Shown in pieces: positions 1-64,000 of a stretch of DNA of 64,000 bases. Both the position numbers and the translations under genes were made by a program. How positions within the stretch are numbered: position 1 is the stretch's first letter; each line of letters starts with the position of its first letter. Source of the DNA: an uncultured Candidatus Rokubacteria bacterium (lineage in GTDB: Bacteria > Methylomirabilota > Methylomirabilia > Rokubacteriales > CSP1-6). The notes under the pieces were generated by a model. The model was not told the DNA's origin. It was given only the letters and a program-made list of their open reading frames with translations, and made no database searches. Location of the stretch: assembly GCA_963762145.1 (NCBI GenBank), contig CAVXJS010000019.1, positions 288,001 through 352,000 on the forward strand, given 5' to 3'.

Positions 1-273
1 GCAGTGCATGTTGAACGTGAGCGCGGTCGAGGCATTGCCCTGCGCGAGTTGCTCGGCGACCAGGCAGTAGGTCTCGTACTCGGCGCCCAGCCCGCCGTGG
101 CGGGCGGGGACGCAGAGGCCGAGGAGGCCGCTGGCCCGGAGATCGGCATAGTCGTCGAACGGGAAGGACGCCTCGCGATCGTGGCGCTCCGCGCGGGGCG
201 CGAAGCGCTCGCGGGCGAGGCGGCGGGCCGTGGCGATCAGCTCGCTCTGGCGGGCGGAGGGCTGGAGGTCCAT
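1..273 (-). CDS. Acyl-CoA dehydrogenase family protein (N-terminal part; runs off window edge)
   Basis: Manual minus-strand translation MDLQPSARQSELIATARRLARERFAPRAERHDREASFPFDDYADLRASGLLGLCVPARHGGLG...ASTALTFNMHC is a typical ACAD N-terminus; not in the ORF track. Confidence 0.85.
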   Translation of the reverse strand, partial: MDLQPSARQSELIATARRLARERFAPRAERHDREASFPFDDYADLRASGLLGLCVPARHGGLGAEYETYCLVAEQLAQGNASTALTFNMHC

Positions 274-338
274 GGCCGCCCGCTACTGTACCGCCTTCCG
301 TGCGTTCTCAATGGATTCTTGCGCTTATACTCTGGCCC

Positions 339-1058
339 ATGACTCGATACTTCTGCCACGAGCATCCCGACGTACTGATCCTCGAGGCCCGTGTCCTGGA
401 CGCCCGGCCGGGCGGGGTCGTCCTCGACCAGTCACCCTTTCATCCCGGCGGAGGCGGCCAGCTCGCGGATCGCGGGACGCTGCGCTGGCACGGCGGCGAG
501 GTCTCGGTGACCGGCATCGAGGCGGCCGGCAATGGACGCTACTGGCATCTCCTGGCGGATGGGGCCGAGCTGAACGGGACGGTGGAAGCCAGGGTCGATG
601 CGGCGTTCCGCTCGATGATGGCCCAGCTCCACACCGACACCCACATCCTGAACGCGCTCGTCTTCCGGCAGTTCCAGGGCGCGCTGGTGACGGGCGCGCA
701 GCTCAACGAGGACGGCACCGCGCGGATGGATTTCGACCTGCCGGAGGCCGACAACGATCGCCTTCGCGCGCTCGAGCCCGAGATCAACGACGTCATCCGC
801 CAGGACCTGCCGGTGCGCTACGCCTACGTCTCCGAGGCGGACGCCCTCGCCGAGCGCGGCCTCGTCCGGAACCGATCGGTGGCGCCGCCGCCCACCGAGG
901 ACGGCACGATCCGGGTGGTCGAGATCGTGGGGCTCGATCGCCAGGCCTGCGGCGGGACCCACCTGGCCTCGACGGCAGGCTCGCGTCCGCTGCGGATCCT
1001 CAAGATCGACAACAAGGGCCGACACAACCGGCGGATCAAGATCGGGCTCGCGGGCTAG
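339..1058 (+). CDS. alaX: Alanyl-tRNA editing protein (AlaX-M type)
   Basis: DQSPFHPGGGGQLADRG, HTDTH (HxxxH) and CGGTH Zn-binding editing motifs. Confidence 0.9.
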   Translation: MTRYFCHEHPDVLILEARVLDARPGGVVLDQSPFHPGGGGQLADRGTLRWHGGEVSVTGIEAAGNGRYWHLLADGAELNGTVEARVDAAFRSMMAQLHTDTHILNALVFRQFQGALVTGAQLNEDGTARMDFDLPEADNDRLRALEPEINDVIRQDLPVRYAYVSEADALAERGLVRNRSVAPPPTEDGTIRVVEIVGLDRQACGGTHLASTAGSRPLRILKIDNKGRHNRRIKIGLAG

Positions 1059-1076
1059 GCCCCGCGGTGAAGCCGG

Positions 1077-1457
1077 TCAGGCGGGGCCGAAGCCGATGAC
1101 GGTCTGGCTGTCGATCTGCACGGGACGGAAGCGCACGGGCAGGCCGGCCTTGAGCGTCTCGAGGGGGATGTCCACGATGCGGCCCAGCAGGGACAGGCCC
1201 TCGTCCAGCTTCACCACCGCGACCGCGTAGGGCACCTCGCCCCCCCGGCCCCGCGGGGCGACGCGGATCACGGTGTGGGACACGATGGTGCCGGCTCCCC
1301 CGAGCGGCACCGGCTGCCAGTCGCGCTGCTGGCAGCTCGCGCAGAACTCCTTCGGGGGGATGGCCAGCTCCCCGCAACGACCGCAGCGGATGCCGGTGAG
1401 CCGGCCCGCGCGTGCTTCTTCGAAGAAGATCTTCAGGTTGATCACACGCTCAGTCAC
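1077..1457 (-). CDS. Zn-ribbon/OB-fold protein (DUF35/ChsH2-like), thiolase partner
   Basis: CGRC...CASC Zn ribbon followed by OB-fold (PYAVAVVKLDEG); overlaps the thiolase stop. Confidence 0.88.
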   Translation of the reverse strand: MTERVINLKIFFEEARAGRLTGIRCGRCGELAIPPKEFCASCQQRDWQPVPLGGAGTIVSHTVIRVAPRGRGGEVPYAVAVVKLDEGLSLLGRIVDIPLETLKAGLPVRFRPVQIDSQTVIGFGPA

Positions 1458-2604
1458 GGCCGAACAGGCTCACGACGACCGTCGCGGTGTTGCCCCCGAG
1501 CGTATGGGTCAGGCCGGTGCGGGCGCCGTCCACCTGACGCCGGTCCGCCTCACCGCGGAGCTGGGTGACGATCTCCGCGATCTGGGCCGCCCCGGTGGCA
1601 CCGATCGGGTGGCCCTTGGCCTTGAGCCCGCCGGATGGATTCACCGGGAGCTTGCCCCCGAGGCTCGTCCAGCCCTTCTCCGCGGCGAGGCCGCCGGTGC
1701 CGGGCTCGAAGAACCCCAGCCCCTCGGTGGCCACGATCTCGGCGATCGTGAAGCAGTCGTGCAGCTCGACCACGTCCACGTCGGTGGGCGTCTTGCCGGC
1801 CTGGCGATAGGCGCCCTGGGCCGCCCGCTCGGTGGCGGTCACGCGGGAGAGATCGCGCTTCTCGTGGACGAACATGGTGTCGGTGGCCGCGTGCGAGCCC
1901 AGCACCCAGATCGGGCGCCGGTGCCGACGGGCCACGTCCTCGGACGCGAGCACGAGGGCGGCGCCGCCGTCCGTGAACGGGCAGCAGTCGTAGAGCTTGA
2001 GCGGATCGGCCACGTACGCGCTCTTGAGCACCGTCTCCAGCGTGATCTCCTTCTGGAACTGCGCCTTCGGATTCAGCACGCCGTGGCGGTGGTTCTTGAC
2101 CGCCACGTGGGCCATCTGCTCCTCGGTGGTGCCGTACTTGTCCATGTGCGCCCGCGCGATCAGCGCGAAGACGCCGGGGAAGGTGAGCCCGGCGGGCTGC
2201 TCGAGGGAGGCGTCCGAGCAGTAGGCGAAGAACTCGGTGGCCGATTCGGTCGGCACGTTCAGCACGCGCTCGGCGCCGCCCACCAGGATCACGTCCGAGG
2301 CGCCGCTCGCGATCGCCATGACCGCGTGCCGGAAGGCCACGTGGCTGGTCGCGCAGGCGTTCTCGAACCGGGTCGTGGGGACGGTGGGGAGGCCGAGCAA
2401 GGTGGCGGCCAGCGGGCCCATGTGGAGCTGACGCTCGGTTTCGCCTCCGGTCACGTTGCCGAAGTACATGGCCTGCACGGCGCTCGGGGCGATCCCGGCG
2501 TCGGTGATGGCGTCGGCGGCGGCGGCCGCGAACAGCTCGGCGCTGGTCCGATCGTGCTTGCCAAACTTGGTGACACCCACCCCGATCACGGCGACGCGAC
2601 GCAT
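1450..2604 (-). CDS. Thiolase family protein (SCP2/archaeal type)
   Basis: MRRVAVIGVGVTKFGK start; ENACATS, VELHDCF, NPSGGLKAKGHPIGATG motifs; true gene is the C-terminal part of ORF 1450..5634. Confidence 0.92.
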   Translation of the reverse strand: MRRVAVIGVGVTKFGKHDRTSAELFAAAAADAITDAGIAPSAVQAMYFGNVTGGETERQLHMGPLAATLLGLPTVPTTRFENACATSHVAFRHAVMAIASGASDVILVGGAERVLNVPTESATEFFAYCSDASLEQPAGLTFPGVFALIARAHMDKYGTTEEQMAHVAVKNHRHGVLNPKAQFQKEITLETVLKSAYVADPLKLYDCCPFTDGGAALVLASEDVARRHRRPIWVLGSHAATDTMFVHEKRDLSRVTATERAAQGAYRQAGKTPTDVDVVELHDCFTIAEIVATEGLGFFEPGTGGLAAEKGWTSLGGKLPVNPSGGLKAKGHPIGATGAAQIAEIVTQLRGEADRRQVDGARTGLTHTLGGNTATVVVSLFGRD

Positions 2605-2713
2605 GAGGTCTCCTGAGCCCGCTGAAAGTATTGACGTTCCTGTACTCGGCATCATACCGCGCCGCTTCGCCAAATGATCGTGAAAGCCGGGGTCGCGTGG
2701 TACGGTGAGCCGC

Positions 2714-3673
2714 ATGACCGTCGAAGAAGCCCTGCTCGCGGTGGTGGGGGCGGTCGCGCTGGTGCTGCTCTTTCTCGGCCTCGCGGACGCCCTCGAAGGA
2801 GATCCGCGCGTGTGGCTCCGCGGGCGCCGCCGGCGCCTCTCGCGGCCCGGGTCGTCCCAGCCCGGCCACCGGTCCGCTGCCCGGGCACCGCTGGCTCGCC
2901 GGGCCACCCCGGTCGCTGCCGCGTCGTCGGACCCGGCGCCGAGGGCCGCCAACCGGCGGGCGGGGACGGCACCGCCTGCCGAGCCCGCCGCGGCGGAGCC
3001 GGAGCCGGCCCGGGCCATGGTGAGCGCGGAGTGGCGAGACCGCGTGGCCGCGCTGATCCGCGGACGCGAGTGCGGCGAGGCGCGCCAGCTCCTCGAGCCG
3101 GCGCTCGAGGGCGGCCTCGTGGATCGGGACACCGCGGAGTTCCTCCTGGACGTCTGCTCCACGGCGGTGGCCCGCGACCTCTGGCGCCTCCGCCGCGCGG
3201 TTCGCCGCGCCGGCGGCGACGAAGCGCCGCTCGCGGGCTCGCTGGAGGTGGCCCGGGTCGTCCTGGAGGCGCCCGTGGCGCAGAGCCTCCCGCGGGAGCA
3301 GCGGCGGCGCGTGACCGGTCGCCTCTGGCGCGGCCACACGCGGCTGGGCCTGCGGCGGTGGCGCGCGGGGACGTTCGAGTCGGCGGTCGAGGCCCTGTTC
3401 CAGGCGCTCGGCGTGCGCGGGATCGACGAGCGCCGGCGCCGGCTCGCCCGCGAGCTGCTGGTCCGCACGCTCGAGGACATGGCGGGCGAGAATCTCGAGC
3501 TGATCCCGCAGCTCCTGGAGGGTGACCGCGCCGCCGCGCTCGGCCAGGCCCAGCGGCTCCTCGAGCACATCCGCCGCACCCGGGAGGAAGGCGTGTCGGC
3601 GGAGGACCTGGCGGTGGCGGCCTCGCGCGCGCGCCAGCTCATGGAGCACATCGAGCACACCCCGGTGCGATGA
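2714..3673 (+). CDS. Hypothetical membrane-anchored alpha-helical (TPR-like) protein
   Basis: N-terminal hydrophobic helix, Pro/Ala linker, helical repeat-like body; ATGA overlap with the next gene. Confidence 0.65.
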   Translation: MTVEEALLAVVGAVALVLLFLGLADALEGDPRVWLRGRRRRLSRPGSSQPGHRSAARAPLARRATPVAAASSDPAPRAANRRAGTAPPAEPAAAEPEPARAMVSAEWRDRVAALIRGRECGEARQLLEPALEGGLVDRDTAEFLLDVCSTAVARDLWRLRRAVRRAGGDEAPLAGSLEVARVVLEAPVAQSLPREQRRRVTGRLWRGHTRLGLRRWRAGTFESAVEALFQALGVRGIDERRRRLARELLVRTLEDMAGENLELIPQLLEGDRAAALGQAQRLLEHIRRTREEGVSAEDLAVAASRARQLMEHIEHTPVR

Positions 3674-5280
3674 CCGATCTCGGCCCCGCCCTGACCCTCG
3701 GCCAGATGGTGGACCGGGCGGCCGCGCGGTTCCCCGACCGGATCGCGGTGGTGTTCAAGCAGGAGCGGATCAGCTACGCGGAGCTCAAGCGCCGCGCCGA
3801 CGATTTCGCCCGCGGGCTCCTCGCGCTGGGGCTCCGGCCCGGAGATCACGTCGTGCTCTGGATGCCCAATCGCGTGGAGTGGAACGTCGCGAACCTCGGC
3901 ATCGCCAAGATCGGCGCGGTGACCGTCACGTGCAACAGCCGCTACAAGGCCTTCGAGCTCGAGTACGTGCTGCGGCAGTCGGACGCGAAGGCTCTGATCA
4001 TGGTGGACCGCTTCGCGGCGGCGTCGGTGGACTACCTGGAGATCCTGCGCGAGCTCGGCCCGCGCGAGCGGTTCCCCGCGCTGCGCCACGTGATCGTGCT
4101 GGGCGCCCAGCGGCCCCCCGAAGCCCTCGGGTTCGACGACGTCGAGCGGTCGGGGCGCGCGGGCGGGGGCGATCTCGACGCGGTCCGGGTGCGCCCCGAG
4201 GATCCGGTGGAGATGCTGTACACCTCCGGCACCACCGGCGAGCCGAAGGGCTGCCTGCTCTCGCACGGGAACATGTTCTACAAGTGCCGGGTCTACACCG
4301 ACCTGCACGCCTGGACGTCGGAGGACCGGTGCCTGGTGCCGGTGCCGTACTTCCACATCTTCGGCTCGATGGGCGGCGTCGCCGCGAACTGCCTCGTGGG
4401 CTCGACCCAGGTGCTGATGGACGTGTTCGATCCGCTGGAAGCCATGCGCCTGATCGAGGCCGAGCGGGTGACGATCTTTTCCGGGGTGCCCACGATGTTC
4501 ATCACGATCCTGGGTCACCCCGCGTTCGGCACGCGCGATCTCCGCTCGCTGCGGACCGGGTCGATCGGGGCCGCGCCGGTCCCGGTGGAGATCATGCGGC
4601 GGATCCTGGACCGCGAGCGCGGGCTCGGCATGGACGCCCTGGTCGTCTACGGGCTCACCGAGGCGACCGGGGGCACGCACTGGACGCGGCCGGGCGATCC
4701 GATCGAGCGCCGGGTGTCCACCGTCGGGGTGCGCACCGCCGAGATCCTGGACCGCGTGCTGGACCCCGCGACCGGAGACGAGCTGCCGCCGGGCGCGGAG
4801 GGCGAGCTGTGCATCAAGGGTCCCACCCTCATGCTCGGCTACTACAACAAGCCCGAGGCCACCGCGGAGAAGATCCGCGACGGCTGGCTGCACACCGGCG
4901 ACATGGCGGTCCGGGACGCGGACGGGTACGTGCGGATCACCGGGCGGCTCACCGACATGATCATCGTCGGCGGCTTCAACACCTACCCGGCGGAGATCGA
5001 GGACTTCCTCCTGCGCCACCCCAAGGTGCTCGACGTCTCCATCGTGGGCGTACCCGACCCGGTGATGGGGGAGGCGGTCATGGCCTTCGTGATCCCGAAG
5101 GATGGGGCCACGCTCGCGCCGGAGGAGATCGTCGCCTTCGCGCGGGGGAAGATCGCCAACTTCAAGGTGCCGAAGTACGTCGAGATCGTGGACCGGTTCC
5201 CGCTCACCGGCTCGGGCAAGGTGCAGAAATTCAAGCAGAAGGCCTACGCGGTCGAGAAGTACTCCCTGCGGGGGGCCTAG
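3670..5280 (+). CDS. AMP-dependent acyl-CoA synthetase
   Basis: YTSGTTGEPKG, YGLTE, GWLHTGD and PLTGSGKVQK adenylation motifs. Confidence 0.95.
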   Translation: MTDLGPALTLGQMVDRAAARFPDRIAVVFKQERISYAELKRRADDFARGLLALGLRPGDHVVLWMPNRVEWNVANLGIAKIGAVTVTCNSRYKAFELEYVLRQSDAKALIMVDRFAAASVDYLEILRELGPRERFPALRHVIVLGAQRPPEALGFDDVERSGRAGGGDLDAVRVRPEDPVEMLYTSGTTGEPKGCLLSHGNMFYKCRVYTDLHAWTSEDRCLVPVPYFHIFGSMGGVAANCLVGSTQVLMDVFDPLEAMRLIEAERVTIFSGVPTMFITILGHPAFGTRDLRSLRTGSIGAAPVPVEIMRRILDRERGLGMDALVVYGLTEATGGTHWTRPGDPIERRVSTVGVRTAEILDRVLDPATGDELPPGAEGELCIKGPTLMLGYYNKPEATAEKIRDGWLHTGDMAVRDADGYVRITGRLTDMIIVGGFNTYPAEIEDFLLRHPKVLDVSIVGVPDPVMGEAVMAFVIPKDGATLAPEEIVAFARGKIANFKVPKYVEIVDRFPLTGSGKVQKFKQKAYAVEKYSLRGA

Positions 5281-6354
5281 CGGGCCGGGTCGGTCGCGCG
5301 GGCGCGCGCTTCCGAGAAGATCTCGAGCGGCATCCCCAGGAACGTGGCGACCACGTCCGGATCGAAGTGGGTGCCCGCCGAGTCGCCGGATCCGATCGCG
5401 CGCCGCCTCGAGCGAGATGGCCTTCGAGTAGGGCCGGTCGAAGGTCATCGCGTCGAAGGCGTCGGCGATCGCGAAGATGCGCGCGCCGAGGGGGATGCTC
5501 GCGCCCCGCGAGCCCGAGCGGATAGCCGGTGCCGTCCCAGCGCTCGTGGTGGTGGTGCACCACCGGGATCGCGTCGCGCAGGAACGGGATGCTTCTCCAG
5601 GATCTGCCGGCCGATCTCGGGGTGCGCTGCGCATGATCGCCCACTCCGCCGGCGTGAGCGGGCCGGGCTTGAGGAGGATCGCGTCGGGGATGCCGATCTT
5701 GCCGATGTCGTGCAGCAGGACGCCGCGGCCCAGCGCGTCGAGCTCGGCGGCGGGCAGCCCGTGCGCGCGCGCGAGGGCCAGCGAGTAGGCGTGGACGCGG
5801 CGGGAGTGCAGCTCGGTGCCGACCTCGCGGGTGGCCAGGACGGAGCCGAGCGCCTCGAGCGTGGCCTGGTAGGTCTGCTGCAGCTCGCCGCAGCGCGGCG
5901 GCGAGATCGCGGGTGGCCTCGGCGACCCGCTGCTCGAGCAGCGCCTGGTGCTCGCGGCGCTCGATCAGGAGCTGGCGGCGCTCGAGCGCGCGCTCGGCCG
6001 AGAGCAGGAGCTGGTCCAGGTTGACCGGCTTCAGGATGAAGTCGCTGGCGCCCATGCTTCAGGCTCTCGACCGCGGTGCGCACGTCGCGCGGCGCCGGTC
6101 AGCACGATCACGGCCGCGTCGGCGTCGACGGGCCTTGAGCGTGCTGGAGGAGCTGGAGACCGTCCATGACCGGCATCTTGAGATCGGTGATCGTGAGCGG
6201 CGGCGCGCTCGGTCTCGAAGAGCTCGAGCCGCCTCCCGGCCGTTGCCCGCCATCCGGCACTCGTAGCCCGCGGAGCCGAACACCGCGCGCAGCGTGGTCG
6301 CGGATGTCGTCGCTCGTCGTCGACGATCAGGACCCGCCGGGCCGAGGCGGTCAC
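5277..6354 (-). CDS. Response regulator with HD-GYP cyclic-di-GMP phosphodiesterase domain (multiple frameshifts)
   Basis: Fragments across frames: RVLIVDDE, ASDFILKP, LHDIGK, HHHERWDGTGYP, ARIFAIADAFDAMTFDRPY. Confidence 0.85.
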
Positions 6355-7396
6355 GCGGTCACGCGCCCGGCCTCCGCGCCGGCGCCGGCCGGCCGCGACG
6401 TCCTCGTGCACCGACACGCGGTTCTTGCCCGCGCGCTTGGCCGCGTAGAGCGCCTCGTCGGCGGCCCGGATGAGCTCCTCGGCGGCGGGGGCCACGTCCT
6501 CGGGCAGGGAGGCGATGCCGAAGCTGGCGGTGACGCGGCGGCCGTGCGCGAAGGTCCAGGTGGAGAGCACGTAGCGGATGCGGTCGGCGTAGAGGCGCGC
6601 GCCGCTCTTGCTGGTCTCGACCAGGAGCACCGCGAACTCGTCGCCGCCGTACCGGCAGATGACGTTGATGCCGCGCGACTGCTTGAGCAGGATCTCGGCC
6701 ATCGCGCGGAGCGTCTCGTCGCCGGCCCCGTGGCCCAGGTCGTCGTTGACCGCCTTGAAGCCGTCGAGGTCGAGCAGCACCACCGAGACCGGGTGGTTGA
6801 AGCGGCGGTAGCGCGAGACCTCTTCCTCGAGCCGGATCGAGAAGAAGCGGCGGTTGTAGAGGCCGGTGACCTCGTCCTTGAACGAGAACTCCTTGAGCTG
6901 GGCGCTGGTGGACTCGAGCTCCTTGTAGGCGGTGTCGAGCCGGCGCGCGTACTCGTTCACGTCGGAGGCCTGCTGCTCGATGGTGACCAGCATGCGCGAG
7001 AAGGAGTGCATGAGCGTGTCCACCTCGTCGCTCTGCTGCACGTACTGCTGCACCGCGGTCGTCTCGAGGCTCGGCGACGGGCCGGGTCGGGCCCGTCGCC
7101 GGTGCGGGCCGCCGCGGCGCATCGAGCGCATCCGCGTGGCGCACCACCGAGGTGGCCAGGTCCCAGAGCATGAAGCTGCCCGCGGCCATGAGGAGCCCGG
7201 TGCCGCCGAGCATCACCAGCATCCACGGCAGGTTGCGCTCCTGGGCCTGGGGATCGAGCAGGGGGAGCGCGTAGGCGTAGACGAGGTAGGCGACCACCAG
7301 CATGGGCAGGAAGGCGGTCAGGCTCATCGCGATCAGAATCTTGCGCTTGATGCGGCGGGCCGCGGGGGTCTCGGCAGCTCTGGCGCGTCTGGCCAT
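6351..7396 (-). CDS. Membrane-anchored diguanylate cyclase (GGDEF), frameshifted
   Basis: Two N-terminal TM helices (ORF 6359..7396), then DEVTGLYNRR, DLDGFKAVND, RYGGDEF, ADEALYAAK (ORF 6031..7131). Confidence 0.88.
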
Positions 7397-7465
7397 GGCG
7401 TCAACCCCAAGGATAAGCGGCGACGGCCCTTCTATGCCGCGAGAATTTCAGCGCGCCGCCCTTCC

Positions 7466-7495
7466 TTGACGGGGCGCGGAAGGCTGGGGTACGGT
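7466..7495 (+). promoter_or_regulatory. Putative sigma70 promoter for tusA (near-leaderless)
   Basis: TTGACG-N18-TACGGT, 8 nt before the ATG at 7504. Confidence 0.5.
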
Positions 7496-7503
7496 AGCTT
7501 GCC

Positions 7504-7755
7504 ATGGCCCAGGAAGCAAAAGTCGTCAATCCTGACAGGCAGATTGACTGCACCGGGCTCTTCTGTCCGATGCCGATCGTGAAGACCCGCGAGGCGATGA
7601 CCCAGATGGCGGCGGGGCAAGTCCTCGCGATGCTCTCCGACGATCCCGCCTCCGACCCGGACATGCGCAGCTGGGCGCAGAACACCGGTCACGAGCTGCT
7701 CGAGGTCACCCGGAACGGGGCGGTCTACCGCTTCGTGATCAGGAAGTCGCGGTAG
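7504..7755 (+). CDS. tusA: Sulfur carrier, TusA/SirA family
   Basis: DCTGLFCPMP (CPxP) motif, 83 aa. Confidence 0.92.
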   Translation: MAQEAKVVNPDRQIDCTGLFCPMPIVKTREAMTQMAAGQVLAMLSDDPASDPDMRSWAQNTGHELLEVTRNGAVYRFVIRKSR

Positions 7756-8951
7756 ATGCCGGTGGAGCCCGCCGGGGTCGAGCCCGGCCGCGTCTATCTC
7801 GACTACGCCGGGTTCGCGCCCGTGGACCCGCGGGTCCTCGCGGTCATGCGCCCGTTCCTGGAAGCGGGGATCGGCAACCCGTCGGCCCGTCACTCGCTGG
7901 GCGCGGAGGCCCGGGAATCCCTCGACGCGGCCCGGGTGAAGGTCGCGCGCCTCTGCGGCGGCGCCTCGGGCGGGATCGTGTTCACCTCCGGCGCCACCGA
8001 GGCCAACAACCTGGCGATCAAGGGCGTGGTCGCCCGCGCCCGCGGGCGGCGGGGCGGTCCGCGTCCTGCTCTCGGCCATCGAGCACATCTCGGTGATCAA
8101 CGCCTGCCGCGACCTCGAGAAGGCCGGGGTGACCGTCGGCTACCTGCCGGTGGACGGCGAGGGTCGCGTCGATCCGGACACGGTGCGCGGCGGCGCTCAC
8201 CGCGGACACGGTGCTCGTCTCGATCGCGGCCGCGAATCCCGAGATCGGCACGGTGCAGCCGATCAAGGACATCGGGCGCGCGACGCACGCGGCGGGCGCC
8301 GTGCTGCACGTGGACGGCGTCGGCGCGCTCGGCCGGGTGCCGCTCAACGTGGAGGCGATGGGGATCGACCTCCTGACCGTTTCCGGGAACGATCTCTACG
8401 CTCCGCCCGGGTGCGGAGCGCTCTGGGTCCGGCCCGGCGTGCGGATCCACCCGCAGGTGCTGGGCGGCGGCCAGGAAGGCGGCTACCGCTCGGGGACCGA
8501 GAACGTGCCCGGCGTGGTCGGCCTCGGAGTCGCCGCCGAGCTGATGCGCGTCGAGGGCGCCCACCAGGAAGCGATCCGGCTGGCCGGCCTGCGCGACCGG
8601 CTCATGCATGGGCTGCTCGAGGCGATTCCGGACTGCCGGCTGACCGGCTCGGCGACCTCGCGACTGCCCCACCACCTGAGCCTCGTGGTGCGCGGGGTGA
8701 AGGCCGACGGCGTGCTCCTCGACCTCGATCTGGACGGCGTGGCCGCCTCTTCGGGATCGGCGTGCGCCTCGCTGACCCAGACGACGTCACACGTGCTGCG
8801 GGCCATCGGCTGCGCGCCCGAGGAGGCGGACGGCTCGCTCTGCTTCACGCTCGGCCGGTGGAGCACCGCCGCCGACGTGGACGCGGTGCTCGACCGGCTG
8901 CCGCCCATCGTGGCGCGCCTGCGCGCGCTGGCCGCCGCGCTCCACAGCTAG
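7756..8951 (+). CDS. IscS/NifS-like class V PLP-fold protein with Asp in place of the PLP-binding Lys (frameshifted)
   Basis: YLDYAG, GNPSARH, FTSGATEANN, GGGQE, RSGTENV, SSGSAC; SGNDLYAPPG where SAHKxxGPKG is canonical. Confidence 0.88.
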
Positions 8952-8968
8952 ACCGCCCGCCTCGCGCC

Positions 8969-9659
8969 GTGAAGCTGGTCCTGTTCGACATCGACGGCAC
9001 GCTGATCACGTCCCGCGGCGCGGGGCGGCGCGCGATGCGGGCCGCGCTCGAGCGGGTCTTCGGCACCGCCGGAGGGATCGACGAGTACAACCTGGCCGGG
9101 CGGACCGACACCCGCATCGTCCACGACGTGATGGGCGCCCTCGGCTGGGAATCCGCGCGGGTGAACGAGCGCCTCGACGACTTCTTCGAGGCCTACGCGA
9201 GCGGACTCGTCGGGCGAGATCGGGGACGGCCGCCACGTCGTCACGCTGCCGGGGGTGGCCGCGGTCGTGGAGGGCCTGGCCGCGTCCCCGGACGTGGTCC
9301 TGGGCCTGGTGACGGGCAACATCGAGGAGGGCGCCCGGATCAAGCTCCTGCCCACCGGGCTCTGGCCGCACTTCCGGGTCGGGGCCTACGGCTCCGATCA
9401 CATGGACCGCCGGCGCCTGCCGTCGCTCGCGACGCGCCGGGCCCACGCGCTGGTGGGTTACGCCTTCGCGCCGCCCGAGGTGGTCGTGATCGGCGACACC
9501 CCGCACGACATCGACTGCGCCCGCGCCTTCGGTGCGGTGGCGATCGCGGTCACCACCGGCCAGTACACGCGCGCCGAGCTCCTCGCCGACCGGCCGGACC
9601 ACTTGTTCGACGACCTGGGCGATGTCGCAAAGGTGCTCGAAGCTGTGCTGGGCCGGTGA
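8969..9659 (+). CDS. HAD-superfamily hydrolase (frameshifted)
   Basis: KLVLFDIDGTL motif I, LVTGN motif II, VIGDTPHD motif IV. Confidence 0.88.
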
Positions 9660-9689
9660 GAGCGTCGGAACGAAAGTACGCCGGACCCG

Positions 9690-9745
9690 AGCCGCGCGGA
9701 GCGCGGCAATGGGGGAGTGCGGGGGCCATTTCTGGGCCCCCGCAT
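9690..9745. repeat. Dispersed palindromic repeat, copy 1
   Basis: 55/56 nt identical to 33085..33140; hairpins GCCGCGC-GGA-GCGCGGC and TGCGGGGGCC-N7-GGCCCCCGCA. Confidence 0.9.
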
Positions 9746-9823
9746 TAGAAAAGTAAAGCGGGTTGCCCCACGCCAGAGCGTCGCAGCCCACCCGGTGTAC
9801 GGGTCTCAGCCAGGCGGGCCGTG

Positions 9824-10903
9824 CTAGGCCAGGGGCCTGACGCCCAGCTCGCCCGCGATCTCGTTGCACTGGCGAACGAGGGCGGGGGCGACCGGGATGC
9901 CCTGGGCGCGGCGCACGCGCTCGGTCTCGGCCTCGGGCTCGCCCGCAGTGTAGATGCGCTCCTGGCCGTCGGCGCGCGGCGTATCGTGGAGGGCCTGCAG
10001 CATGTCGTCCATGGCGGCGGTGAAGTCGTCGACGGGCCGGAAGCGCTTGATGTCGATCGCCGCGAAGCAATGGCCGGTGTTGGTCTCCTTGCGCTCGCGG
10101 CCGTTGGTGCGGTCGAGCACGTTGCCGTAGACGCCGCCCGAGAGCACCCCGGAGAGGATGTCCACCATCACACCCAGGCCGTAGCCCTTGTGGCTGCCGA
10201 GCTCGCGGCTGCCGCCCAGGGGGGAGAGCAGGCGCGAGGCGAGGATCTCCCGCGCATCGGAGGTCGGCCGGCCCTGCGCGTCGAGGCCCCAGCCCTCCGG
10301 GATCGGCTTGTTCCAGCGCGAGGCGATGGTGAGCTTGCCGACCGCGACGGTGGTCGTGGCCATGTCGAGCACGAACGGTGCGTGCCGCGCGGCGGGCGCG
10401 GCGAGGCTGAGCGGGTTGGTGCCCATCATCGGCTTCCGGGCGAAGGTCGGCACCATGGCCACGAAGGGCGAGTTGGTCACCGCGAAGCCGATCATTCCCC
10501 GCGCGAGGGCCATCATGGAATAGTTCGCGCAGGCGCCGAAGTGGTTCGAGTTGCGCACCGCGACGATGCCGATGCCGTAGGTCTCCGCCTTGGCGATGGC
10601 GAGCTCCATCGCCAGGACGGAGGCGGGATGCCCGAGGCCCTTCTGGCCATCCACCAGGGCGGTGGCCAGATCGTCGCGCGCCACGGTGGGCTCGGCCTCG
10701 GGCCGGATGAAGCCGGCCCGCGTCCACTCGACGTACTTCGGCAGCATGCCGATGCCGTGGGAGTCCACTCCGCGCAGGTCGGTGCGGACCATGAGATCGG
10801 CGGAGAGGGCGGCGCTCCTCGGCGACATCTTGAGGGCCTCGAGCACCGAGACGATGTAGGCGGTGAGCGCAGGAGCGGAGACGGTGACGGCGGTATCGGC
10901 CAT
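9824..10903 (-). CDS. Ldh_2 family (type-2 malate/L-lactate, ComC/AllD-like) oxidoreductase
   Basis: RGVDSHG, RNSNHFGA, GTNP, DMATT, HKGYGL motifs; fused to npdG in the ORF track only by a frameshift. Confidence 0.9.
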   Translation of the reverse strand: MADTAVTVSAPALTAYIVSVLEALKMSPRSAALSADLMVRTDLRGVDSHGIGMLPKYVEWTRAGFIRPEAEPTVARDDLATALVDGQKGLGHPASVLAMELAIAKAETYGIGIVAVRNSNHFGACANYSMMALARGMIGFAVTNSPFVAMVPTFARKPMMGTNPLSLAAPAARHAPFVLDMATTTVAVGKLTIASRWNKPIPEGWGLDAQGRPTSDAREILASRLLSPLGGSRELGSHKGYGLGVMVDILSGVLSGGVYGNVLDRTNGRERKETNTGHCFAAIDIKRFRPVDDFTAAMDDMLQALHDTPRADGQERIYTAGEPEAETERVRRAQGIPVAPALVRQCNEIAGELGVRPLA

Positions 10904-10920
10904 GGCGGTGGGATCCTCGC

Positions 10921-11572
10921 TCAGGGCAGCCCGGTGATCTTGATGCCCGAGTTCTTCAGCTTGTAGCGGCGGTTGATCGTGGCGAGGACGGCGGTGATGC
11001 CCTCGAGCGGTCCCGCGTTGGTGAGAGCGCCCACGTCCACCGCGCGCAGGCCCATGGACGCCCCCAGCTCGGTCGACGAGCTTCTTGGCCTCCGCGTCGC
11101 CGCCGCAGAGCAGCAGGTCGCACTCGATCGCGTGGTCGCCCGCCGCCAGCTCGTGGGCCGCGATGTGATGGAAGGAGGCCACCACCCGGGCCTCGGGGCC
11201 CAGGATCTCCTGCGCTTCCTCCGCGGCGGAGCCCTGCGCCGGCGGCGTGAAGAGGCGGCCGCCGCCGAAGGTGAGGGGCACCACCGTGCTCACCACGATC
11301 TTGCCGCGGCAGACGTCGCGCAGCTCGGGGAGCGTGGTCTGCAGGCCCGTCGCGGGCACGGTCAGCACGACCACATCCGCGGCGGCCGCGGCTTCCCGGT
11401 TCGACTTGCCGTCCACCCGACTGCCGGGAGTGGACGCGGCCAGCTCCGCGGCCTTCGCGCGGGCGCGCTCCGGATCGCGCGAGCCGATGATCACCTCGTG
11501 CCCGGCCTGCGCCCACCGCAGCCCGAGCCCCACGCCTTCCTTGCCGGTGCCGCCCACGATGCCGATCCGCAT
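10921..11572 (-). CDS. npdG: NADPH-dependent F420 reductase (Fno/NpdG), one frameshift
   Basis: GIVGGTGKEG, GSRDPERA, SAAE, C-terminal INRRYKLKNSGIKITGLP. Confidence 0.9.
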
Positions 11573-11591
11573 GCCGTCTCCTCGCTCTGGG

Positions 11592-12344
11592 TTATCGGAA
11601 CAGATCGCGGGCCGGATCGCGAAGCAGGGCGCGGCTCGAGCCGTCGCCCCGCTCCCAGTCGAGCCCGCGGATGATCGCCACCGGAATACGGTCGAGCTTG
11701 CCCATCACCGGCTCCGCCGCCCCGGCCAGCTCGTCGGCCAGCGCCAGGATGGTCGCCTGGAGCACGTAGCCCGCGGGGTCCAGCTCGCCGAGGTAGCTCC
11801 GGATCGGCTCGAAGCCGGCGAGGCCGACCGCCACGTTCACGAGGCCCTCCCGCCAGGGCCGACCGAAGGTGTCCGCGATGATCACGGCCAGCTCGAGGCC
11901 GGTGAGCGCCTGCAGCCGCTCGAGGAGCGCGGCCGCGGAGCGGTCCGAGTCCGCCGGCAGCAGGCACGCGGTGTCCGAGTCCACGTTGGACTGGTCCACC
12001 CCCGCGTTCGCGCAGACGAAGCCGTGATGCGTCTCCACGATGAGCACGCCCTTGGCCTGGCGCACGATGCGCCGGCTCTCGCGCAGGATGACCTCGACGA
12101 GGCGCGGATCGCGGCCGATGTCCTCCGCCACCGCCTGGGCCCGCGGGGAAGGCGTCACGTCCGACAGCCGCACGAGCCGTCCCTCGGCCTTGGAGACGAT
12201 CTTCTGGCTGATCACCAGGAGGTCCCGCGCCTCGATCGGCGTGCCCTGGCGGCGGGCCGCGTCCGCGATCAGGGCGGCCACGTCGTCCCCGGGCCGGAAC
12301 TCGGGGAGGCCCCCGACGCCGATGACCTCGTAGCGAGGCGGCAT
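11592..12344 (-). CDS. cofE: Coenzyme F420-0:L-glutamate ligase (single domain)
   Basis: SQKIVSKAEG, ANAGVDQSN, DTFGRPWREG, ADELAGAA; about 250 aa, no nitroreductase extension. Confidence 0.93.
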   Translation of the reverse strand: MPPRYEVIGVGGLPEFRPGDDVAALIADAARRQGTPIEARDLLVISQKIVSKAEGRLVRLSDVTPSPRAQAVAEDIGRDPRLVEVILRESRRIVRQAKGVLIVETHHGFVCANAGVDQSNVDSDTACLLPADSDRSAAALLERLQALTGLELAVIIADTFGRPWREGLVNVAVGLAGFEPIRSYLGELDPAGYVLQATILALADELAGAAEPVMGKLDRIPVAIIRGLDWERGDGSSRALLRDPARDLFR

Positions 12345-12346
12345 GG

Positions 12347-13009
12347 TTATCGAGTCCCCGCCGCCCGGGCGCCCGCGGGGAAGCCGCGCAGGAGCCGGGC
12401 GCTCCGGGTGGCGGGCCCGCGCTCGAGGAGCACGGGCAGGTCGTCGGGGGCGTCCACGTCGAGACCGATCCCGGGCAGCTCGAGCACGCGCGGAGCCAGG
12501 CCGGCCGCCCGCGCGGCCTTCAAGTGATTCTCGAACGAGGGCTCGCCAAACGTGAGCGGCCATGGCGTCGGGCGGGGCCAGGAGGGCCGCGTTGGTGCCC
12601 AGGCCCGAGCGGGAAGGGACGAAGACCACGCCGGCGGCTTCGTCGAGGGCGTCGCGGAGCGCGGCGATCTCGAGGGCGGTGACGCAGGGCACGTCACCTG
12701 GCAGGGTGAGGAAGCGCGCCACGCCGCGGTCGACCGCCTCGCGCTGGGCGAAGGCCACCGCCGCGGTGTGGCCGCGGTTGTCGCTCTCGGCGAGGCACTC
12801 GACGCCCCGGGCGCCCGCGACGGCCCGTACCTCCGGATCGCGGGTGACCACGAGCACGGCGCCCGGCAGGGCGGCCGCCGCGGCGTCGAGCACGTCCTCG
12901 AGCATCGCGCGCGCCAGCGTCGCGGCGCTCGGACGGCGACAGCGCGGGAATGAGACGCTGCTTGGCGTTGACCAGGTCCTTGCACGGGAACGGCCAGGAG
13001 AAGGCTCAT
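12347..13009 (-). CDS. cofC: 2-phospho-L-lactate/PEP guanylyltransferase (frameshifted)
   Basis: AMLEDVL, LPGDVP, GLGTNA, FGEPSFENH, GLDVDAPDDL. Confidence 0.88.
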   Translation of the reverse strand: MSLLLAVPVQGPGQRQAASHSRAVAVRAPRRWRARCSRTCSTPRRPPCRAPCSWSPAIRRYGPSRAPGASSASPRATTAATPRRWPSPSARRSTAAWRASSPCQVTCPASPPSRSPRSATPSTKPPAWSSSLPARAWAPTRPSWPRPTPWPLTFGEPSFENHLKAARAAGLAPRVLELPGIGLDVDAPDDLPVLLERGPATRSARLLRGFPAGARAAGTR

Positions 13010-13935
13010 GCGGCCGCGCTCAGGACAGAGCGGGCCAGCGTGATCTCGGCGTCGCGGCTCGACATCATCGTGGGCGCGGGCACCGGCCTGACGCCCGCCG
13101 CCCGGATCTCCTCGCGCCAGGGCTCGGTCCTGCTCGTCGAAGACGAGGCGATCGAGCCAGGGCGCCGTAGGCCCGGGCGACGCCGGCGGCCGAGACCGGC
13201 AAGCCCGCGGCGGCCATGAGCCGCCCAGCGGGCCCGAGACGGCGGCGCCACCCACGATGGGGCTGACGGCGACAACGTTCGCCGGCGTGGCGCCCAGAGC
13301 CTCCACGAGCCCGGGAACGGCCAGGATCGGGCCCACCGAGGTGATCGGGTTGGACGGGCACACCAGCACCGCATCCGCGCCGGCGATGGCGTCCAGCACG
13401 CCCGGCGCCGGTGCCGCCGCGGCCGCTCCGGCATAGTCCACCGCGCGCACCTCGACCTGCGCCTTCTCGCGCACGAAGTACTCCTGGAAGGTCGAGCCAG
13501 CCGTCCGGGCCGAGGATGCGGGTGCGCACCGGCTGATCGGACATCGGCAGCACGGTCGCCGTCACCCCGAGGGCCGCCGCGATCGAGCGCGTGACCTCGG
13601 TCAGGGTGCGGCCTTCGCGGAGCAGCCGCGTCCGGTGCAGGTGGGTGGCCAGGTCGCGGTCGCCGAGGTTGAACCAGACCGGCTCGCCGAAGCGCGCGAT
13701 CTGGTCGAGGGCATGGAACGTCTCGCCGGTGAGGCCCCAGCCCTTCTGCTCGTCGATGCACGCCGCCCAGCGTGTAGGAGACGGTATCGAGATCGGGTGA
13801 GACGTGCAGGCCCCAGATCTCGGCGTCGTCACCGGTGTTCACGATGACGGTGAGATCGCGCGGGTCCATGATCCGGCCGAGGCCGCGGAGCAGCTTGGCG
13901 GCGCCGGTGCCACCCGCGAGCGCGGTGAGCTTCAT
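13006..13935 (-). CDS. cofD: 2-phospho-L-lactate transferase (frameshifted)
   Basis: LAGGTGAAKL, VNTGDD, SPDLDT, WFNLGDRDLATH, PSNPITSVGPIL, SPIVGG. Confidence 0.92.
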   Translation of the reverse strand: MKLTALAGGTGAAKLLRGLGRIMDPRDLTVIVNTGDDAEIWGLHVSPDLDTVSYTLGGVHRRAEGLGPHRRDVPCPRPDRALRRAGLVQPRRPRPGHPPAPDAAAPRRPHPDRGHALDRGGPRGDGDRAADVRSAGAHPHPRPGRLARPSRSTSCARRRRSRCARWTMPERPRRHRRRACWTPSPARMRCWCARPTRSPRWARSWPFPGSWRLWAPRRRTLSPSAPSWVAPPSRARWAAHGRRGLAGLGRRRRPGLRRPGSIASSSTSRTEPWREEIRAAGVRPVPAPTMMSSRDAEITLARSVLSAAA

Positions 13936-13953
13936 GGCGGCGGGAACGGCGGG

Positions 13954-14460
13954 TCAGTGCTCGCCGCGGGCGAGGGCGGAGCGGGAGCCGCCGCGACCCG
14001 CGGTGCTCCAGAGGGCGGTGCCGCCGCGCCAGCCGAACAATCCGAGTCCGGGGCGCCCCTGGAGCTCCCGGGGTAGCTCCGCCTCGGGAGTCGGAATGAA
14101 GCCGCTGCGCACCCAGATCCGGTCGAGGCCCTGGGGTCGCGTGAAGACGGTGGTGACGCCCTCGGTCGCGGTGTACGCGAGCGTTTGGCCCACGAGCTCG
14201 GCCGCCACGGCCAGCACGTCGTCGGCCGGTGTGTCGGGCGGGGCCACGACCACGGGACCGTGCAGCATCGCCGTGGCGCCCGCCCGCTCCATCAGGACCG
14301 CTCCCACCAGTCGCTCCCCGTCCCAGGCACCCCAGCCGGCGTGAACGTTGGCCGGTGGCGGGGTCCAGGCTCCCGTGAATCGGAACAGCTCGAGGGCCTG
14401 CTCCCAGGACGCGGGGAGCGGTCGGTATGCGAGAGCGCCGTGCGGGTTACTTCTTGCCAA
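13954..14460 (-). CDS. Putative GNAT-fold acetyltransferase-like protein (start uncertain)
   Basis: WDGERLVGAVLME..AMLHGPVV and VFTRPQGLDRIWVRSGF resemble GNAT strands and motif B. Confidence 0.55.
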   Translation of the reverse strand: MARSNPHGALAYRPLPASWEQALELFRFTGAWTPPPANVHAGWGAWDGERLVGAVLMERAGATAMLHGPVVVAPPDTPADDVLAVAAELVGQTLAYTATEGVTTVFTRPQGLDRIWVRSGFIPTPEAELPRELQGRPGLGLFGWRGGTALWSTAGRGGSRSALARGEH

Positions 14461-14734
14461 GCACCGAGTCCTTGAGGGACTTGGCGAGCCGGAACTTCAC
14501 CACGCGCTTGGCCGGGATCTTGATGGGCTCGCCGGTCTGCGGGTTGCGGCCCATCCGCGCCTTGCGGTTGGCGAGCACGAGCCGGCCAAAGTTCGGCAGC
14601 ACGAACACGTTCTTGGCTTCCTTGGTGGCAAGCGACAGCAGCTGGTCCATGACGTCCACGACCTGCTTCTTCGAGAGCTCCGTCTTCTGGGCCAGGTGAG
14701 CGATGATGGCGGACTTCGTCATCGTTTTTGCCAT
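14447..14734 (-). CDS. hup: DNA-binding protein HU
   Basis: MTKSAII, FGRL, RKARMGRNPQTGEPIKIPAKRVVKF. Confidence 0.95.
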   Translation of the reverse strand: MAKTMTKSAIIAHLAQKTELSKKQVVDVMDQLLSLATKEAKNVFVLPNFGRLVLANRKARMGRNPQTGEPIKIPAKRVVKFRLAKSLKDSVLGKK

Positions 14735-14813
14735 GTGCTTCCCTCCGGGTTTGAGTGTGAGAGTGAACGGTCGGGCCGTTGGGGATTCACACGTCGCGTG
14801 AAGCCAAGGGCCA

Positions 14814-14842
14814 ATTCTACTCAAGCCGCCCCGCGCGCTCAA
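14814..14842 (-). promoter_or_regulatory. sigma70 promoter for HU (possibly also GNAT-cofDCE-npdG)
   Basis: Minus strand TTGAGC-N17-TAGAAT. Confidence 0.65.
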
Positions 14843-14873
14843 CTGCGGAATACGCGGGCGTACGCGCGGCGCC

Positions 14874-16171
14874 TTAATCGGCCGGCGCGCGCGTGGGATG
14901 CAGGAAGCGGAACTGTCCGGATCCGGCGAGGGCGCGATAGGAGCCGAACCGCGCCTCCGCGTCGTGCACGTGATCGAGCGGAGAGTCGTCGGACGGATCC
15001 TCGACCTCGTAGACGCGGCAGCAGATCGTAGGTGGTCGAGCGCTGGGCCGGAACGCGTCCGGCATCGCGGATGAGGCGGCGCAGCTCGACCGGCGGCACG
15101 AGCTGGCCGTAGCGACGCTCCCGCGGAGGTGGAGATCGATTCATTGATCAGGGTGCCGCCCATGTCGTTGCAGCCCGCCGCGAGCAGGACCTGGGCGAGC
15201 TTCGGCCCCTCCTTGACCCAGGAGCACTGGATGTTGCGGAAGAGCGGGCCCAGGAACAGGCGCGCGAGCGCGTGCATCCGGACGACCTCGAGGCCGGTGG
15301 CGCCCTGGCGAACGCCGGGCACGAGGCCGCGGCGGTACATCGGCGCCTCCTGGTGGATCAGGGAGAGCGGGACGAACTCGGTGAAGCCGCCGGTCTCCTT
15401 CTGGATGGAGCGGAGCAGGTCCATGTGCCGCACCCAGTGCTCCGGCCGCTCCACGTGGCCGTACATGATGGTGGAGGTCGTGCGGATGCCCTGGGCGTGC
15501 GCCGAGGTGATCACCTCGATCCACTGGTCGACCGTAATGCGGCCGCGCGCGATGACGTCCCGGATCTCCTGGTCCAGCACCTCGGCCGAGGTTCCGGGCA
15601 GCGTGCCGAGGCCGACCTTCTTGAGCTCGGCCAGGTACTCGGGGATGGACAGGCCCGAGCGGGTGGAGCCGTACAGGATCTCCTCGGGCGAGAAGGCGTG
15701 CAGGTGCATCTCGGGCAGGGCCGTCTTGATCGCGCGGCAGAGATCGATGTAGTACCGCCCGTCGAGCTTGGGCGGCAGGCCCGCCTGGATGCAGACCTCG
15801 GTGGCGCCCATCTCCCACGCCTCGATGGCGCGGCGGACCACCTCGTCCATCGGAAGGAAGTAGCCTTCCTCCTCGCGGTGGTCGCGGCTGAACGCGCAGA
15901 ACGTGCAGTGCTTGATGCACACGTTCGTGAAGTTGATGTTGCGGTTGACGACGTAGGTGACCACGTCGCCCACCTGGCGCCGGCGCATCTCGTCGGCGAC
16001 CAGCGTCAGGGCCTGCAGGTCGCGCCCCTGGCTCTCGGTGAGGCGGATGCCGTCGGCGACGGACAGCTCGCCGCCGTCGAGCAGTGCGCCCAGGATGCGG
16101 CGGGTATCGGGCGAAGCCCAGTCGAGGGATATCGTCGTCGGCTTGTCGATCGGCATCACCAATGTCTCCAT
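14874..16171 (-). CDS. cofH: FO synthase subunit 2 (radical SAM), frameshifted at C-terminus
   Basis: VTYVVNRNINFTNVCIKHCTFCAFS, PGTSAEVL, TTSTIMYGH, GFTEFVPL, NIQCSWVKEG. Confidence 0.93.
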
Positions 16172-17359
16172 ATCTCCAGATCGGATCGGACATACCCGTC
16201 GGCGTCCACGAGGTCGGCCACGCGCGGGCGCAGGCGCTCGTCGAGGAACGCCTCGCGGGTAGTGTACTCGGGATAGATGGCGAGGCGCTCGCGCAGCTCG
16301 TGCCCGGCGGCCTCGGTGCGGCGCCGCAGCTCGGCCAGGCCGGGCCAGGGGCGCTCGGGATTGATGTGATCGGGAGTCAGCGGCGAGATGCCGCCCCAGT
16401 CGTTGAGGCCGGCGGCGGGGAGCTGGTCGTAGCCTTCCGCGGAGAGGTTGGGCGGGGCCTGGATGTTCATGGACGGGCCCAGGAGGAGGCGCGCCACTGC
16501 GACGGTCCGGAGGAGATCGAGCGCGCCGGGCTCCGGCCAGCCCCGCATCGGGATGGTCGCCTTGGCGCGGAAGTTCTGGACGATGACTTCCTGGATGTGG
16601 CCGTGACGCTCGTGCAGGTCGCGGATGGCGAGGAGCGACGTCCACCCGCTCGGCGTGGGTCTCGCCGATCCCGATGAGGATGCCGGTGGTGAACGGGATG
16701 CCGAGCGCGCCCGCGCGCGCGATGGTCCGGAGGCGCCGCTGCGGGACCTTGTCCGGCGCGCGATCGTGCGCGGCGCCGGGGGCGAGCAGCCGCTCGGACG
16801 TGCTCTCGAGCATGATCCCCATGCTCACGTTGACCTCCCGCAGCGAGGCCAGATCGCGCTCCGTCATCAGCCCCGGGTTGGCGTGGGGCAGGAGACCCGT
16901 CTCGTCCAGGACGCGGCCGCTGATCTCGCGCAGGTAGCCGAGCGTCGTCCGGTGGCCCACCGAGCGCAGGAAGGCGCGGTGCTCGGAGAAGAGCGCCTCG
17001 GGCTTGTCGCCCAGCGAGAACAGGGCTTCCTTGGCGCCGAGCCGCGCGCCCGCGCGGGCCAGGGCCAGCACCTGGTCGGGCGTCATCGTGAAGGCGCCCG
17101 GCTCGCCCGGATCCTTCCGGAACGTGCAATAGCCGCAGTAGTCGCGGCAGAGCGTGGTGAGCGGGATGAAGACCTTGGCCGAGAAGGTAATTCGCCGGCC
17201 CCGGCCCCGGTCGCGCAAGGCCGATGCGGCTCCGAGGAGCACGGACAGACGATCGGCCGGCGTCTCGAGAAGCGCGGTGGCTTCCGCCGCGTCGGGCGTC
17301 CGGCCCTCCGCGAGGCGGTCCAGCGCCCGCTCGACCGCGGTCAGCTCGAGTACTGCCAT
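16156..17359 (-). CDS. cofG: FO synthase subunit 1 (radical SAM), one frameshift
   Basis: FIPLTTLCRDYCGYCTF, LPHANPG, PFTTGILIGIGET, IQAPPNL, NDWGGISPLTPDHINPE. Confidence 0.93.
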
Positions 17360-17790
17360 GAGGACACGCGGCTGGGGGTCACGCGGATCATGAGGCCCCG
17401 CTCGCGCGGCAGGCCGAGGGTGCGGTACTGCGCGTACTTGGCGACGAGCAGATCCACCCCGTGGGCGAACTGCGGCCCCTCGGTGAGCAGATCCGCCTGC
17501 CCCTGGATGATGACGTAGCGGAGACGCGTCCAGTCCTCGTCATACTGGTCGATCACGATTGAGACGCGCGGATTCTCCCGGAGGTTCCGGATTCGCTTGA
17601 GCCCCTCGGGCGGGGCCTGCTTCGGCTTGGCGTCCACCGCGGAGTACAGGGCCCGACCATCGAAGGCATAGCAGATCGGGACCACCATCGGCTGGCCCCC
17701 CGCGTCCGCGGTGGCGAGCCGACCCACCCGCGCGCTCGTGATGAAGCCGGCGACGGGCGGGGGAATGGGCGCGGTCGGACTCGACGGCAT
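17341..17790 (-). CDS. PPOX-class (split-barrel) probable F420-dependent enzyme, Rv0121-like
   Basis: GRLATAD, YSAVDAKPK, LKRIRNLRENPRV, YDEDWTRL. Confidence 0.88.
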   Translation of the reverse strand: MPSSPTAPIPPPVAGFITSARVGRLATADAGGQPMVVPICYAFDGRALYSAVDAKPKQAPPEGLKRIRNLRENPRVSIVIDQYDEDWTRLRYVIIQGQADLLTEGPQFAHGVDLLVAKYAQYRTLGLPRERGLMIRVTPSRVSSWQYSS

Positions 17791-17799
17791 CGACCGCCC

Positions 17800-18765
17800 C
17801 TAGCGGGGCGTCCGGAGGACCTTCGGTCGGACCTCCTGGGCGAAGCGATCGATCAGCGTGAGCTGCCCCTTGAGATCCTGCGGCGCCGGATCGAAGACGA
17901 AGTGCGAGACGCCGAGTGCCTGATAGCTCTTGATGTGGCGGATCACGTCCTGGGCGGCGCCCCGGAAGCCGGGCTGATCGCTCACCGCGGCACGGCCACG
18001 CCGGGGCGCCAGCTCGAGCGGCACCCGGACCGAGAGGGTGATGGCCTTCGGATCGCGCCCGGCCTTCCGAGCCCAGCCGTGGATCAGCTTCACCTTCTCG
18101 GCGTACTCGTCGGGCAGGAGCATGGCGGGCGGCCGCATCGCGATGGGATGCCAAGCGTCCGCCAGCTCGCCCGTGCGGCGCAGCGCCACGTCGGTATGGC
18201 CGCCGATCCAGATCGGGATGCCACCCTTCTGGCGCGGCTTGGGCATCGCGCTCACCGAGGGCAAGCGATAGTGCGGGCCGGTGGACTGGGCGGGCTCCTT
18301 CGTCCACATCTCCCGCATGAGGCGCAGGTACTCGTCGGTGACCTTGCCGCGCTCGGCAAACGGCGGCGCCTGGAGCGCCTCGAACTCCTCCTTCATCCAG
18401 CCCACCCCGGCCCCGAGGATGATGCGGCCCCCCGACATCACGTCCAGGGTGGCCAGCATCTTGGCGGTCACGACCGGATTGCGGTACGGCACGACCAGCA
18501 CGCTGGTGCCGATCATCACCCGAGAGGTGAGGCCGACGAGGACGCCCATCATCGCCATCGGCTCGAGGTAGCCGTTCGTCCAGTCACCGGTGAAGCGCCC
18601 GCTGGCCGCGTAGGGATAGGGCGAGCTGTAGGAGGTCGGGATGACCACGTGATCGGTCACGAAGACCGAGGCGTAGCGGAGGGCGTCGACCTTCTCGGCC
18701 AGCTTGGTGAGGGCCTCCGGCGTCGCGAGCGGACCACGGCCCGGCAGAGCGAAGCCGAATTGCAT
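17800..18765 (-). CDS. LLM-class probable F420-dependent oxidoreductase, Rv2161c-like
   Basis: VTDHVVIP, GTSVLVVPYRNP, LDVMSGGR, GVGWMKEEF, PIWIGG. Confidence 0.9.
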   Translation of the reverse strand: MQFGFALPGRGPLATPEALTKLAEKVDALRYASVFVTDHVVIPTSYSSPYPYAASGRFTGDWTNGYLEPMAMMGVLVGLTSRVMIGTSVLVVPYRNPVVTAKMLATLDVMSGGRIILGAGVGWMKEEFEALQAPPFAERGKVTDEYLRLMREMWTKEPAQSTGPHYRLPSVSAMPKPRQKGGIPIWIGGHTDVALRRTGELADAWHPIAMRPPAMLLPDEYAEKVKLIHGWARKAGRDPKAITLSVRVPLELAPRRGRAAVSDQPGFRGAAQDVIRHIKSYQALGVSHFVFDPAPQDLKGQLTLIDRFAQEVRPKVLRTPR

Positions 18766-18772
18766 GAGCCGC

Positions 18773-18801
18773 ATATTGCTCGCGGCGTTTGGGCCTGTCA
18801 A
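18773..18801 (-). promoter_or_regulatory. sigma70 promoter for the LLM-PPOX-cofGH transcript (leaderless)
   Basis: Minus strand TTGACA-N17-CAATAT, 7 nt before the ATG. Confidence 0.65.
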
Positions 18802-19057
18802 GGCGGGCGGTTTTGGCGGGGTTTCCGCGATCCATGGTCGGGCGACCCGCTTGGCGTGCATCGGTGAGCTTCTTTATTTATCCGCTCGGCTCGCCTTCGG
18901 CTGCGCCTCGCCAAGCCGCTGCCTGTTTGCGCCAACGGCGCGTCCATGGCCAATGCGCGTGGCCCCGCGCGACCATCGCGTGGCCGTGTCAGCGGGCTGA
19001 CACCAAAAAATCGGGCTATGCTAGGCTCGTAATTGCCATGTTGATCGGGAGAGCCTC

Positions 19058-20412
19058 GTGAAGTCGCGCATCCTGGTGGTGGACGACGAATCGGTGATCG
19101 CCGAGAACCTTCGTCTGACCCTCGAACGCGAGGGTTATGACGTGGAGACGGCCGGGAACACCGTCGGCGCCATGCTCCGGATGGAGACCCGGGAGTTCGC
19201 CCTGGGTGTCGTGGACCTGATCCTCCCGGACGGCGACGGCCTCCATCTGTTGCGCCTGCTGAAGGCCAAGGATCCCTCGATCGAAGTCATCATCATGACC
19301 GGGCACGGATCCATCTCGAAGGCGGTCGAGGCCACGAAGCAGGGCGCCTTCTACTTCGTCGCCAAGCCCTTCGACGCCGACGAGATGCTGATGCTCGTGG
19401 GCAAGGCTCTGGAGCGCCGCCGTCTGCTCGCCGAGACGTCGGACCTCCGGCGCAAGCTCGCGGAGCAGGCCGCCTACGGCGAGATGCTCGGATCCTCCCC
19501 GCGATCAAGCGAGTGTTCGAGATGCTGGAGTCGGTCGCGTCCTCGGACGCCAACGTGCTCATCGTCGGCGAGAGCGGGACCGGCAAGGAGCTGGCCGCGA
19601 ACGCGGTGCACGCGAAGAGCACGCGGGTCGATGGGCCGATGGTGAAGATCAACTGCGCGGCGCTGCCGAAGGATCTGATCGAGTCGGAGCTCTTCGGCCA
19701 CGTGAAGGGCGCGTTCACGGGAGCGTCCACCGACAAGTCGGGCTTGCTGGAGGAGGCGCACCGCGGCTCGCTCCTGCTCGACGAGATCACCGAGATGCCG
19801 CTCGACCTGCAGGCCAAGCTGCTCCGGGTGCTGGAGGACCGCACGGTCCGCCGGCTCGGCGGGGCCAAGACCGTGCCGGTGGACTTCCGGCTGATCTGCT
19901 CCACCAACCGGGAGCCGGAGGTGGCGCTGCGCGAAGGACGTCTGAGGCAGGATCTCTACTTCCGCATCAACACGGTGACCGTGGCGTTGCCGTCCCTGCG
20001 CGATCGGACCGGCGACATTCCCCTCCTGGCCAAGTCGTTTCTCGAGCGCTTCCGGGCCAAGCACGGGCGCGAGGTCGAGACCATCGACCCGGAGGCCTAC
20101 CGGCGCCTGCTGTCCTATGGTTGGCCGGGCAATATCCGCGAGCTCGAGCACGCGATCGAGCGGGCGGTCCTGGTGGCCCGCGGGCGGGAGATCAGCCTGG
20201 CGGACCTGCCCGAGCCGCTGCAGGTCGATCCGTCGCCGGGCGGCTCGGCCCCTCCGCCCGGCTCGCTGGAGGAGATCGAGCGTGTCTCCATCGTGCGGGC
20301 GCTCGAGTCCACCGGCTGGAACAAGCAGGCCGCGGCTCAGGTCCTGGGGCTCAGGCGCCCGACCTTGTACTCGAAGATGCGCCGGCACGGGATCCCCCAG
20401 CGCCGCGCCTGA
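19058..20412 (+). CDS. sigma54-dependent response regulator (REC-AAA+-HTH), one frameshift near 19500
   Basis: ILVVDDE receiver; [35 protein letters not shown]; [24 protein letters not shown]. Confidence 0.93.
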
Positions 20413-20512
20413 CGTTCGCCCGAAGACACGCTGTTCGGTTCGATCGTCAACCCCCTGCCGCTCCGTCCCAGGCTCGCCCAGTCAACTAGCTGAAAGATCA
20501 GGCGTCCAGTTT

Positions 20513-20527
20513 TGGCAATGCTCTTGC
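20513..20527 (+). promoter_or_regulatory. sigma54 -24/-12 promoter
   Basis: TGGCAATGCTCTTGC (GG-N10-GC). Confidence 0.7.
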
Positions 20528-20555
20528 GTGCCCTCGGGCGCACGGAGGTAGCGCC

Positions 20556-20966
20556 GTGCCCCGCATATTGCTTGTCGACGACGATCCCGCCTGGCGGAAT
20601 CTCTATCGAATGACGCTCGAGAACCAGTTCGACCTCTTCGAGGCAACCGATGGGTACCAGGCCCTGTCCGTACTGGGCGCGGTGCGGCCCGACGTGATCG
20701 TCCTGGACCTCCGGATGCCCCGGATGGACGGGATGGACTTCATCCGGCGCCTGAGCCGTCGCAGCCCGCGACCCAAGGTCATCGTCTGCTCCGGGATGTT
20801 CACCGAGGTGGAGCGGCCCCAGATCCCAGGGGTGTGCCTGGCTACCAAGACGGCCGACCTGAAGGAGCTCTGGGCGGCCCTCCGGAGCACGATTCCCGGC
20901 GCGGCCGAGATTGCCGCGCCCGCCAAGCAGGCCGTGCCCGTCGAAGACGCCGTCTGGCGCGACTGA
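20556..20966 (+). CDS. Single-domain response regulator
   Basis: ILLVDDD, PDVIVLDLRMPRMDG. Confidence 0.85.
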   Translation: MPRILLVDDDPAWRNLYRMTLENQFDLFEATDGYQALSVLGAVRPDVIVLDLRMPRMDGMDFIRRLSRRSPRPKVIVCSGMFTEVERPQIPGVCLATKTADLKELWAALRSTIPGAAEIAAPAKQAVPVEDAVWRD

Positions 20967-20987
20967 GGACGGGACCCCCCGTTCGGC

Positions 20988-21487
<500 letters not shown>

Positions 21488-21510
21488 TGCGCCTTCAAGG
21501 AGGACACGCG

Positions 21511-22987
21511 GTGACGGCACGGATACGTTCGATTCTGGTCCTGTTGTGCGTCCTTGCTCTGACGCTCGCCCCGGCTGGCCTCGCCCTGGCCCAGACCCCC
21601 GCGCCGGCCCCCACGGCCCCGGCGTCCGGCGCGCCCGCGGCTCCCGCAGCCCCCGCGCCGCCCAAGATCGACAGCGGCGACACCGCCTGGGTCCTGGTGT
21701 CGAGCGCGCTGGTGCTGCTGATGACCGCGCCGGGCCTGGCCCTGTTCTACGGGGGCATGGTGCGGCAGAAGAACGCGCTGGGCACGCTGATGCAGAGCTT
21801 CATCATCCTCGCCCTGATCTCGGTGCAGTGGGTGCTCTGGGGCTACTCGCTCTGCCTTCGGCCCCGACAAGGGCGGCATCATCGGCGGGCTCGAGTGGGT
21901 CGGGCTCAGGGGCGTCGGGCCGGAGCCCAACGCGGACTACGCGGCGACCATCCCGCACACCGCCTTCATGCTGTTCCAGATGATGTTCGCGGTCATCACG
22001 CCGGCGCTGATCACGGGCGCCTTCGCCGAGCGGAAGAAGTTCTCGACCTTCCTCGTGTTCATCCTGCTCTGGGCCACCTTCGTCTACGACCCGCTGGCGC
22101 ACTGGGTCTGGGGCATCGGCGGGTGGCTGAAGAACCTGGGCGCGCTGGACTTCGCGGGCGGCACCGTCGTGCACATCTCGTCCGGCATCTCGGCCCTCGC
22201 CGCCGCGCTCGTGATCGGCAAGCGCAGGGGTTACGGCCACCAGCCCATGCCCCCGCACAACCTGCCGTTCACCGTGATGGGCGCGGCCTTGCTGTGGTTC
22301 GGCTGGTTCGGCTTCAACGCGGGCAGCGCGCTGGCCGCCAACGGCCTCGCCGCGCATGCGTTCATGACCACCAACACCGCGGCCGCCGCGGCCGCGCTCG
22401 GGTGGATGTTCACGGAGTGGATGTCGCGTGGCAAGCCGACCGTGCTCGGCGCGGCGTCCGGGGCGGTGGCCGGCCTCGTCGCCATCACCCCGGCGGCTGG
22501 GTTCGTGACCCCGATGGCCTCGATCGTCATCGGAGCGGTGGCGGGCTTCATCTGCTACAGCGCCTGCAACCTGAAGTCGAAGCTCGGCTACGACGACTCG
22601 CTCGACGTGGTGGGCGTGCACGGGGTCGGCGGCACGTGGGGGGCGCTCGCCACCGGAGTCTTCGCCACGAAGCTCGTCAACGACGCGGGTGGCGACGGGC
22701 TGCTCTACGGCAACCCGAAGCAGCTCTGGATCCAGTTCGTGGCCGTCGCGGTGACCTGGATCCTGGGCTTCGTGATGACGGTGGTCATCCTCAAGGTTCT
22801 CGACGCGGTCATGGGTCTGCGGGTCAGCCAGGAAGACGAGATGGCCGGCCTGGACCTGTCGCAGCACTCGGAGACGGCGTACATGCTCGGCGGCTCGGCC
22901 TCGTACGGCGAGTACTCGATGGGGGGAAGCGCATCCGCCTTCGAGGGCATGAAGCCGGCCGAGGCCAAGGCCCGTCCGAGTCACTAG
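21511..22987 (+). CDS. amtB: Ammonium transporter (one frameshift near 21850)
   Basis: [51 protein letters not shown]. Confidence 0.95.
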
Positions 22988-23037
22988 GAGAGGCGGGGCC
23001 CGCTTGACGGGTCCCGGGCAAAACACTTATGGTTGGT

Positions 23038-23078
23038 GGCCGGTGGAGCCACGGAGGCTCCGCCGGCCCGCGGTTTTT
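23038..23078 (+). terminator. Terminator/attenuator-like hairpin in the amtB-glnA gap
   Basis: GGCCGGTGGAGCC-ACGGA-GGCTCCGCCGGCC followed after 5 nt by TTTTT. Confidence 0.55.
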
Positions 23079-23113
23079 CCCACCCAGCACTGAGGCCACA
23101 AGGAGGCAGGCGA

Positions 23114-24538
23114 ATGACCCCGAAGGACGTGTTGAAGATGGCGAAGGAGAAGGGCGTCAAGATCATCGATCTGCGGTTCATCGACATGCCCGGCCTCTGG
23201 CAGCATTTCTCCATCCCGGTATCCGAGCTGAGAGAGGACATCTTCGAGGACGGCCTGGGCTTCGACGGCTCCTCGATCCGCGGGTTCCAGACCATCGACG
23301 AGTCGGACATGCTGCTCATCCCCGACCCCTCGACGGCCCAGATGGACCCGTTCACCGCGGTGCCGACGCTGGTCCTGATCTGCAACGTCAAGGACCCGAT
23401 CACCGGCAAGGCCTACAGCCGTGACCCCCGCTACGTGGCCCAGAAGGCGGAGGCGTTCGTGAAGAAGAGCGGGGTGGGGGACACCATCTTCATCGGCCCC
23501 GAGCTCGAGTTCTTCTTCTTCGACTCGATCCGCTTCGACCAGAGCTACAACTACGGCTTCTACTTCATCGACTCGGAAGCGGGCGCGTGGAACACCGGCC
23601 GGGAGGGGACGCCCGACCGCCCGAACCTCGGCTACATCCCGCGCTACAAGCAGGGGTACTTCCCGGTCCCGCCGATGGACAAGTTCCAGGACATCCGGTC
23701 CGACATGGTGCTGGCGCTCGAGTCGGTCGGGGTGCGCGTCGAGGTCCACCATCACGAGGTGGCGAGCGGCGGGCAGACCGAGATCGACATGCGCTTCGAC
23801 ACGCTCACGAAGATGGCCGACAAGGTGTGCTGGTACAAGTACTGCGCGAAGCAGACTGCCAAAAAGTGGGGCAAAACAGCTACGTTCATGCCCAAGCCCC
23901 TCTTCCAGGACAACGGCTCCGGCATGCACACGCACCAGTCCATCTGGAAGAACGGCAAGAACCTCTTCTACGAGCGGGGCGGGTACGCCGACATCTCGAA
24001 GATGTGCCTCTACTACATCGGGGGCATCCTGAAGCACGCCCCCGCGCTGCTCGCGTTCATCGCGCCCTCGACCAACAGCTACAAGCGGCTGGTGCCGGGC
24101 TACGAGGCGCCGATCAACCTGGTGTACAGCCAGCGCAATCGCTCCGCCGCGATCCGGATCCCGATGTACTCGAAGGCCGAGGGCGCGAAGCGGATCGAGT
24201 TCCGGACGCCGGACCCGACCTGCAACCCGTACCTCTCGTTCGCGGCGTGCGTGATGGCGGGCCTCGACGGCATCGCCAACAAGATCGATCCCGGCAAGCC
24301 GGTGGACAAGGACCTCTACGAGCTGCCCGCCGCGGAGCAGAAGAAGATCAAGCAGCTTCCCGGAGCCCTCGACATCGTGCTGGACAACCTCGAGAAGGAT
24401 CACGACTTCCTGCTCAAGGGCGACGTGTTCACGCCGGACCTGATCGAGACCTGGATCGACTACAAGCGGAAGAACGAGGTGGACCCCGTCCGGCTGCGCC
24501 CGCACCCGTACGAGTTCGCCCTCTACTACGACATCTAG
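23114..24538 (+). CDS. glnA: Glutamine synthetase type I
   Basis: [53 protein letters not shown] adenylylation loop. Confidence 0.97.
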
Positions 24539-24625
24539 TCACTGCGCGCTCGGCTTGGCCGGCCCCGGTTCGGCGCACCCGCCGGATCGGGGCCGGTTCC
24601 CTTCTCCGGTGACGCATCCCTCGCC

Positions 24626-24741
24626 TGACCGCCCCGTGGGCAGTGTGCCCGCCCGCTGGGCAGCCGCACGCCGACGGCGCGCTCGCGGCGTGGGGCAATC
24701 GCGGCCGTCGGGCGGCCCATTCGCCTGGCACTGAACTCGCA
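24626..24741 (+). promoter_or_regulatory. Porin promoter: two enhancer boxes and a sigma54 promoter
   Basis: TGACCGCCCCGTGGGCA (24626), TGCCCGCCCGCTGGGCA (24646); TGGCACTGAACTCGCA (24726). Confidence 0.7.
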
Positions 24742-24816
24742 TCCGCTCGGACCACCCGGGACCCCGAGACGCGGGCTTCCAGTGCGACGCCTACTTTCTC
24801 CAAGGAGGTTGTCCCG

Positions 24817-26082
24817 ATGCGAATGACGCGAAGGTGGCTGGCCGCGGCCCTGATTGCGGTGCTCGGCAGCGCCGCGACCGTATGGGCCCAGACGCCGGCT
24901 CCGGCGGCCGAGGAGAAGAAGGAGGAGGAGAAGCCGAAGACGTTCTGGGAAGAGCACAAGCTGTTCGCGTACATCGAGAACAGCTTCACGGTCAACCTGA
25001 CCGGGGCGGGGCGCGGGGGGGTCAACGAGTTTCGGTTCTACGACAACACCGAGGGCTACACGTTCAACGCGGCGGAGTTCAGCATCAAGAAGGATCCCTC
25101 CGAGCGGTATCCCTTCGGCTACGGGGTGGCCATCACGGCGGGGATCGACTCGCAGAAGAACCACTCGTACGGCATTTTCCGGGGGGTGACCGACCAGTTC
25201 GCGTTCCGGAACACCGAGAAGTTCGATCTGCTGGAGGCCTACGGGTCGTACATGATCCCGGTCGGGAACGGGCTCACCCTCAAGGCGGGCAAGTTCGTGA
25301 CGCTGCTGGGCTACGAGGTGATCGAGTCGCCCAACAATCTGAACTTCTCGCGGGGCTACCTGTTCACCCTCGCGATCCCGCTGACCACGACCGGGGCCCT
25401 GTTGTCGTATCAGTTCACCGACTGGTTCAGCGCGACCGCGGGGGTGATCCTGGGCTGGGACGACTCGCAGAACGTGAACGACCCGATGAGCTACACGGGG
25501 CAGTTCGCCTTCACCCCGATGAAGGACCTCACCGCGAACCTGAACTGGATCGTGGGACCGGAGCAGGTGGATCCGCGCCGGTTCGGCAACGTCCCGCGGG
25601 ACCAGCGCACCTACGTGAACAGCCACCTGCGGTACGTGCTGGACTTCGTCTTCCAGTACACCGGGTTCAAGAACCTGACCCTGGCGCTGAACGTGGACTA
25701 CGGGCACGAGCAGGCCGACCCCTTCCTGCGGTCGCTCAACACCCGTCAGAACAACGACTCGACGTGGTGGGGCTGGGCGGTCTACGGCGCATACGATTGG
25801 ACCGAGAAGTTCCGGACGGCGGTCCGGCAGGAGTTCTTCCGGGACGCGCAGGGGGGGCGCACCGGACTCGGGGAGGCGACGGGCCTCTGGTCGACCACCG
25901 CGACGCTGCAGTACAAGATCTGGCGGGGGCTGTCGGGGCGGCTCGAGTATCGGCACGATCAGGCCGACGACAAGGTGTTCCGGGTGCGCTACTCGCGGCC
26001 CGACATCACGTCGCAGGGGCTGCTCGCGCGCGGCCAGAGCATGGACACGTTCTCGATCAGCCTCATCTACTCGTTCTTCTAG
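24817..26082 (+). CDS. Outer-membrane beta-barrel porin (BBP2/DUF1597-like)
   Basis: Signal peptide; GKFVTLLGYEVIES..NLNFSRGYLF motif; amphipathic strands; C-terminal YSFF. Confidence 0.85.
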   Translation: MRMTRRWLAAALIAVLGSAATVWAQTPAPAAEEKKEEEKPKTFWEEHKLFAYIENSFTVNLTGAGRGGVNEFRFYDNTEGYTFNAAEFSIKKDPSERYPFGYGVAITAGIDSQKNHSYGIFRGVTDQFAFRNTEKFDLLEAYGSYMIPVGNGLTLKAGKFVTLLGYEVIESPNNLNFSRGYLFTLAIPLTTTGALLSYQFTDWFSATAGVILGWDDSQNVNDPMSYTGQFAFTPMKDLTANLNWIVGPEQVDPRRFGNVPRDQRTYVNSHLRYVLDFVFQYTGFKNLTLALNVDYGHEQADPFLRSLNTRQNNDSTWWGWAVYGAYDWTEKFRTAVRQEFFRDAQGGRTGLGEATGLWSTTATLQYKIWRGLSGRLEYRHDQADDKVFRVRYSRPDITSQGLLARGQSMDTFSISLIYSFF

Positions 26083-26104
26083 CCGCCTCGCTCCGGCTCG
26101 CGGC

Positions 26105-26210
26105 TGCTCAGGCGATAGGCGACTTGATCGCCGCCTGAGCAGCCGGCCCCGGGGCGGCGTCGTCCAACCCCTCGGTTTCCCTCGACCCCGTCAGTGGCAC
26201 CTCGCTTGCT
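26105..26210 (+). promoter_or_regulatory. ANTAR-gene promoter: enhancer-like boxes inside a 14-bp inverted repeat, plus sigma54 promoter
   Basis: TGCTCAGGCGATAGGCG (26105), TGATCGCCGCCTGAGCA (26125); TGGCACCTCGCTTGCT (26195). Confidence 0.7.
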
Positions 26211-26223
26211 AGTTCACGCACGC

Positions 26224-26823
26224 ATGAAACCACACTGGCGAGTGCTCATCATCGACGATCACGCTCCGTCCCGAGCCGCGGTGGCGGAAGCGGTCACGGC
26301 TCAGGGCGGGCAGGTGGTAGGGAACGGTAGTCGGGCCGAGGACGTCCTGCGCCTCGTGGACAAGCATCGACCCGACGTCACGGTGCTCGCGGTCGGGCTT
26401 CCCGACGGCGACGGAGTTCAGGCCGCGCGCGAGGTCATGACGGTGTCGCCGTGTCCGGTGGTGCTGGTGACGAGCCACACCGATGCCCCGGTGGTCGCGC
26501 GGGCGGTGGACGCGGGGGTGCTCGGCTTCCTGGCCAAGCCGGTCCGCGCCGAGGAGCTCGGGCCCACGCTCGACGTGGCGGTGCATCGCTTCCGCGAGAT
26601 CGAGGCCATGCGGAAGGAGAACGAGCAGCTCAAGCGCAAGCTCGAGTCGCGCAAGCTGGTGGAGCGCGCCAAGGGCATCCTCATGACCCGGCTCGGCCTC
26701 AGCGAGCCGGAGGCGTTCCGGCGGATCCAGAAGACCGCCATGGATACGCGCAAGCCGATGGCGGAGGTGGCTCAGGCGCTCCTCCTCACCGAGGAAATGG
26801 GCCACGCCCGGGCGAAGCTGTAG
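26224..26823 (+). CDS. ANTAR-domain RNA-binding regulator with pseudo-receiver (AmiR/NasT-like)
   Basis: LESRKLVERAKGILM..SEPEAFRRIQKTAMD ANTAR domain; PDVTVLAVGLP has Ala at the phospho-Asp position. Confidence 0.9.
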   Translation: MKPHWRVLIIDDHAPSRAAVAEAVTAQGGQVVGNGSRAEDVLRLVDKHRPDVTVLAVGLPDGDGVQAAREVMTVSPCPVVLVTSHTDAPVVARAVDAGVLGFLAKPVRAEELGPTLDVAVHRFREIEAMRKENEQLKRKLESRKLVERAKGILMTRLGLSEPEAFRRIQKTAMDTRKPMAEVAQALLLTEEMGHARAKL

Positions 26824-26830
26824 ACACATC

Positions 26831-26955
26831 TGCCGAAAACACGGGCACACCAAGAGGACTGCCTACCGAGTGGGCAGTCCTTTTGAGTTACGGAGGCCGC
26901 GCTTCGGCGCAACCCGTGGATATATCTCGGTATCGGTGGGGGCACGCGGATTGCT
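26831..26955 (+). promoter_or_regulatory. urt/ure promoter: two enhancer boxes, IHF-like site, sigma54 promoter
   Basis: TGCCGAAAACACGGGCA (26831), TGCCTACCGAGTGGGCA (26860); reverse TATCCACGGGTTG (26910-26922); GGGCACGCGGATTGCT (26940). Confidence 0.8.
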
Positions 26956-27076
26956 CAATGACCGGACGGCGCACCGAGACAGTGGGGTCGGAGAGCACGC
27001 GCCGGGAGAGTCCTAACTGACTGTGACCCAATGACGGGTCCGACCATTTCACCGATCGGAGCGAAAGGAGACCCGT

Positions 27077-28378
27077 ATGGCGACAGTTTCTCGGAGGGAC
27101 TTTCTCAAGACCGCCGGCGCGCTGGGAGCCGGCGCGGCGGCGGGCATCGGCTTCCCGGCCGTCCTGCGCGCGCAGGGCGGAGGGACGGTCAAGGTCGGCG
27201 TGCTGCACTCGCTGTCCGGCACCATGGCCATCAGCGAGGTATCGCTCCGGGACGTCTGCATAATGGCGTTCGAGGAGATCAACGCCAAGGGCGGGGTCAT
27301 GGGCAAGAAGATCGAGCCGGTGATCGTGGACCCCGCCTCGAACTGGGATCTGTTCGCGGAGAAGGCCAAGCAGCTCCTCCTCCAGGACAAGGTCGCGGTG
27401 ACCTTCGGCTGCTGGACCTCGGTCAGCCGCAAGTCGGTTCTGCCCGTGTTCGAGAACAACAACGGCCTGCTCTTCTATCCCGTCCAGTACGAGGGCGAGG
27501 AGTGCTCGAAGAACGTCTTCTACACCGGCGCCACCCCGAACCAGCAGCTCATCCCGGCTGCGGAGTACCTGATGTCGAAGGAGGGCGGCGGCTACAAGAA
27601 GTTCTACCTGCTGGGCACCGACTACGTCTTCCCGCGGACGGCCAACAAGATCCTGCGCGCGTTCCTGCTCGCCAAGGGGGTCCCGGAGGACTCCATCGCG
27701 GAGGAGTACACGCCCGTTCAACCATCAGGACTACCAGACCATCGTCGGCAAGATCAAGCGCTTCTCCACCGGCGGCAGCTCGGCGGTGCTCTCCACCATC
27801 AACGGCGACTCGAACGTGCCCTTCTACAAGGAGTTCGCCAACCAGGGGCTGCGCTCCGAGCAGTGCCCGATCATGGCGTTCAGCGTGGCGGAGGACGAGC
27901 TGCGCGGCATGGACACCTCCGCGCTGGTCGGCCACCTCGCGGCCTGGAACTACTACCAGTCGGTGGACACGCCGCAGAACAAGAAGTTCGTGTCCAGGCC
28001 TTCAAGGCCTACGCGAAGAAGGCCAACCTGCCCGGCGGCGACAAGCGCGTCACCGACGATCCGATGGAGGCGGCCTACTTCGGCGTCTACATCTGGAAGC
28101 AGGCGGCCGAGAAGGCCAAGTCGTTCGAGGTGGACGCGGTCCGGAAGGCGGTCTACGGCCAGGAGTTCCTGGCTCCGGGCGGCAAGATCAAGATGGACGA
28201 GGCCAACCAGCACACCTACAAGCCGGTGCTGATCGGCGAGATCCTGAAGGACGGCCAGTTCAAGGTCGTCTCGCGCTCCAAGGGCCTGGTGAAGGCCGAC
28301 CCGTGGAGCCAGTACACGAGCCCCGACAAGGGCTGTGACTGGATCAAGCACCAGGGCACGTACCAGAAGAAGGCGTAA
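27077..28378 (+). CDS. urtA: Urea ABC transporter substrate-binding protein, Tat-exported (internal frameshifts)
   Basis: SRRDFLK Tat motif; KVGVLHSLSGTMAISE, GCWTSVSRK, FYPVQYEG, GTDYVFPR. Confidence 0.93.
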   Translation: MATVSRRDFLKTAGALGAGAAAGIGFPAVLRAQGGGTVKVGVLHSLSGTMAISEVSLRDVCIMAFEEINAKGGVMGKKIEPVIVDPASNWDLFAEKAKQLLLQDKVAVTFGCWTSVSRKSVLPVFENNNGLLFYPVQYEGEECSKNVFYTGATPNQQLIPAAEYLMSKEGGGYKKFYLLGTDYVFPRTANKILRAFLLAKGVPEDSIAEEYTPVQPSGLPDHRRQDQALLHRRQLGGALHHQRRLERALLQGVRQPGAALRAVPDHGVQRGGGRAARHGHLRAGRPPRGLELLPVGGHAAEQEVRVQAFKAYAKKANLPGGDKRVTDDPMEAAYFGVYIWKQAAEKAKSFEVDAVRKAVYGQEFLAPGGKIKMDEANQHTYKPVLIGEILKDGQFKVVSRSKGLVKADPWSQYTSPDKGCDWIKHQGTYQKKA

Positions 28379-28387
28379 GCCACGCTC

Positions 28388-30080
28388 GTGTGGAGATCGC
28401 TGCTCCTCGCGCTCGCGCTGCTGCCGGGGCTCGCCGCCCCGGCAGTGGCGCAGAGCGCGGGGCCCTCTCCCGAGATCGCCAGACACATCGCGGACGTGGC
28501 CTCGGCCGACTCGGCGGTCCAGGAGGCCGCCGCCGTCGCGCTGGGCAAGACGGGTGACCGCAAGATCCTGCCGCTGCTGGAGGCGCTGCGTGAGGGCAGC
28601 GTCTACGTGCGCTCCCTGCCCGGGGGCAAGAAGGAAACCGTCATCGTCGGCGACAAGGTCAGCGAGGGCGACAAGACCCTGGTCCCCCTCTTCGCCGCCT
28701 ACGGCCGCGAGCCGATCGCCGGCGCCGACGGCAAGCCCCTGCTGGCCGACCTGTCCACCCTCGGGGAGGTCGTCGACCGGGCGCAGCCTGCGCATCGCGA
28801 TCCGCCCGCTGATCGACGCGTTCTCGGGCCAGAACGACCTCGCCAACCCGGATCCGGCCGCCCGCCGCGCCGCCGCCACCAAGATGGCCTACACCGGCGA
28901 CGCGGCGACGCTGCAAGCTGCTCGAGGACGCCCTGCCCAAGGAGACCGATCGCTGGGTGCGCTTCGCGCTCGAGGAGGGCGCGGCCCTGATTCGGCCTGC
29001 GCACTCGGGGACCCGGCCGAGCGGGTGATCGCGGCCGAGACCCTCGGCGCGGCTGCGCAGCGCCAACGCGATCGGAGCCGCTCTACCAGATCGCGGGGGA
29101 TCCCCAGGCGCCCGCCCCGCTCGCGGCCGCGGCGCAGGTCGCGGTGAAGCGCATCGAGCGCTGGGGACTCTTCACCCAGGCCATCGAGATCGCCTTCCAG
29201 GGCCTGTCGCTCTCCTCGATCCTGCTGCTGATGGCCCTGGGCCTCGCGATCGTGTTCGGGCTCATGGGCGTCATCAACATGGCCCACGGCGAGCTGATGG
29301 CGCTCGGCGCCTACGCCACGTTCCTGATGCAGGGCTGGTTCGCGACGTACTTCCCGGGGGGCTTCGACTACTACTTCCTGGTCGCGCTGCCGTTCTCGTT
29401 CCTGGTGTCGGCAAGCGCGCGGGCTTCCTGCTCGAGCGCGGGGTGATCCGGTTTCTCTACGGACGGCCGCTCGAGACGCTGCTGCTGACCTGGGGCGTGA
29501 GCCTCATGATCCAGCAGGGCCTCCGCCTCTGGTTCGGCGCGGCCAACGTGGACGTGAGCTCGCCCCGCTGGCTGTCGGGCGGGATCCCGGTCATGATCGG
29601 CGTGCAGCTCCCCTACAACCGGCTCTTCATCATCGGCGCTCGCCGCGATCTGCGTCGGGGCGATGTACCTCCTGCTCTTCCGCACCGACGCGGGCCTGCG
29701 CATCCGCGCGGTGACCCAGAACCGCGGGATGGCCGCCTGCCTGGGCGTCCGGGCGCGGTGGGTGGATGCGGGCACATTCGCGCTCGGGCGCCGGGCTGGC
29801 CGGGCTGGCCGGCTGCGCCATCACCCAGATCGGCAACGTGGGCCCGGAGCTCGGCCAGAACTACATCGTGGACTCGTTCATGGTCGTGGTCACCGGCGGC
29901 GTCGGCAAGCTGGCCGGGAGCATCCTCGCCGCGATCGGCATCGGCGGGCTCAACAAGGTGATCGAACCAGGAATGGGCGCGGTGTTCGGGAAGGTGCTGA
30001 TCCTGGTCCTCGTGATCCTGTTCATCCAGCGGCGGCCGTCGGGGCTCTTCGCGACCAAGGGACGCTATGCGGAGTCTTGA
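28388..30080 (+). CDS. urtB: Urea ABC permease with HEAT-like periplasmic N-terminal domain (several frameshifts)
   Basis: [54 protein letters not shown]. Confidence 0.88.
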
Positions 30081-31239
30081 GCGCTGGGGCCTCGTCGCGG
30101 GCGCGCTCGCGCTGGTGGTCGTGCTCCCGGTGCTCAACGCGCTGCCGCGCGGGGTCCCCGCTGCGCGTGTCCGACTTCACCCTGAATCTCTTCGGCAAGT
30201 TCCTGGCCTACGCGATCCTCGCGCTCGGTATCGATCTGATCTGGGGCTATACCGGAGTGCTCTCGCTGGGGCACGGCGTCTTCTTCGGGCTCGGAGCGTA
30301 CGCGATGGGTATGCACCTGATGCTGGAGATCGGGACCCGGAGCGTCTACGGCAACGTGCTGCCGGACTTCATGGTGTGGAACCAGGTGACCGAGCTGCCG
30401 CTGTTCTGGAAGCCGTTCTACAGCGGCGCGTTCACCCTCATCGCGGTGCTGGTGGTGCCCGCGCTCTTCGCCTACGTGTTCGGGTACCTCACCTTTCGCA
30501 GCCGCATCCGGGGCGTCTACTTCTCGATCATCACGCAGGCGCTCGCCCTCTCCACGTGGCTGCTCTTCAACCGCAACGCGATGAACCTGGGCGGCACCAA
30601 CGGCCTGAGCGGCTTCAAGAGCGTCTTCGGCTTCACGCTGAACAGCGCGGCCACCCAGCGCGGGCTCTACGTCGTCACCGCGGTGTGCCTCTGCGCCGCC
30701 TTCCTCCTGTGCCGGTGGATCACCCGCTCGCCGGCGGGGCGCGTGCTGATCGCCATCCGCGACAGCGAGAACCGCGTGCTCTTCTCCGGCTACTCGCCGG
30801 CCGCCTTCAAGGTCTTCGTGTTCGTGGTCTCGGCGGTGCTCGCCGGGGTGGCGGGCGCGCTCTACGTCCCGCAGGTCGGCATCATCACGCCGGCCAAGAT
30901 CGGCGTGCTGCCCGTCGATCGAGATGATCATCTGGGTGGCGGTGGGCGGGCGCGGAACGCTGCTCGGGGCCGGTGGTGGGCGCGCTCGGGGTGAACTGGC
31001 TGCAGAGCGTGCTGACGACGCACTATCCGGATCTCTGGCTGCTCGTGCTGGGGGGCCTGTTCGTGGCGGTGGTGCTGTTCTTCCCCGACGGCGTGGTCGG
31101 CACCGCGCAGAAGCTGATCGCCCGGATGTGCCCACCGACCAGGCAAGAAGCGGGCGTTCGGCCGAGCGGACGTCCCGATGAGGGCCAGAGGCCCGAAGAG
31201 GCCAAAGCGCAGGGCGAAGTACAGGTGCGAGCGCGCTGA
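30067..31239 (+). CDS. urtC: Urea ABC permease (frameshifted)
   Basis: [47 protein letters not shown]. Confidence 0.92.
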
Positions 31240-31242
31240 AAA

Positions 31243-32035
31243 ATGGCGTTCACCGCCGCGGCGCCCGAAGGCTCGATCATCTACCTCGAGAACGTCACCG
31301 TGGACTTCGACGGGTTCAAGGCGCTTCCACGACCTGAACTTCTTCATGGACTACCACGAGCTGCGGGTGGTGATCGGGCCCAACGGGGCGGGCAAGACGA
31401 CCCTCCTGGACGTGGTCTCGGGCAAGGTGCAGCCGGCGGCGGGCCGCGTGATCTTCGGCAAGCACACCGAGCTGGTCGGCCTCCGGGAGAACGAGATCGC
31501 CAGCCTCGGGATCGGACGGAAGTTCCAGACTCCGTCGATCTTCGCCAACCTGAGCGTGCGCGAGAACCTCGAGCTGTCGCTGGCCCGGCCGAGCAAGGGG
31601 GTGCTGGCCACCCTCAGGGCCCGCCTCGACGGGGATCAGCGTGGCCGGGTCGAGGAGACGCTCGTGACCATCGGCCTGGGCGGCCGTGGCGCGGAGCGGG
31701 CCGGCGGGCTCTCGCACGGCGAGAAGCAGTGGCTCGAGATCGGCATGGTCATCGTGCAGCAGGCCGCGCTCCTGCTCGTGGACGAGCCGGTGGCGGGGAT
31801 GACCGACGAGGAGACCGCACGCACCGCCGAGCTCTTGCTCTCGATCGCGCGGGATCGGGCCGTGCTCGTGATCGAGCACGACATGGAGTTCGTCCGGAGC
31901 CTGGCCCGGAAGGTGACCGTCCTGCACGAGGGCCGCGTGCTCTGCGAGGGCTCGGTGGACCAGGTGCAGCAGGACGAGCGGGTGCGCGAGGTGTACCTCG
32001 GCCGGAGCGGCTCGAAGCAGGCGGCGCATGCTTGA
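31243..32035 (+). CDS. urtD: Urea ABC ATP-binding protein (frameshifted)
   Basis: GPNGAGKTT, GRKFQTP, LSHGEKQWLEIGM, DEPVAGMT. Confidence 0.92.
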
Positions 32036-32733
32036 GGTGCGCGGGCTCAACGCGTTCTACGGCGAGAGCCAGGTGCTCTGGGACGTCTCGCTCGAGGTCC
32101 CGCCGGGCAGCGTGGTCTGCCTCATGGGGAGGAACGGGGTGGGCAAGACCACGCTGCTGAAGTCCATCATGGGGCTGCTGCCGGTTCGCTCGGGGCGGGT
32201 GAGCTTCGACGGGACCGACCTGGGCGGCCGGAGGCCGGAGGAGCGGGCCTCCTGCGGGATCGGCTACGTTCCTCAGGGGCGCGAGATCTTCCCGAACCTG
32301 ACGGTGCAGGAGAACCTGCGCATGGGCATGCTCGGCCGCGGGCGCGGCGGGAGCAACGGCCACGGTGACCCCCTCGAGCATGTCTTCGAGCTCTTTCCGA
32401 AGCTGAAGACGCTGCTCGGGCCGGAAGGGGGGCGTCCTCTCGGGCGGCGAGCAGCAGCAGCTCGCCATCGCGCGTGTGCTGCTCGCGCGCCCGAAGCTCC
32501 TCCTGATGGACGAGCCGACCGAGGGGATCCAGCCGTCGGTCATCGACCAAATCGAGGAAGCCATCGAGCGGATCAAGGGGCAGGGCATCGCGGTGCTCCT
32601 GGTCGAGCAGTACCTGGAGTTCGCGTGGCGACTGGCGTCCGCGTACGCGATCATGCGCAAGGGCACCATCGTGTCGAGGGGCGCGACGAAGGACCTCCGT
32701 GAGGATATGGTCAGGCAGCACCTGACGGTTTAA
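32028..32733 (+). CDS. urtE: Urea ABC ATP-binding protein (frameshifted)
   Basis: GRNGVGKTT, YVPQGREIFP, DEPTEGIQPS, LVEQYLEFA. Confidence 0.92.
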
Positions 32734-32742
32734 ACTCCCCCA

Positions 32743-33045
32743 ATGCACCTGACCCCCCGCGAGCAGGACAAGCTCCTCATCTTCACCGCCTCGGAGCTGG
32801 CTCGCCGCCGCCGGGCCCGCGGCCTCAAGCTGAACTATCCCGAAGCGCTCGCGCTCATCACCGCCGAGATCCTCGAAGGCATCCGCGACGGTCGCAGCGT
32901 GTCCGATCTCATGGCCTTCGGTATCACCATCCTGAACCGCGCCGACGTGATGGAGGGCGTGCCCGAGATGCTCGAAGAGGTCCAGGTCGAGGGCACGTTC
33001 CCCGACGGGACGAAGCTTGTGACCGTTCACCACCCGATCCGGTGA
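32743..33045 (+). CDS. ureA: Urease gamma subunit
   Basis: [32 protein letters not shown]. Confidence 0.97.
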
Positions 33046-33072
33046 TGGCTGACGTACCCGCACCTCTATTAA

Positions 33073-33140
33073 ATGCGGGGGCCCAGCCGCGCGAAGCGCG
33101 GCAATGGGGGAGTGCGGGGGCCATTTCTGGGCCCCCGCAT
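33073..33140. repeat. Dispersed palindromic repeat, copy 2 (MITE/REP-like, 14-bp terminal inverted repeats)
   Basis: ATGCGGGGGCCCAG...CTGGGCCCCCGCAT; 33085-33140 matches 9690-9745. Confidence 0.88.
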
Positions 33141-33187
33141 ACAAAAGAAGAGCGGGCTGCGCCTTCCACCCAAACGAGCGTGCGGAC

Positions 33188-33559
33188 ATGATCCCTGGGG
33201 AATACCTGCTGGCAGACGGTGACATCGACGCCAACGTGGGTCGACGGACGCTCCAGCTCACGGTGGCGAACACGGCGGACCGGCCGATCCAGGTGGGGTC
33301 GCATTTCCACTTCTTCGAGGCGAACCGGGGGCTGCGGTTCGATCGCGAGCAGGCCTTCGGGATGCGGCTCAACGTGCCGGCCGGGACCGCGGTGCGGTTC
33401 GAGCCTGGAGACGAGAAGGTGGTGACGCTGGTGGAGCTGGGCGGCGCGCGAGAGGTCTACGGGCTCAACGCGCTCACCGATGGATCCGCGGGCGCGCCGG
33501 GCCGCGCCGCGAGCGTGCAGCGCGCGCGGGCGGGCGGGTTCCTCGGAGGCGGCTCGTGA
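33188..33559 (+). CDS. ureB: Urease beta subunit
   Basis: [32 protein letters not shown]. Confidence 0.96.
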
Positions 33560-35271
33560 GCCTGCGGCTCCCGCGGCGGCAGTACGCCGACCTCTACGGT
33601 CCCACCGTCGGCGACCGGGTTCGGCTCGCGGACACGGATCTGCTGATCGAGGTCGAGCGCGACTTCACCTCCTACGGGGACGAGGTGAAGTTCGGCGGCG
33701 GCAAGGTCATTCGCGACGGCATGGGCCAGTCGGCTCGGGCCACCGCGGGCGAGGGGGTGCTGGACCTGGTGATCACCAACGCCCTGATCCTCGATCACTG
33801 GGGCATCGTGAAGGCGGACATCGGCATCCGGGCCGGACGCATCGTGGCCGTCGGCAAGGCGGGCAACCCGGACATCATGGCGGGCGTGACCGCGGGGATG
33901 GTGATCGGCGCCTCCACCGAGGTGATCGCGGGCGAGGGGCGGATCGTCACCGCGGGCGGCATCGACAGCCACATCCACTTCATCTGCCCGCAGCTCGTGG
34001 ACGAGGCCCTCTCGGCCGGGCTGACCACGCTGATCGGCGGCGGCACCGGCCCCGCCACCGGCACCGCGGCCACCACCTGCGCGCCGGGAGCCTGGAACAT
34101 CCACCGCATGCTGGAGGCCGCGGAGGCCTTCCCGATCAACCTGGGCTTCCTCGCCAAGGGCAACGCGTCGCGGGCCGAGCCGCTGCGAGAGCAGGTCGAG
34201 GCCGGGGCGATCGGCCTCAAGCTCCACGAGGACTGGGGGACGACGCCCGCGGCCATCGACGCGGCGCTCTCGGTGGCGGAGGAGATGGACATCCAGGTCG
34301 CGATCCACACCGATACGCTCAACGAGGCGGGCTTCGTCGAGGACTCCATCCGCGCGTTCAAGGGCCGGACGATCCACACCTATCACACGGAGGGGGCGGG
34401 CGGGGGACACGCCCCCGACATCATCCGGGTGGTCGGCGAGGCCAACTGCCTGCCTTCCTCGACGAACCCCACGATGCCGTTCACGGTGAACACCATGGAC
34501 GAGCACCTGGACATGCTGATGGTGTGCCATCACCTGAACGCGAAGATCCCGGAGGACCTGGCCTTCGCGGAGTCGCGCATCCGGGCCGAGACCATCGCGG
34601 CGGAGGACGTGCTGCACGACCTGGGCGCGATCAGCATGCTGTCCTCCGACTCCCAGGCGATGGGCCGGATCGCGGAGGTCATCTCGCGGACCTGGCAGAC
34701 CGCCCACAAGATGAAGACGCAGCGCGGGGCGCTCCCCGGCGACGGCCGGCACGACAACGCGCGCGCCAAGCGCTACGTGGCGAAGTACACGATCAACCCC
34801 GCCATCGCCCACGGCATCGCGCACGAGGTGGGCTCGATCGAGCGGGGCAAGCTGGCCGACCTCGTGATCTGGAAGCCCGCGTTCTTCGGCGTCAAGCCCG
34901 AGCTGGTGCTCAAGGGCGGCCTGATCGCGGTGGCCGCCATGGGCGATCCCAACGCGTCCATCCCCACGCCCCAGCCGGTGCGCTACCGGCCGATGTTCGG
35001 CTCCTACGGCGCCGCGGTGTCGTCCACCTCGCTGACCTTCCTGTCGCGCGCCGCCGCCGAGGACGGCGTGGCGAGCCGGCTCGGCTTGCGAAAGGCCACC
35101 GCCACCGTGCGCGGGTGCCGGGGGCTCACGAAGGCCGCGATGATCAACAACAGCTACCTCCCGCGCGTCGAGGTCGACCCGGAGACCTACGAGGTGCGGG
35201 CCGACGGCCAGGCGCTCACGTGCGAGCCCGCGCGCGTCCTGCCGATGGCGCAGCGCTACTTCCTGTTCTAG
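33556..35271 (+). CDS. ureC: Urease alpha subunit
   Basis: [43 protein letters not shown]. Confidence 0.98.
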
Positions 35272-35275
35272 TGCC

Positions 35276-35728
35276 ATGCGGGTGATCACCGAGGCGCCGG
35301 CTCCGGTGGACGCGGGGGCGCTGGCAGGCCGGACGCGCGATACGCTCCGGCTGACCTGGGAGGAGCGGCGCTGGACGCGCAAGAAGGTCGTGACCACCGC
35401 GGGCCGTGAGGTCGCGCTGGCGCTGCCGACCGGGACCGTGCTCGAGCCCGGCGACGTCCTGGCGGTGGAGGAGCAGTGGTACCTGATCGTCGAGCCGCGG
35501 CCGGAGCCGGTGCTCGCGCTCTTCCCCGAGAGCTACGAGGCGGCGGTGCGGATCGCGTTCGACGTGGGCAATCGCCACTTCTCCCTGGGCGGTGACGAGG
35601 ACATCCTGCTGGTCCCCGACGACACCGCGATGGAGGACCTGGTGCGGCGGCTCGGGGTGCGCTGGGAGCGCCGGGAGGCCGTGTTCTCGCCGGTCGACGC
35701 GGCGGCGCGAGACGGCGGCGATGGCTGA
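35276..35728 (+). CDS. ureE: Urease accessory protein
   Basis: LEPGDVL, VGNRH Ni-binding motif; no His-rich tail. Confidence 0.85.
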   Translation: MRVITEAPAPVDAGALAGRTRDTLRLTWEERRWTRKKVVTTAGREVALALPTGTVLEPGDVLAVEEQWYLIVEPRPEPVLALFPESYEAAVRIAFDVGNRHFSLGGDEDILLVPDDTAMEDLVRRLGVRWERREAVFSPVDAAARDGGDG

Positions 35729-36410
35729 TCCCCGGCTGGTCTCGCTGCTCCACTTCGCCGACAGCGCCTTCCCGACCGGCGGCTACGCGCATTCGTTCGG
35801 GCTCGAGCACTACTGCCAGGCCGGCATCGTACGGGACCGGGATGGGCTCGAGCGCTTCCTGCTGACCCAGCTCGAGGGCGCGGCGGGGCCCTGCGATGCC
35901 ACCGCGGCCGCGGGGGCGCTGCGGGCTCTCGGTCGCGGCGATCTCGAGGCGTGCCGGCGCCTGGACGAGGCCCTCGAGGCCATGAAGGTCGTGAAGGAGT
36001 TCCGCGAGGGCAGCCGGCAGATGGGGCGGCAGACCCTTCGCGTCGCGGCGAGCCTCATCGGCGAGCCCCGCCTGGGCGAATATCTCGAGGAGGTCAACGC
36101 GCAGCGCGCCCCCGGCCACCACGCGGTGGCTTTCGGCATGGTCGCGGGCGCGCTGGGCTGGGAGGCCGAGACGGCGGTGACCGCGTTCCTGTACTCGACC
36201 ACCGCGCTGCTGGTGGGCGCGGCGCTGCGCCTGCTTCCGATGGGCCAGCTCGAAGGGCAGGCCGTCCTCTGGACTCTCCATCCCGTGATCGAGCGGGTGG
36301 CGCGCGAGGCGGCCGAGCGTCCGCCCGCCGATCTCTGGAGCTTCACGCCCGGGCTCGACATCCAGGGCATGCTCCACGAGCGCCTCGACGCGCGCCTGTT
36401 CCGCTCATGA
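35721..36410 (+). CDS. ureF: Urease accessory protein
   Basis: [17 protein letters not shown]-terminal [11 protein letters not shown]. Confidence 0.93.
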
Positions 36411-37024
36411 CCGGGCTGCCGCGGCCGCTCAAGATCGGCATCGGGGGGCCGGTGGGCTCCGGCAAGACCGCGCTCGTCGAGACCCTGTCGCTCCGTCTGC
36501 GGGATCGCTTCGACATGGCGGTGATCACCAACGACATCTACACGCAGGAGGACGCGCAGTTTCTCATCCGGCGGGGCGCCTTGCCCGCCGAGCGGGTCGT
36601 GGGCGTGGAGACCGGCGGCTGCCCGCACACCGCCATCCGGGAGGACGCCTCCGTGAATCTGGAGGCGGTGCACGGATTGATGGGGCGCTTCCCGGGGCTC
36701 GAGCTGCTCTTCGTGGAGAGCGGAGGGGACAACCTGGCCGCGACCTTCAGCCCGGAGCTGGTGGACGCCACGATCTACGTGATCGACGTGGCCCAGGGGG
36801 AGAAGATCCCTCGCAAGGGAGGGCCGGGCATCATGCGCTCCGACCTCCTGGTGATCAACAAGATCGACCTCGCGCCGCACGTCGGCGCCGATCTCGGGGT
36901 GATGGAGCGCGACGCCAAGCGCATGCGAGGAGAACGCCCGTTTGTCTTCACCAATCTCCGGGAGGGCACCGGCGTCGACGCCGTGGTCTCCTGGATCCGA
37001 CGCGACCTCCTCTTCGAGCCCTGA
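36407..37024 (+). CDS. ureG: Urease accessory GTPase
   Basis: [27 protein letters not shown]. Confidence 0.96.
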
Positions 37025-37872
37025 GCCGCGGCCCGCGCCGGGCCGCACCGGGCGGGACGGCCGCCTCCGCCTGGCCTTCGAGGCCCGGGGCGGGCGCACC
37101 GTGCTCACGGAGCGGCGCTTCACGCTGCCGCTGCAGGCGCTCGAGCCGATGGACCTCGACGGGGACGCCGTCGCCACGCTGCTGCTGCTGAACCCGACGG
37201 GCGGGTTGCTGGCGGGCGATCGCCTCGAGACCGAGATCGCGCTCGGGTCCGGGAAGCCGCGTCTGCCTGTCCACGCCCTCCGCCACGCGGGTCTACCGCA
37301 GCCCGGGGCCCGTCGCCGTCCAGCGGGTCACCATGGACGTGGGGGCCGGCGCGACGCTCGAATGGCTGCCCGATCACGTGATCCCGTCGCCGGGAGCGCG
37401 GCTCCGGCAGACGACCGAGATCCGGCTGGCCGCGGACGCCACGCTGCTGTATCTCGACGCGTGGGCGACGGGGCGCGCGGCGCGCGGGGAGGCCTGGGGC
37501 TTCGACCTGCTGGACAGCAGCCTTCTCGTTCGCGACGAGGTGGGGCCGCTGCTCCGGGAGCGCTCGACCCTGACCGGACGTCCGCCCCGGGACGGGCTGG
37601 GAGGCACCGAGGGCTTCGCCTACGTGGCGACGTTCGTTGCCCTTCGGCCGGCGGGTCAGGGCTGGGACGAGCTCGTCGGGGCACTTCAGGGGGCGGTCCG
37701 CGTCGCGCGTGATGATGGACGAGCGGGCGTGACCATGCTCGGCCGCGGCGGAGTGCTGGCCCGCCTCCTCTATCCGTCGGCGCCCGCGCTCCATGCCGCC
37801 GTGCAGGCGTTGTGGGCCACGTGCCGGCGCCGGCTGCTCGGACTTCCGCCGGCGCGCCTGCGAAAGCTCTAG
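37021..37872 (+). CDS. ureD: Urease accessory protein UreD/UreH (start uncertain, one frameshift)
   Basis: [32 protein letters not shown]. Confidence 0.85.
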
Positions 37873-37929
37873 GCTGCTATACGAACTTCGCATCAGGCCG
37901 GCGCGCGTGTCAGGTCGGCCGGGAGGGCC

Positions 37930-38127
37930 ATGATGGCTGAGAGTCCGACACCCGAGGAGCTGGGCGCGTACGTGGACGAGACGGCGAAGCGGGTCGGCCT
38001 GCCCATCGCGCCCGAGCACCGGCCGGGGGTGATCCAGTTCACCGGGATTCTCCTCGTTCACGCCGCGCTCGTGATGGAGTTCTCGCTGCCCGACGACGTG
38101 GAGCCCGCGCCGGTGTTCCGGCCATGA
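37930..38127 (+). CDS. DUF4089/AtzG-like small amidase partner
   Basis: GLPIAPEHRPGV...EPAPVFRP; ATGA-coupled to the amidase. Confidence 0.8.
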   Translation: MMAESPTPEELGAYVDETAKRVGLPIAPEHRPGVIQFTGILLVHAALVMEFSLPDDVEPAPVFRP

Positions 38128-39533
38128 GCGTCGCGATGTCGCGCGCCGACTACGTCGCCTCCGACGGCGTCGGCCTGATCGCCGCGATCCGGGCCCGCCG
38201 GGTCAGCGCCCGCTCGGTGACGGAGGCGGCCCTCGCCCAGGTCGCGACCCGTGGTGCCGCGATCAACGCGTTCACCACCGTGCTGGCCGAGCAGGCGCGG
38301 GGAGACGCGGACCGGGTGGACGCGGCGCTGGCCGCGGGCGGCGACCCGGGGCCGCTGGCCGGGCTGCCCTTCGCGGTCAAGAATCTCTTCGACGTGGCCG
38401 GCATCACCACGCTCGCGGGATCCAAGATCAACCGGGACCGGCCGCCCGCCGCGCGCGACGCGCACGCGGTGGCGGCGCTCCGGGGCGCCGGAGCGGTGCT
38501 GGTGGGCGCGCTCAACATGGACGAGTACGCCTACGGCTTCACCGGCGAGAACGCGCACTACGGGCCGGTGCGGAACCCCCACGATCCGACGCGCGTCGCG
38601 GGCGGCTCCTCGGGCGGCTCGGGCGCGGCGGTCGCGGGCGGGCTCGTCCCGCTCGCCCTGGGGTCGGACACCAACGGCTCGGTGCGCGTTCCCGCGGCGC
38701 TCTGCGGCGCCTTCGGACTCAAGCCGACCTACGGGCGCGTGTCCCGGGCGGGCACCGCGCTCTTCGCGAGCAGCTTCGATCACGTGGGGGCGCTCGGCCG
38801 CTCGGTGCGCGACGTCACCGCCGCGTTCGACGTCATGCAGGGACCGGATCCGGACGATCCGGTCTGCTCCAGCCGGCCCGCGGAGCCGTGTCTGTCGATG
38901 CTGGGCGACGGCGTGGAGGGGCTGCGGATCGCGGTGCTCGATGGCCACTTCGCCCGTGGCGGCGAGCCGGAGGCCTTCGCGGCGGTCGCCAAGGTGGCGG
39001 CGGAGCTCGGCGTCTCCCGACGGGTCACGATTCCGGAAGCACACCGGGCGCGGGCCGCGGCCATGGTCATCACCGCCTCGGAGGGCGCGAACGTCCACCT
39101 GGCCGACCTCAGGCGTCGGCCGCAGGACTTCGACCCGCTCACCCGGGATCGCTTCCTGGCGGGCGCGCTGGTGCCGGCCGCCGTCTACGTTCAGGCGCAG
39201 CGATTCCGCGCCTGGTACCGGGCCCGCGTCGCCGAGCTCTTCCGCGAGGTGGACGTCCTGCTGGCGCCGACCACGCCGTGTCCGGCTCCGCCTATCGGCC
39301 AGGAGTGCGTCCTCCTGGACGGCGTCGAGGTCATGGTCAGACCCAACCTCGGGGTCTACACCCAGCCCCTGTCCTTCATCGGTCTCCCGGTGCTCTCGGT
39401 TCCGGTCGCCACGCCCGGGCCGATACCGCTGGGCGTGCAGCTGATCGGCGCGCCCTTCCGGGAGGCGCACGTGCTCCGGGTCGGCGCGCTTCTCGAGGCG
39501 AAGGGCGTGGCGGCGGCCGTGGTGACGGCCTGA
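38124..39533 (+). CDS. AtzE-family amidase (1-carboxybiuret hydrolase-like)
   Basis: FAVKNLFD, NMDEYAYGF, GGSSGGS, GSDTNGSVR amidase signature; TQPLSFIGLP. Confidence 0.88.
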   Translation: MSVAMSRADYVASDGVGLIAAIRARRVSARSVTEAALAQVATRGAAINAFTTVLAEQARGDADRVDAALAAGGDPGPLAGLPFAVKNLFDVAGITTLAGSKINRDRPPAARDAHAVAALRGAGAVLVGALNMDEYAYGFTGENAHYGPVRNPHDPTRVAGGSSGGSGAAVAGGLVPLALGSDTNGSVRVPAALCGAFGLKPTYGRVSRAGTALFASSFDHVGALGRSVRDVTAAFDVMQGPDPDDPVCSSRPAEPCLSMLGDGVEGLRIAVLDGHFARGGEPEAFAAVAKVAAELGVSRRVTIPEAHRARAAAMVITASEGANVHLADLRRRPQDFDPLTRDRFLAGALVPAAVYVQAQRFRAWYRARVAELFREVDVLLAPTTPCPAPPIGQECVLLDGVEVMVRPNLGVYTQPLSFIGLPVLSVPVATPGPIPLGVQLIGAPFREAHVLRVGALLEAKGVAAAVVTA

Positions 39534-39697
39534 TGCGCCTCGACGATCTCTAGCCCCGATCTCTAACCCCGAAGATCTCTATTGGACACGACGCCATCAC
39601 CGCGTTTCGCCCACGCGCGGCCGAATATCGATCTGCGCCGGACTCTCGCGAACACGGTGCTCATGCTGCGACGACTTCGCGACGTGTCGTTTCTTCC

Positions 39698-39811
39698 TGC
39701 CCAGCATTGAGGCTCGTGATTATGCCGTGAGCAATCCAGGCGGCCCTTCCGCTCGACGTTCCGGCTAAGCCCTTGATTTCCTATCCGACGGATCCGGGCA
39801 CAGCCCTTGCT
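39698..39811 (+). promoter_or_regulatory. Promoter of the HTH-only gene: enhancer boxes, IHF site, sigma54 promoter
   Basis: TGCCCAGCATTGAGGCT (39698), TGATTATGCCGTGAGCA (39717); reverse AATCAAGGGCTTA matches the IHF consensus (39766-39778); GGGCACAGCCCTTGCT (39796). Confidence 0.78.
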
Positions 39812-39824
39812 GCGCTGAAGCGGC

Positions 39825-40115
39825 ATGAGCGTGGGGCGAGGGACCGAAAGCTTCGACGAGCTCGTGAGCGCCGCCCTGCCATCGCTCGTGAGCGAAGCGG
39901 CGGCGGTAGACGGAGGGCGGCTCTACCGGAGCGTGATGGCCCGGGTGGAGCTGCCGCTGCTCCGCCATGCGCTCGAGCTCTGCGGCGGCAATCAGCTCAA
40001 GGCCGCGAAGCTGCTCGGGATCAACCGGAACACCCTGCGCAAGCGTCTGCGACTGCTTGGCCTCCTGCCGGTCACGGGCTCGAACGGAGCGAAGGCGAGC
40101 GCGCGGTCGGCCTAG
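39825..40115 (+). CDS. Stand-alone Fis/NtrC-type HTH protein
   Basis: LYRSVMARVELPLLRHALELCGGNQLKAAKLLGINRNTLRKRL. Confidence 0.88.
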   Translation: MSVGRGTESFDELVSAALPSLVSEAAAVDGGRLYRSVMARVELPLLRHALELCGGNQLKAAKLLGINRNTLRKRLRLLGLLPVTGSNGAKASARSA

Positions 40116-40160
40116 GAAGCTTTACGCCCTTGGCGGGGCCGGGGTAGACTTCGCCTCAGA

Positions 40161-41204
40161 GTGCGCCCGCGAGCCGTCAGCATCGCCTCCTCGCTCCTCC
40201 TCCTGGTCGCCTGCGCGAGCGCCGGGACGGAGACGCTCCCGGGGTATCCACCCCATCACGTGGCCGCCGGCGGATTCCGGAATCTGGATCCGGCCTTCTC
40301 TCGACCGTCCGCCTGGACCCGCTGGACCTTCATCGCGGGCCGGATGTGGGACGGCCTGGTCTCGCCCCGCAGCTTCGAGGCCCCCCGTGTCGCCAACGAC
40401 GGCGTCGCACTGCGGGCGACCCCGGTTCCGCGCAGCATCACGTGGGTCGGACACGCCACGGTCCTGGTCCAGGTGGACGGCGTCAGCATCCTCACGGATC
40501 CCAACTGGAGCAACCGGGCGGGGCCGACCTCGTTCATCGGAGCCCGGCGGCTGAACGCGCCGGGGCTCGCGTTCGAGGCCCTGCCGCGGATCGACGTGGT
40601 GACGATCTCGCACGATCACTACGACCATCTCGACCTGCCGACCGTGAAGCGCCTCGCCGCGACCCACGACCCGGTCTTCGTGGTGCCGCTCGGCCTGAAA
40701 GCCTGGTTCGCGGACAACGGCATGCCCCGCGTGGTGGAGCTCGACTGGTGGCAGGAGCACGAGCACCGCGGCGTGCGCTTCGTGTGCACCCCGGCCCAGC
40801 ACTTCACCCAGCGCACGCTCTGGGACGCCAACCGGCGCCTGTGGGCCTCGTGGGCCGTCCTGGGACGGGAGCGGCGCTTTTACCACGGAGGGGACACCGG
40901 CTACTTCGACGGCTTCAAGGAGATCGGGCAGCGGCTCGGCCCCTTCGACGTGGTGGCGCTGCCGATCGGCGCGTACTTACCGCCCGAGATCATGAAGTGG
41001 GTGCATACCACGCCCGAGCAGGCGGTGCAGGCGTTCGTGGATCTCGACGCGCGCACGATGCTCGGCATGCACTGGGGCACGTTCGACCTGGCCGACGAGC
41101 CGCTCGACGAGCCGCCCGCGCGCATGCTCGCCGACGTCGACCGTCGCGGGATCGATCCGGCCCGCGCCTGGGTTTTCAAGATCGGGGAGACCCGCGCCTG
41201 GTGA
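40161..41204 (+). CDS. MBL-fold metallohydrolase (NAPE-PLD/RomA-like), probable lipoprotein
   Basis: LLLVAC lipobox; TWVGHAT, ISHDHYDHLD, PAQH, GDTGY, MHWGTF. Confidence 0.88.
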   Translation: MRPRAVSIASSLLLLVACASAGTETLPGYPPHHVAAGGFRNLDPAFSRPSAWTRWTFIAGRMWDGLVSPRSFEAPRVANDGVALRATPVPRSITWVGHATVLVQVDGVSILTDPNWSNRAGPTSFIGARRLNAPGLAFEALPRIDVVTISHDHYDHLDLPTVKRLAATHDPVFVVPLGLKAWFADNGMPRVVELDWWQEHEHRGVRFVCTPAQHFTQRTLWDANRRLWASWAVLGRERRFYHGGDTGYFDGFKEIGQRLGPFDVVALPIGAYLPPEIMKWVHTTPEQAVQAFVDLDARTMLGMHWGTFDLADEPLDEPPARMLADVDRRGIDPARAWVFKIGETRAW

Positions 41205-41217
41205 GGGCGCCCGGTCG

Positions 41218-41909
41218 ATGGCCCAGCGCGTTCTGATCGTCGAGGACGAGCCCGATATCCGGGACCTGCTCGTCTTCCATCTCGAGCGCGACGGCTACCA
41301 GGTGGCCAAGGCCCGGAGCGGGTCGGACGCCCTGCGGCAGGCTCAGATGTCACCGCCGGATCTGGTGCTGCTCGACCTCATGCTGCCCGAGATGGACGGG
41401 CTCGAGGTCTGCCGCCGGCTGCGCCAGAACACGGTCACGCAGGGCATTCCCATCGTCATGCTCACGGCCCGGGGGGATGAGGTCGACCGGGTGCTCGGCC
41501 TCGAGATGGGCGCCGACGATTACGTGGTCAAGCCGTTCTCTCCCCGCGAGCTGATGGCGCGCGTTCGCGCGGTGCTCCGGCGCACCCGGCCGCACGCCGG
41601 GCACCGCGCCGCTCACGGTCGGCCGCCTCAGCATCGACCCCGCGGCCCACCTCGTGACGGTGGACAACGCGCCGGTCTCGCTCACCCGCCGCGAGTTCGA
41701 CCTGCTGCGGGCCCTGGTGGAAGCGCGGGGGCGGGTCCTGTCCGCGGGAATACCTGCTGGATCACGTGTGGGGCTACGCCGCCGCCGAGGAGATCGAGTC
41801 CCGCACCGTCGACGTGCACGTGCGCCGGCTGCGGCAGAAGCTCGGGGTGGAGGGGCAGCGCATCGGCACCGTGACCGGCGTGGGCTATCGCCTGGAGGGC
41901 GCGGACTGA
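41218..41909 (+). CDS. PhoB/PhoP-like OmpR-family response regulator (frameshifted)
   Basis: [37 protein letters not shown]; coupled to phoR. Confidence 0.88.
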
Positions 41910-43724
41910 TGCGGGCGCTGCTTCGCATCGTCCGGCGGAGCATCGCGCTCAAGCTGACGCTGACCCTGGTCGGGTTCGTGGCGGTCACCAGCCTGGTGGC
42001 GGGGGCCTATCTGACCCGGGCGCTGGAGAGCTTCGCGGTGGAGTCCCTGGAGACCCGGCTCGGCTCGGTGGCCGCCGTCGTCCACGATGAGGCCCGGGGG
42101 CTCCTCCGGACGGGCGCGTCCGCGGCCGCGGCCCAGGATCTGGCCGTCCGCGTGGCCCGGGCGACGGGCGCGCGCGTCACCCTCATCGCGCCGGACGGGC
42201 GCGTCCTCGCGGAGTCGGAGCGCGCGCTCGTCGACGTGGCGGGCGCTCGAGAGCCACGCGGAGCGGCCCGAGGTTCGCGACGGCCCTGGCGGGGCGCACG
42301 GGGCGCTCCCTGCGCCGCAGCGCCACCACCGAGGCGCCGCTCCTGTACGTGGCGGTGCCGGTGCGGGAGGAGCCCGCGTGCTCGGCGTCCTGCGCCTCGC
42401 CCTGCCGCTCTCCGCGGTGACCGCCTCCTACGCGACGCTGCACCAGGTGATGCTGGCGGGCGGCGCGGTCGCCCTGCTCGTCGCGCTCGGGATCGGCATC
42501 TTCGTGGCGGGACGGGTGACGCGGCCGGTGGTCGAGATGCAGTCCATCGCCCGCCAGATGAGCGAGGGCAGCTTCCTGGTCCGGGCGCCCACCCGCTCCA
42601 CCGACGAGATCGGCACCCTCGGTCGATCGCTCAACGTCATGGCGGGACGGTTGCGCGAGAAGATCCAGGACCTCGAGCAGGAGCAGGCCAAGATCACCGC
42701 GATGCTGGACGCGATGATCGAGGGGGTCATCGCGGTGGACGGCCACGAGCACGTCCTGCTCATGAACGAGCAGGCGCGGACGATGTTCGGCCTGGGCAGC
42801 TCGCGCGGCGAGGGCAAGCCGTTCCTCGAGGTCATCCGGAACGCGGACCTGCACGAGATCTTCCGCGCCGTGCACGCGGGCGGCGCGGGGCAGGCCCTCC
42901 GCCAGGAGATCGAGATGACGAGCCCCGCGTATCGCATCGTGGGGGTCAATGCGGTCGGGCTCTCTCCGGTCGCCGGTGAGCCGGGCGTGGTCATGGTGCT
43001 CCACGACCTGACCGCCCTCCGCCAGCTCGAGCGCGTTCGTACCGAGTTCGTGGCGAACGTGAGCCACGAGCTGCGGACCCCGCTGACCGCCATCCAGGGC
43101 TACCTGGAGACCTTGCTATCCGGCGCGCTCGAGGAGCCGGAGAACGCCCGGCGCTTCCTCGAGATCGTGCTCCGCCACAGCGAGCGGCTGGGGCGCCTGC
43201 TGAACGACCTGACCGATCTGTCGAACATCGAGCTCGGCAAGGTGACGCTCCGCAAGGAGCCGGTGCGGCTCGACGAGCTGGTGGCGTCGGTGGTGGCGAT
43301 CATCGGGCCGCGCGCGGCCCGCTCGCGGGTGACGGTGAGCGCGGACACCCCCGCCGAGCTGCCCGAGGTGGCCGCCGACCGGGATCGGCTCGTGCAGGTC
43401 CTCATCAACCTGGTGGACAACGCGGTGAAGTACACGCCCGAGGGCGGCGCGGTCACGGTGACCGCGCGCGCCGTCGGCGACGCGGCGGTGGAGATCGCGG
43501 TGGCCGACACCGGCATCGGGATCCCCGCGGCCGATCTGCCCCGCATCACGGAACGGTTCTATCGCGTCGACAAGGCGCGCTCGCGCGAGCTGGGCGGGAC
43601 CGGCCTGGGCCTCGCGATCGTGAAGCACCTCGTCCTGGCCCACGGGGGCGAGCTGCGCATCGAGAGCCTGGAGCAGCAGGGCACCACCGTCCGCTTCACG
43701 CTTCCGATCCGCCCCGCCACCTAG
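41909..43724 (+). CDS. phoR: Phosphate-regulon sensor kinase (HAMP-PAS-HisKA-HATPase), frameshifted
   Basis: [57 protein letters not shown]. Confidence 0.88.
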
Positions 43725-43726
43725 TC

Positions 43727-43888
43727 CCGCCGCGCGGCTCCCGACCGCTCGGCATCCTGACCGCGGAGCGGGGCGCGCCGCTCTTCCCGCTGGATCCCGA
43801 CGGGTATGACGGCGAGCCCATCGCCTTTCTCGCCGGCGATCCGATCGCGCACGACGAGAGCCTGCGCGAGGTGCTGGAAGTCGGCTGA
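43727..43888 (+). pseudogene. Orphan C-terminal gene fragment, possibly inositol-monophosphatase family
   Basis: Start-less open frame [45 protein letters not shown]-stop with coding-like codon use. Confidence 0.45.
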
Positions 43889-43895
43889 AGTCGGG

Positions 43896-45974
43896 CTAGG
43901 CGCGGCCCTCCGCGGCGACCAGGGCGTAGAGACGGTCCTGGGAGCGGACGGGGGGCGTATCGAGGGCCCGAACGCGGGTCGAGCTGCCGTCGAGGAGGAT
44001 CTCGCGTGCCTTCACGGTATCGCTGAGCTGCAGCTCGAGCACCTCGAGGATCTGGGCCTGCAGTCGTGCGTCCAGCACGGGGAAGGCGATCTCGACACGA
44101 TGGTCGAGGTTGCGGGGCATCCAGTCGGCAGAGGCCAGCCAGTACTCGGGTGCGCCGCCATTCTGGAAGTAGAAGACCCGGGCGTGCTCGAGGTAACGGT
44201 CCACGATCGAGATGACCCGGATGCGATCCGACAGGCCCGGGATTCCCGGGCGGAGACAGCAGATGCCGCGCACGATCAGGTCGATCGTGACGCCGGCCTG
44301 GCTGGCCAGGTAGAGCTCCTCGATCAAGGTGCGGTCCACCAAGCCGTTCATCTTGGCCACGATGCGCGCGGGCCGGCCGCGCCGGGCGTGCTCCGCTTCG
44401 CGGCGGATGCAATCGCGGAAGCCGTCGCGCAGGCCGGTGGGCGCCACCAGCAGGTGCCGGAAGCGGCGCGGGCGCGTGTAGCCGGTCAGCATGTTGAAGA
44501 GCTCGGTCACGTCCTCGCCGAAGGACTCCCGGCAGGTGAAGAGACCGAAGTCCCCGTAGATACCGCCGGTGCGGGCGTTGTAGTTGCCGGTCGCCAGATG
44601 GCAATAGCGCCGGATCCCGTCGGGTTCCTGGCGGACGACGAGGCAGGCCTTGCAGTGGGTCTTGTAGCCGGGCAGCCCGTAGACGACGTGCGCGCCGACT
44701 TCCTCGAGCGCGCGCGCCCAGCGGATGTTCGCCTCCTCGTCGAAGCGCGCCTGCAGCTCGACGAGGACCGCGACCTCCTTGCCGTTCTCGGCGGCCAGGG
44801 TGAGGGCGTGCGCGATCGGCGAGGTCGGGCTCACCCGGTAGAGCGTCATCTTGATGGCGAGCACCCGGGGATCCACCGCGGCCTCGCTCACGAAGCGGGT
44901 CACCGCGTCGAACGAATGGTAGGGGTGGTGGGCGAGTACGTCGCCGTTGCGGATCGCGCTCCAGACGTCGGAGGAGCCGTCGAAGGCCGGGAGCGGGCGC
45001 GGGGGCATCGGCGGGTCCTTGAGGCGCGGCACATCCAGCGCGGCGTAGAGCTGGAAGAGATCCGAGAACGCGGTGAACCCGGCGCCCGCGTAGAGATCGT
45101 CGGGGGCGAGCTCGAGCTCGTCCACCAGCATGGCCAGCAGCTCCGTGGGCAGGTCGGAATCGTACTGCAGGCGCACCGCATCGCCCATGCGCCGATCCCG
45201 GACGCCGGCCTCCACGCTGGTGAGCAGATCCACCGCGCGCTTGCGATCGAGCGCGAGGTCCGCGTCCCGGGTCACGCGGATGGCGTGGCAGGACAGCACC
45301 TCGTACCCGTTGTAGAGCGCGTGGAGCTGAAGCCGGATGACATCTTCGAGCAGCATGAACACGTGCTGGCCCGCAGGCCCGGGGAGGGGCACGAAGCGCG
45401 GCACGACCTGGCTGGGGATGTGGACCACCGTGAGTGAGGTATGGGGCAGCGCGCTGGGGGTCGCCGCCCGGACCGTGACGACCAGGCAGAGTGACCGGTT
45501 GCCCAGATGAGGGAACGGGTGGCCCGGGTCGATGGCCAGCGGGGTCAGGACCGGCATCAGTGTCCGCTGGAAGTACCCGTCGAGGAAGCGCTCCTGGTCC
45601 GGGGTCACTTCCTTGGGACGGACGAGCCGGATCCCTTCCGAGGCCAGAATCGGCCCCAGGTCCTCGAGGAAGCAGCGGTGCTGGGCGTCCACCAGGCGGT
45701 GGACCTTGTCCGAGATCGCGGCCAGGGTCTCAGCGGGGGACAGACCATCCGGTCCCGTGGTGGGATCCCCGGCGCGGATGCGGCGCTTCAGCTCGGCGAC
45801 CCTGACCATGAAGAATTCGTCGAGGTTCGAGCTGAAAATAGCCAGGAACTTTACCCGTTCTAGCAGAGGGACCGAGGAGTCCTGGGCCTCTTCGAGAACA
45901 CGCCGGTTGAACTCCAGCCAGGAGATCTCGCGGTTCACGAAGACGTCCGACGGCAGGGCGATCCGGTCCGGCAT
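43896..45974 (-). CDS. ppk1: Polyphosphate kinase 1
   Basis: NREISWLEFNRRVL, SNLDEFFMVRVA, HHPYHSF, ELQARFDE, KTHCK, TGNYN, SADWMPRN. Confidence 0.97.
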   Translation of the reverse strand: MPDRIALPSDVFVNREISWLEFNRRVLEEAQDSSVPLLERVKFLAIFSSNLDEFFMVRVAELKRRIRAGDPTTGPDGLSPAETLAAISDKVHRLVDAQHRCFLEDLGPILASEGIRLVRPKEVTPDQERFLDGYFQRTLMPVLTPLAIDPGHPFPHLGNRSLCLVVTVRAATPSALPHTSLTVVHIPSQVVPRFVPLPGPAGQHVFMLLEDVIRLQLHALYNGYEVLSCHAIRVTRDADLALDRKRAVDLLTSVEAGVRDRRMGDAVRLQYDSDLPTELLAMLVDELELAPDDLYAGAGFTAFSDLFQLYAALDVPRLKDPPMPPRPLPAFDGSSDVWSAIRNGDVLAHHPYHSFDAVTRFVSEAAVDPRVLAIKMTLYRVSPTSPIAHALTLAAENGKEVAVLVELQARFDEEANIRWARALEEVGAHVVYGLPGYKTHCKACLVVRQEPDGIRRYCHLATGNYNARTGGIYGDFGLFTCRESFGEDVTELFNMLTGYTRPRRFRHLLVAPTGLRDGFRDCIRREAEHARRGRPARIVAKMNGLVDRTLIEELYLASQAGVTIDLIVRGICCLRPGIPGLSDRIRVISIVDRYLEHARVFYFQNGGAPEYWLASADWMPRNLDHRVEIAFPVLDARLQAQILEVLELQLSDTVKAREILLDGSSTRVRALDTPPVRSQDRLYALVAAEGRA

Positions 45975-45981
45975 GGGCGCC

Positions 45982-46039
45982 AGTCTCCGAGAGGCGGGTC
46001 AGGAGGTCAAATCACAGAATTGTTACGTTCCGTTGAAGC
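45982..46039 (-). promoter_or_regulatory. ppk1 promoter with Pho box
   Basis: Minus strand 11-bp-spaced GCTTCAA/ACGTAAC/CTGTGAT directly upstream of TTGACC-N17-GAGACT, 7 nt before the ATG. Confidence 0.65.
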
Positions 46040-46086
46040 TATCGGTTCAGCCAATTCAAGCCCCATCGCTCATCGGGAAGTCGGAT

Positions 46087-46114
46087 TTGACGCTTCCCGT
46101 CGAGGCTGTACGAT
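46087..46114 (+). promoter_or_regulatory. Putative sigma70 promoter for the transglutaminase-like gene
   Basis: TTGACG-N16-TACGAT. Confidence 0.45.
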
Positions 46115-46160
46115 GTGCCCGAATCATACAGCCGATCCAGCCTGAACGGGAGACCCACAC

Positions 46161-47255
46161 ATGAAGCGACGGGAGTTCCTCAAGAACGGGATCGCGGTCG
46201 GGGCGGCCGCCGCGGTGGGTGGCCTGCCGCGCATCGGAGCGGCGTCCACCGGCTCGGACGGAGCCAAGTGGCGCACGTTCGAGGTGCTGACCCGCGTGGA
46301 AGTCGCCAATCCGACCGGACCCACGCGCGTCTGGCTTCCGATGCCGCTCGCGGCGGACACGGACTACCAGAAGAGTCTCGGACAGAGCTGGACGGGCAAT
46401 GCCGGCTCCGCCCGCGTGTATCGCGACGACAAGTACGGGGCGGCCATCTTCTACGCGGAGTGGCCGGCGGGTGAGACCGCGCCGGTCGTGGAGGTCACGA
46501 CCCGGTACGCCGCCCGCGATCGGCTGGTCGACGTGACGAAGCCGGGCATGAATCCGTCGCCCGAGGATCGGGTCATGCTCAACCGGTACCGCGAGTCCAC
46601 CAAGCTGGTCCGGACCGACGGGATCGTGAAGAAGACCTCGCAGCAGATCACCAAGGGCGCGGACAAGGACGTGGACAAGGCGCGCGCCATCTACGAGTGG
46701 ATCGTGGACAACACGTTTCGTGACCCCAAGGTTCGGGGCTGCGGCGTGGGGGACATCCGCGCGATGCTCGAGACCGGCAACCTGGGGGGCAAGTGCGCAG
46801 ACCTCAACGCGCTCTTCGTGGGCCTCGCGCGGGCCGCGGGCATCCCGGCCCGTGACGTCTACGGCGTGCGCACCGCGGACTCCGCCGAGTTCAAGAGCCT
46901 GGGCAAGTCCGGCGACATCACCAAGGCGCAGCACTGCCGCGCGGAGTTCTACCTCGCCAGCCACGGCTGGGTGCCGGTGGACCCGGCCGACGTCCGGAAG
47001 GTCGTGCTGGAGGAGCGGGGCGGCATCCCGCTCGGCGATCCGACCACCCTGAAGGCGCGGGCCAAGCTCTTCGGGCAGTGGGAGATGAACTGGCTCGCGT
47101 ACAACTACGCGCACGACGTCAAGCTGCTGAACTCGCGGGACGACGCGGTCGCCTACTTCATGTATCCGCAGGCGGAGACGACCGAGGCACGCAAGGACAG
47201 CCTGGATCCGGACAGCTTCAAGTACAAGCTGACCACGCGCGAGATCGGTATCTAG
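46161..47255 (+). CDS. Tat-exported transglutaminase-like (Cys-His-Asp) protein
   Basis: KRREFLK Tat motif; GGKCADLN, AQHCRAEFY, GWVPVDPAD. Confidence 0.88.
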   Translation: MKRREFLKNGIAVGAAAAVGGLPRIGAASTGSDGAKWRTFEVLTRVEVANPTGPTRVWLPMPLAADTDYQKSLGQSWTGNAGSARVYRDDKYGAAIFYAEWPAGETAPVVEVTTRYAARDRLVDVTKPGMNPSPEDRVMLNRYRESTKLVRTDGIVKKTSQQITKGADKDVDKARAIYEWIVDNTFRDPKVRGCGVGDIRAMLETGNLGGKCADLNALFVGLARAAGIPARDVYGVRTADSAEFKSLGKSGDITKAQHCRAEFYLASHGWVPVDPADVRKVVLEERGGIPLGDPTTLKARAKLFGQWEMNWLAYNYAHDVKLLNSRDDAVAYFMYPQAETTEARKDSLDPDSFKYKLTTREIGI

Positions 47256-47284
47256 CTCGCACGCCCGCTCGCTTCTCGGCACCT

Positions 47285-47319
47285 GACGCCCCCGCGTTCC
47301 GGCGGGGGCGTCGTGCTTC
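47285..47319 (+). terminator. Hairpin downstream of the transglutaminase-like gene
   Basis: GACGCCCCCGC-N6-GCGGGGGCGTC, weak T tail. Confidence 0.5.
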
Positions 47320-47330
47320 TGCCGCCTGCG

Positions 47331-47386
47331 CGTTCACCCACCATTTACTCCGGCGTCATCATCGCGTAACCCCGCCCGCGCACACT
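47331..47386 (+). promoter_or_regulatory. Pho boxes upstream of the second phoB
   Basis: CGTTCAC/CATTTAC/GCGTCAT/GCGTAAC at exact 11-bp spacing (47331, 47342, 47353, 47364), 10 nt before -10-like CACACT. Confidence 0.75.
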
Positions 47387-47392
47387 CCGCCC

Positions 47393-48187
47393 ATGACACG
47401 AACGAGCGTGGGGGTGGAGCCGATGGTGAGCGGTAGCCGGCGGGGAGGTCCCGAGAAGCCGACCGTGCCTCGTGGGCCGCGGGTGCTGGTGGTGGAGGAC
47501 GAGGCGGACGTGGCGGAGATGATCCGCTACAACCTCGGCAAGGAAGGCTATGACGTCCGGCTCGCCGCCAACGGGACGGATGCCCTCCGACTGGTGAAGG
47601 ACGCGAAGCCGGACGTGATCCTGCTGGACATCATGGTGCCGCAGCTCAACGGATGGGAGATCTGCCGTCGGCTCAAGCAGGATCGGGAGACCGTCGCCAT
47701 CCCGGTGATCATGGTGAGCGGGCGGGTGGAAGAAGGCGACAAGGTGCTGGGCTTCGAGATGGGCGCCGACGACTACGTGACGAAGCCCTTCTCGCCGCGG
47801 GAGCTGCTGGCTCGCGTGCGGGCGGTGACCCGGCGCGGACGGCCGACGGACCTGGATGGCAGCCAGGTGCTCCGCGCCGGTGACCTGGAGATCGACCGGC
47901 AGCGCTTCGAGGTCAAGATGAAGGGGCGCCTGGTGGAGCTGACCCGCAAGGAGTTCGACCTGCTCGCCACCCTGATCCGCACGCCGGGACGGGTATTTGG
48001 CCGGGAGGAGCTGCTGGATCTCGTCTGGGGCCAGGACGGCTTCGTCGAGCCCCGGACGGTGGACGTGCACGTGGCCCGGCTGCGCGCGAAGTTCACGGCG
48101 GCGCGGGCCCCGATGCCCGCGATCGAGACGGTCCGGGGCGTGGGGTACCGGTTCCGGGATTCCGGGGGGACCGTAACAGAACCGTAA
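47393..48187 (+). CDS. phoB: PhoB-like response regulator heading the pst operon
   Basis: [45 protein letters not shown]. Confidence 0.85.
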
Positions 48188-48210
48188 CGGGTCGGTTACC
48201 GTCCCGCAAC
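48171..48210 (+). promoter_or_regulatory. Pho boxes for pstS overlapping the phoB 3' end
   Basis: CCGTAAC/CCGTAAC/CGGTTAC/CCGCAAC at exact 11-bp spacing. Confidence 0.8.
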
Positions 48211-48251
48211 AGGAACAGGGGACCCTAAAACCAACAAGAGGAGAGAACAAG

Positions 48252-49220
48252 ATGAAGAGGGTGATCGCAGCGCTGGCCATTGTCGGAGTGACCACGGCCG
48301 TCGGGTTCGCGGCGGGGCCGCCCAAGCTGGACCCGGGCCTGGCCGGGTACAAGGCCGTAAGCGGCGTCAGCGGCAACGTCTCCAGCATCGGCTCGGACAC
48401 GCTGAACAACCTGATGACGCTCTGGGCGGAAGGGTTCAACAAGTTCTACCCGAACGCGAAGATCCAGATCGAAGGCAAGGGCTCGTCCACCGCGCCTCCG
48501 GCCCTCATCTCCGGCACCGCCCAGCTCGGGCCCATGTCGCGCGAGATGAAGGGGACCGAGATCGATGCCTTCGAGAAGAAGTACGGCTACAAGCCCACCG
48601 CGATCCGGAGCTCGGTCGACGCCCTCGCGGTCTTCGTCAACAAGGACAACCCGATCAAGTGCATGACCATGAGTCAGGTGGATGCGGTGTTCTCGAAGTC
48701 GCGCCGCGCGGGCTACAAGGAAGACGTGAAGACGTGGGGGCAGCTCGGCCTCACCGGCGAATGGGCCACCAAGCCGATCAGCCTCTACGGACGCAACTCG
48801 GCCTCGGGGACCTACGGCTTCTTCAAGGAGCACTCGCTCAAGAACGGAGACTTCAAGGACGAGGTCAAGGAGCAGCCGGGCTCGGCGTCGGTGGTGCAGG
48901 GCGTGACGGTGGACCGCTTCGCCATGGGGTACAGCGGCATCGGCTACGCGACGGCCGGGGTGCGGGCGGTCCCGCTCGCGGCGAAGGAAGGGGCGAAGTG
49001 CTACGAAGCCGACCCCGAGAATGCCTACGCGGGCACGTATCCCCTCTCGCGATTCCTGTTCGTCTACGTCAACCGGGCGCCCGGGAAGGCGCTCGATCCG
49101 CTCACCCGCGAGTTCGTGAAGCTGGTCCTGTCCAAGGAGGGCCAAGAAGTGGTCATCAAGGACGGCTACTTCCCGATTCCCGCGACGATCGCCAAGGAAG
49201 AGCTGAACAAGGTCCAGTAG
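48252..49220 (+). CDS. pstS: Phosphate ABC substrate-binding protein
   Basis: [41 protein letters not shown]. Confidence 0.95.
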
Positions 49221-51512
49221 GTGGCGATCAGTCCGGAGGCGCTTCGCGCGGGCGGGCCGGCGGCACCGGCCCGCCCGCTGGACGTCTCCCCGGTCCGCAC
49301 GGCCCGCCGGATCCTGGCGGACCGCTGGGCGTCGCGCCTGGTCGTGGTCGGCGGCATCGTCATCATCGCGTGCATCCTCGCGATCCTCTTCGTCATCGCC
49401 GCCGAGGTGTATCCGCTGTTCAAGGTCCCGACCGCCGACCCGATCGGTTCCCCGACGGCCGCCGCGGCCGGGGGCGCGGTCGCGGCCGGCCCGCTGGGCG
49501 TCGACGAGTATCGAGAGGTCGCCACCCAGGTGATCTCGGGGGGCGTGCTGCAGATTACCGACCTCAAGCGAGGCCGCGTCCTCGCGGCCGTGCCGATCCA
49601 GGGACTCGAGGGCGCGATGGTGACCCGGGTCACCGACACCGGGGCCGGCAAGTACCTGGTGGGAACCTCCAGGTACCTGATCGGCACCTCCGATGGCCGG
49701 GTCATCCCGCTCGAGACCAAGTTCGACGTGACCTTCACGGACGGCAAACGCGAGGTCGTGGCCCAGCCCACGTTCGGAGCCCCGTCGCAGCTCGACCCGG
49801 AGGGGAAGCGGCCGATCCTGGACATGGCGAGCACCACGGCCGATTCCGGGCCCGTCACGGTGGCGCGGGTCGGTCCCGCCGAGATGGTCGTCCAGACCGT
49901 GATCGAGACCAAAGCGCTCGTGGGCGGGAGCCGACGCGAGGAATCGCTGGCCGCGCTCCCGCTGTCGATCGAGGGCGAGGTCACCGCGCTGGCCCTGGAT
50001 CGTCGGGCCGAGGATCTGTTCATCGGCACCTCCCGCGGGCAGGTGGTGCGGTACGACCTCCGCGAGAAGGCGAGCCCCACGGTGGCCGAGGCCGTCACCG
50101 TGAGTCCCGGGGTGGCCGTGACCGCGCTGACATTCTTGCTGGGGGACCGCACGCTGGTGGTGGGCGATCACGCGGGTGGCGTGTCCTCGTGGCAGGTGCT
50201 GTGGCCCCAGGGCCGCCTCACGCGCATCTACCAGTTCCAGGGCCATCCGGGGCCGGTGATCGCGATCAGCGGATCGGGCCGCGACAAGGGCTTCGTCACG
50301 GCGGACGCCGCGGGCGGCCTTCATCTCCACTACGGCACCTCCGGCAAGACCCTGCTCTCGATGCGCGCCGGGGGTGGCGCGATCCAGTCCGTCGTGTTCG
50401 CCCCGAAGGCCGACGCGGTGCTCATCGCCGACCCGCGGGGCTCGATCTCCCAGTGGAAGGTGAACAATCCCCACCCCGAGATCACCCTCCGGACGGTGTT
50501 CGGGAAGGTGTGGTACGAGGGCTACAACGAGCCCGCCTACGTCTGGCAGTCCACCGGCGGCACCGACGACTTCGAGGCCAAGTTCAGCCTGACGCCCCTG
50601 ATCTACGGCACGCTCAAGGGGACCGTCTACGCCCTGCTGATCGCCATCCCCCTGGCGCTGCTGGCCGCGGTGTACGTCAGCGAGTTCATGCATCCGACCC
50701 TGAAGGCCTACATCAAGCCGGTGGTCGAGATCATGGCGGCGCTGCCGAGCGTCGTGCTGGGCTTCCTGGCCGGGCTCTGGCTGGCCCCGATGGTGGAGAA
50801 GGTGGTTCCGGGCCTCTTCCTGATGCCGCTCGTTCAGGCGGTCTTCATCGTAGGTGCACTCCTGCTGTACCGTCTGCTTCCGGCGGGAGTCCGCTCACGC
50901 TTCCGGCCGGGGAGCGAGGTGCTCCTGCTGCTCCCGGTCGTGGTCCTGGGGATGTGGGTGTCGTTTCACCTCGGCGGCGCGGTCGAGTGGGCCCTCTTGG
51001 ACGGCAACTACCGGGGCTGGCTGCTGTCGGCCCTGGGCCTCACGTACGACCAGCGAAACTCCCTCGTGGTGGGCATCGCGATGGGGTTCGCGGTGATCCC
51101 GATCATCTTCACGATCGCCGAGGACTCGCTGTCCAATGTGCCCCAGCACCTGCGGGCCGGTTCGCTGGCCCTGGGCGCCAACCGCTGGCAGACCGCGTTG
51201 CGGATCGTGCTGCCGACCGCCAGCCCGGGCATCTTCTCGGCCATCATGATCGGCTTCGGACGGGCGGTGGGCGAGACCATGATCGTGCTGATGGCGACCG
51301 GCAACACCCCGGTCATGGACCTGAGCATCTTCAACGGGTTCCGGGCGCTCTCGGCCAACATCGCGGTGGAGCTGCCGGAGGCGCCGGAGCAGGGCACGCT
51401 CTTCCGCGTGCTCTTCCTGGCCGCGTTCCTGCTGTTCTGCCTGACCTTCGTCGTGAACACCGTGGCCGAGCTGGTCCGGCTCAAGCTCCGGCGAAAGTAC
51501 CAGTACCTATGA
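49221..51512 (+). CDS. pstC: Phosphate ABC permease with large periplasmic beta-propeller-like insertion
   Basis: KVWYEGY..WQS, PSVVLGF, GFGRAVGETMIVLMATGN. Confidence 0.92.
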   Translation: MAISPEALRAGGPAAPARPLDVSPVRTARRILADRWASRLVVVGGIVIIACILAILFVIAAEVYPLFKVPTADPIGSPTAAAAGGAVAAGPLGVDEYREVATQVISGGVLQITDLKRGRVLAAVPIQGLEGAMVTRVTDTGAGKYLVGTSRYLIGTSDGRVIPLETKFDVTFTDGKREVVAQPTFGAPSQLDPEGKRPILDMASTTADSGPVTVARVGPAEMVVQTVIETKALVGGSRREESLAALPLSIEGEVTALALDRRAEDLFIGTSRGQVVRYDLREKASPTVAEAVTVSPGVAVTALTFLLGDRTLVVGDHAGGVSSWQVLWPQGRLTRIYQFQGHPGPVIAISGSGRDKGFVTADAAGGLHLHYGTSGKTLLSMRAGGGAIQSVVFAPKADAVLIADPRGSISQWKVNNPHPEITLRTVFGKVWYEGYNEPAYVWQSTGGTDDFEAKFSLTPLIYGTLKGTVYALLIAIPLALLAAVYVSEFMHPTLKAYIKPVVEIMAALPSVVLGFLAGLWLAPMVEKVVPGLFLMPLVQAVFIVGALLLYRLLPAGVRSRFRPGSEVLLLLPVVVLGMWVSFHLGGAVEWALLDGNYRGWLLSALGLTYDQRNSLVVGIAMGFAVIPIIFTIAEDSLSNVPQHLRAGSLALGANRWQTALRIVLPTASPGIFSAIMIGFGRAVGETMIVLMATGNTPVMDLSIFNGFRALSANIAVELPEAPEQGTLFRVLFLAAFLLFCLTFVVNTVAELVRLKLRRKYQYL

Positions 51513-53107
51513 GCAAGCTCTGGAAGAGCGGCGAGCCGTTCATATGGCTCACGGGTGGGGCCCTGGCGGTCGCCCTGCTGATGGTGGCCGGCCTGGTCGG
51601 GCTGATCCTGTACAACGGCCTCGGCTTCTTCTGGCCGAGCAATGTCCTGCGCGCGAGCCTGGCCGACGGGAGCGTGATGACCGGCCAGCTTGCCGAGCGG
51701 GAGCCGGTGCCGGGGCAGGCGGGCGCCTACCGGATCAAGATGAAGGTGGGCAATCGCGACATCTACGGCGCCGACTTCCGGTGGGTGGACGAGAGCCAGA
51801 TCGGCAAGCGCGAGTATCCCGCGGACGTCGCGTTGATCGAGCGGACCGAATGGGGCGCGCTGATCGGGACGATCAAGCAGCTGCGCGACGGCGACCGCGT
51901 CCTCGCGACCGGCCCCCAGGCATGGGGCGAGCTCGAGCGGCGCCTTCCCGAGGTGACGCGGGTCCGGCGCGAGATCCGGCGGATCGAGACGCGCGAGATC
52001 GGCGGGATCAACTACCAGCAGGAGCAGGTCCGCCTCGGGCTGAAGGGGCTCGAGCTGAAGGGCATCACGTCCGGACCAGAAGTCGAGGCCCTGAAGGCCA
52101 AGCTCGCCCCGCTCCAGGAGCAGTACAAGGTGCAGGAAACGCGCCTGGCCGAGCTCCGGAAGAGCCAGACCGCGACCATCCTGGTCGAGGCCGACGGGGG
52201 GAAGGACAAGGAGTGGCCGCTGGCGCAGATCGTGGACGTCCGGTTTCCCAACACCATGGGCGTCGCCGCGAAGACGGTCTACTACGCGGGACGGATCTGG
52301 GAGTTCGTGTCGGACGAGCCCCGGGAGTCGAACACGGAGGGCGGCGTGTTTCCGGCCATCTTCGGCACCGTCATGATGGTCGTGATCATGAGCATCCTGG
52401 TCACTCCGCTGGGCGTGCTCGCCGCCTTCTACCTGCGGGAGTACGCCCGGCAAGGCCTGTTCGTGAGCGCGGTGCGTATCGCGGTCAACAACCTGGCCGG
52501 CGTGCCGTCCATCGTGTTCGGAGTGTTCGGGGTGGGGTTCTTCATCTATTTCGTCGGCGGCTCCATCGACCAGCTTTTCTATGCGGAGGCGCTCCCGACC
52601 CCGACCTATGGCACGGGCGGCATTCTCTGGGCGTCCTTGACACTGGCGCTCCTCACGGTGCCGGTGGTCATCGTGGCGACGGAGGAAGGGCTGGCCGCGA
52701 TCCCGCGCGGGACGCGGGAGGCCTCACTGGCGCTCTCGGCCACGAAGCTCGAGACGACCCTGCGGGTGGTCTTGCCCGCGGTGATGCCGTCCATCCTGAC
52801 CGGGCTCATCCTGGCCATGGCCCGCGCCGCGGGTGAGGTTGCCCCGCTCATGATCACTGGCGTGGTGAAGCTGGCCCCTTCGCTGCCCTTGGACGGATAC
52901 TGGCCCTTCCTACATCTCGACCGGAAGTTCATGCATCTCGGGTTCCACATCTACGATGTCGGGTTTCAGTCCCCCAACGTGGACGCGGCGCGCCCGATGG
53001 TGTTCGCGACCACGCTGCTCCTGCTCCTGATCGTCGTGCTGCTGAACATCTTCGCCATCGGCATGCGCAACCGGCTCCGTCGCCGGTATGCGACGTCGGC
53101 CGTCTAG
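51509..53107 (+). CDS. pstA: Phosphate ABC permease (long form)
   Basis: [38 protein letters not shown]. Confidence 0.93.
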
Positions 53108-53129
53108 CCACCTGGCACGGAGGGAGAAC

Positions 53130-53954
<825 letters not shown>

Positions 53955-53969
53955 GCGAGGGAGGACGCG

Positions 53970-54627
53970 ATGCAACGGCACTTCCACGAGGAGCTGGAGG
54001 GCCTCAAGCAGACCCTGCTGGCGATGGGGGGACTGGTCGAGGACCAGATCCGCCGGGCCATGCGCGCGCTGCTCGAGCGCGACGACGTCATCGCCCAGGA
54101 CGTCATCGAGCGGGACCGCCAGGTCAACGCCTACGACGTCGAGGTGGACGAGCAGTGCGTGAATCTGCTCGCGCTGCACCAGCCGGCCGCGGGCGACCTG
54201 CGCTTCATCACCACCGCGATGAAGATCGTGACCGATCTGGAGCGCATCGGCGACCAGGCGGTCAACATCGCCCAGCGCGCGCTGGAGCTGAATCGGGAGC
54301 CCCAGCTCAAGCCCTACATCGATCTGCCGCGGATGGCGGACAGGGCGCAGCGCATGGTCAAGGAGAGCCTGGATGCCTTCGTGGCGCGGCGACACCGCCC
54401 TGGCCCGTCGGGTGTGCGCGGAGGACGCGGAGGTGGACGCCCTCAAGGAGCAGATCTTCCGGGAGCTCCTGACCTTCATGATGGAAGACCCCCGGACCGT
54501 CTCCCGCGCGATCCGGGTGATCCTGATCTCCCGGTTCATGGAGCGGGTGGCGGATCACGCCACCAACATCGCGGAGATGGTCATCTACCTGGTCGAGGGC
54601 AAGATGGTCCGGCACACGCTGGCCTGA
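53970..54627 (+). CDS. phoU: Phosphate signalling protein (one frameshift)
   Basis: QPAAGDLR, DLERIGD, ERVADHATNIAE. Confidence 0.93.
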
Positions 54628-54652
54628 ATGGGGCGCCGTGTATACTGCTGAT

Positions 54653-55684
54653 GTGAGTCCGGATCGGCATTACCACCTCCAGTCCGAGGACGCCAACCGG
54701 CGAATCGACGCGCTGCTCGAGCAGCTCCGGGTGCCGGAGTCCACCTGGCCGCTCTACGCCGATCTCCTCACCACCGCGCTCAAGATGTACGAGGACGGCG
54801 CGGGCGTGGCGGACCTCCGGATCGCCAACGCGGCGTTCAAGGAGATCCGCTACGGGTTCAAGGTCTTCGCGCCGTGGCGCACCGTGCCGAAGATCACCGT
54901 GTTCGGCTCCGCCCGGACCCCGCGGGCCCACCCGATCTCCGAGCAGGCCTACGCCTTCAGCAAGCGGATCAGCGGCGCGGGCTGGATGGTCATCACCGGC
55001 GCGGGGGGCGGCGTCATGAGCTCGGCCCAGGAAGGCGCGGGCGCCGAGCGCTCGTTCGGGCTCAATATCCGGCTGCCGTTCGAGCAGGAAGCCAATCCCT
55101 GGATCGCGGACGACCCGAAGCTCGTCTCCTTCAAGTACTTCTTCACCCGCAAGCTCTTCCTGGTGCGCGAGGCCCACGCCATGGCGTTCCTGCCCGGCGG
55201 GTTCGGGACCGCCGACGAGGCGTTCGAGGCGCTGACCCTGATCCAGACCGGGAAGTCGCCGGTGCTGCCGCTCGTCATGCTGGACGAGCCGGGCGGGACC
55301 TACTGGAAGACCTTCGACGAGTTCATCCGGCGGGAGATGGTCGGGCGGGGCACGGTGTCGCCGAACGACCCCGAGCTCTACCGCGTCACCGACGACGTGG
55401 AGCAGGCCGCCGCGGAGGTCGAGGGGTTCTACAAGCTGTACCACTCGCAGCGCTACGTGCGCGACGCGCTCGTGCTCCGCATCCGACGCCCGATCGCTCC
55501 CGCCGCGCTCACCGAGCTCAACGCCCGCTTCGCGGACATCCTGAACGCGCCCGCCGCGCAGGCGATGGGACCGATTCCGGGGGAAGGCGACGAGCTGCCC
55601 GACCTGCCGAGGCTGGTGCTCCCCTTCAACCGCGCCGGCTTCTCCCGCCTTCGCAGCCTGCTGGACTTCGTGAACGCCAGCTAG
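54653..55684 (+). CDS. LOG/TIGR00730-family nucleotide monophosphate nucleosidase (long form)
   Basis: TVFGSAR, ITGAGGGVM, KYFFTRK, PGGFGTADE. Confidence 0.88.
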   Translation: MSPDRHYHLQSEDANRRIDALLEQLRVPESTWPLYADLLTTALKMYEDGAGVADLRIANAAFKEIRYGFKVFAPWRTVPKITVFGSARTPRAHPISEQAYAFSKRISGAGWMVITGAGGGVMSSAQEGAGAERSFGLNIRLPFEQEANPWIADDPKLVSFKYFFTRKLFLVREAHAMAFLPGGFGTADEAFEALTLIQTGKSPVLPLVMLDEPGGTYWKTFDEFIRREMVGRGTVSPNDPELYRVTDDVEQAAAEVEGFYKLYHSQRYVRDALVLRIRRPIAPAALTELNARFADILNAPAAQAMGPIPGEGDELPDLPRLVLPFNRAGFSRLRSLLDFVNAS

Positions 55685-55690
55685 CGCTCT

Positions 55691-55740
55691 CCCTCTCCCC
55701 GCTGGGGAGAGGGCAGGGTGAGGGGCTGCAGGGTGAGGGG
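55691..55740. repeat. CIR/REP-like palindrome between convergent genes
   Basis: CCCTCTCCCC-GCT-GGGGAGAGGG followed by two copies of CAGGGTGAGGGG. Confidence 0.7.
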
Positions 55741-55741
55741 G

Positions 55742-55930
55742 CTACTCCGCCTCGTCCCGCTCCTCGGTCGTCTGGCACGCGGTGCAGACCCACGTGCGGA
55801 GGAGGGTGACGCGCTGGGGATCACGCCGCAGCGTCCACGGCATGAGCTTCTTCGCGCCGCAGCGCGGGCATTTCTCGGTCGGCTGACCCGGCTGCACCTC
55901 GTGCGGGAGCCACGGGATCTTGGGCTTCAT
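55742..55930 (-). CDS. Small CxxC..CxxC zinc-ribbon protein
   Basis: CPRC and CTAC pairs; TATAAT 7 nt upstream of the ATG. Confidence 0.7.
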   Translation of the reverse strand: MKPKIPWLPHEVQPGQPTEKCPRCGAKKLMPWTLRRDPQRVTLLRTWVCTACQTTEERDEAE

Positions 55931-55958
55931 GCGCGGGATTATACGCTAAGCTCGGCCG

Positions 55959-56843
55959 GTGCCGACCGCCTACGTGGTCCTCCTCGTCTCCAACCTGATC
56001 TTCGCCACGGGCTACTCGGTCTCGCGCATCGTCCTGGAGGACATCGGACCGGCCACCCTGGCGATGGCGCGCCTGACGATCGGCTCGCTGATCCTGGTGC
56101 CCTGGGCCTGGCGGGGCATGGTCGCGGCCAAGCTCTCGCGCGAGGATCACTGGCGCCTGGCGCTCACCGGGGTGGTGGGCTTCACGGTGGCGTTCGCGCT
56201 CGGCAACTGGGGCCTGGCCCACTCGACGGCCAGCAACGCGGCGCTGCTGATCACGGTGGAGCCGGCCGCCCTGATCCTCCTCTCGCCGCTCGTGCTCGGC
56301 GAGCGCCTGTCGCGGCGCGAAGGCCTGGGCGCCGCGCTGGCCATCCTGGGCGCGGCGGTCATCGTGGTGAACGGCATCCCCGGCGTCACGCAGTCCCTGG
56401 CCCCCCACTGGCGCGGGGACATCGTCCTGATCCTCTCCGGCGGGGCCTACGCGGCATACTCGCTGATCGCCCGGCCCGTGCTCCTCCGCCACCCCGCGCT
56501 CGTGGTGACCGCCTACTCGGTCGTCTGGGGCGCGGCCGCGATGGTGCCGGTCGCCGTGCTGGAGTGGGCCACCGCGCCCCCGTCCACGTGGACGCCGCGG
56601 GCGGCCATCGGCGCCGTCTACCTGGGCGTGGTGATGACCGCGCTCGGCTACGCGGTCTGGAACTGGTGCCTGGAGCGCGTGGAGACGCCGCGCGTGGCCA
56701 TCTTCCTCAACATCCAGCCGCTGGGCGGCGCGCTGCTCGGGGTGTTGTGGCTCGGCGAGCAGATCACCGCGTTCACGGTGGCCGGCGGGCTCCTGATCCT
56801 GGCCGGGCTGCACCTGACGGTGAAAGCCCGCCGGAGAGGGTAG
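55959..56843 (+). CDS. EamA/DMT family transporter
   Basis: About 10 TM helices in two repeats, LGER and LGEQ motifs. Confidence 0.9.
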   Translation: MPTAYVVLLVSNLIFATGYSVSRIVLEDIGPATLAMARLTIGSLILVPWAWRGMVAAKLSREDHWRLALTGVVGFTVAFALGNWGLAHSTASNAALLITVEPAALILLSPLVLGERLSRREGLGAALAILGAAVIVVNGIPGVTQSLAPHWRGDIVLILSGGAYAAYSLIARPVLLRHPALVVTAYSVVWGAAAMVPVAVLEWATAPPSTWTPRAAIGAVYLGVVMTALGYAVWNWCLERVETPRVAIFLNIQPLGGALLGVLWLGEQITAFTVAGGLLILAGLHLTVKARRRG

Positions 56844-56852
56844 AATACCGGC

Positions 56853-58577
56853 ATGCGGCGGGTGCGGGTGGGGCTGGCCCAGGTGAATCCGACGGTGGGC
56901 GCCATCGAGGCCAATGCGCGGCTGGTGATGGCGGGCATGGACCGGGCGCGCGCGCTGGGCTGCGACATCATCGCGTTCCCGGAGCTGGTGCTGACCGGGT
57001 ATCCGCCGGAGGACCTGCTGTTCAAGCCCGCCTTCATCGAGGCCAATCTCCGGGCGCTGGCCGACGTGGCGCGCGCGAGTCGCGGCATCACCGCGGTGGT
57101 CGGCTTCGTGGACAAGCGGGACGACATCTTCAACGCGGCCGCCATCCTCCACGACGGCGCGCAGGCCGGGACCTATCACAAGCAGTACCTGCCCAACTAC
57201 GGCGTCTTCGACGAGAACCGGTACTTCCAGTCGGGAACCGAGGCGCCGGTCTTCACGCTGGGCGAGACGGTCATCGCGGCGAACATCTGCGAGGACATCT
57301 GGTACCCGACCGGCCCGACCACGCTGCAGGCCCTGGGCGGCGCCGAGCTGGTGCTGAGCATCAACGCGTCGCCGTACCACGCGGGCAAGGGGCGCTTCCG
57401 CGAGAAGATGCTGGCCACCCGCGCCGCCGACGATCTCGTGTGCCTGGCCTTCGTCAACACGGTGGGCGGCCAGGACGAGCTGATCTTCGACGGCCAGTCG
57501 TTCATCTTCAACGAGAAGGGCGAGTGCGTGGCGCGGGGGAAGGCCTTCGAGGAAGACTTCATCGTCGCCGACCTCGATCTCGACGAGGTCTTCCGGGCCC
57601 GGCTCCACGACTCGCGGCGGCGCAAGGAGAAGCTGCGCGCCACCGCGGCCCAGTCGCGCCGCGTGGTGCTGCCCCCACGGCCCGCGCCGGAGCGTCCGAA
57701 GCTGCCGGTCCACGAGGTGCCGGTGCTGGAGCCGGTCGAGGAAATCTACCGCGCGCTCGTCCTCGGCACCCGCGACTACGTGACCAAGAACGGGTTCAGC
57801 CACGTGGCGCTCGGGCTCTCGGGCGGCATCGACTCCGCACTGGTGGCGGCCATCGCCTGCGACGCGCTCGGCGCCGCCAATGTCACCGGCGTGACCATGC
57901 CGTCGCAGTATTCGTCCGCGGGCACGCGGGGCGACGCGGCGCGGCTGGCCCGCAACCTCGGCATCGAGTTCCTGCGCCTGCCGATCACGCGGGTGCTGGC
58001 CACCTACAAGCGCGCCCTCGCCAAGCCCTTCAAGGGGCTCAAGGAGGACGTGACCGAGGAGAACCTGCAGGCGCGCATCCGCGGCAACTACCTCATGGCG
58101 CTCTCCAACAAGTTCGGGTGGCTGATCCTGACCACCGGCAACAAGAGCGAGATCGGGGTGGGCTACTCGACCCTCTACGGCGACATGGCGGGCGGCTTCG
58201 CGGTGATCAAGGACGTGCCGAAGACTCTGGTCTACCAGGTGGCCGAGCACGTCAACCAGAAGGCGGGGCGCGACGTCATCCCGCGGTCGATCTTCGACCG
58301 GGCCCCGTCCGCCGAGCTGCGACCCGACCAGACCGACCAGGACACGCTGCCGCCCTACGCGATGCTGGACGCGATCCTGGAGGCGTACGTGGAGGGCGAT
58401 CAGGGGGTGGCGGACATCGTGGCCCGCGGCTTCGACGCGACCACCGTCAAGCGCGTGATCGCCATGGTGGATCGCAACGAGTACAAGCGGCGCCAGGGCC
58501 CCATCGGGATCAAGATCACGCCGCGGGCCTTCGGCAAGGACTGGCGTCTACCCATCGTCAACCGCTTCCGCGAGTAG
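56853..58577 (+). CDS. nadE: Glutamine-dependent NAD+ synthetase
   Basis: Nitrilase domain (FPEL, LPNYGVFDE, NICEDIW) plus GLSGGIDS, ENLQARIR, TGNKSE, PSAELR. Confidence 0.96.
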   Translation: MRRVRVGLAQVNPTVGAIEANARLVMAGMDRARALGCDIIAFPELVLTGYPPEDLLFKPAFIEANLRALADVARASRGITAVVGFVDKRDDIFNAAAILHDGAQAGTYHKQYLPNYGVFDENRYFQSGTEAPVFTLGETVIAANICEDIWYPTGPTTLQALGGAELVLSINASPYHAGKGRFREKMLATRAADDLVCLAFVNTVGGQDELIFDGQSFIFNEKGECVARGKAFEEDFIVADLDLDEVFRARLHDSRRRKEKLRATAAQSRRVVLPPRPAPERPKLPVHEVPVLEPVEEIYRALVLGTRDYVTKNGFSHVALGLSGGIDSALVAAIACDALGAANVTGVTMPSQYSSAGTRGDAARLARNLGIEFLRLPITRVLATYKRALAKPFKGLKEDVTEENLQARIRGNYLMALSNKFGWLILTTGNKSEIGVGYSTLYGDMAGGFAVIKDVPKTLVYQVAEHVNQKAGRDVIPRSIFDRAPSAELRPDQTDQDTLPPYAMLDAILEAYVEGDQGVADIVARGFDATTVKRVIAMVDRNEYKRRQGPIGIKITPRAFGKDWRLPIVNRFRE

Positions 58578-58579
58578 CC

Positions 58580-58710
58580 CCTGCTGCGATCGCTGGCCCA
58601 TTCGCTATGGCCTGATCCCGACCTGCCAGGCGGCGCACTTCGGGCGCGTCTACGCGGCCTACGGGGTGTCTGTGGGTCTTGCTGCTGTGGGGCTGGGCCG
58701 CGGATGCGTC
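58580..58710 (+). pseudogene. Degraded YnfA/UPF0060 (SMR-like) gene remnant
   Basis: YGLIPTCQAAHFGRVYAAYG from 58606, then after a frameshift VLLLWGWAAD; no start codon or N-terminus. Confidence 0.7.
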
Positions 58711-58992
58711 GCGCGTACGGCACCGAGGACCGCTTAGCACAGTACCCGTACGAGTCGCCCGCCCGTAAGTCTGGCGCTAAGCCTCACGTCCTTTTTACAC
58801 GGTGGGCGCGGCGGTTCTACCGGAACTGGCTTGGCCCGTATCGCGCCGTGACATAAATAGACACGATTTCAGCCACTTGCGTCATCAGTATCCTCCGGCG
58901 CAGTAATTGCAAGTGGCCCGTCAACCCTGCCGCATCAGGGTCCGGCGTAAGGTGAATCGCTAGGTGAACGCAACGGGCATTCCCGAGGCGAA

Positions 58993-59823
58993 ATGATCTC
59001 CATCCGGACACCGATACGGTTGCAGATACCCAGCGCTTGTCTCGCGGCGGGAGCCGTCCTCTCGCGCATAGGGCGCTTGGCCTTCGCGCCATTGCCTCGG
59101 AAGAAGGCCGCGGCTGTGCGGGTGCGAAACAGGATCGCGCTGGCGCGCGCCCGGCTGGCGACGCCATCCCTATACGACTGCCAGGAGCCTTTGGTGTCGG
59201 TGTTGATCCCGACGTTCAACCGATCCAAACTGCTGGCCGAGCGATCCATCCCCTCGGCCCTACGGCAGACGTACCGCCGCATTGAGGTCGTCGTCGTGGG
59301 CGACGCATGCACGGACGATACTCCGGCCGTCGTGTCGCGGATCGGCGACCCGCGCATCCGGTTCGTCAACCTCCCTCACAAGGAGGTTCTGCCGGATGAT
59401 CCCGTGCACGCCTGGATGGTCGCTGGGACTCAACCGGCGAACTTCGCGCTCGGCCTCGCGCGAGGGCGCTGGGTGGCCTGGCTCGATGACGACGACGAGT
59501 TCTCCGATGACCACGTCGAGACGCTCCTGGGAGCGTGTCTCTCGCGACGACTCGAGTTCGCGTACGGCATCATGGACTTCGAGGTCGGCTCCGGCCGCTG
59601 GCAGGAAGTGGGTGAGTTTCCTCCCCGTTGCGGCGGGATCAGCAACGCCTCGGTACTCTATTCGTCGTATCTGTCGTTTCTCCGCTACGACCCGGAGGCG
59701 TGGCGAATGGAGGAGCCCGGGGACTGGAATCTCTGGAGGCGAATGTGGGAGGCCCGGGTTCGGATGGGCTTCGTGGCGCGCGTAGTCGGCCGCCATTTCA
59801 ACACCTCGAACCGGAGCAGCTAG
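58993..59823 (+). CDS. GT2-family glycosyltransferase
   Basis: VSVLIPTFNR, VVGDACTDDT, AWLDDDD, GDWNLW. Confidence 0.88.
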   Translation: MISIRTPIRLQIPSACLAAGAVLSRIGRLAFAPLPRKKAAAVRVRNRIALARARLATPSLYDCQEPLVSVLIPTFNRSKLLAERSIPSALRQTYRRIEVVVVGDACTDDTPAVVSRIGDPRIRFVNLPHKEVLPDDPVHAWMVAGTQPANFALGLARGRWVAWLDDDDEFSDDHVETLLGACLSRRLEFAYGIMDFEVGSGRWQEVGEFPPRCGGISNASVLYSSYLSFLRYDPEAWRMEEPGDWNLWRRMWEARVRMGFVARVVGRHFNTSNRSS

Positions 59824-59835
59824 GGGCCCGCTGGT

Positions 59836-60793
59836 GTGAGCGGCTACGCCCACGAGACGTACGCGACCTCCTTCGCTGATCTCGGCATGCCTCGTCGCCT
59901 TCCGGAATGCGGCGGCTGGCTCATCGTGCGCGCGATCCCGGGAGAGGACACGGAGGTCTCCAGGGCTGCTGGATGCGATGGGCTGCTATCCCATGTTCTC
60001 GTGCTTGGATTGGACCGGCCTCACGTGCGACCTCGCCGCGGTTGGCCGCGACCTCATTAGCATCGCCATGGTGACGGACCCATTTGGCAATTACACCGAG
60101 CCGCAACTCCGCGACTGCTTCCCGGATCTCTTCCGGCCATTCAAGGACCATTTCGTCGTTGACCTGCGGCAGCCGCGATGTCGTCCAATGTCCGATCACC
60201 ATCGGCGAAACGTCGTGAAGGCACATCGCCACGTACAAGTAGAACGCTGCCAAGAGCCGGAGAGAGTTGCGGGTGTATGGGCCGAGCTCTACGAGGGGCT
60301 CATCGCTCGACACCACGTCCGCGGTTTGGCTGCGTTCTCACCCGCGGCACTGACGCGACAACTCCAGGTGCCGGGCGCCGTCGTGTTTCGCGCCGACGAC
60401 AGCGGTGCCACGATTGGGATTACCGTCTGGTATACGAACGCTCGGGCAGGATACTACCATCTCGGAGCGTATAGCGATGCCGGCTACAGGGCCGGAGCTT
60501 CCTTCGCCCTCTTTGACGAGGCACTGAAGTACTTCGCCGAGATCGGTCTCGATTGGCTCGATCTCGGCGCGGCTCCGGCCTCGACAGCGATGGTCGGCGA
60601 CGGGCTAAGTCGCTTCAAGCGCGGGTGGGCGACCGGCACGCGCCCGGTCTATCTGTGCGGACGGATCCTCGACCGCCCGACCTATGCCGCCCTGGCCGAA
60701 TCGAGAGGCGTCAGCGGGACGACCTATTTCCCGGCGTACCGAGACGGTGAGTACCGGTCGCTCGGTCTCCCCAGAGAGCGCTTGTCGCGATGA
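59836..60793 (+). CDS. GNAT/FemAB-like acyltransferase (one frameshift near 59960)
   Basis: DAMGCYP, HHRRN, YYHLGAYS, LDLGA..GDGLSRFKRGW. Confidence 0.75.
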
Positions 60794-61443
60794 GCGACAA
60801 GCCCTATACCGGGATCGTACGATTTGCCGAGGCCTGCTTCGATCACCACGGGGACAACTTTCGCGGCGTCGGTTGGACCAAGACCCAGGAGCAGACCGAC
60901 CGGCGCTATCGGGTCATGCTCGGCCTAATCAGGCCTGCCGGAGGACGTCCGGTCACCCTCCTCGACTTTGGTTGTGGCGCGTCGCACCTCTACGAGTACA
61001 TCCGCCGGCAGGGCCGCGACGACATCCACTACAGCGGGTTGGACGTCTCGGCTCGGTTCCTCGAGCTCTCACGACAGAAGTTCCCTGAGATCACCTACTA
61101 CGACGTCGACGTGCTCGACGACTACCGCGGGCTGCCCGACTTCGACTACATCGTCATGAACGGCGTCCTCTCGCTCAAGGCGGCGCTCACCCAGAACCAG
61201 ATGACCACGTATCTCGAAGCTCTGGTCGCGCGCGTGTGGGAGCGGGCGCGTCATGGAATCGCGTTCAACGTGATGTCCAAGTACGTCGACTGGGAGCGAG
61301 ACGACCTCTTTCACGTTCCAATGGAGATGTTGGGCCGCTTTCTGACCGCCCGTATCAGCCGCCACTTCGTGGTACGGCACGACTACGGGCTCTACGAGTA
61401 CACGGCCTACGTCTATCGTCATCCCGTGGACGTGTCGGAATGA
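60790..61443 (+). CDS. Class I SAM-dependent methyltransferase
   Basis: LLDFGCG, YSGLDVS, FDYIVMNG, RHDYGLYEY. Confidence 0.88.
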   Translation: MSDKPYTGIVRFAEACFDHHGDNFRGVGWTKTQEQTDRRYRVMLGLIRPAGGRPVTLLDFGCGASHLYEYIRRQGRDDIHYSGLDVSARFLELSRQKFPEITYYDVDVLDDYRGLPDFDYIVMNGVLSLKAALTQNQMTTYLEALVARVWERARHGIAFNVMSKYVDWERDDLFHVPMEMLGRFLTARISRHFVVRHDYGLYEYTAYVYRHPVDVSE

Positions 61444-62654
61444 AGGTAGCTCTCGGAGATCTTGCGGTGCTCGGGGGCACCCCCGCGTTCAAGGAACCCC
61501 GCCATGTGGGGCGGCCGAACGTGCTCCGCCGAGAAGCCTTCATCGCGCGAATCGAGGGAATGTTTGAACGCGGGTGGCTAACCAACGACGGCCCGTATGT
61601 GCAGGAACTGGAGCGAGCCCTCGAACGACTCCTAGGAGTTGAGCACTGTTTGGTGGTGAGCAATGCCACGATCGGATTGGCGATCGCCGCGCGCGCCATC
61701 GGGCTGACCGGGGAAGTGATCGTGCCCGCCTTCACGTTCGCCGCCACGCCGCACGTACTGGAATGGCAGGGGATTACGCCGGTGTTTGCCGACGCCGATC
61801 CGACGACCCACAATCTCGATCCTGCGAGCGTGAAGCAGCTCATCACGAGCCGCACCACCGGGGTGCTGGGCGTACACGTGTGGGGGCGGCCGTGCGCGGT
61901 CGACGAGCTGACCGACCTCACCGACCGGTACGGGCTCGCTCTCTTGTTCGACGCCGGGCATGCGTTCGCGGCGTCGCACCGTGGTCGTATGCTGGGCAAT
62001 TTCGGTCGTGCCGAGGTCTTCAGCTTTCATGCGACCAAGTTTGTACATTCCTTCGAGGGCGGCGCTATCGCCACCAACGATACCGCGCTCGCCGCCCGGA
62101 TCGCACGGATGCGGAATTTTGGATTCGACGGAGAGGGTGAAGTCACTGACGTGGGTATTAATGGCAAGATGAACGAGGCGGCGGCGGCGATGGGATTGAC
62201 GTCGCTGGAGAGCCTGGAGCAGATCGTCGCGGTGAATCGCCACAACTACGAGATGTACCGGGCGCGGCTCAGTCGAGTTCCTGGCCTGCGCGTTGCTCAG
62301 TACAGTTCCTGCGAGCGGGCGAACTACCAGTACGTCGTGGCGGAAGTTGATGCGGGAGAGGTGGGCATCAGCCGGGACGTGCTCCTCAGGGCCTTGGTGG
62401 CTGAGGGCGTGCTCGCTCGGCGATACTTCTATCCGGGCTGCCACCGCATGGAGCCGTATCGCTCGATGGCGCGCTACCGCGGTGTCCGCCTTCCCGTGAC
62501 GGAGCGGCTGGCGGAGCGAGTGCTCTGCCTGCCCACCGGAATCGCGATGTCAGCGGGCGACATCGATGAGGTCTGCGACATCATCGAGATGTGCCTGGCT
62601 CACGGCCCGGAGCTTTCGATCCGCATTCGCGATCTGCCGCACCCGACGAAGTAG
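61440..62654 (+). CDS. DegT/DnrJ/StrS sugar aminotransferase (VioA/DesI-like)
   Basis: GWLTNDGP, VPAFTFAAT, FSFHATK, GINGKMNE, ARRYFYP. Confidence 0.9.
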   Translation: MKVALGDLAVLGGTPAFKEPRHVGRPNVLRREAFIARIEGMFERGWLTNDGPYVQELERALERLLGVEHCLVVSNATIGLAIAARAIGLTGEVIVPAFTFAATPHVLEWQGITPVFADADPTTHNLDPASVKQLITSRTTGVLGVHVWGRPCAVDELTDLTDRYGLALLFDAGHAFAASHRGRMLGNFGRAEVFSFHATKFVHSFEGGAIATNDTALAARIARMRNFGFDGEGEVTDVGINGKMNEAAAAMGLTSLESLEQIVAVNRHNYEMYRARLSRVPGLRVAQYSSCERANYQYVVAEVDAGEVGISRDVLLRALVAEGVLARRYFYPGCHRMEPYRSMARYRGVRLPVTERLAERVLCLPTGIAMSAGDIDEVCDIIEMCLAHGPELSIRIRDLPHPTK

Positions 62655-62670
62655 CGACTGGCCGTCTGAC

Positions 62671-63168
62671 ATGGTGGGAGGCGAGCGAATCGATCCGACG
62701 GATCACCTCCGCCGCCCGTGGCGCGTCCACGCACTGGCCGCCGCCGAGCGGCTCGAAGTCCACGACGTCTGGGAAATCGCGATTCAGCTGCCCGCCGGCG
62801 TGCCGTTGGCCCGGTGGGTGGAGAGCCTGAGCCAGGAGCCTCGGCCGCTTGCGGCCCGGGCGCTGTTCGCGCTGCGGATTGCCATGGGGCGACTCCTCGG
62901 CCTTGATCGGGGCAGTGCCGGCTTCGTATCGGTCTATCAGGAGTCCGACGAGCAGCTCTCACGCATTACCAACCGGACCGTGACCGCGTTCCTGCACTTC
63001 TCGCTGGCGGATCGGCGCCCTCGGCTGACCGTGTACGTGCGTCCGCACGGGCCGCTCGGGCGCGGCTACCTGCACCTCATCGAGCCCTTCCGGCGCTGGA
63101 TTGTGTATCCCGCGCTTCTCGCGGCGGGAGCCCGGGCAGCGGCGCGGCTGGGTGGGGTGCGGCGGTAG
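62671..63168 (+). CDS. Hypothetical protein (DUF2867-like)
   Basis: LFALRIAMGRLLGLD, NRTVTAFLH, YLHLIEPFRRWIVYP. Confidence 0.6.
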   Translation: MVGGERIDPTDHLRRPWRVHALAAAERLEVHDVWEIAIQLPAGVPLARWVESLSQEPRPLAARALFALRIAMGRLLGLDRGSAGFVSVYQESDEQLSRITNRTVTAFLHFSLADRRPRLTVYVRPHGPLGRGYLHLIEPFRRWIVYPALLAAGARAAARLGGVRR

Positions 63169-63172
63169 CGGC

Positions 63173-64000
63173 CTACAGGGTCGGCAGGGCGTCCAGCGAC
63201 TGCAAGGTCGCGAGGCGGCGGTAGATGCCGTCGCCGCGGGCCATCAGCTCCTCGTGGGTGCCCATCTCGGCGATGCCGCCGCCGTGGATCACCACGACGC
63301 GGTCCGCGTGCTTCACGGTGGCGAGCCGGTGCGCGATGACGAGCACGGTGCGGCCCCGCATCAGCTCGGACAGCGCCTGCTGCACGAGGAACTCGCTCTC
63401 CGCGTCCAGGTCCGAGGTGGCCTCGTCCAGGATCAGGATCGGCGGATCCTTCAGGAACGCGCGGGCGATCGCGAGGCGCTGGGCCTGCCCGCCGGAGAGC
63501 TTCACGCCGCGCTCGCCCACCGGGGTCGCGTAGCCCTCGGGCAGGGAGGCGATGAAGTCGTGGGCCTGGGCCAGGCGGGCCGCGTGTTCGATCTCGGCCT
63601 GCGTGGCGCCGGGCTTGCCGTAGGCGATGTTGTACCCGATCGAGTCGTGGAAGAGAAAGGTGTCCTGGGTCACGATGCCGATCAGCGAGCGCAGCGAGGC
63701 CACCGTGACCGTTCGCAGATCGTGCCCATCCAGCGTGATGCGCCCGGTGCTGACGTCGTGGAACCGCGGCAGCAATTCCATCAGGGTGGTCTTGCCTGCG
63801 CCCGACATGCCGACGAAGGCCACCAGCTCGCCCTTGTGCACCGTCAACGAGATATCCCGCAGGGCCCACTCCTCCGCCTCCGGATAGCGGAAGCCGGCCG
63901 CCTCGAAGACGATGGAGCCGGTGAAGCCGGGCAGGGGGGTCGCGCCGGGCGTGTCCACGATGGCCGGCGGGGTGTCGAGGATCTCGAACACCCGCTCCAC
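63173..64000 (-). CDS. ABC exporter (MsbA-like) ATP-binding domain; 5' part beyond window
   Basis: [34 protein letters not shown]. Confidence 0.92.

Follow-up and report, generated by a model that had tools for sequence, protein, structure and literature searches.

A lysine-less IscS-like protein encoded next to TusA in Rokubacteriales: a probable persulfide relay partner rather than a cysteine desulfurase

Main finding

In a soil Rokubacterium, the genes encoding TusA, an IscS-like protein and a HAD-family phosphatase are consecutive on the forward strand of the window (the whole stretch of 64,000 nucleotides that was analysed). Together they form one well-conserved operon of the order Rokubacteriales. 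The IscS-like protein belongs to the known lysine-less type whose first described member is Archaeoglobus fulgidus IscS, and it still has the fold and dimer-type architecture, along with the mobile loop cysteine on which true desulfurases carry persulfide sulfur. The coupling to tusA is a general trait of this whole type, which has Asn-Asp where E. coli IscS has His205-Lys206. Rokubacteriales stand apart in that iscU and dsrE have been lost, a HAD gene is next to the pair and two further cysteines are conserved. We argue that the IscS-like protein is probably a PLP-free persulfide relay partner of TusA and not a desulfurase.

The tusA–iscS–HAD locus

The genes of the locus, and a repeat that follows them, are:

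7504..7755, + strand: tusA, 83 amino acids, Pfam TusA (E 4.5e-25)
7756..8951, + strand: IscS-like gene of the lysine-less (Asn-Asp) type, recognised from three Pfam Aminotran_5 pieces, tblastn with the intact orthologue P0003, the GC3 frame plot and PDB 4EB5 (E 1e-66)
8969..9659, + strand: HAD-family phosphatase gene with a GTG start, recognised by Pfam on both pieces in the window and on intact relatives
9719..9743, + strand: perfect, G+C-rich 9-bp inverted repeat 3' of the HAD gene, read from the sequence

The stop codon of tusA (TAG) abuts the ATG of the IscS-like gene at 7756, with no gap. The preliminary description of this DNA had already coupled the two genes, and the coupling holds across the order: tusA lies directly upstream in 49/49 Rokubacteriales loci, none of which has iscU (0/49) or dsrE (0/49). 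The HAD gene lies directly downstream of the IscS-like gene in 28/30 and 19/20 relatives. The inverted repeat may mark the end of the operon; it has no T run and was therefore missed by the terminator scan, which does not list it. A promoter scan upstream of tusA found none.

Contigs of one sequencing run (X15, whose RNA label is a guess) cover parts of all three genes, which is too weak a basis for a claim about expression or co-transcription.

Regarding the HAD gene, the DIDGT motif can be read in the window, and the protein has both the DxDxT motif and the HAD fold. Its intact relatives match the Pfam families Hydrolase_like, HAD, Hydrolase and HAD_2. As a class-I HAD protein it is generic: all NCBIfam scores fall far under their cut-offs (the best is 55.4 against 218.9), and 2HCF, the closest structure that has been solved, is named simply as a generic hydrolase, so that neither NCBIfam nor the nearest structure assigns it to a subfamily with a known substrate, such as PLP phosphatase. 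The earlier suggestion that this phosphatase might handle PLP or PMP is thus not upheld, since nothing links the gene to either compound. We also considered the HAD protein as a general partner of Asn-Asp IscS proteins and rejected this idea: among the matches listed, its gene, searched with its own model, is beside 0/70 of the non-Rokubacterial Asn-Asp loci and occurs in Rokubacteriales only. In other lineages, the genes downstream of Asn-Asp loci that lack iscU are unrelated.

Reading frames in the window and in related contigs

In the window, the IscS-like gene spans three frames (frame 1 as far as about 8050, frame 2 from there to about 8188, and frame 3 after that), both switches being upstream of the motifs described below, and the HAD gene is also shifted. 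The window was compared with near-identical short-read contigs from soil metagenomes of three studies, which gave the following positions:

8043..8043, + strand: first frame shift of the IscS-like gene, one surplus base in the window, absent in two contigs of run X1 and one of run X6
8188..8188, + strand: second frame shift of the IscS-like gene, one surplus base in the window, absent in contigs of runs X1, X5 and X6
9211, + strand: frame shift of the HAD gene, one surplus base, absent in contigs of all three runs

At position 8966 too, the near-identical contigs of all three runs are one base shorter than the window. The surplus base at 8043 is thus missing from the contigs of two of the three runs, and those at 8188, 8966 and 9211 from all three. 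Since these contigs do without the surplus bases and all relatives carry the IscS-like gene in one frame, the frame shifts are insertions in the assembly or specific to the strain, and do not reflect gene decay.

The two frame shifts in the IscS-like gene and the one in the HAD gene are what could suggest that the gene is broken or in decay, or is an artefact of the assembly without function. This explanation is extremely unlikely and is contradicted by the data: the independent contigs lack the surplus bases, the genes of relatives are intact, GC3 remains higher than 0.9 past the switch points, in the shifted frames, and the gene is under purifying selection (median dN/dS of 0.148 over 171 pairs from 19 genomes of the same genus). 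A pseudogene was rejected on the basis of the intact relatives, the contigs and the dN/dS value. The idea of a uniformly noisy genome holds in part only: rpoB reads through intact in a single frame, and several Aminotran_5 and NifU_N genes are fragmented.

Residues lost and kept in the IscS-like protein

At 39% identity, the alignment of the intact orthologue P0003 with E. coli IscS runs from end to end, and the three pieces in the window cover positions 1-82, 91-133 and 136-370 of the Pfam model PF00266 (Aminotran_5). The positions that matter for function are:

8307..8324, + strand: HVDGVG, with His and Asp retained (E. coli 178 and 180) and Gly in place of Gln183
8382..8411, + strand: SGNDLYAPPG, with Asn-Asp at E. 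coli His205-Lys206 (Asp codon GAT at 8391-8393)
8748..8765, + strand: SSGSAC persulfide loop, whose Cys codon (8763-8765) corresponds to E. coli Cys328
8811..8813, + strand: Rokubacteriales-specific Cys (P0003 position 351), Cys in 42/49 Rokubacteriales and in 0/53 other Asn-Asp proteins
8841..8843, + strand: Cys where E. coli IscS has the substrate-binding Arg354 (P0003 position 361), in 46/49 Rokubacteriales and 0/53 others, from the alignment to E. coli IscS

The three motifs had been picked out in the preliminary description, which read the loop as intact and the other two as altered; all of them are confirmed, at the sites given there, including the GAT codon.

The alignment shows that His104, Asp180 and Cys328 of E. 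coli IscS are retained, and the loop cysteine is invariant in 102/102 Asn-Asp proteins. On the other hand, the third position after the Asp of HVD is Gly in all 120 close homologues, and in other lysine-less representatives the Gln183 and Arg354 columns hold A/G and Q/V/L, respectively. The place of Arg354 is occupied by V, L, E or M, never by Cys, in the 53 Asn-Asp proteins from outside Rokubacteriales. We take Gln183 to contact O3' of PLP and Arg354 to contact the substrate carboxylate. The protein therefore has the fold homology and the loop cysteine of group I cysteine desulfurases but lacks the Schiff-base lysine, Gln183 and Arg354, and because these three residues are lost it should not release sulfur from cysteine. 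Its intact orthologue also scores under both NCBIfam equivalog cut-offs (400.2 against 530.75 for NifS, 324.4 against 643.2 for IscS). Databases name genes of the Asn-Asp type "cysteine desulfurase" despite the missing catalytic residues.

Several residues of the PLP pocket are still conserved, namely the Thr of the GATE motif, His104, Asp180, Ser203 and the RSGTEN stretch. It may be that the pocket still holds PLP non-covalently, or another ligand.

Conservation and relation to A. fulgidus IscS

The Asn-Asp pair is a fixed trait and not a chance occurrence: it is present in 120/120 of the closest database proteins (76-95% identical) and in 49/49 orthologues from genomes across Rokubacteriales (59-91% identical), and none of the relatives closer than about 50% identity carries His-Lys, the pair whose presence in relatives would have spoken against the lysine-less reading. 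In a tree with His-Lys outgroups (a quick IQ-TREE search with no bootstrap), the Asn-Asp proteins form a single supported clade (85 rows, SH-aLRT 99), which includes an Archaeoglobaceae row (L131) and has the group of the window protein inside it. The Rokubacteriales form one group (SH-aLRT 100) with a long stem branch (0.73), and the type as a whole is mostly archaeal.

The best match in the PDB is A. fulgidus IscS (4EB5, E 1e-66), which has the same Asn-Asp pair. This match and the placement in the tree bear out the likeness to A. fulgidus IscS that had been pointed out in the preliminary description, and the low or absent activity stated with it agrees with the available portion of PMC7585200. 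According to the portions available of PMC7585200 and PMC13066941, A. fulgidus IscS has no desulfurase activity, which is attributed to the Lys-to-Asp change, and gives a Cys ligand to the cluster on IscU.

The Rokubacterial protein shares with A. fulgidus IscS2 (AF0564; PDB 4EB5, 4EB7 and 4HVK; Asp-to-Lys variant 4R5F; partner IscU) its clade, Asn-Asp at the His-Lys site, the loss of Gln183 and Arg354, and the loop cysteine. However, the two are only about 45% identical. The Rokubacterial locus has no adjacent iscU and has a HAD gene downstream; the gene order is tusA-iscS(Asn-Asp)-iscU at a related locus from Archaeoglobaceae (Geoglobus, L131). The Rokubacterial protein has Cys instead of a hydrophobic residue at the place of Arg354, a second extra cysteine, and Pro-Pro-Gly instead of Pro-Lys-Gly after the motif; Trp222 and Lys314 are specific to the bacterial group. 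Last, the bacterial host also has canonical IscS-IscU pairs.

Methanosarcina acetivorans IscS1 (iscSU1) is also reported to have no essential lysine and, in the available portion of PMC7585200, is suggested to act like the A. fulgidus protein; the same portion describes it as uncharacterised and recovered in inclusion bodies. We liken the Rokubacterial protein to it from that description, with the difference that M. acetivorans IscS1 is paired with IscU. Among the matches listed, Methanosarcinales loci (L096) read tusA-dsrE-iscS(Asn-Asp)-iscU.

By analogy with the A. fulgidus protein, we infer that the IscS-like protein has neither PLP nor desulfurase activity. It could be objected that it is still an enzyme, which would use non-covalent PLP or another lysine either to form persulfide from cysteine or to act on another amino acid. 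The residues of the phosphate pocket, His104 and Asp180 are indeed conserved, and Rokubacteriales have an invariant lysine of their own at position 314 (49/49, against Glu in 53/53 other Asn-Asp proteins). However, position 314 is in the small domain, away from the motifs of the PLP pocket; Lys206, Gln183 and Arg354, three separate catalytic or binding residues, were lost together; and the closest characterised relative is reported inactive in the available portion of PMC7585200. Retained activity is therefore very improbable.

TusA and its link to the lysine-less type

The product of the upstream gene has the fold of TusA, the CPxP cysteine and the two conserved aspartates. The acceptor Cys21 is within a CPMP motif (codon 7564-7566), and the E. 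coli TusA structures 1DCJ and 3LVJ match the window protein (E 2e-12). It does not reach the NCBIfam cut-off of the TusA equivalog (60.4 against 78), and the YedF score is nearly as high (57.6). In the TusA sequences linked to Asn-Asp genes, C22, P23, P25, D48 and D54 are invariant (102/102); they include the equivalents of E. coli Cys19, Asp45 and Asp51, whose roles are described in PMC2854127.

A sample of Asn-Asp loci (at least 120 stretches, 80 of 120 with flanks) was used to examine neighbouring genes. Among the matches listed whose upstream flank is 900 nt or longer, tusA precedes the Asn-Asp gene at 65/68 loci, and at 0/49 loci of a control in which the same DNA pattern encodes His-Lys (1/77 when tusA is sought within 1.5 kb), it being important to note that the neighbour HMMs were built from those same Asn-Asp loci and that the control was drawn from a different collection. 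By lineage, again among the matches listed, tusA is upstream at 42/45 archaeal, 13/13 other bacterial and 10/10 Rokubacterial loci. The co-occurrence with tusA that the preliminary description had proposed as a check is thus found. The bacterial pair of TusA and a pseudo-desulfurase that it had proposed stands as a conserved pair, but it is not special to this bacterium, since tusA upstream is the rule in a mostly archaeal type. In the literature covered, from which most subscription journals were absent, we found no description of a link between TusA and lysine-less IscS.

Among the matches listed, the usual cassette is tusA-(dsrE)-iscS-iscU, in which dsrE is often present and iscU follows the Asn-Asp gene at 43/52 archaeal and 9/14 other bacterial loci. 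This cassette of anaerobic archaea and some bacteria has the same IscS clade and the same-strand tusA directly upstream; the Rokubacteriales differ from it in having no dsrE (0/49), no iscU (0/49) and a HAD gene. The minimal ISC system MIS (MisS-MisU, Garcia et al.), as described in the available portions of PMC13066941 and PMC12192291, consists of an active cysteine desulfurase and a scaffold; like it, the Rokubacterial locus has an IscS/NifS-like protein without chaperones or carriers, but it has no activity-competent residues and no adjacent scaffold.

Both partners are homologous to those found in the IscS-TusA complex from E. coli (PDB 3LVJ; PMC2854127). Glu49, Asp52 and Arg55 of IscS, which E. 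coli TusA contacts, are kept in the IscS-like protein, while the TusA-touching Trp45, Arg220 and Arg237 are not. In E. coli, TusA is loaded by an IscS that is active as a PLP enzyme, and there is no linkage between the two genes; the Rokubacterial genes are adjacent. A complex prediction with the IscS-like and TusA alignments gave a score of 0.01 (mark 0.32) and returned no answer, so that it says nothing either way.

Possible function of the pair

We propose the following relay. TusA would take up sulfane sulfur that is not supplied by the IscS-like protein: unlike E. coli IscS, the latter is presumably unable to make persulfide, so the sulfur would have to come from elsewhere. TusA and the loop cysteine would then exchange sulfur from Cys to Cys, as in the E. 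coli IscS-TusA complex, and the IscS-like protein would serve as a docking adaptor that hands the sulfur onward. In most lineages the acceptor would be the IscU encoded by the neighbouring gene; in Rokubacteriales it could be an IscU encoded elsewhere, or another client. The binding of TusA, the direction of the sulfur flow and any role of the HAD protein are presumptive in this scheme.

A different role is proposed in the literature for the A. fulgidus protein. Transposed to Rokubacteriales, the IscS-like protein would only be a scaffold partner that docks an IscU encoded elsewhere and provides its loop cysteine as the fourth cluster ligand, no sulfur being carried; TusA would modulate or compete, as TusA does with IscU on E. 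coli IscS. This role agrees with the A. fulgidus (IscS-IscU)2 structure, in which the IscS cysteine ligates a [2Fe-2S] cluster (available portions of PMC7585200 and PMC13066941), with the iscU genes that follow most Asn-Asp genes of other lineages among the matches listed, and with the three NifU_N genes of the organism's own genome. However, iscU is missing from every Rokubacteriales locus, and the IscU genes of the genome each adjoin their own canonical desulfurase: such desulfurase genes are next to NifU_N genes at three other places, and the one that was read (L010) encodes His-Lys. The canonical IscS that was to be sought elsewhere in the genome is thus present, with IscU. A role as scaffold partner only also fails to account for the fact that every lineage has kept tusA as the partner, rather than iscU, and we consider it unlikely.

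Another explanation is that, after the loss of IscU, the Rokubacterial protein acquired Cys351 and Cys361 in and around the vacant substrate pocket, and that these two and the loop cysteine bind a metal, an Fe-S cluster or a chain of polysulfide in a self-contained site fed by TusA. The two extra cysteines are frequent in Rokubacteriales and absent from the 53 other Asn-Asp proteins, Cys361 is exactly at Arg354 of the substrate pocket, and the Rokubacterial stem branch is long. Against this, Cys361 is missing in 3/49 proteins (L054, L059 and L060, which have Ala instead) and Cys351 in 7/49, and we consider such a site distinctly unlikely. A rather improbable extension is that the lysine-less IscS, freed from IscU, has been rebuilt so that the three cysteines form this TusA-fed polysulfide, metal or Fe-S site within the vestigial PLP pocket, and that the co-inherited HAD protein has as its substrate a phosphorylated cofactor or sulfur donor of the route.

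Significance

Archaeoglobus and Methanosarcina are known to have lysine-less IscS proteins, and the locus bears on how the sulfur for their Fe-S clusters is obtained and on where such systems send it. The near-universal presence of tusA (often with dsrE) upstream of Asn-Asp genes among the matches listed, and its absence from matched His-Lys loci, point to a protein-borne, cysteine-independent sulfur supply. The finding also bears on annotation, as the name "cysteine desulfurase" is given to genes without the catalytic residues. If the pocket were indeed rebuilt as a site, the locus would represent a module for sulfur trafficking independent of cysteine, in a soil bacterium that is aerobic or facultative; the module would stem from an archaeal cassette for Fe-S assembly, acquired by transfer. 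Members of a widespread soil phylum carry the Rokubacterial version alongside normal IscS-IscU systems, and as it is reduced to TusA and a dead IscS, it allows the core pair to be examined free of the scaffold.

Operon and neighbourhood

The window, whose G+C content is about 70% and whose closest protein relatives bear names that point to Rokubacteria/Methylomirabilota, carries three head-to-tail genes:

7504–7755, plus strand: tusA (83 residues; Pfam TusA, E 4.5e-25)
7756–8951, plus strand: IscS/NifS-like gene, whose ATG at 7756 comes directly after the TAG of tusA
8969–9659, plus strand: HAD-family gene, the third of the three

The flanking genes, encoding a GGDEF protein upstream, and Ldh_2, an F420-dependent oxidoreductase, CofE and CofD downstream, are all on the opposite strand, so that tusA, the IscS-like gene and the HAD gene form a self-contained unit.

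Among these neighbours, the GGDEF diguanylate cyclase (6031–7396, minus strand) has its N-terminal membrane part in another, overlapping frame (ORFs 6031–7131 and 6359–7396), which is probably a further frame shift of the assembly. The coenzyme F420 gene cluster (9824–13474, minus strand) encodes CofE (F420 ligase) with an NTP-transferase domain, and CofD, and the Ldh_2 and F420-dependent NADP oxidoreductase domains are read in a single 582-residue ORF; these apparent fusions may be effects of read-through or of frame shifts. An inverted repeat (9719–9743) lies 60 nt past the stop of the HAD gene; its G+C arms of 9 bp match perfectly, its loop has 7 nt, and it has no T run. Just past the repeat, the convergent minus-strand gene has a terminator-like site (9771–9753).

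Frame shifts in the assembly

Compared by tblastn with P0003, an intact orthologue of the IscS-like protein, the window encodes residues 1–110 in frame 1, 98–143 in frame 2 and 144–396 in frame 3. The GC3 phase changes at the same sites (GC3 is above 0.9 in the shifted frames past the switch points), and the HAD gene has one frame switch. Over 7500–9700 we compared the window with Logan contigs from three DNA runs of soil metagenomes, each run from a different study: near-identical contigs are one base short at 8043 (runs X1 and X6) and at 8188, 8966 and 9211 (X1, X5 and X6). In a scan of the phylum the gene is in a single frame in the relatives listed, the window's own genome matching residues 143–396 only. 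Each shift is therefore an extra base inserted in the assembly, or at most in the strain. One of the runs may come from the source sample of this assembly, which would leave the point intact, because short reads would then contradict the assembly.

The genome itself is uneven: rpoB is intact, but further Aminotran_5 and NifU_N genes are fragmented. Such split genes are seen on its contig C11 at 441911–442999, 435882–436977 and 437142–437517. Gene calling in this genome needs a reading that tolerates frame shifts.

Active site of the IscS-like protein, TusA and the HAD protein

The preliminary description claimed an IscS-like protein without the Schiff-base lysine, and the three motifs it relied on are in place: SGNDLYAPPG (8382–8411, Asp codon 8391–8393), HVDGVG (8307–8324) and the persulfide-loop motif SSGSAC (8748–8765). 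In an alignment with E. coli IscS (sequence from the K-12 record), Gln183 is replaced by Gly, and Arg354 by Cys (codon 8841–8843), a change that the preliminary description did not mention; both of these residues have roles in PLP chemistry on cysteine. His104, Asp180 and Cys328 are retained. His205-Lys206 is replaced by Asn-Asp, and Lys206 holds PLP as an internal aldimine (PMC2854127). The protein therefore lacks three residues that PLP chemistry on cysteine requires, and it retains the loop cysteine that carries sulfur in desulfurases.

The TusA of the window can be aligned to its E. coli counterpart (E 2e-12), and the residues equivalent to Cys19, Asp45 and Asp51 show no variation in 102/102 linked TusA sequences. 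In E. coli, Cys19 of TusA is approximately 4 Å from Cys328 of IscS, and the two aspartates, near Cys19, are conserved (PMC2854127). With respect to the E. coli IscS–TusA interface, the window protein keeps the equivalents of Glu49, Asp52 and Arg55, but not those of Trp45, Arg220 and Arg237.

In the HAD protein DIDGT can be read, its Pfam matches are to generic HAD models, its nearest structure (2HCF, E 6e-45) bears only a generic hydrolase name, and no NCBIfam subfamily fits it. The suggestion that it might handle PLP or PMP finds no support: nothing links it to PLP.

Conservation and family placement

Asn-Asp is present in all 120 closest database proteins (76–95% identity over the C-terminal 251 residues), of which 112 have at least 380 residues and one has GAPG instead of GPPG. 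A match at E ≤ 1e-60 is found in 246 of 251 genomes of the phylum, a tally that takes in five unpublished genomes (G076, G216, G217, G034 and G044), and identity of about 60% or more is confined to the window's own order; in other families of the class the best E is only about 1e-90 to 1e-100, which is the ordinary IscS/NifS level. Asn-Asp and the loop Cys occur in 49/49 orthologues drawn from genomes of the order. Across 19 genomes of the same genus (171/171 pairs), the IscS-like gene has a median dN/dS of 0.148, and tusA one of 0.287; the IscS-like gene is under purifying selection.

The likeness to Archaeoglobus fulgidus IscS and its Lys-to-Asp change, which had been put forward at the outset, holds: this protein (4EB5) is the best solved relative (E 1.1e-66), and its SSNDIYGPKG aligns with the window motif. 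In 4R5F, Lys occupies the aligned Asp position. The second-best solved relatives (E about 1e-62) are 9WEP, 9WFE and related PDB entries, recent structures of a 406-residue His-Lys "cysteine desulfurase", which are nearer to the window protein than E. coli or human IscS.

A search of 1.84 billion cluster representatives gave one match at 72% identity, all others being at 50% or below. Among the 151 aligned sequences (150 matches and the query), the site is occupied by Lys in 130 and by a gap in one; the remaining 20 are without Lys, and Gln183 and Arg354 are missing from them as well. FastTree, run on 148 sequences after three short ones were dropped, places 17 of 18 lysine-less sequences in one group of 20 (support 94). 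An IQ-TREE of 106 sequences (quick search, SH-aLRT only) included 67 Asn-Asp proteins among the matches listed from the pattern scan described below, 4 Rokubacterial, 14 other lysine-less and 11 His-Lys representatives. The phylogeny, which the preliminary description had called for, contains an Asn-Asp clade of 85 sequences (support 99), where Rokubacteriales form a single group (support 100) on a long stem (0.73), with a MAG labelled Bacillota as sister (support 89). Bacterial sequences are interspersed with archaeal ones at five or more points of the tree, a pattern that would fit repeated transfer, possibly from archaea.

A second lysine-less group stands outside this clade (P0124, P0130, P0139, P0145, P0146, P0162, P0174, P0194, P0221 and P0239), with NQ, QQ, QG, RS, NT, HR, HL or HT at the site; another protein, P0137, retains His-Lys and has lost Gln183 and Arg354.

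In NCBIfam the IscS-like protein scores under every equivalog cut-off, in agreement with its database name, "cysteine desulfurase family protein"; that name is misleading.

Association with tusA

We scanned 185,579 species genomes for DNA encoding [ST]-x-N-D-x-Y-[GA]-P-x-G-x-G-A-L, a pattern that detects Asn-Asp forms only, and obtained at least 120 stretches, 80 of them with flanks; the loci are a sample in unspecified order. All 80 contain an Asn-Asp Aminotran_5 ORF of 253–519 residues from stop to stop, mostly about 390–430, the shortest being cut. Among the matches listed, 56 are archaeal (Bathyarchaeia, Asgard groups, Thermoplasmatota, Methanosarcinales and relatives, Hadarchaeota, Geoglobus and others), 10 are Rokubacterial and 14 come from other bacteria (Actinomycetota, Spirochaetota, Nitrospinota, Zixibacteria, a "Bacillota" MAG, Deltaproteobacteria and unclassified MAGs).

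Table. Genes beside Asn-Asp loci, among the matches listed; flanks were searched with HMMs built from these same loci, and only loci with enough flank are counted.
Group; tusA upstream, same strand; iscU downstream; dsrE; HAD downstream
Archaea; 42/45; 43/52; 30/45; 0/52
Other bacteria; 13/13; 9/14; 10/13; 0/14
Rokubacteria; 10/10; 0/10; 0/10; 9/10

Pfam confirms DsrE in 31 of 35 ORFs between tusA and the IscS-like gene (among the matches listed). As a control, the same pattern with His-Lys codons was run over metagenome contigs, a collection that differs from that of the Asn-Asp scan, and gave 77 His-Lys ORFs: tusA is upstream in 0/49 and within 1.5 kb in 1/77, and iscU is downstream in 29/59. 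Co-occurrence with tusA, a test that had been proposed at the outset, separates the two types among these loci: the link is general to the Asn-Asp type and specific with respect to His-Lys loci.

In some Asn-Asp loci (L062–L064, L066, L069, L071, L073, L109, L125, L127 and L136), from Asgard archaea, Actinomycetota and some other bacteria among the matches listed, the iscU ORF has about 263–292 residues, roughly twice the normal length, which suggests that IscU is fused to another domain.

The Rokubacteriales version

Of 49 loci of the order (L030, where the gene runs off the contig, is excluded), all 49 have tusA and 48 have a HAD-family ORF, while none has iscU or dsrE; by tblastn, the HAD gene is directly downstream in 28/30 and 19/20 loci. 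Several residues set the 49 Rokubacterial proteins apart from 53 Asn-Asp proteins of other origin (P0003 numbering): Cys361, in the place of Arg354 (46/49), Cys351 (42/49), Cys116 (47/49), Lys314 (49/49, vs Glu in 53/53), and also Arg117, Trp222 and Pro216.

Elsewhere in the window's own genome, desulfurase genes adjoin NifU_N at C11:435882–437517, C11:441911–443415 and C16:3–796, and the second of these pairs reads FSGHKIYGPKG, so that a canonical iscS, whose presence was to be checked, does exist. TusA matches are found at the window locus and one other place only, neither beside the canonical desulfurases. A divergent DsrE-family ORF (C11:441191–441520, minus strand) lies just upstream of the canonical His-Lys iscS–iscU pair.

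Proposed function

The tusA and lysine-less IscS-like feature of the window is real and conserved. The IscS-like gene, which is under selection, is co-inherited with a directly abutting tusA whose product has every one of the transfer residues. The A. fulgidus relative is reported to be devoid of desulfurase activity and to ligate the IscU-bound cluster through its own Cys (PMC7585200). We propose that TusA would bring sulfane sulfur from another source, that sulfur would be exchanged between TusA and the loop Cys of the IscS-like protein, and that the dead IscS would act as an adaptor towards an acceptor. The latter would be IscU in most lineages; in Rokubacteriales it may be IscU in trans, or some other client.

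In the literature covered, where subscription journals are thinly represented, we found no description of a link between TusA or DsrE and lysine-less IscS, and the word TusA is absent from PMC7585200. That paper already describes lysine-less IscS, in A. fulgidus and as IscS1 of M. acetivorans; what is new is the Rokubacterial form, which has no IscU and no DsrE, is linked to HAD and carries extra cysteines. The general link of tusA to Asn-Asp IscS is a more important lead than the Rokubacterial case, and the window contributes to it a bacterial, scaffold-free version.
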